IMG/VR virus record: IMGVR_UViG_3300027798_000225
Location: 1-24,051 of that record
DNA from: a virus
Lineage: Duplodnaviria > Caudoviricetes
Reading direction: 5' to 3' (one strand)
Length of the DNA stretch: 24,051 nucleotides
Shown: positions 1-24,051 of the stretch, piece after piece
How the letters are laid out: the number at the start of each line of letters is the position of its first letter
Position numbering within the stretch: position 1 is the first letter of the stretch
Notes under the pieces: generated by a model
The model's database searches: none
What the model was told of the DNA's origin: nothing
What the model saw: only the letters and a program-made list of their open reading frames with translations
Program-made: the position numbers and the translations under genes

Positions 1-2
1 GA

Positions 3-1367
3 GCGCTCAAGCATCCATCACCGCGCAAGATCACCGCGCTTAGCCAAGATTTCACGGCGGCGGGACTGGCGTTCGTTGGCTCTAACTCGCCGGCGAACCT
101 GGCATCGCGTCCGTGCGGTTTGCTCGTCATGGATGAGGTGGACAAGTTTGCGACCCAGCGCGGCAACGAAGCATCAGCCCTGCAGCTCGCAGAGAACAGA
201 ACCAAGAGCTTCACGAATCCGCTGCGAGTTAAGACCTCCACTCCGACAGTAGACAGCGGGACAGTCTGGCAAGAATTCCTGCGCACCGACCAGCGCTATT
301 TTATGGTTCCCTGTCCGCACTGCGGTGAGCTCATCAAGCTCGAGTGGTCGCAGGTGCGATGGTATGACAAGGAGCGCAAGGAGGACGAATGGGACAAGGC
401 TAGAGTCAGAGTGACAGCCCACTACGAGTGCCAGGAGTGCAAAGGCAAGATCACTGACAGCCACAAGACGAAGATGCTGCGCGGCGGCAAATGGATTTCG
501 ACCAATCCAAACGCAGAGCCGGGGCGCGTTGGGTATCACTTGAATTCGCTCTACGCACCGTGGAGGTCGTGCGCTTTCGGCACGTTGGCGGTAAAATGGC
601 TGGACGCGCAGAGCGACACGTCCATCCTTCAAGACTTCTTCAACTCAACCTTGGCGCTACCTTGGGAAGAACGAAGCGCCACCGTCAAGGATGAGGACAT
701 CTTGAGCCTTCGCGCCCCCTATCGACTCGGCGCCTGTCCCGTCGAAGATCCCGCCTACATCTCCATTGGCGCTGACCCTGGCGAGAAGTCCACGCACTAT
801 GTCGTGACCGCAGTCGAGAAAACAGGCGAAGCGTGGGTGATTGATTACGGCGAAGTAATCGCGCCCGAGGATTTACTTCGACTCGGCACCAAGCAATACG
901 CAATGCCGAGCGGCAAAACCGTGGGCATTAGCGGCGGTCTGATCGATTCAGCCTGGGCGACCGATCGCATTTACAAAATCTGCGCCATGAGCGGCGGCAA
1001 ACTGTGGCCGACCAGGGGCAACGACAAGGCATTCGGCACGTTTAACCAGAGCCAAATTAATGACTGGCCTGGGCTCATGCTGACCAGCTACGTGGACTTC
1101 CGTATCAAGTGCGCCCTTTGGCTGGACAGGGTGCAAAAGCGACTCCCGCCGCTCCTTCACTTTCCCGAGGACATCGGCCCCGATTACATCATGGGGCTTT
1201 CTGGCATGGCGCTAATCATGGCCAAGCACAAACGCCAGCCCCTTACCTGGAAGAAGCTGGCGCATGACCACTACGCCGATGCATTGAAGCTCTCAGCGGT
1301 GCTTTCGTGGTGGCTGGTAGCGCATCAGTTTGGATCTGCGCCGCCTGAAACTGAAGGCGATGTTTGA
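3..1367 (+). CDS. terL: Terminase large subunit, lambda GpA family (5'-truncated by the window edge)
   Basis: The frame is open from nt 3. It shows GSNSPANLASRP..LLVMDEVDK (GpA Walker B region), the coupling motif TSTPT, Zn-binding CPHC/CQEC, GYHLNSLY, FFNSTLALPW, and a nuclease region (IGADPG, LIDS, HDHYADA). Confidence 0.95.
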   Translation, partial: ALKHPSPRKITALSQDFTAAGLAFVGSNSPANLASRPCGLLVMDEVDKFATQRGNEASALQLAENRTKSFTNPLRVKTSTPTVDSGTVWQEFLRTDQRYFMVPCPHCGELIKLEWSQVRWYDKERKEDEWDKARVRVTAHYECQECKGKITDSHKTKMLRGGKWISTNPNAEPGRVGYHLNSLYAPWRSCAFGTLAVKWLDAQSDTSILQDFFNSTLALPWEERSATVKDEDILSLRAPYRLGACPVEDPAYISIGADPGEKSTHYVVTAVEKTGEAWVIDYGEVIAPEDLLRLGTKQYAMPSGKTVGISGGLIDSAWATDRIYKICAMSGGKLWPTRGNDKAFGTFNQSQINDWPGLMLTSYVDFRIKCALWLDRVQKRLPPLLHFPEDIGPDYIMGLSGMALIMAKHKRQPLTWKKLAHDHYADALKLSAVLSWWLVAHQFGSAPPETEGDV

Positions 1368-1480
1368 GTTTTGCGCGGTCTTCCGCCTTTCTTCCCGTTC
1401 TTTTTTGCGGCGGCGGCCTTCGCCTCGGAGGTTTTGAGCCCTCCGAGGCGACCTAGTTCTTGTGCGGCTTTGTTTTTCAT
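1325..1480 (-). CDS. 51-aa basic protein with KGG/AT-hook-like motif, putative DNA-binding (not in ORF track)
   Basis: Manual translation: MKNKAAQELGRLGGLKTSEAKAAAAKKNGKKGGRPRKTQTSPSVSGGADPN. It starts 4 nt after the stop of the 1811-1485 gene and overlaps the terL 3' end by 43 nt. Confidence 0.8.
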   Translation of the reverse strand: MKNKAAQELGRLGGLKTSEAKAAAAKKNGKKGGRPRKTQTSPSVSGGADPN

Positions 1481-1484
1481 TGGA

Positions 1485-1811
1485 TTAGATCAGGCCAAGT
1501 GCGCGTTGCTCCTCTTCCATTTTCGCCACGATTGCAGGGATGTGAAACATCATCAGGCTCGCAACAGTTTCGCCGACATCGGTAGAGCTTCCCGCTTCAA
1601 TGTTTGCGGCGGTAAGATCGGCCATGGCTTGCTGCAACTCTTTGAGGAGGTTTTTGTTGCCGTGAGCGGTGAGCGCTTTGATGGCTTTGTCTGTCCATGA
1701 TCCAGACTTATTCAGGATTTTACCCATGACGTGACCAACGGTGGCCAGATTGATATTGTGGTCGGCGGCGAGGTCTTTGAGTTCGGCGGCGGCGATTGAT
1801 GTTGTGCTCAT
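1485..1811 (-). CDS. Hypothetical helical protein (108 aa)
   Basis: ATG start after an A-rich leader, natural-looking composition, fills the terL-gpW gap and is apparently co-transcribed with the 51-aa gene. Confidence 0.75.
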   Translation of the reverse strand: MSTTSIAAAELKDLAADHNINLATVGHVMGKILNKSGSWTDKAIKALTAHGNKNLLKELQQAMADLTAANIEAGSSTDVGETVASLMMFHIPAIVAKMEEEQRALGLI

Positions 1812-1847
1812 ATTTTTGATCGTTCGTTGTTTGACTGACTACCCTCA

Positions 1848-1877
1848 ATCATTAAACCCAAGCGGCTCGGTATGCAA
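1848..1877 (-). promoter_or_regulatory. Putative promoter/operator of the antisense insert
   Basis: Minus-strand TTGCAT (1877-1872), then an imperfect palindrome CCAAGC-G-GCTCGG (1858-1870 on +), then AT-rich TTTAATGAT. The -10 spacing is imperfect. Confidence 0.4.
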
Positions 1878-1897
1878 GCGCAAAAGTGAATTATTTT

Positions 1898-1920
1898 TTG
1901 ACTCCCTCGCTTTGTCGATG
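1898..1920 (+). promoter_or_regulatory. TTGAC-N15-ATG motif, copy 1
   Basis: TTGAC tccctcgctttgtcg ATG. The same spacing recurs at six other structural gene starts. Confidence 0.65.
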
Positions 1921-2211
1921 GCGTCGTCCGATATTTGGGTCCGTAAACTGGTGAAGTGGTTCACCGTCTCTGAGCTAGAGGCGGCGGAGCTTTCGATCCT
2001 GCAAGCAGAAGCGGGGCGCATCCAAGACGTGGTGCAGATCACAAGCCAGTCTTCCCGCGCCGGGAGCGCCACGGGCATCAGCATCAGCCCAGACGAGCGT
2101 GCAACGTGGCTGCGGCGCATCGAAGAAGCCATCAACGAACTCAACGGCACGACGGACTACAACGACAAGTGGTTTAGCCAAGACTTTTCAACCCGCACCT
2201 TCGGAACATGA
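1918..2211 (+). CDS. Head-tail adaptor, gpW-like (97 aa)
   Basis: Small protein between terminase and portal, as lambda W, with a helix-hairpin-helix-like pattern and ATGA overlap with the portal. The start is moved from 1741 to 1918. Confidence 0.65.
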   Translation: MASSDIWVRKLVKWFTVSELEAAELSILQAEAGRIQDVVQITSQSSRAGSATGISISPDERATWLRRIEEAINELNGTTDYNDKWFSQDFSTRTFGT

Positions 2212-3659
2212 GCAGAGGACGACGTGGAAATCGCAAACCAGCAGCGGCAGGGATTAACGCCCTGACAAATTTCGACGCCGCTCAGTGGAGTCCTCGCCGA
2301 GCTTACGTAAATTGGGGCACGCTGGACACGTCCAAGGAGCTTACCGGCGGCGATAGGCTTACCATCCTGCGCAAGGCGCGCAAAATGTATGCAGACGTAG
2401 GCCTTGCTCGTCGCATCGTCAATGGTGTTGCCAATCTCGTTGGCTATCTCAAGCCACAAGCCGCGACTCCTGACCGCGAGTTTAACCGAATGGCCGAAGA
2501 GCTATTCGAGGAGCGCGCCGGCACGCCGTTCGTGTTCGACCGCGCTGGCAAAATGGACTTCTTCCAGTGGCAAATTGCGCTGACTCGTCTCCGCATCAAA
2601 GACGGCGACTCGCTTTCTGTCCTTAGCGAAACCGAATCCAAAACCGCACGCATCATCTTTTATGAGTCTCACCAAATCGCCAGCGGACAGAGCAAAACAG
2701 CCCAAGACGGCGTTTTTCTCGACAAGTTTGGGCGGCACGTCGCTTACAACCTCGTCGATGTTAGCGACCCGAACAACGCAACGAGCGTGTCGGCGGACAA
2801 CGCGATCTTTTATGCCGATTTTGAGCGTCCAGGTCAAGTCAGGGGAATTTCCGCACTCGCTCACGCCCTGAACAACATCCAGGACAGCGCCGAGATCACC
2901 GCCGACGTGAAGCACGGCATCAAAATGGCCAATCAGGTTGGCCTTGTTCGGACCATGAAGGGCGGCAACGGGCCGCAGGGCTTTGCTAGCGCCGTCACGA
3001 CCCGCAGCACAGGTGGCAGCACGATCAACATCGAGCAAATGCGCGAGGGCGGCATAGTCGGGCAGCTAATGGAAAATGAAGCGCTTTCCGTCATCCACGA
3101 CGGGCGTCCACATCCAAACCAGATGATGCTACTCGAATGGCTGGTGCGTGACATCGCATGGGGCGTTGGTTTGTCGCCAGAGGTGCTCTGGGACTTAGCT
3201 AAGCAAACAGGGCCAAGCCAGCGCTACCTAATGGCTGAGACTCAGCGCTGGATTGAGCATGAGCAAGCACGGCTCAAGCAAGCCTGTCAGCGCTTCTACA
3301 CCTACTTCATCGCCAAGGCCGTCAAGAACGGAGAGCTACCGCCACCGCCCGCAAACTGGTGGTGGGCTGAGTGGATTCCGCAAGCAGACCTAACCATTGA
3401 CCGTGGCCGCGAAGGGCGGCTTGAGCTTGAGCAGTTAGACGCAGGCGTGATGAGCTTGAATGACTACCACGCACGCAAAGGACGCGACTGGGAAAGCGTG
3501 GAGATGCAGAAGGCGCGGGAGATTTTACGCCGCCGTGAAATCGAGTCTGAAATGGGACTCGATGAAGGCGCGCTGGACGGATTCAAGCAGAAGCAACTCG
3601 ACATACAGGAGGACGCAAATGAGCAACAAGACATGGTATCAGATCAAAGCCAAGAGTGA
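2208..3659 (+). CDS. Portal protein, lambda family
   Basis: 483 aa, with ERPGQVRGISALA, DGVFLDKFGRHVAY, IAWGVGLSPEVL and W..EWIP...TID motifs, in the expected position. Confidence 0.93.
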   Translation: MSRGRRGNRKPAAAGINALTNFDAAQWSPRRAYVNWGTLDTSKELTGGDRLTILRKARKMYADVGLARRIVNGVANLVGYLKPQAATPDREFNRMAEELFEERAGTPFVFDRAGKMDFFQWQIALTRLRIKDGDSLSVLSETESKTARIIFYESHQIASGQSKTAQDGVFLDKFGRHVAYNLVDVSDPNNATSVSADNAIFYADFERPGQVRGISALAHALNNIQDSAEITADVKHGIKMANQVGLVRTMKGGNGPQGFASAVTTRSTGGSTINIEQMREGGIVGQLMENEALSVIHDGRPHPNQMMLLEWLVRDIAWGVGLSPEVLWDLAKQTGPSQRYLMAETQRWIEHEQARLKQACQRFYTYFIAKAVKNGELPPPPANWWWAEWIPQADLTIDRGREGRLELEQLDAGVMSLNDYHARKGRDWESVEMQKAREILRRREIESEMGLDEGALDGFKQKQLDIQEDANEQQDMVSDQSQE

Positions 3660-4773
3660 CAAGCCGAAGTCGGCAGACATCAGCATCCACGATGAGATTG
3701 GATTGTGGGGCATCTCCGCATCTGCATTCATGCGCGATTTGCGCGGCATGGGTGAGCTGGATGAGATCAACCTTAGCATCCATTCTCCCGGCGGCGATGT
3801 GTTGGACGGCTGGGCGATTTACAACAGCCTGAAGAACTCCAAAGCTAAGATCACCGCTCGCGTCGAAGGGCTGGCGGCGTCGATGGCTTCGGTGATTCTG
3901 ATGGCGGCTGATACCGTCGAGATCCCAGAGAACGCCTACATCATGATCCACAATCCGTGGGGATTGGCCGTTGGCGATGCCGAAGAAATGCGCGATACCG
4001 CCGACCTGCTCGACAAGCTCGGTAACGGACTGGTCAATGCTTACGTATCCCGCACAGGCAACGACGAGGACGAGATCCGCGAGATGATGAGCGCCGAAAC
4101 CTGGATGGATGGCAAGGAAGCCGTCGAGCGCGGATTTGCTGACAAACTCATCGGTGCCGTGGCTCTAAGCGCACGCGCTTTTGACTCGCGCAAATTTAAG
4201 ATGACACCCAAGTCTCTCCAAGCCAATTCCGAAACCCCTCCAGAGGTCGCTCCTGTGGAGGAAACCGCAAACGCGCCAGTTGAGCCTATCGCTCCTGTTG
4301 ATGCGGATGCTGCAACTGAGGTCGAGCCACAAGCTCCCGAAGTCGAGGTGACGGAACCCCAAGCAAAGTCCCTGCTGTCACGGTTTACTGCCCTTTTTGG
4401 TGGTGACAGTGACTCGGCGCTCAAGGCTGAACTGCAAAACAAAGACGATCAAATCCAGGTCGCTCTTAGCTACATTGATTCGCTGAAAGCGCAAGTGGCC
4501 GCGCTTGAGCCAAAAGCCAAAGCCTTCGACGAAGCTACCACTGAAATCGCACGGCTTGAAGCTGAACGGCAAACGGCAGAAGCTAAGGCGGCGGCTCAAG
4601 TCGCATCACTCGGCTTTACTCCTGAATCTGAACGGAGCCTGCCCGACGCTGAGACTGACAAGGGCGACATCCTCGCGCAATTCAACGCGATCACTGACCC
4701 CGCTGAACGCACCAAGTTCTACAACGCAAACCGCAAGGCTATCCACGCCGCTCAATTCAAATTCAAATCCTAA
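3619..4773 (+). CDS. ClpP-type head maturation protease with C-terminal scaffold region (384 aa)
   Basis: Motifs IHSPGGDV, GLAASMASVI, MIHNPW and ETWMDGKEAVERGFAD. AGGAGG lies upstream of ATG 3619. A Pro/Glu-rich linker and coiled coil follow. Confidence 0.93.
   Translation: MSNKTWYQIKAKSDKPKSADISIHDEIGLWGISASAFMRDLRGMGELDEINLSIHSPGGDVLDGWAIYNSLKNSKAKITARVEGLAASMASVILMAADTVEIPENAYIMIHNPWGLAVGDAEEMRDTADLLDKLGNGLVNAYVSRTGNDEDEIREMMSAETWMDGKEAVERGFADKLIGAVALSARAFDSRKFKMTPKSLQANSETPPEVAPVEETANAPVEPIAPVDADAATEVEPQAPEVEVTEPQAKSLLSRFTALFGGDSDSALKAELQNKDDQIQVALSYIDSLKAQVAALEPKAKAFDEATTEIARLEAERQTAEAKAAAQVASLGFTPESERSLPDAETDKGDILAQFNAITDPAERTKFYNANRKAIHAAQFKFKS
4201..4773 (+). CDS. Nested in-frame scaffolding protein (Nu3-like, 190 aa)
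   Basis: In-frame ATG at the protease/linker boundary, preceded by TTGAC-N15 (4181-4200). The product is acidic and coiled-coil-like. Confidence 0.65.
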   Translation: MTPKSLQANSETPPEVAPVEETANAPVEPIAPVDADAATEVEPQAPEVEVTEPQAKSLLSRFTALFGGDSDSALKAELQNKDDQIQVALSYIDSLKAQVAALEPKAKAFDEATTEIARLEAERQTAEAKAAAQVASLGFTPESERSLPDAETDKGDILAQFNAITDPAERTKFYNANRKAIHAAQFKFKS

Positions 4774-4785
4774 TTACATCCTTCT

Positions 4786-5676
4786 ATGGCTACTCTCTTC
4801 AACGACAAACTGTTTGGTCAACGTGCTTTCCAGCAACTGACCGAGATCCTCACTCCCCTCAACGCATTTGCTACCGACATCTCCTCCGAGGTGCGCGGTC
4901 AAGGTGATGCCGTCATCGTGCCACTTTTTGGCAATGTGACGACCACCACCTTCACGCAAGCGAGTGACGTTTACGAGCAGACCGGCGGTCTCATCACCGC
5001 CATCACCGTCAACCTGAACAAGCGCAAGATCACACCGATGGATCTTACCTTGCAACAATTAGCGGAATCCAGCAACGCAGGCCGATTTGATCAGTTCGCT
5101 GATCAGCTCGGGCGCTCCATGGCTCAAGCCGTGCTCACCGACATCTGGTCACTGATCACGACCAGCAACTTTGGTTCTGCAATCATCACCACCGCTGCCG
5201 CTAACTATGGCCGCGCTCAACTCATCGCCGCTCGCAAAGCTCTGCTTTCCGCTGGCGTTCGTGGCGACAAGTCCTTTGTTGCTAACATGGACATCGAGGC
5301 TGCGATGCTGGGCGATGACAAGATCACCTTGGCTCTCAACCGTGGCGACTCGCTCGCCATCAAAGAGGGCTTGCTGGGCCGCTTGCTGGGCATGGACATC
5401 TACTCCTCAGATGTCATCCCGCTCAACAGCGTTTCGCTTGCTGGCTTCGCCTGCGGCAAAAACGCCATCGCGGTTGCCATGCGTCAACTCGGCGAATACC
5501 TGCCCATTGAGGACTACGAAGCCGTTGAGCAGTATGTGGATGCTGAAAGCGGCATCTCCGCACTGTACACACGTCATTGGTCGCGCAGTCAGGGCAAATA
5601 CTTCGCCAATCTCCACTGCCTGTATGGATACGCCACCGCAGTGACGAATGAGCTCAAGCTCTTCACGGTGCCTTAA
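4786..5676 (+). CDS. Major capsid protein (probably HK97 fold)
   Basis: 296 aa directly after the protease/scaffold, with GDAVIVP, GLLGRLLGMDIY and C-terminal LYG patterns, followed by a strong terminator. Confidence 0.88.
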   Translation: MATLFNDKLFGQRAFQQLTEILTPLNAFATDISSEVRGQGDAVIVPLFGNVTTTTFTQASDVYEQTGGLITAITVNLNKRKITPMDLTLQQLAESSNAGRFDQFADQLGRSMAQAVLTDIWSLITTSNFGSAIITTAAANYGRAQLIAARKALLSAGVRGDKSFVANMDIEAAMLGDDKITLALNRGDSLAIKEGLLGRLLGMDIYSSDVIPLNSVSLAGFACGKNAIAVAMRQLGEYLPIEDYEAVEQYVDAESGISALYTRHWSRSQGKYFANLHCLYGYATAVTNELKLFTVP

Positions 5677-5691
5677 CCGTCTCCCGAAGCG

Positions 5692-5728
5692 GCGCGGTCC
5701 TCGAAAGGGGGCCGCGCTTTTTTTGTTT
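5692..5728 (+). terminator. Rho-independent terminator
   Basis: Stem GCGCGGTCCTC / GAAA loop / GGGGGCCGCGC, followed by TTTTTTTGTTT. Confidence 0.92.
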
Positions 5729-5761
5729 GACGATTGCGCCAAAATCGGTTTTGATGGCGGA
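5727..5761 (+). promoter_or_regulatory. Sigma70-like promoter, probably giving a leaderless transcript
   Basis: TTGACG-17 nt-TTTGAT-6 nt-ATG(5762), with inverted repeat CAAAA-TCGG-TTTTG overlapping the -10. Confidence 0.55.
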
Positions 5762-6079
5762 ATGAACGATTTAGAGCAAGAAATTGCGATCGCGAAGGCG
5801 TGCGGTTGGGAACATACGAAAACCGTAAACAACCCAGAGCCTAGCGCATACGGCAGGCATCCAATTCACACCGCAGATGTTAAGTGGGATTTACCGCTTC
5901 CCGACTACCTCAACGACCTGAACGCGATGCATGAGGCCGAAAAGCGGCTAGGTGACGGCACTTACCTATGGGACAGATATTGTGATTTTCTCGGCGGCTC
6001 GCTTTACCATTGCGCTCACGCAACCGCCGCCAAGCGCGCCGAAGCATTTCTTAAAACCCTCTACCTTTGGAAACCATGA
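5762..6079 (+). CDS. Phage ABA-sandwich-like domain protein (105 aa)
   Basis: Pattern IAKACGW...PDYLNDLNAMHEAEK...ATAAKRAEAFL. The start is reassigned to downstream of the terminator. Confidence 0.7.
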   Translation: MNDLEQEIAIAKACGWEHTKTVNNPEPSAYGRHPIHTADVKWDLPLPDYLNDLNAMHEAEKRLGDGTYLWDRYCDFLGGSLYHCAHATAAKRAEAFLKTLYLWKP

Positions 6080-6261
6080 ACGATTATCACTGGGCAGACA
6101 TTGCCGAAGCACCGCGAGACGGCACATGGATAACAGCCACCGAGATGTGGCGCGGAATGCCGATTTCGATCAAGCTGCGATTTGCTTTTGATGCATTCCG
6201 AGATGCTGAGGGCACGCCTTGGGAGCCGCAATACTTTGTGAAGGAGGGACCAAAGCCATGA
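6076..6261 (+). CDS. Small phage protein, DUF551-like (61 aa)
   Basis: N-terminal WADIAEAPRDGTWI motif and ATGA overlaps at both ends. Confidence 0.7.
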   Translation: MNDYHWADIAEAPRDGTWITATEMWRGMPISIKLRFAFDAFRDAEGTPWEPQYFVKEGPKP

Positions 6262-8480
6262 ACTACAAACGCAAACTCACCCTAGCCGTCATCTACGGCA
6301 ACGTCGAAAACATCATGGAGCGTTTCTTGCGTTCCTTTGCGCCGCTGGTTGATGAGGTGGTTTTGGTGCGGGCTATTGGCCGAAGCATTCCCGACGAAAG
6401 CTGGACGATTGCAAAATCAACACTTAGCGAGCTTGGTGTGTCGCATGGCATGACCGAATATCAGAACGCTGTCGGCACTAAGTGGCCCCACGTTGACAAC
6501 TTCGCCGCCGCCCGTCAAATAGCCTTCGACCTTGCCAGTAACGAATGGGTCATGTGGGCCGACACCGACGACATCCTCGACCCGCGCTACATCCAAATCA
6601 TCCGCCGCGCCCTGGACGGCTTAGAGGACGACTTCACCGGCATTCAATTCCCGTATGAGGTGCCCGAAGATTGCGTCACCGTCATGCGTGAGCGCATTGT
6701 CAGAAAGGATTCGTGGAAGTGGCAATCACCCATCCATGAATGCTTGATGCCCACCGTTCAAGACGCCAATATTGGCACGCTGAACAACGTCAAGATCGTT
6801 CACGCGCCGATCTCCCATCGAGCGCCGAACAATCAACGCAACATGCGGATTCTGGAAAGCATACCCGAAGCTGAGCGCACCGTGTCGCAGCGCTTTCATT
6901 TCATGCAGACTTTGGATCTCGTCGGCCGACATGACGAAGCGATGAACGAAGGCGCGAAGCTCGTTCAAGACACCGAAGTTCCGCCCGTCGAAAAATACCA
7001 GATTTATTGCTTCCTTGCCAAGGGCGCACAGGAGCCAATGCGGTCACAGCTCTACCTTCAGGCCGTAGCCATCGACCCTTCCCGCCGCGAAGCTTACGCC
7101 GAACTATGCAAGGGCGCATTCGCCCGTCAGAAGCCGCAAGAGATGATTGCTTGGGCTCGGTGCCTGCGCTCGCAACCGAAGCCTTACGAGTGGCCGTGGA
7201 ACGCTCGCCGATCACTCTGGGGACGGGAGGGCATTGAAGCTCACGCGATGGCGCTACGGGCTAATCTTGACTTCGTTGGCGCTGACACGCATGAGTTAAA
7301 CTTCTTCAAACGCAACGGCGCAAAGATCAGCCTTTTGCACGCGACCCGCGGACGAGTCCAGCAAGCCGCAGCCGCTCGCCGCAAGTGGCTGGAAAAAGCC
7401 GCAAATCCTGACGCCATTGAGCACATCTTCGCCATCGACGCCGACGACGCTGACAGCATCCAATACCTGACCTTGTGGCGGCACCGAATCGTTCAGGGTG
7501 ACGGTGGCCCAGTGCGCGCTTGGAACTACGCCGCCGAAGCATCACACGGCGAGATCCTGATTCAGTTGAGCGACGACTGGGAGCCTCCTATGCATTGGGA
7601 CAAGCTGATCCTTGAGTGGATTGGCGACACGTCAAAGCCTGCCGTTTTGCAAATCTCAGACGGTCACCGCGAAGACGATCTGATGTGCATGGCGATTCTG
7701 ACCCGCGCTCGATACCTTGATCAAGGTTACTTGTTCCACCCTGATTTTTTCTCGATGTATAGCGACAACTGGTTCAGCGAATGCGCTCACCGGGATGGAG
7801 TGGTGATTGATGCGCGGGATGTGGTGTTTGAGCATCTGCATCCTGCGTTTGGTAAGGCTCAAGTCGATGAGACTTACGCAAGGTCGAACATGAGATCGAA
7901 TTACGCCGAAGGCGCTCAGCATTTGCAGCGTCTCCAGAACGGCGCGATCACGTCATGGGACGTTGAGGGCTGGTGTGATTTTCGTGACCTTTACACGGCT
8001 ATTGCTCGCAAGCTGCAAGACGGCGACACGTTTGTCGAAGTCGGCGCGTGGAAAGGGCAAAGTATCATTCACCTTGCTCAGCGATTGCAGGATCAAGAGA
8101 AGGCGGTCAAGCTTTATGCTGTTGATACCTTCAAGGGCGATGCTGACACGGGAATTCTTGAAGTAGTGAAGGAGTTTGATCACAACGTGCAAGCGGCCAA
8201 ATGCAACTATAACGTGATCACTGTGGCGATTCCTTCAGTCATGGCGGCGACTGGTTTTGATGACTTATCCCTTGCGGGCGTATTCATCGACGCCGCGCAC
8301 GACTACGATTCAGTTCTTGCCGACTTGAAAGCATGGGGGCCGAAGGTCAAGGAAGGCGGCATCATCGCCGGTCATGACATCGACGCCGAAGGAGTGCAAA
8401 GGGCGCTGGCTGAGATGGGCTGGGAGTATCACGTGGTGGGGCGGTGCTGGGTGAAGAAGAATCAAGAAAACAAACCATGA
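6258..8480 (+). CDS. Multidomain GT2 glycosyltransferase - TPR - second GT-A domain - class I SAM methyltransferase (740 aa)
   Basis: First GT: NFAAARQIAF, WVMWADTDD, W.SPIHE. TPR-like: QAVAIDPSRREAY. Second GT: LLHATRGR, AWNYAA, IQLSDD. Methyltransferase: VEVGAWKGQS, FIDAAHDY, GGIIAGHD. AGGAGG RBS and ATGA overlap. Confidence 0.9.
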   Translation: MNYKRKLTLAVIYGNVENIMERFLRSFAPLVDEVVLVRAIGRSIPDESWTIAKSTLSELGVSHGMTEYQNAVGTKWPHVDNFAAARQIAFDLASNEWVMWADTDDILDPRYIQIIRRALDGLEDDFTGIQFPYEVPEDCVTVMRERIVRKDSWKWQSPIHECLMPTVQDANIGTLNNVKIVHAPISHRAPNNQRNMRILESIPEAERTVSQRFHFMQTLDLVGRHDEAMNEGAKLVQDTEVPPVEKYQIYCFLAKGAQEPMRSQLYLQAVAIDPSRREAYAELCKGAFARQKPQEMIAWARCLRSQPKPYEWPWNARRSLWGREGIEAHAMALRANLDFVGADTHELNFFKRNGAKISLLHATRGRVQQAAAARRKWLEKAANPDAIEHIFAIDADDADSIQYLTLWRHRIVQGDGGPVRAWNYAAEASHGEILIQLSDDWEPPMHWDKLILEWIGDTSKPAVLQISDGHREDDLMCMAILTRARYLDQGYLFHPDFFSMYSDNWFSECAHRDGVVIDARDVVFEHLHPAFGKAQVDETYARSNMRSNYAEGAQHLQRLQNGAITSWDVEGWCDFRDLYTAIARKLQDGDTFVEVGAWKGQSIIHLAQRLQDQEKAVKLYAVDTFKGDADTGILEVVKEFDHNVQAAKCNYNVITVAIPSVMAATGFDDLSLAGVFIDAAHDYDSVLADLKAWGPKVKEGGIIAGHDIDAEGVQRALAEMGWEYHVVGRCWVKKNQENKP

Positions 8481-8878
8481 AAACACGAATCTGGAATCTC
8501 ACCGAAACCTTTCCTGGGAAGGTCAACTTCATCGACGGCAACAACGTGATCCTTGGCTACGACCTTGGGCAAAACTGCTGCGAGCACGCCTTCTGGACGA
8601 TTAGCGAAACGCCGGACGGTAAAAACCCGATCCACGAAGGCGACAATGCCGCAGTGAAGGAAATCGAGCTGGATGGCTACTGCTTCGATCCTAACTACTG
8701 CCAGCGGCACGACGATGAGGGGGGCGAGGAATATGTCGCCACATTCAAGCTGGTGGGTGACCAATGGGACAAGCCGAAGCTGCCGGATCTCTTCTTGCGG
8801 CTGGAGAATCACCACAACGGCTACTACTCGCACGGTTTTGTTTTTCGAGGAAACAGCATTATCGAAGGCGCACTATGA
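8477..8878 (+). CDS. Phage hypothetical protein (133 aa)
   Basis: QNCCE and NHHNGYYSHG motifs, with ATGA overlaps on both sides. Confidence 0.8.
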   Translation: MKTRIWNLTETFPGKVNFIDGNNVILGYDLGQNCCEHAFWTISETPDGKNPIHEGDNAAVKEIELDGYCFDPNYCQRHDDEGGEEYVATFKLVGDQWDKPKLPDLFLRLENHHNGYYSHGFVFRGNSIIEGAL

Positions 8879-9453
8879 CTCCAAAACTCTCCATTCTAAC
8901 TCCCGCCATCTGGCGACGCATCGACAAAGCCCGCGCCCTCGCGGATCTCATCGCGCCGCATCCGCAGGCTGAGCACATCGTTGTTCTCGACAACATTACC
9001 CGCTCTGTCGGGCTCAAGCGCCAAGCGTGCCTTGATTCTGCCATCGGTGATTACGTGATGTTTTGCGACGACGACGACGAGATTTTCCCAGATACAATTC
9101 CGCTGATTCTCGCCGCCATCAAGCACGCGCCAGATGTGATTACCTTTAAGCAACACGCGATTTACAACGGGCGGCGGTCCGATGTAGTGTTTCACTTGAA
9201 CAACCAAGACGGGCCGTTCGTGGAAGGTGGGCAGACCTTGCGCGCTCCGTGGCACGTATGCGCGTGGAAGCGTGAGTTAGTGGCCGATTGCCTTTTCCCG
9301 GACATCTCGTATGGCGAAGATCGCGTGTGGGCAGAACAGGCACGGCGAAGGGTAAGGACTGGGCTGCACATTGATCAGGTGTTGCACCGTTACACGCATG
9401 ATGCGAGGGACACGGCTGCACCGGAAACGAACACCAAGATCAGCAACGGGTAA
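8875..9453 (+). CDS. GT2-family glycosyltransferase (192 aa)
   Basis: KLSILTP, SVGLKRQ, GDYVMFCDDDD and FPDISYGED motifs. Confidence 0.9.
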   Translation: MTPKLSILTPAIWRRIDKARALADLIAPHPQAEHIVVLDNITRSVGLKRQACLDSAIGDYVMFCDDDDEIFPDTIPLILAAIKHAPDVITFKQHAIYNGRRSDVVFHLNNQDGPFVEGGQTLRAPWHVCAWKRELVADCLFPDISYGEDRVWAEQARRRVRTGLHIDQVLHRYTHDARDTAAPETNTKISNG

Positions 9454-9501
9454 TCCCGTTTGCTGCATCGGCTGTTCGGCTTTAGACACCCGCGCTATAT
9501 T

Positions 9502-9822
9502 GTGACCGCACGCGCCGAATCTCTCTTTAACGCCGCTCGTCTCCGTCAGAAATACTGCGGCGGCGGCAAAGTATCTGTGACCATCGGCGGCGTTGCTGGC
9601 ACTGGCGTCTTGAGCGACGTGTCACGGCAGGACGATCTAGAAAGTGGTGGTTTTATCCAGGGCATCGATGCCGAACTGCACATCAGGAAATGCGAGTATC
9701 CAACCGCGCCGACCAACGGCACGACCATCACCGCTAACGGCACGACTTACCGGGTGACGGAAGTCAACAATGATCACCGCATGAGCGAGTGGATTCTAAC
9801 CCTTCAGGCGCAGCACCGATGA
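9502..9822 (+). CDS. Head-closure / head-tail joining protein (106 aa)
   Basis: Beta-rich, with P.NGTTITANGTTYRVTEV...WILTL pattern. GTG start preceded by TAGAC-N14. Confidence 0.65.
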   Translation: MTARAESLFNAARLRQKYCGGGKVSVTIGGVAGTGVLSDVSRQDDLESGGFIQGIDAELHIRKCEYPTAPTNGTTITANGTTYRVTEVNNDHRMSEWILTLQAQHR

Positions 9823-10634
9823 TCACGATGCAGTTCGACAAGACGCAACTTGATCGACTGTTCAAGGATGCGCCAAAGAAATTCTTGGTCGCGGCTGGAA
9901 CGGACATTCGCACAGCAGCGCGCACGTTTGCTGCTATCGCTGCGAAAAATACTCTCCCTTACGGGGCATACGATCAGCCGCCGAAGGCCGCGACTAACAC
10001 GGTGCAAAACCAGATCAAACGCACCCAAGTTCCTATCGACTCGCTCGGCTCAATGTGGCAGATTATAAAAGACGTGGATAAAGGGCTGGCCGCTGCATTC
10101 TGGACGGCGGTCAAGGCGCGCAAGATGGGCCTTGCAAAACAGATCCTAGACGACTTGCAAGCGGCTGGCGGCAATTTCACTCATGGCGCAGTTTCGCCCA
10201 GCGCTCACACCAAAGCACGGACGGGCAAAAATAGATCGGTGCCAATCAACCACCGTCCTAGCCACATCATCACTTCCGCAGGCAGCGCGCTCAACACCTA
10301 CATCAAGCGCAAAGAGAACACCATCGGCGCGGCAAAAGCTGGATGGGCGGTGGCAGGCAAAAGCATCGGCGGAAGTATTAGCGCCAAAGAAGGCGTGAAG
10401 GCGTGGTATAACACCGGGCGGCACAAGAAAGCGCGTGGCACGCATCAACTCATCCGCACAGAAACAGAGACCTTTCTCAAGCTGATCAACCAAGTGCCGT
10501 GGGCAGACGTTGCTTTTCCGGCGTCACAGAAAAAGGTCTGCGGACGTGAGTTTGAGCCAGCATTCAAAAAGGCAATCGAGACGCGCAAGAAAGCGCTCGC
10601 AGATGCCGCATTCAAACGACAAGGAGCACGCTAA
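9819..10634 (+). CDS. Putative neck / tail-completion protein (basic, 271 aa)
   Basis: Lies between head closure and tail terminator, has a LINQVPWA motif, and overlaps the previous gene by ATGA. Confidence 0.55.
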   Translation: MITMQFDKTQLDRLFKDAPKKFLVAAGTDIRTAARTFAAIAAKNTLPYGAYDQPPKAATNTVQNQIKRTQVPIDSLGSMWQIIKDVDKGLAAAFWTAVKARKMGLAKQILDDLQAAGGNFTHGAVSPSAHTKARTGKNRSVPINHRPSHIITSAGSALNTYIKRKENTIGAAKAGWAVAGKSIGGSISAKEGVKAWYNTGRHKKARGTHQLIRTETETFLKLINQVPWADVAFPASQKKVCGREFEPAFKKAIETRKKALADAAFKRQGAR

Positions 10635-10637
10635 TTT

Positions 10638-11075
10638 ATGGCTGACCACTGGACAATTCGACTCGAAACAATCTTCACCGATTACCTATCCACCATCTCC
10701 GCGACCACCATCCCGGCGACAGTGCAGAAGGTCGCATCACGCTCAACAGCCGCTAGGAATCGGCCTTGCGTTGTGCTGGAGGTGGACGGCGACAGGGCAG
10801 GCAACTACATGGTCAACGCCAACCTGACCGTCCACGTCATGACCAACGCAAACGACACCACCGACGCGCAGGCGGCGACGTGGAGCAAGGCGGCGGCTGA
10901 TTTTATCCGTGACGAGTCGGCGTGGTCAACCTGGGCCGCGACCAAAACAACGACTTACCGCACGGGCTGGGCGCTGCGTAAACGCTGGCTGGGAGCGTTT
11001 GACGTGGAGACGGACGAAGAATCCAACCAGCGTGACACTCGGCAGGTGATTAGCTTCGCGGTGGAGATTGACTGA
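10638..11075 (+). CDS. Putative tail terminator protein
   Basis: 145 aa with an RPCVVLEV motif, AAGGAG RBS, and a position just before the tube gene. Confidence 0.55.
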   Translation: MADHWTIRLETIFTDYLSTISATTIPATVQKVASRSTAARNRPCVVLEVDGDRAGNYMVNANLTVHVMTNANDTTDAQAATWSKAAADFIRDESAWSTWAATKTTTYRTGWALRKRWLGAFDVETDEESNQRDTRQVISFAVEID

Positions 11076-11098
11076 TTTTGACAAATTGCGGAGTCTGT

Positions 11099-11494
11099 AT
11101 GGCTACCGCAGTAATCGAAACAGGAGTTCTTCCCGCTTACGACCTCGACGAGGACGGAGAGGCTGGGATTTTGTTGGACACCTTCACCATGGCGTTCAAA
11201 CGGACCTATGAAACGAAGCGCAACGCGAACAAGTCCACTATCTTCCATCGTGGCGTTGACCCCATGGTCGAAATCACCGCAGCAGGTCGCATCAGTGGCA
11301 CCACTCGCGTAACGTTTGCCGCCTTCCATCCCGGCACCACCATCACAGCGCTTTCTAACTACGCGACCACCATTCGTGGATTCAATCCTGCATCCGGCAA
11401 GATCATCTTCCAAGACGTTGAGGACACGCTCAACAACGTGGACACGACGCCGACCTTTAGCTTTTCGGCGATGCATTACCCATTGATGGCCTAA
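11099..11494 (+). CDS. Putative tail tube (major tail) protein (131 aa)
   Basis: Thr-rich and beta-strand-like, upstream of the chaperones and tape measure. TTGAC-N16-ATG start. Confidence 0.6.
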   Translation: MATAVIETGVLPAYDLDEDGEAGILLDTFTMAFKRTYETKRNANKSTIFHRGVDPMVEITAAGRISGTTRVTFAAFHPGTTITALSNYATTIRGFNPASGKIIFQDVEDTLNNVDTTPTFSFSAMHYPLMA

Positions 11495-11524
11495 CCCATC
11501 GCGACACTTAGAACCTGAACGATT

Positions 11525-12280
11525 ATGGAAGCCTGGAGCGCCCCTGAACGAAATACCCAAATCGCAGCTTGCTTTGCTGCGCTCGGCTTTCCTTGCCGCA
11601 TTGAAAAGCAGACTGATGCCGAGACTGGGCACACCGTCGCATCATTCTTTTTTCGCACTGCGACCGCGCCGGGCTTTCCGCCAGCTCGACTCTCCGACAT
11701 CCGCCAAGCCTACGACAGCGGCGACATGGAGCGCAACACGCCGCATCATCCGTTGCTCATGGGAATGCGAGCCATGCACAATCTCAACGCGCTCATGGAC
11801 TGGCTGAAGCAGGGCAAGCAGCAAAGGCTTGTGACTACCGCGCAAAAGCAGTTCACAATCTACAAGCCAGGGCAGGCTCACGCACAAGAAGCCGTAATGA
11901 TCGACACGGGCGACATCGACGCTTGCGCCGCTCTTGCGTCCATCGGCGTGCCCGTCTGCTTCATCGACGGCCACAGCAACGCCCACCGCTTCCACGTCCC
12001 TGCAATGGGCATGGATCTCATCGGCACGCACGGAGCTTACAACGTCGACGCCGCGCAACTGCTCAAGGAGCTAAGGGCTGGCACGCTCGACGAGTTCGAC
12101 GACGACTTTATGGCCGGTTACAACGCGCTCAAGGCGAGGCGTGATCTGCTTGGCGCGGTCAAGGCTCAACGGGCAAGCGTCCTGATTCGCAAGCCTAACT
12201 CTTTTCGGCGCGCCTACGTCATGGAGAACGCCAGTGGAACGATAATGGACAAAGTTAAACGACACTTCAAAATAGCATGA
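11525..12280 (+). CDS. Hypothetical protein with internal domain duplication
   Basis: Two similar segments: ERNTQIAACFAALGFP and TGDIDACAALASIGVP. Confidence 0.8.
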   Translation: MEAWSAPERNTQIAACFAALGFPCRIEKQTDAETGHTVASFFFRTATAPGFPPARLSDIRQAYDSGDMERNTPHHPLLMGMRAMHNLNALMDWLKQGKQQRLVTTAQKQFTIYKPGQAHAQEAVMIDTGDIDACAALASIGVPVCFIDGHSNAHRFHVPAMGMDLIGTHGAYNVDAAQLLKELRAGTLDEFDDDFMAGYNALKARRDLLGAVKAQRASVLIRKPNSFRRAYVMENASGTIMDKVKRHFKIA

Positions 12281-12717
12281 ACGACATCGAACTAAGAGAA
12301 GAACAGCTTGAATCAGTAACCATTCTGATTGACCAACCTGCACCGATTGACCCGCATGAGAAAGCGCGTGAAGAAGCCTTCGACGCGACCTTTGAATGGA
12401 AGGGTATTCCGCTCGGCCCATTCACCAGCGGCAGGCGCCGGGAGTGGATTCGCCTTCGCGGTATCGACGGCGTGGACAACAGCCTACTCGACGACGCAAC
12501 GAAGATCGTGTGGCTGTGTCTGACTCCCACCGACGAACTGATCGCCAAGCGCCGCAACCCCGAAGCAATGAGCGCGGAGATTTGGCGCTGGGCAGACGAG
12601 AACGTGGGCGACAATGACAACGGGCCACTGCTCGACCTTGCCGACAAGATCGTCACGCAGTCCAGCCTGACTCGCGCCGTGCCCATCCCATCAAACGGAG
12701 CTGAATCGGGAAACTAG
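12277..12717 (+). CDS. Tail assembly chaperone (gpG-like)
   Basis: Acidic, 146 aa, upstream of the tape measure, ending in slippery G GGA AAC TAG. Confidence 0.8.
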   Translation: MNDIELREEQLESVTILIDQPAPIDPHEKAREEAFDATFEWKGIPLGPFTSGRRREWIRLRGIDGVDNSLLDDATKIVWLCLTPTDELIAKRRNPEAMSAEIWRWADENVGDNDNGPLLDLADKIVTQSSLTRAVPIPSNGAESGN

Positions 12718-12941
12718 CATGGCCTGTCGAGGACGCTCTTTACCTTGCAGTGGTGAGAAAAGCGACAGGCCGAACTGACTTTGATATTGATTGGAATCTA
12801 CCGCTAGCAAAAGGTTGGGCGATGTTTCACGCGCAAAGACTTTTGGACGGAGAAGTGATGACATGGCCAACCACCGAAAGCACGCCGGACGGCAGATGGT
12901 GGCTGGCGATTCAGGAGCGATTGACTAACTCGACATTGTAA
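12708..12941 (+). CDS. -1 frameshift extension of tail assembly chaperone (gpGT-like)
   Basis: The -1 frame is open from the GGGAAAC heptamer (LAWPVEDALYLAVVRKATG...) to TAA 12939-12941. Confidence 0.8.
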   Translation, partial: GKLAWPVEDALYLAVVRKATGRTDFDIDWNLPLAKGWAMFHAQRLLDGEVMTWPTTESTPDGRWWLAIQERLTNSTL

Positions 12942-14320
12942 TGCCAGACGCAACCGTAACACTTGGATTAGACGGCAAACCGCTTAAATCCGGACTTGAT
13001 AGCGCAAGGCGTGATGTCGAAAGGTTTGGGCAGAGCACAAAAAAAACATTAACGGCAGCAACCAGCGGAAGATTTGCAGGTGCGGGTAAAAGCATTGCGG
13101 GCGCATTAGCCGGGCTTGCGGTAGGCTCGAAAATCACTAGCACCATCAACGAATACGCCCGGCTTGCTGACTTATCCGCAAGACTTGGAGTTAGTGCTGA
13201 ATCCATTCAGCGCGTAGGCATTGCCGCAGAGCAATCAGGCACTGACGCGGAAACAGCAGCTAGAGCACTGACGCTACTCACAAGGGCGCTTGATAATCCA
13301 GATAATAAAAAAGCGGCAGAAGCATTCAAAGAATTGGGCGTGAATCTTGGCGAGCTTAGAACGGCGGATGCATTCGAGCAAGTTGGCATTCTCGCAAAGG
13401 CATTTCAAAAAGCTCAATCTACAGGTACTGGATTTTCGGCTATAATGGACTTGCTGGGAAAATCAGGCGCGGAATTAATCCCGTTACTTCGCATGACCAG
13501 CGAGGAAATGGATGCTATTGCTAAAAAGGAAATTATTTCCGACGATCAAATTGCTCGTATTGCAAAACTTGATGACCGAATGGTTGAATTGAGTAGAACG
13601 GTATCAGTTGGGCTTGGTTCAAGCATTGCATGGATAGCCGACAAATGGGAGTCAACGATTGATGTAATCACGACAAAAGCTTTGCAAGCGCAAGTTATTG
13701 TCGATTCTCTTTTTGCTGGCAATGGTCCAACGGCAGCGCTTCAAGCAGGCGCAAAGTTTGCCCAAGACATGGCGGACGCAAAAATTAAAGAAGCAAAAGA
13801 GGCGGCGGCAGCAGAGCAAAGGGCGCTTGAAGCAAAAAGAGAATCGCTAGCTCTTACAAAGGAAATTACCAAAGAAGAAAAAAAAGCAGAAAAACCAACC
13901 GGGGCAGACACTAACGCGGATGGCTTCACATCTAAACGCGAACAACGTATTTTTGATCTAGCTCAAGAGCGGGGGCAAAGAAGGGCAGATTCAATCAAAG
14001 GATATTCTGAATCCAGAGAAGGTGGAAGCGATTTCGCGAGGGCCAGAGGCGCTCAAAGAAGATCTGAAAGCGATGCTCAAAGAAAAGAATTATACTCCCG
14101 CAAATTTGGCGGGTTAAAAGAACTTGGAGAAATGAATGCCATGCAAGAGAATCTTGGCTTTGCAAGTGTTGGCCTCCGCTTTAAAGGCGTTCGCAGCACT
14201 GACCCTGTCGGCACTATTGCTGCTCGCGATGTGCCTGACGGCAAGGGCGGCGTCGAGCGATTAGTGATGAGCCAAGACAGGCTTTATAATTTGATTGAGC
14301 AACGTCTTACCGTCGATTGA
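12941..14320 (+). CDS. Tail tape measure protein (short, 459 aa)
   Basis: N-terminal ATVTLGLDGKPLKSGL, Ala/Gly-rich helices, LADLSARLGVSAESIQ and LLGKSGAELIPLL motifs. Follows the frameshift chaperone. Confidence 0.88.
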   Translation: MPDATVTLGLDGKPLKSGLDSARRDVERFGQSTKKTLTAATSGRFAGAGKSIAGALAGLAVGSKITSTINEYARLADLSARLGVSAESIQRVGIAAEQSGTDAETAARALTLLTRALDNPDNKKAAEAFKELGVNLGELRTADAFEQVGILAKAFQKAQSTGTGFSAIMDLLGKSGAELIPLLRMTSEEMDAIAKKEIISDDQIARIAKLDDRMVELSRTVSVGLGSSIAWIADKWESTIDVITTKALQAQVIVDSLFAGNGPTAALQAGAKFAQDMADAKIKEAKEAAAAEQRALEAKRESLALTKEITKEEKKAEKPTGADTNADGFTSKREQRIFDLAQERGQRRADSIKGYSESREGGSDFARARGAQRRSESDAQRKELYSRKFGGLKELGEMNAMQENLGFASVGLRFKGVRSTDPVGTIAARDVPDGKGGVERLVMSQDRLYNLIEQRLTVD

Positions 14321-14337
14321 CAAAACCCCAATAACGT

Positions 14338-14976
14338 ATGTCCGCAGCCCAAACCCAACGCATTCCCAACAACGTCGACATCGAAGGTGATTTGATCGTT
14401 CGCGGTAATCTTCCGAACATCCCGCGCTCTTCGCTCGTTCAGGACGACTTCGTTTCGTTTATGATTCCGCTTGAGCGCTTTCGCGTTTGGGATGCCTACG
14501 CCACCGCACTCCCAGGCACATCGGCAACGGATGACCTTGGGATGATCACTGGCACGTTCGGCACGGCACCACCCTACATCGGCACGGGCGATGTGAAGAA
14601 CACTACAGTCACGCGATACGCTCGCGTTGGCTATCAACTCCCGGCTGAGTATGTCGCAGGGCAAAGCGTGCGCCTAACGCTTCACGCTGGCATGATCACG
14701 ACCGTATCAAGCGGCGCGGCCACCGTGGACGTTGAGTGCTACAAGATGGCGCAGGACGGCAGCACGGGCATGGGCTCAGACCTTGTGACCACTGCGGCCA
14801 CAACGATCCGCTCACTGACTTTCGGTGACAAAGACTTCGACATCACGTCCACCGCGCTTTCTCCCGGCGACTGGCTCGACATTCGCATCACGGTCAACAT
14901 CGTGGACAGCGCAACTGGCACGGCTGTGATTGGCGCAATTCTGGCCGCTGAAATGAAGCTCGACATCAAAGGCTAA
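14338..14976 (+). CDS. Putative virion structural protein (beta-rich, 212 aa)
   Basis: Thr/Gly-rich, follows the tape measure, TTGAC-N16-ATG start. Confidence 0.6.
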   Translation: MSAAQTQRIPNNVDIEGDLIVRGNLPNIPRSSLVQDDFVSFMIPLERFRVWDAYATALPGTSATDDLGMITGTFGTAPPYIGTGDVKNTTVTRYARVGYQLPAEYVAGQSVRLTLHAGMITTVSSGAATVDVECYKMAQDGSTGMGSDLVTTAATTIRSLTFGDKDFDITSTALSPGDWLDIRITVNIVDSATGTAVIGAILAAEMKLDIKG

Positions 14977-15788
14977 TGACTCCCGTCTTGTCCGAAGGCT
15001 CACCTAATTTCTGGCTGGAGAATCCGACGATTCGCCGCCGCTTTGATGGGCTGGATGAATTGAGTGCGGTTTATTTTACGGACAACCCGCTGACGATTGC
15101 TCCAGGCGAAGCGTTGCCGAGTCCGTATGGCGGCTTTCGAGCGCGGGATGTGGAGGTCAACTTTGAGCCAGACGATACCGCTGAATTGCGCGTCACAGGC
15201 ATTGGCATCTACGGCACGCAGTTAAACCGAAAGCTTGGATCAAGCTGGACGCAAAACCAAGAGGGTTTTGATGATGGCTCTGAAACGTGGATTACCCTTG
15301 GGCGCGGGGCTTTTGTTCTTGGCACCGTATCAAGCGAGCAGGGCGGCATGTATGTCTCTGACGTGAGCTTTGAGCGCATTGACCCCGACTTTAACTATTG
15401 GCGCGCTAACGTCAAGTATCGCGGCATTCTGCGAACCAAGGACCAAAAAATCCATCTATCCACAGCGGCACGGGAAATGGGCATTGAGAACATTGCGGTA
15501 AGGCTTCCCGGCGGTTGGAATGATCCCCGCTCCGGTGACATCCTTTGGCCTCGGCCAGAAGTCCGCACGTCCTACGTTCAAATTGGCACTCCAGGAATGG
15601 CTGATATTCCAAGCGCGTCAGCTCCGCCAATTAACCCTGGTGTTTTCGATCCGCCTATAACCGGAGACCTTAAATGGCACTGGCCTAATGGCTGGGTGAT
15701 TGTGGCTAGGGAGACGGAAAATTTGGTCAATACTAACGTGTGGTTCGTCCAAGAGACCTACATGTATAACGCCGCCGCCACCTTCTAA
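14976..15788 (+). CDS. Putative tail tip / hub protein
   Basis: 270 aa, TAATG coupling, position in the tail module. Function inferred from synteny only. Confidence 0.5.
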   Translation: MTPVLSEGSPNFWLENPTIRRRFDGLDELSAVYFTDNPLTIAPGEALPSPYGGFRARDVEVNFEPDDTAELRVTGIGIYGTQLNRKLGSSWTQNQEGFDDGSETWITLGRGAFVLGTVSSEQGGMYVSDVSFERIDPDFNYWRANVKYRGILRTKDQKIHLSTAAREMGIENIAVRLPGGWNDPRSGDILWPRPEVRTSYVQIGTPGMADIPSASAPPINPGVFDPPITGDLKWHWPNGWVIVARETENLVNTNVWFVQETYMYNAAATF

Positions 15789-15789
15789 A

Positions 15790-16335
15790 ATGAAGCCACG
15801 CAGAAAGAACGATCAAGGAAGAGGTCTCGCTCGGTGGGGCTGGATCAAATCCTATCTTGGCCCTACACTAAAATACATTGGCATCACCAGCGGCGAGTTC
15901 GACAAAATCATTTCTGGTGGAGATCAGCACATAGAGCAAGGCTCAGAATCAGAAAATGATTCTGGCATTGCGGTGCGGTTTATTAGCATCAACAATAACC
16001 TGTACCCCATACTTGGAGACATTCCAACCGAGGACGGTTACATCTGCGTCGTGTTTGATTTTGAGCCTGGAGTGACCGAGATTGACCCGTTCTCAATTCC
16101 GCCAGCCTATATTTCCAGCGGCACCATTACCCTACTGACTCAACCAAGATGGTTTTTAACAAACATCTTAAACCTACGAGCAAGCGTTGATACCGACGGC
16201 GCGGTCACGTCTAACGGCAAGGCGGTTATTCCCGTGGCATTCCGCAGCGGCCAAGCCCTAGAGGTTTACATCCGCAGTGGCCAGATTACTTTTACCACGT
16301 TCGGAACACTGGGCATTGACGCATTCTTGAGCTAA
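15790..16335 (+). CDS. Putative minor tail protein (181 aa)
   Basis: ATG 1 nt after the previous stop, and TAATG coupling to the next gene. Confidence 0.55.
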   Translation: MKPRRKNDQGRGLARWGWIKSYLGPTLKYIGITSGEFDKIISGGDQHIEQGSESENDSGIAVRFISINNNLYPILGDIPTEDGYICVVFDFEPGVTEIDPFSIPPAYISSGTITLLTQPRWFLTNILNLRASVDTDGAVTSNGKAVIPVAFRSGQALEVYIRSGQITFTTFGTLGIDAFLS

Positions 16336-16904
16336 TGAAAACCAACTCACTAGCATCATCACGCAAAGCATGGCGGCTCATCCAATCGCTCATTAGCCGA
16401 GTTGTGAGCAACGGCAAAGAAACTGTGATCGGCGGCGATGACTTGCTCAAAATGACCCGCACTGTTGACACCGGGCACCCGTTTAAGGTTCGGAGATCCG
16501 GTAATAGCGTGCGCTTTCAATCAGGGCTCGTCAGCAGCTTTACCAATACAGCCAAACCATCTACATGGGTTATTACTGATCGCGGCGGATTCGACGTTAC
16601 ATCTTTTCCGGCTTGGATTGTTGTCCGTATTACCACCAGCGCCAGCCCTCCTTATTCAATCACAAACCCAGTCGAAAGTTACTATGTGGTGCAAACGGGA
16701 GGCCAAACTAGCGCTCCAGTCGCCGAAATCAGCGCTCCTGATGGCTTTTTAGGCGCTTATAGCGTTGTCGGTGAATCGGCTACTCAATCAGAAATCGCTG
16801 TCCCAATTTGCTATTTAACTGAAACCACAACGCACCAGCTAATCAGGTCCAACTTTTCGATTATGCCGCAGGCAAATCATCACAACTTGATAACCTACCT
16901 ATGA
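16335..16904 (+). CDS. Putative minor tail protein
   Basis: 189 aa with HPFKV...VRFQSGLV segment, coupled on both sides. Confidence 0.55.
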   Translation: MKTNSLASSRKAWRLIQSLISRVVSNGKETVIGGDDLLKMTRTVDTGHPFKVRRSGNSVRFQSGLVSSFTNTAKPSTWVITDRGGFDVTSFPAWIVVRITTSASPPYSITNPVESYYVVQTGGQTSAPVAEISAPDGFLGAYSVVGESATQSEIAVPICYLTETTTHQLIRSNFSIMPQANHHNLITYL

Positions 16905-17560
16905 GCTTATTAAGTAAGCGCACATTCCGCAAATGGGCAAAGGTGTTGACTGAAAGGGGTCTAACGGTGGATGATGCTGATTTGGTAGCCGAGGTCGGAA
17001 ATACCGTTTATGTGAAGGGGAAGCCACCGTTGGACGACACCTCTCCGATTACGGTTGAAGACAACTTCGTGACTTTTACCGTTGGGGCGGTATGGATAAA
17101 TGGCACGACTTACATGCACCCAGGATTCCCTCCCGGCTCTACTTGCACGATGGGCTTTAGTTCTGGTGACGGCTCTGACGTGTTGATTTATTGCTACGTG
17201 CCCTATCAGGCCGTGACAGCTTATCGGCCCACTACTCCCATTGATCCGCCGGGAGATGAAGTCCCAAACTGGCAGGTCATCCGTGTTGATTTAGCCGGTG
17301 ACATTGCTTTTGAGGCGGTGCAGGAATCAGACTCCAGTTCTGAATACGAAAACACACCGTCTATTGTTGATTCAGAAACCGGGAGTTGTTCTCTCGGCTG
17401 GCACAGGCGGCAACTGATCAGACTTACCTTTGACGCTCAACTCGGCGAGTGGAAAGCCAGCATTGCCAACCAAGATCCATCAAGGCTAATGGCATTAAGG
17501 ATTACATCGTATGCCCTTAGCGGTCAAATTCCCGTGGTCGGCTTCGAGTCTCTTTTTTGA
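16901..17560 (+). CDS. Putative minor tail protein
   Basis: 219 aa, ATGA overlap, within the tail module. Confidence 0.55.
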   Translation: MSLLSKRTFRKWAKVLTERGLTVDDADLVAEVGNTVYVKGKPPLDDTSPITVEDNFVTFTVGAVWINGTTYMHPGFPPGSTCTMGFSSGDGSDVLIYCYVPYQAVTAYRPTTPIDPPGDEVPNWQVIRVDLAGDIAFEAVQESDSSSEYENTPSIVDSETGSCSLGWHRRQLIRLTFDAQLGEWKASIANQDPSRLMALRITSYALSGQIPVVGFESLF

Positions 17561-17575
17561 CTATGGCGCTATTTG

Positions 17576-17950
17576 ATGGCCTGCGACTCAAACAACACAC
17601 CGCCGAATCAGACGGATCAGCCCTTGTATATCCATCAAGGCGCTGACTTTGACGCGACCTTTACCTATCAAGATCCTGACGGCGTGGCGATCGACATCAC
17701 CGGCTACACGTTCGAGCTTGTTATGGTCAAGGTAAAGCCGGGCGGTGAATTAGCGGCGACCTGGACAACTGCGGACGGTGACTTTTCAATTACTAGTGCA
17801 GCCACTGGCAGGTTTGCACTCAGAGTGACAGCCACGGAAACCGCAGCCATTCCGCTCGGCTCCTATTGGTTCGACCTTAACGGCACAACTAACAGCGGCG
17901 CTGTTTATCCACTAGCGCAAGGCCAAATCATTGTTGATCCAGAAGCATGA
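17576..17950 (+). CDS. Ig-like fibre adaptor, BppU N-terminal-like (124 aa)
   Basis: Pattern LYIHQGADF...DPDGVAIDITGYT...GSYWFDL...QGQIIV. TTGAC-N14-ATG start. Confidence 0.7.
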   Translation: MACDSNNTPPNQTDQPLYIHQGADFDATFTYQDPDGVAIDITGYTFELVMVKVKPGGELAATWTTADGDFSITSAATGRFALRVTATETAAIPLGSYWFDLNGTTNSGAVYPLAQGQIIVDPEA

Positions 17951-20451
17951 GTGTGACCGTTCAAACAGGAAACAGCGTTGCGATCCAGACTGGAAATCGC
18001 GTTATTATCACCGCGCCGGGGCCGCAGGGACCGCCCGGGAGTGGTGGCGGTGGCACGCCTGGGGGCACGAATACGCAGGTGCAGTTTAACGACAGTAGCA
18101 GCTTCGGCGGAGACGCAGGGCTGACCTACAACAAGACCACCGACACGTTATCAGCGACCAACCTGAACGTCAGTGGCCTTTCAACCTTAGCGCACATTCA
18201 CGGCTCTATTGCTGGCAATCTCTACGTCCACGTCAAGAACACCAGCGGCGTCACCATAGCCAAGGGCACTCCCGTCTATGCAACTGGCAGCGTTGGTACT
18301 AGCGGCGAGATTGAAGTAGCAGCGGCAGATCACACCAACTCGGCAAAGATGCCAGCGATCGGTATCACTGATGCTCAGCTAATTGCAAACGCTGAAGGCA
18401 ACGCCGTGGTGGTTGGTGAGGTCACCGGACTGGCAACGAACAGCTACGCGATCAACCAAGAGCTATTTGTGGGCACGGCTGGACTGCTTGGCGCACTTCC
18501 GGCCACAGGCGAGGCTCAATCCATCGCTGTTGTTTCTCGCGTCCACGCATCGACTGGCATCATCGTTGTTAATGCTCAGGCAAGGCTCAATGCAGCCCTT
18601 CGTGCATTAGCCAACAACGTCGGATCTGGACTAACGGCGCTCAATGCATCGAGCATCACGTCTGGTTCGCTAGCTGACGCTTACATTGCCAGCGCAGCGA
18701 CTTGGAACGCTAAGCAAGACGCTGGCAGTTACATCACCGCGCTGACTGGAGATGTAACCGCTAGCGGGCCTGGCAGCGTTGCGGCGACGCTTGCAAACAC
18801 CGCAGTCACTCCCGGCAGTTACACTAGCGCAAACATCACCGTTGACGCTAAAGGGCGTGTTACAGCGGCTGCAAATGGTAGTGGTGGCGGTGGAACTCCA
18901 GGCGGCGCTAACACCGAACTGCAATTCAATAACTCAGGCGCGTTCGGTGGCGCTGATATTCGCTGGATTGATCCTTACTTGGAAATGCCGATTGAAGGCA
19001 CGTCCGCGACAAGGGCAAAGATTGGGATGCAGTCTGGCGTTGGCAACGGGGATTCCACCGCGCGCGCTGGAAGTTTGATGACTTACGGTGGCGATGCTGG
19101 ATTGCTGCCGCAAAGTCCAGGCGGAGGCGGTGGCGGCTTGGGTGGAGAAATTCTTACTTATGGCGGCGATGGATTTACAAGCGGCGACCCTGGCGGAGAT
19201 TATAGCGGCGGGAACGGCGGTAATATTGAGACTAACGGAGGCAATGCGACCGATGGATCAAACGGGACTGATGGCGGCAGCATCATAACTTCAGCAGGCG
19301 GCGGTAGCATCAATACTTTTCAAGGCTTTATTCAGCTTGGGCAAGTCGGCAGCAGAACCACCATCGAAAGCGGTAAAACTACCGGTAGCGATTACACCCT
19401 CAAGACTCCAACAGCTACAGGCACCGCAGGCCAACTGCTAAACGTCGCCAGCGTGACTGGTAGCGTCGTCCAACTCGGATACCTATCCACACCTGTTGCA
19501 ATCGCCAACGGCGGCACAGGCCAAACCACGCAGACCGCAGCATTCGACGCATTGGCCCCAACCACGACCAAGGGCGACTTGATCGTCCACAACGGCACGG
19601 ACAATATCCGCGTGGCAGTTGGCGCAACTAACGGGCATATGCTGACGGTGGATTCAGCGACAGCAAGTGGCGTGAAGTGGGCGGCGGGTGGCGGTGGATC
19701 AAGCTCTCTCCCACCAGGATGGATTTACGGGCTCACGCTGTCGAATAACACCACCGACGCCGATAATGACATTGACATTGCAACAGGGTCTGCGCGCGCA
19801 GCGGATGACTCAGCGGATTTGGTGCTAGCCTCTGCGCTAACAAAGCGGCTAGATGCAAGTTGGGCGGTCGGAACGAACCAAGGGGGACTTGATACGGGCA
19901 GCAAAGCGAACTCAACTTGGTATGCCGTTTGGCTCATTCGGCGCAGTGACACAGGAGTGGTTGATGCTCTGTTTTCCACCAGCGGAACCGCGCCAACGAT
20001 GCCAACTAATTACGATAGTAAACGTCGAATTGGGTGGATTTACAATAACTCAAGCGACAACATTGAGTCATTCACGCAAGATGGAAATTGGTTTAATTGG
20101 CCTACTTGCCAAGTCGATGTTGATGTTGCAAACCTTGGTGCTAGCCGCGTCCTTTATAGGACTACAACTCCTCCCCAACGGTTGCGATTGCAATTTAATG
20201 GCACGGTTGCACATGCAACAGCTAGCTCCGGCATTGTTTGGGTGGGAGACCCTAGTGTCGTAGATGGCGTTCCATCAGCAAATACTTCACCTGGGTTGAT
20301 TGGCCGAAACTATGCAGGCAACAACGCTGCACCATACGGCAGAACAATTTGCCACACGAATAGCTCTGGGGAAATAGCCGCAAGAGCAATCAATACTAAT
20401 ACCAGCTTGCGAGTTGTCACCGAAGCCTGGGAGGACACAAGATTGCCATGA
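17947..20451 (+). CDS. Mosaic tail fibre / receptor-binding protein
   Basis: 834 aa, Gly/Thr-rich. Contains GPQGPPG, two GTPGG.NT..QFN.S..FGG modules, ITVDAKGRVTAA, IANGGTG and TTKGDLIV fibre motifs. Confidence 0.85.
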   Translation: MSVTVQTGNSVAIQTGNRVIITAPGPQGPPGSGGGGTPGGTNTQVQFNDSSSFGGDAGLTYNKTTDTLSATNLNVSGLSTLAHIHGSIAGNLYVHVKNTSGVTIAKGTPVYATGSVGTSGEIEVAAADHTNSAKMPAIGITDAQLIANAEGNAVVVGEVTGLATNSYAINQELFVGTAGLLGALPATGEAQSIAVVSRVHASTGIIVVNAQARLNAALRALANNVGSGLTALNASSITSGSLADAYIASAATWNAKQDAGSYITALTGDVTASGPGSVAATLANTAVTPGSYTSANITVDAKGRVTAAANGSGGGGTPGGANTELQFNNSGAFGGADIRWIDPYLEMPIEGTSATRAKIGMQSGVGNGDSTARAGSLMTYGGDAGLLPQSPGGGGGGLGGEILTYGGDGFTSGDPGGDYSGGNGGNIETNGGNATDGSNGTDGGSIITSAGGGSINTFQGFIQLGQVGSRTTIESGKTTGSDYTLKTPTATGTAGQLLNVASVTGSVVQLGYLSTPVAIANGGTGQTTQTAAFDALAPTTTKGDLIVHNGTDNIRVAVGATNGHMLTVDSATASGVKWAAGGGGSSSLPPGWIYGLTLSNNTTDADNDIDIATGSARAADDSADLVLASALTKRLDASWAVGTNQGGLDTGSKANSTWYAVWLIRRSDTGVVDALFSTSGTAPTMPTNYDSKRRIGWIYNNSSDNIESFTQDGNWFNWPTCQVDVDVANLGASRVLYRTTTPPQRLRLQFNGTVAHATASSGIVWVGDPSVVDGVPSANTSPGLIGRNYAGNNAAPYGRTICHTNSSGEIAARAINTNTSLRVVTEAWEDTRLP

Positions 20452-20822
20452 AACACGCAACATTAGAATCTAATGTCATCACGGGCATTTTCGCAGCTTC
20501 GCAGAGCTTTGCTACTGAGCTTGTGCCAGATCATGTCGAGGTTGGTTGGGTCAAAAACGGTGATGAGTGGACCGCCCCACGAGAGCCACTCCCCGACGCT
20601 GAAAAATACCAAGTGTTAGACTGGCTCGACGACCACGGCATCACCAGCGCTCACGTTGATGCCGCGCTGCAAAGCATCTCCGACGAAACCCAACGGCGCA
20701 AGGCTCTGCTCAGGTGGCACAGCGTCAATCGCATCCCAGCGGACAATGCGTTTGTGATCCACGTGGCGCAACAACTCAACATCGACCACCGCGAGGCATG
20801 GTCTCAGATTCTTGCAAAATAA
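20448..20822 (+). CDS. Fibre-associated protein (possible chaperone)
   Basis: ATGA-coupled to the fibre, with VPDHVEVGW...GDEWTAP motif. Confidence 0.6.
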   Translation: MKHATLESNVITGIFAASQSFATELVPDHVEVGWVKNGDEWTAPREPLPDAEKYQVLDWLDDHGITSAHVDAALQSISDETQRRKALLRWHSVNRIPADNAFVIHVAQQLNIDHREAWSQILAK

Positions 20823-21061
20823 TGACTCTTGAATCCGCTCTCTTAGCTGCTCTCTCTGGCGTCACTGGCGCTCTTTGTTGGGTCGTAAAACTGATGTATG
20901 CTCGGCTGGTTAAAGCCGAGGAAACAGTCGAAGAGCTGCGGCAGGAAATGGAGCGGCTTGAGCGCGAAAACGGGCAGAACTCGGCTAAGGTCTCGATGTT
21001 TGAGCGATGCCCTAAGCGGCTGGAGTGCCCGTTTAACACCATGAGCCACGGCCAGCCATGA
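20822..21061 (+). CDS. Membrane-anchored coiled-coil protein, lysis-associated (79 aa)
   Basis: N-terminal hydrophobic helix, coiled coil, and C-x4-C-P. TAATG coupling. Confidence 0.65.
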   Translation: MTLESALLAALSGVTGALCWVVKLMYARLVKAEETVEELRQEMERLERENGQNSAKVSMFERCPKRLECPFNTMSHGQP

Positions 21062-21123
21062 GCTTTCCAGAGTCTCCGCATCTCGAAAGGCTAAACCGCA
21101 AAAAGCCAAACCCAGTCAAACCC

Positions 21124-21315
21124 ATGAAAACGATGATTGAAAAATTAACAGAGCCTTCGACCATTCGCGGCATTATCGCGTTGCTTGGTGCTTTCGGCAT
21201 CACTGTGCAGCCCGAATACCACGAACATATCATTGCTGCCGTGCTGGCGCTCATTGGCATCATCAATGTCTGGCGCAAAGAAAGCAAAATCCCAAAAGCG
21301 GAGGTGGTGGAATGA
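21124..21315 (+). CDS. Holin, two TM helices (alternative starts 21058, 21133)
   Basis: LTEPSTIRGIIALLGAFGITVQPE...IIAAVLALIGIINVWRKE, with a charged C-terminal tail. Confidence 0.75.
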   Translation: MKTMIEKLTEPSTIRGIIALLGAFGITVQPEYHEHIIAAVLALIGIINVWRKESKIPKAEVVE

Positions 21316-21548
21316 AGCAGTTTCTCATCAAACAGATTCTCGCTTGGCTAGCTGGCATTACTGCCAAGCAGTGGTCAACCGCACTTCATTGGGTCAGCAT
21401 GGCTGCAAAAGATGTGATGTTGAAAAGCGGAGCAAACCGAAAGGAAGCGGTGACAAAGATGCTGAAAAGCCTTTGGCCTGACCTGCAAGGATGGGCCGTA
21501 AACTTGCTCATTGAAACCGCCGTAGCATTCCAGCGCAAAAACCCATGA
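21312..21548 (+). CDS. Small lysis-region protein resembling the LL-H-type holin C-terminal part
   Basis: SGANRKEAV...VNLLIETAVA pattern, with ATGA overlaps. Confidence 0.55.
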   Translation: MKQFLIKQILAWLAGITAKQWSTALHWVSMAAKDVMLKSGANRKEAVTKMLKSLWPDLQGWAVNLLIETAVAFQRKNP

Positions 21549-21685
21549 CCGCCCGCGCCCATCTCCGCCACAAGATCGAATGCCTTAAACGAGCCCTGGC
21601 ACTAGCCGCTGTGTTCGGTCTGAGCGCGGCGTTGTGGCTTGCAATCGGTTGGATGTGCTGGACTGTGATCAAATCACCACCATGA
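21545..21685 (+). CDS. 46-aa single-TM protein (not in ORF track)
   Basis: MTARAHLRHKIECLKRALALAAVFGLSAALWLAIGWMCWTVIKSPP, with ATGA overlaps at both ends. Confidence 0.7.
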   Translation: MTARAHLRHKIECLKRALALAAVFGLSAALWLAIGWMCWTVIKSPP

Positions 21686-21936
21686 GCCCACCCTTCCCAA
21701 CTTCGCCGCTTGCACTAGCCTTCTCAGAGCCCGACGTGTCCAGCATCGCGCCACACGTCTTCGCGGCTCACGAAGAGCAGTTGGCCAGAGCAACAGCACC
21801 GCAGCCGCAACCGATCACGGCAGAGATCACATTCAAACCCGACATCGGAGCCTTTGAGATGGTCGCAGAAAACCGGGATGCGGTGTCGTTTCTTCGGGCG
21901 CTGGGGCCACAGGCAAAGATTACCATTCATTTCTGA
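21682..21936 (+). CDS. Hypothetical protein (84 aa)
   Basis: ATGA-coupled, ending 1 nt before the endolysin ATG. Confidence 0.6.
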   Translation: MSPPFPTSPLALAFSEPDVSSIAPHVFAAHEEQLARATAPQPQPITAEITFKPDIGAFEMVAENRDAVSFLRALGPQAKITIHF

Positions 21937-21937
21937 T

Positions 21938-22513
21938 ATGACCCGCCAACAGATCCAAGAGATTCAAGAGCGCATCGGCACGACTCCAGACGGATTCTGG
22001 GGGCCGAAGTCTATCAAGGCTTGCCAGCAATATTTGCGGGCTTTGATGCCAACAAAGAACCCCTGGCCACGAAGTGACCGTGCTAGCGTGGAAGCGTTTT
22101 TCGGCAAACCAGGGGATGAATCAAACCTTGTTCCATTCGACTTTCCGTTTCCGACATACTACGGCGGGAAGCGTGTCTTGCGTGGTCGATGCCACGCCAA
22201 AGTCAAGGATTCGCTACTTCGCATCTTGATTGAGATTGGAAGCAAATACGGCGAAGATCGGGGCGTTATAGAAGAGGCCGAGGACTACGGCGGGATTTAC
22301 AATTTCAGGCCGAAGCGCGGCGGTTCATCGCTCTCTTTGCATTCTTGGGGCATTGCGATTGACCTCGATGCCGATGACAATACCTTTCGTGACTCATGGC
22401 CGATGCAGTCAGATATGCCGCTTGAAATCATGGAGTGCTTCGCCCGTGAAGGCTGGCTTTCCGCTGGTGCATTTTGGGGCTATGACGCGATGCACTTTCA
22501 GGCCACTCGGTAA
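21938..22513 (+). CDS. Endolysin: peptidoglycan-binding segment plus M15-family Zn peptidase (191 aa)
   Basis: IQERIGTTPDGFWGPKS, YNFR, SLHSWGIAID and DAMHFQ motifs. Confidence 0.92.
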   Translation: MTRQQIQEIQERIGTTPDGFWGPKSIKACQQYLRALMPTKNPWPRSDRASVEAFFGKPGDESNLVPFDFPFPTYYGGKRVLRGRCHAKVKDSLLRILIEIGSKYGEDRGVIEEAEDYGGIYNFRPKRGGSSLSLHSWGIAIDLDADDNTFRDSWPMQSDMPLEIMECFAREGWLSAGAFWGYDAMHFQATR

Positions 22514-22518
22514 AATGT

Positions 22519-22589
22519 GGCGTCACTGGCAAGCTTAAAGGGTTTGTTGTTGTTCCCGTGGCGGCTTGCTGGTGACGCCCTTTATTTGT
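22519..22589 (+). terminator. Long hairpin plus T-rich tract ending the late region
   Basis: 16-bp stem 22519-22534 / 22564-22579 with two G-U pairs on the + strand, followed by CTTTATTTGT. Confidence 0.6.
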
Positions 22590-22601
22590 AAGGGCTGGAG
22601 C

Positions 22602-22664
22602 AGAATTTTGTAGAAAAGTAGAATTTTGCTAGACAGGTCTGCGGTCATGTGATTTTATTCACCC
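22602..22664 (+). promoter_or_regulatory. Sigma70-like promoter with upstream direct repeats
   Basis: TAGACA(22630)-17 nt-TTTTAT-6 nt-ATG(22665). AGAATTTTG occurs at 22602 and 22620. Confidence 0.55.
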
Positions 22665-22838
22665 ATGAACGATACCATGAGCAAAACACTACCGCCCCCA
22701 CCACCTCCAGTTGGCACCTTCAAAGTCAGCGCAGATCTTCACCGTCGCGTCAAGATCCACGCCTGTCAGCAGGGTTACAAGCTCCAAGACTTCGTTGAGC
22801 GCGTCTTGGAAAAGTCGCTTAACCGCAAGAAGCCTTGA
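22665..22838 (+). CDS. Ribbon-helix-helix DNA-binding protein (57 aa; not in ORF track)
   Basis: MNDTMSKTLPPPPPPVGTFKVSADLHRRVKIHACQQGYKLQDFVERVLEKSLNRKKP shows the strand-helix-G-helix pattern of Arc/ParG-type proteins. Confidence 0.8.
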   Translation: MNDTMSKTLPPPPPPVGTFKVSADLHRRVKIHACQQGYKLQDFVERVLEKSLNRKKP

Positions 22839-22883
22839 GCATAACTTTATACAACACCGATAATACCAAATACAGATCGAACG

Positions 22884-23072
22884 ATGAAACCGACCCTTAA
22901 CACTCGCCGCTTACTTACCTTTGCTCGCTGGATTTCCTCGGCATGCTTCTGGCAATACTGCCGCCACCACAGCACTTTACCGCTGTGCGATAAGCAGGTC
23001 AAGCACGCGCAGCTTCTGGCGCGCTGGGCAAAGCACGATCTTCAGGCATGGAGGGCCGTAACTTTCCAATGA
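22884..23072 (+). CDS. Hypothetical protein (62 aa)
   Basis: A/C-rich leader and ATGA coupling to the next gene. Confidence 0.6.
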   Translation: MKPTLNTRRLLTFARWISSACFWQYCRHHSTLPLCDKQVKHAQLLARWAKHDLQAWRAVTFQ

Positions 23073-23269
23073 CCATCCACCGCCTTATCTTTGAGCTAGA
23101 GCAGCTAGCGGGAAAACTTCCGAGCGGCTACCAATCCGATGTCGTCGCCTGGGTCCGCGTACCGAATGCCGGTGAGTCCGCAGTCCTCGAAGTCTCCGAA
23201 GTGCAACAAGGCTATCGCATCACGCACGGCGGGCCAATCGCAACAATTTGCCTGGATCAACGGGCTTAA
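23069..23269 (+). CDS. Hypothetical protein (66 aa)
   Basis: MTIHRLIFELEQL start, typical of small phage proteins, with ATGA overlap. Confidence 0.7.
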   Translation: MTIHRLIFELEQLAGKLPSGYQSDVVAWVRVPNAGESAVLEVSEVQQGYRITHGGPIATICLDQRA

Positions 23270-23283
23270 CCAAAAACAACACC

Positions 23284-23421
23284 ATGAAATCCCTCCTCTA
23301 CTCCCTCCTGCCCTACTGGGCCATTGCATCCATCCGCCGCCGCCGTGACATTGCCCGCCGCTACAAGCTCGCCGTGCGGGACAATGGCCGCATCTACGGC
23401 ACTTACCTTGACCCTCTCTGA
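23284..23421 (+). CDS. Hypothetical protein (45 aa; not in ORF track)
   Basis: MKSLLYSLLPYWAIASIRRRRDIARRYKLAVRDNGRIYGTYLDPL, after the leader CCAAAAACAACACC. Confidence 0.55.
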   Translation: MKSLLYSLLPYWAIASIRRRRDIARRYKLAVRDNGRIYGTYLDPL

Positions 23422-23474
23422 ATTTCCAACACACCGCAGCCCCGCACAACCCTGCACTCCACTTCACGACATCC
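23422..23474 (+). repeat. Pentamer array 1: ATTTCC-NN-(CVC-NN)8-CATCC, candidate guide RNA
   Basis: TCC AA, CAC AC, CGC AG, CCC CG, CAC AA, CCC TG, CAC TC, CAC TT, CAC GA, CAT CC. Confidence 0.85.
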
Positions 23475-23475
23475 T

Positions 23476-23548
23476 ATTTCCTGCACACCACTTCACCACA
23501 CGCCACAACACGCCACGACACTCCACTTCACGACACAACACAACATCC
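23476..23548 (+). repeat. Pentamer array 2: ATTTCC-NN-(CAC-NN)12-CATCC, candidate guide RNA
   Basis: TCC TG, then CAC followed in turn by AC, TT, CA, GC, AA, GC, GA, TC, TT, GA, AA, AA, then CAT CC. Confidence 0.92.
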
Positions 23549-23553
23549 ACTTT

Positions 23554-23567
23554 CCCTCACCCGAGGG
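23554..23567 (+). other. Small hairpin closing the arrays
   Basis: CCCTC-ACCC-GAGGG. Confidence 0.5.
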
Positions 23568-23599
23568 CTAAACCAAAACACAACAAGAACGATACACAT

Positions 23600-24051
23600 A
23601 TGAAAATCGCAACCGTCACACTTGAATCAGTCGCACCCTATTCGCAGTCCCGTTACCACGGCACGCCCAAAGATCCAAAGGAGGGGCACGACGACTATGA
23701 AGAACGCACTTGGCGCGAGAAGGGCCACTGGGACACCAAGACCGGAGAGCTGTTCATCCCGCCCATGGCTATCAAGCAGTGCCTGGACGCTGCCGTCAAA
23801 CGCTCTGGCAAGCAGATCCCGGGCAAGGGCAAGGCCACTTACACCAAGCACTTCCTCGGCGGGGTGATGGTGTTTGAGCCCGCCGTCTTGGAGGACCACA
23901 ACGGCAACCGCTACACCCGCGAGAACATCACCAAATGGAGCGGCATGATGAGCAGCACCGGCGAGAAGGGCAAGGCTGGTGGCAAGGTCGTGCTGCGTCA
24001 CTTCCCAGATGCGCCGACCTGGAACACCACGGTTCAATTCCACGTCATGGA
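23600..24051 (+). CDS. Cas7/RAMP-like protein (3'-truncated; not in ORF track)
   Basis: The frame is open to the window end: MKIATVTLESVAPYSQSRYH...YEERTWREKGHWDTKTGELFIPPMAIKQCLDAA...KVVLRHFPDAPTWNTTVQFHVM. The N-terminal strand ending in Pro and G..FIP..AIK..L resemble RAMP motifs. Confidence 0.72.
   Translation, partial: MKIATVTLESVAPYSQSRYHGTPKDPKEGHDDYEERTWREKGHWDTKTGELFIPPMAIKQCLDAAVKRSGKQIPGKGKATYTKHFLGGVMVFEPAVLEDHNGNRYTRENITKWSGMMSSTGEKGKAGGKVVLRHFPDAPTWNTTVQFHVM

Follow-up and report, generated by a model that had tools for sequence, protein, structure and literature searches.

How a phage could release several RNA guides from one tight run of five-base repeats is the question raised by the locus studied here, which lies in a 24,051-nt fragment of a tailed phage (the window) that carries terminase, portal, head protease, capsid, tape-measure and endolysin genes by family comparison with PHROGs and Pfam. 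With the VIPR systems defined by Yoon et al. (bioRxiv 10.64898/2026.04.26.720920) it has in common a phage RAMP homolog and one accessory gene, several guides per locus, and flanking arrays of 9-16 pentamers, each made of a fixed triplet and two variable bases (NN). Only ribozyme and single-guide vrRNA layouts are listed as sequencing-confirmed in that preprint; staggered arrays with a 1-nt overlap are mentioned in its Fig. S18 legend, and in the accessible parts of the VIPR papers such arrays are drawn without being listed as confirmed, and guide release from arrays is left open. VIPR itself, CAC/NN repeats and staggered arrays are, from what is accessible of the preprints, already in print; of the anatomy of the joint between guides and the maturation of guides that lack a tail we found no description in the accessible literature, whose figures and supplements may hold one. 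We hypothesize, with somewhat better than even confidence, that the repeat blocks of the window are VIPR guide RNAs made from one phage mRNA, and that a host endonuclease with a preference for U would separate them by cutting at the joint.

The features on which the argument turns all lie on the plus strand of the window:

22835..22864, plus strand: promoter-like site TTGAGC-18-GATAAT (2 sites in the region against 0.6 expected)
23284..23421, plus strand: 45-aa ORF, whose stop codon TGA (23419-23421) adjoins guide 1
23422..23427, plus strand: 5' handle ATTTCC of guide 1, equal to the downstream half of the joint (TTTYC opens nearly every clade array)
23428..23472, plus strand: body of guide 1, nine NN-CNC repeats (NN = AA AC AG CG AA TG TC TT GA)
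23470..23481, plus strand: internal joint CATCCTATTTCC, 12 nt, with a one-base register slip and a U-run; predicted processing or boundary site, unstructured
23482..23546, plus strand: body of guide 2, thirteen repeats (NN = TG AC TT CA GC AA GC GA TC TT GA AA AA)
23544..23555, plus strand: terminal joint CATCCACTTTCC, both halves complete by comparison of clade joints
23554..23567, plus strand: 5-bp hairpin in the vipr leader (CCCTC 23554-23558, loop ACCC, GAGGG 23563-23567)
23568..23599, plus strand: unstructured A/C-rich leader of conserved length (31-32 nt) by comparison across pre-vipr sites
23600..24051, plus strand: vipr gene by homology, first 150 of 194 codons (the window end cuts the gene; the remainder is taken from a related locus, L170)

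Read from left to right, the array consists of ATTTCC (23422-23427), nine NN-triplet repeats ending in CAT (23470-23472), CC T, a second ATTTCC (23476-23481), thirteen repeats ending in CAT (23544-23546), and CC A C TTTCC (23547-23555), with the ATG of vipr at 23600. That both blocks open with ATTTCC and close with CATCC had been described before and is borne out at 23422-23567, as is, by a direct parse of the window, the statement that the five-base register breaks at the joints only. The preliminary description had given RNA lengths of about 53 and 73 nt, which omitted one base: the unit periods are 54 and 74 nt (5n-1). Its start signal, ATTTCC-NN-CACAC, stands as far as ATTTCC; in CACAC, the AC is the second NN, a variable position, and falls outside the signal because AC occupies that place in only 7 of 60 clade units. 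The pattern CACNNCACNNCACNNCAC matches nine times, all within unit 2, with none expected (100 shuffles). A coding reading, in a frame open from 23324 through the array, was rejected, the distance from array start to ATG varying modulo 3 among relatives (0, 1, 0, 2, 0, 0), and a guide on the minus strand is disfavoured by the relatives, whose XXY triplets lie on the vipr strand.

Of 789 candidates, 773 are homologous at E up to 0.001 to the protein of the ORF at 23600. A family profile of 95 sequences (the window protein together with 94 of 120 listed homologs) matches SUSP1 Vipr (PDB 36pp) at E=9e-9 with the G-loop covered, the next match standing at E=0.11, and so the RAMP-like gene that had been noticed beside the array is Vipr. 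With the predicted model (pLDDT 93), Csm/Cmr RAMP chains rank first, none reaching E 0.001; the G-loop reads GRFRP in the window clade and GDWRP in SUSP1 Vipr. As far as sequence can tell, the window locus is a VIPR locus in the broad sense and not one of the canonical GGY type II: it fits the broad VIPR family and is predicted to work like VIPR. Period-5 arrays lie on the vipr strand in most of 75 related viral loci, with CAC, CGC, GGC, GAC, GTC, GTT, CTC, AGT or AAC as triplet; the window clade itself uses CAC (CNC) rather than GGY (CAC 557, CGC 56, GGY 0). Matches to Vipr in contigs of prokaryote genomes have 51% identity or less, and the joint pattern is absent from these contigs. Separately, the scaffold triplets are dispersed across the Vipr tree of loci L009-L075, on which CGC, GAC and GGC each appear in several places and many forks are weak, a distribution that suggests frequent triplet switching; one supported clade of that tree, of ten CAC/CGC systems, has the G-loop RP[Q/E]NGG in common.

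L170, which is identical to the window across 1737 nt, supplies the rest of the locus: two guides, vipr, three guides, vap (the accessory gene) and two guides, making seven guides in one phage. It is a minimal phage-borne locus of vipr and vap with no CRISPR array, and no cas genes were seen in the window. No family match was obtained for vap, neither Vipr nor vap has a Pfam family, and the 45-aa ORF belongs to no family in PHROGs or Pfam.

The two blocks are, with high probability, separate guides, a reading well supported by the length of the joint, by changes of slot that involve whole units, and by the way in which arrays start. The earlier suggestion that the blocks are separate modules is supported: whole units change slot, and guides common to several phages align from the handle. 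A near copy of window guide 2 occupies the third slot after vipr in L002 (9 of 10 NN; 94% over 83 nt), a guide found in slot 2 of L005 lies in slot 3 of L166, and the first eight NN of guide 1 are the same in L002 and L007, with the middle base of the triplet differing at 2-3 places per pair. Units contain 9-16 repeats in 57 or more of 60 cases (9 and 13 in the window); in 53 of 58 units the closing NN is AA or GA. A related observation was made in L009-L072: for most triplet types the final one to three NN of the guides are AA (or GA), a U- or A-rich stretch often comes next, and the 3' repeats of those guides may be scaffold rather than target-coding. In L051, CAC/NN arrays of 33, 62 and 62 repeats (2268-2440, 2672-2990, 3579-3895) have no register break and no joint and far exceed the 9-16 repeats reported for vrRNAs; CAC arrays can therefore exist without a joint.

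Parsing the clade yielded 63 units, or 60 without the three long L051 arrays (L051 was excluded from clade counts and from the mismatch target scans), and 37 distinct junctions. The joint follows the consensus CAW/Y-YY-W-N-TTTYC and measures 12 nt, counted between the flanking NN, in a position where in-register spacing would need 8 or 13; this length is found in 36 of the 37 junctions, and in the 37th a decayed unit comes after a 12-nt joint. Because the pattern used to find some of the loci contains the joint, the count free of bias is that for the loci found through the protein (window, L002-L007): 15 of 15. Six joints in L168 read CAA-YAGA-TTTCC, outside the search pattern, and are still 12 nt long. 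In the window the pattern matches twice, exactly at the two junctions (0.03 expected). Positions 1, 2, 8, 9, 10 and 12 are invariant, and U-runs of 3 to 6 are accommodated with no change of length; position 7 is C before vipr in 6 of 7 loci and A, T or G in internal joints. Half-sites also occur: array starts retain TTTYC alone, and array ends that do not precede vipr mostly read CAY-YY-A-W-T, with TTCC lost. The earlier proposal that the linker is a conserved boundary is upheld by this comparison of homologous loci, in which the uniformity partly reflects shared ancestry because the joints are paralogous copies.

By homology to SUSP1 Vipr, in whose structures one protomer binds one repeat as far as the accessible account goes (10.64898/2026.04.26.720927), one Vipr protomer would cover each five-base repeat, hiding the triplet and exposing the NN, which would then pair with DNA in gapped fashion with a one-base skip. 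As the joint sets the unit period at 5n-1, the filament could not continue in register across it and would leave a short uncoated gap. This gap would hold the array's only UUU; UUU is seen just once in 3600 nt of unit bodies in the clade. An RNase E/G-like enzyme would cut there to give guides of about 54 and 74 nt, each starting near UUUCC, finishing near RA-CAU-CC, and shielded by its protein coat in place of a folded tail. The accessible text of PMC5222698 gives RNase E a preference for single-stranded RN/WUU, and this consensus occurs in 27 of 36 joints. The nine joints that lack the full RN/WUU include the internal joint of the window, and with no strong nuclease motif conserved they favour a different reading, in which the joint is an insulator only and is left uncut or trimmed. 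In the same direction, the C at position 7 of the pre-vipr joint could spare that joint from cutting, and SUSP1 guides have a folded 3' cap (10.64898/2026.04.26.720920). An insulator would need no more than the register slip, and the invariance of TTT in all 36 joints goes beyond that need; moreover, 15 of the 16 other array ends are without a hairpin. We consider pure insulation unlikely, and favour cutting by a host enzyme. The loss of TTCC at array ends before vap or later genes speaks against such cutting, for the release of those last guides is unexplained by the joint alone.

The hairpin before vipr folds at -7.5 kcal/mol (z -3.0 for 23540-23602) and is found at all seven distinct pre-vipr sites, 31-32 nt upstream of the start codon. 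Five loop sequences, four invariant pairs and one C-G to U-G change are seen across these sites, with no compensatory pair among the seven, and the hairpin is probably real. The preliminary description had assigned it to protection of the 3' end of the guide. Its distribution speaks against this role, for internal guides have no 3' tail and among 16 other array ends a single one folds (at -6.9 kcal/mol, from 22 nt past the last triplet), and so does its position past a complete joint: a cut at that joint gives the hairpin to the vipr mRNA and not to the 74-nt guide, and is thus incompatible with a hairpin that protects the guide. More likely than a part of the guides, the hairpin is a part of the vipr message, at the 5' end of which it would come to lie. 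The CC of the handle and the beginning of a would-be third unit fall within its 5' arm, and by masking the CC-NN-C of that unit the hairpin might keep Vipr off its own leader or stabilize the released vipr mRNA. Alternatively, the pre-vipr joint, with its C at position 7 in six of the seven loci, may go uncut, and the hairpin would cap a guide 2 of 92 nt.

A cutting enzyme might also be sought within the locus itself. In CRISPR systems, Cas6 processes a multi-guide precursor in which each guide receives a short 5' handle, and the present array is similar in both respects; it differs in having no palindromic repeat and in interleaving guide information with scaffold. Vipr has a RAMP fold, as does Cas6, and the fixed geometry of a 12-nt joint containing a 5-nt handle would suit recognition of TTTCC, and cutting of the joint, by Vipr or by Vap. 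Close relatives nevertheless separate their guides by linkers of 17-74 nt that are unrelated to the joint and in some cases contain terminator- and promoter-like parts, no RNase activity of Vipr is reported in the accessible parts of the VIPR papers, and hammerheads do the job in other types (10.64898/2026.04.26.720920). The strongest form of the idea, that the one-base slip and the UUUCC handle would be the entire maturation signal of tail-less guides and that Vipr itself would cut, strikes us as distinctly improbable, as does recognition of the handle and cutting of the joint by Vipr or Vap in general. If Vipr did cut, Cas6-like precursor processing would be the work of a pre-CRISPR RAMP, and a 12-nt element would pack many guides into one transcript.

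Cutting by a host enzyme supposes a common precursor, and the position of the arrays agrees with this: in 20 of 22 cases examined the array starts 0-2 nt after a stop codon, which places arrays inside an mRNA and leaves a promoter no space between genes, although one within a gene is possible. The promoter-like site of the window, about 560 nt upstream of the array, is the likely start of a transcript that would run through small ORFs into the array. The motif around it, GCATAAC...ATAAT, recurs in L002, L003, L077, L079, L170 and L171; in L003, where the motif lies directly upstream of the array, 10 nt separate the end of the ATAAT box from the first ATTTCC. Just before the window site, at 22665-22838, lies a small gene of ribbon-helix-helix (Arc-like) type, with weak matches. 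The -10-like box just ahead of the first handle in L003 would suit the idea of guides transcribed one by one, each as a primary transcript, with the joint as a compact stop/start signal, and so would the linkers of L040 and L065, which carry hairpin/U-tract and TATAAT- or TTGACA-like parts. Against this idea, 12 nt is too short for a promoter, and what lies upstream is guide sequence, which varies; at the joints there is no promoter- or terminator-like site, and no stem precedes the U-run. It is the least probable of the readings considered here. In more distant relatives, boundaries are linkers of 17-74 nt, some resembling terminator-promoter cassettes. L040 (4143-5622) has ten CTC/NN guides; behind every one of them come a hairpin with U-tract and a CATAAT/TATAAT box, so that each guide apparently has a terminator-promoter cassette of its own.

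The mobility of units raises the further possibility that the joint serves mainly at the DNA level, as a site for the duplication, insertion or swapping of guides. Whole units do change slot, vipr and vap have been lost between arrays in a sibling phage (G004), and the joint of L168 (902-2119, minus strand), CAA-TAGA-TTTCC, looks like a copy of the stop codon and handle that open arrays, which hints at duplication of the array start as the source of new guides. Exchanges are, however, also seen inside units, through the CAC repeats, as in L002 4339 against L083 882 and in the 5' ends that L166 1545 and L006 2888 have in common, and neither the handle at array starts nor the fixed length is explained in this way; a role mainly in DNA exchange seems to us very improbable.

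For the usage of 480 NN from 52 units (eight near-duplicate units removed), codon positions 1-2 on both strands give the best fit of nine models tried, with a log-likelihood of -1319.5 against -1330.8 for uniform and -1336.1 for genomic usage (Spearman 0.69, p 0.003), which offers modest, indirect support for a one-base-skip code. Searches for targets (five pattern scans, requiring an exact match with a one-base skip in viral contigs, and two mismatch scans) gave matches at chance level only, for any guide. Guide 1 had 76 matches, 63 of them in one family of near-identical contigs, and only three (one family, 27% GC) extended by one NN; guide 2 had two matches in a first scan, neither of which extended or had its skip at the wobble position, and nine in a later one (best 22/26). 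The L005 guide had a single match at 34% GC with no extension, and the longest L170 guide had 22 (best 25/32); all of these were taken as chance. When 60 units were compared with 2.0 Mb (both strands counted, arrays masked) at skips of 0-3, they scored like shuffled guides, and in 1.1 Mb of unmasked kin 4 of 120 lay above the shuffles and 8 below. The best mismatch case, an L002 guide in G003 (16/18), skips codon position 1 and was rejected.

Compared with known layouts, the window clade differs from SUSP1-like type II systems in having no invariant folded 3' tail or pseudoknot, its guides being separated by the 12-nt joint alone. It differs from ribozyme-interspersed vrRNA arrays in having no hammerhead and a short, unpaired joint (no Rfam match was found in L170 6500-9778 at E up to 1). 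Staggered vrRNA arrays, to judge from their legend description rather than from sequence, are close: in them too, guides follow one another directly and are staggered by one base, each beginning where its predecessor ends, and a one-base offset is what we find here (period 5n-1 in 36 of 37 junctions); the distinct U-rich joint with two halves sets the present arrays apart. CAC/NN has been named as a divergent alternative motif next to Vipr-like folds (bioRxiv 10.64898/2026.10.21.760802), the accessible part of which does not describe joints, processing, tails or targets for these non-canonical arrays.

With seven guides in one phage and a single kind of 12-nt joint, the window clade is a minimal and well-replicated test case for guide release, and it offers natural joint variants in which the length is kept and the sequence changed. 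If the joint works as predicted, no folded tail would be needed and multiplexing would cost 9 extra bases per guide; a non-GGY scaffold could also be orthogonal to SUSP1 Vipr.

Solo vrRNAs have been reported in phages that lost vipr-vap (bioRxiv 10.64898/2026.10.15.759431, in its accessible part), and the sibling G004 presents the same pattern (two guides, no vipr-vap), with CAC repeats. Its capsid protein is 98% identical, its record (estimated to be 86% complete) contains no vipr match, and its two-guide CAC array (L079 2400-2710, minus strand; also L204) is fused to the flank that normally follows vap; these solo guides likely derive from a deletion between arrays. Elsewhere in the window, glycosyltransferase-like genes (6219-8480 and 8764-9453) lie between the capsid and head-closure genes, one of them with a C-terminal methyltransferase-like part.
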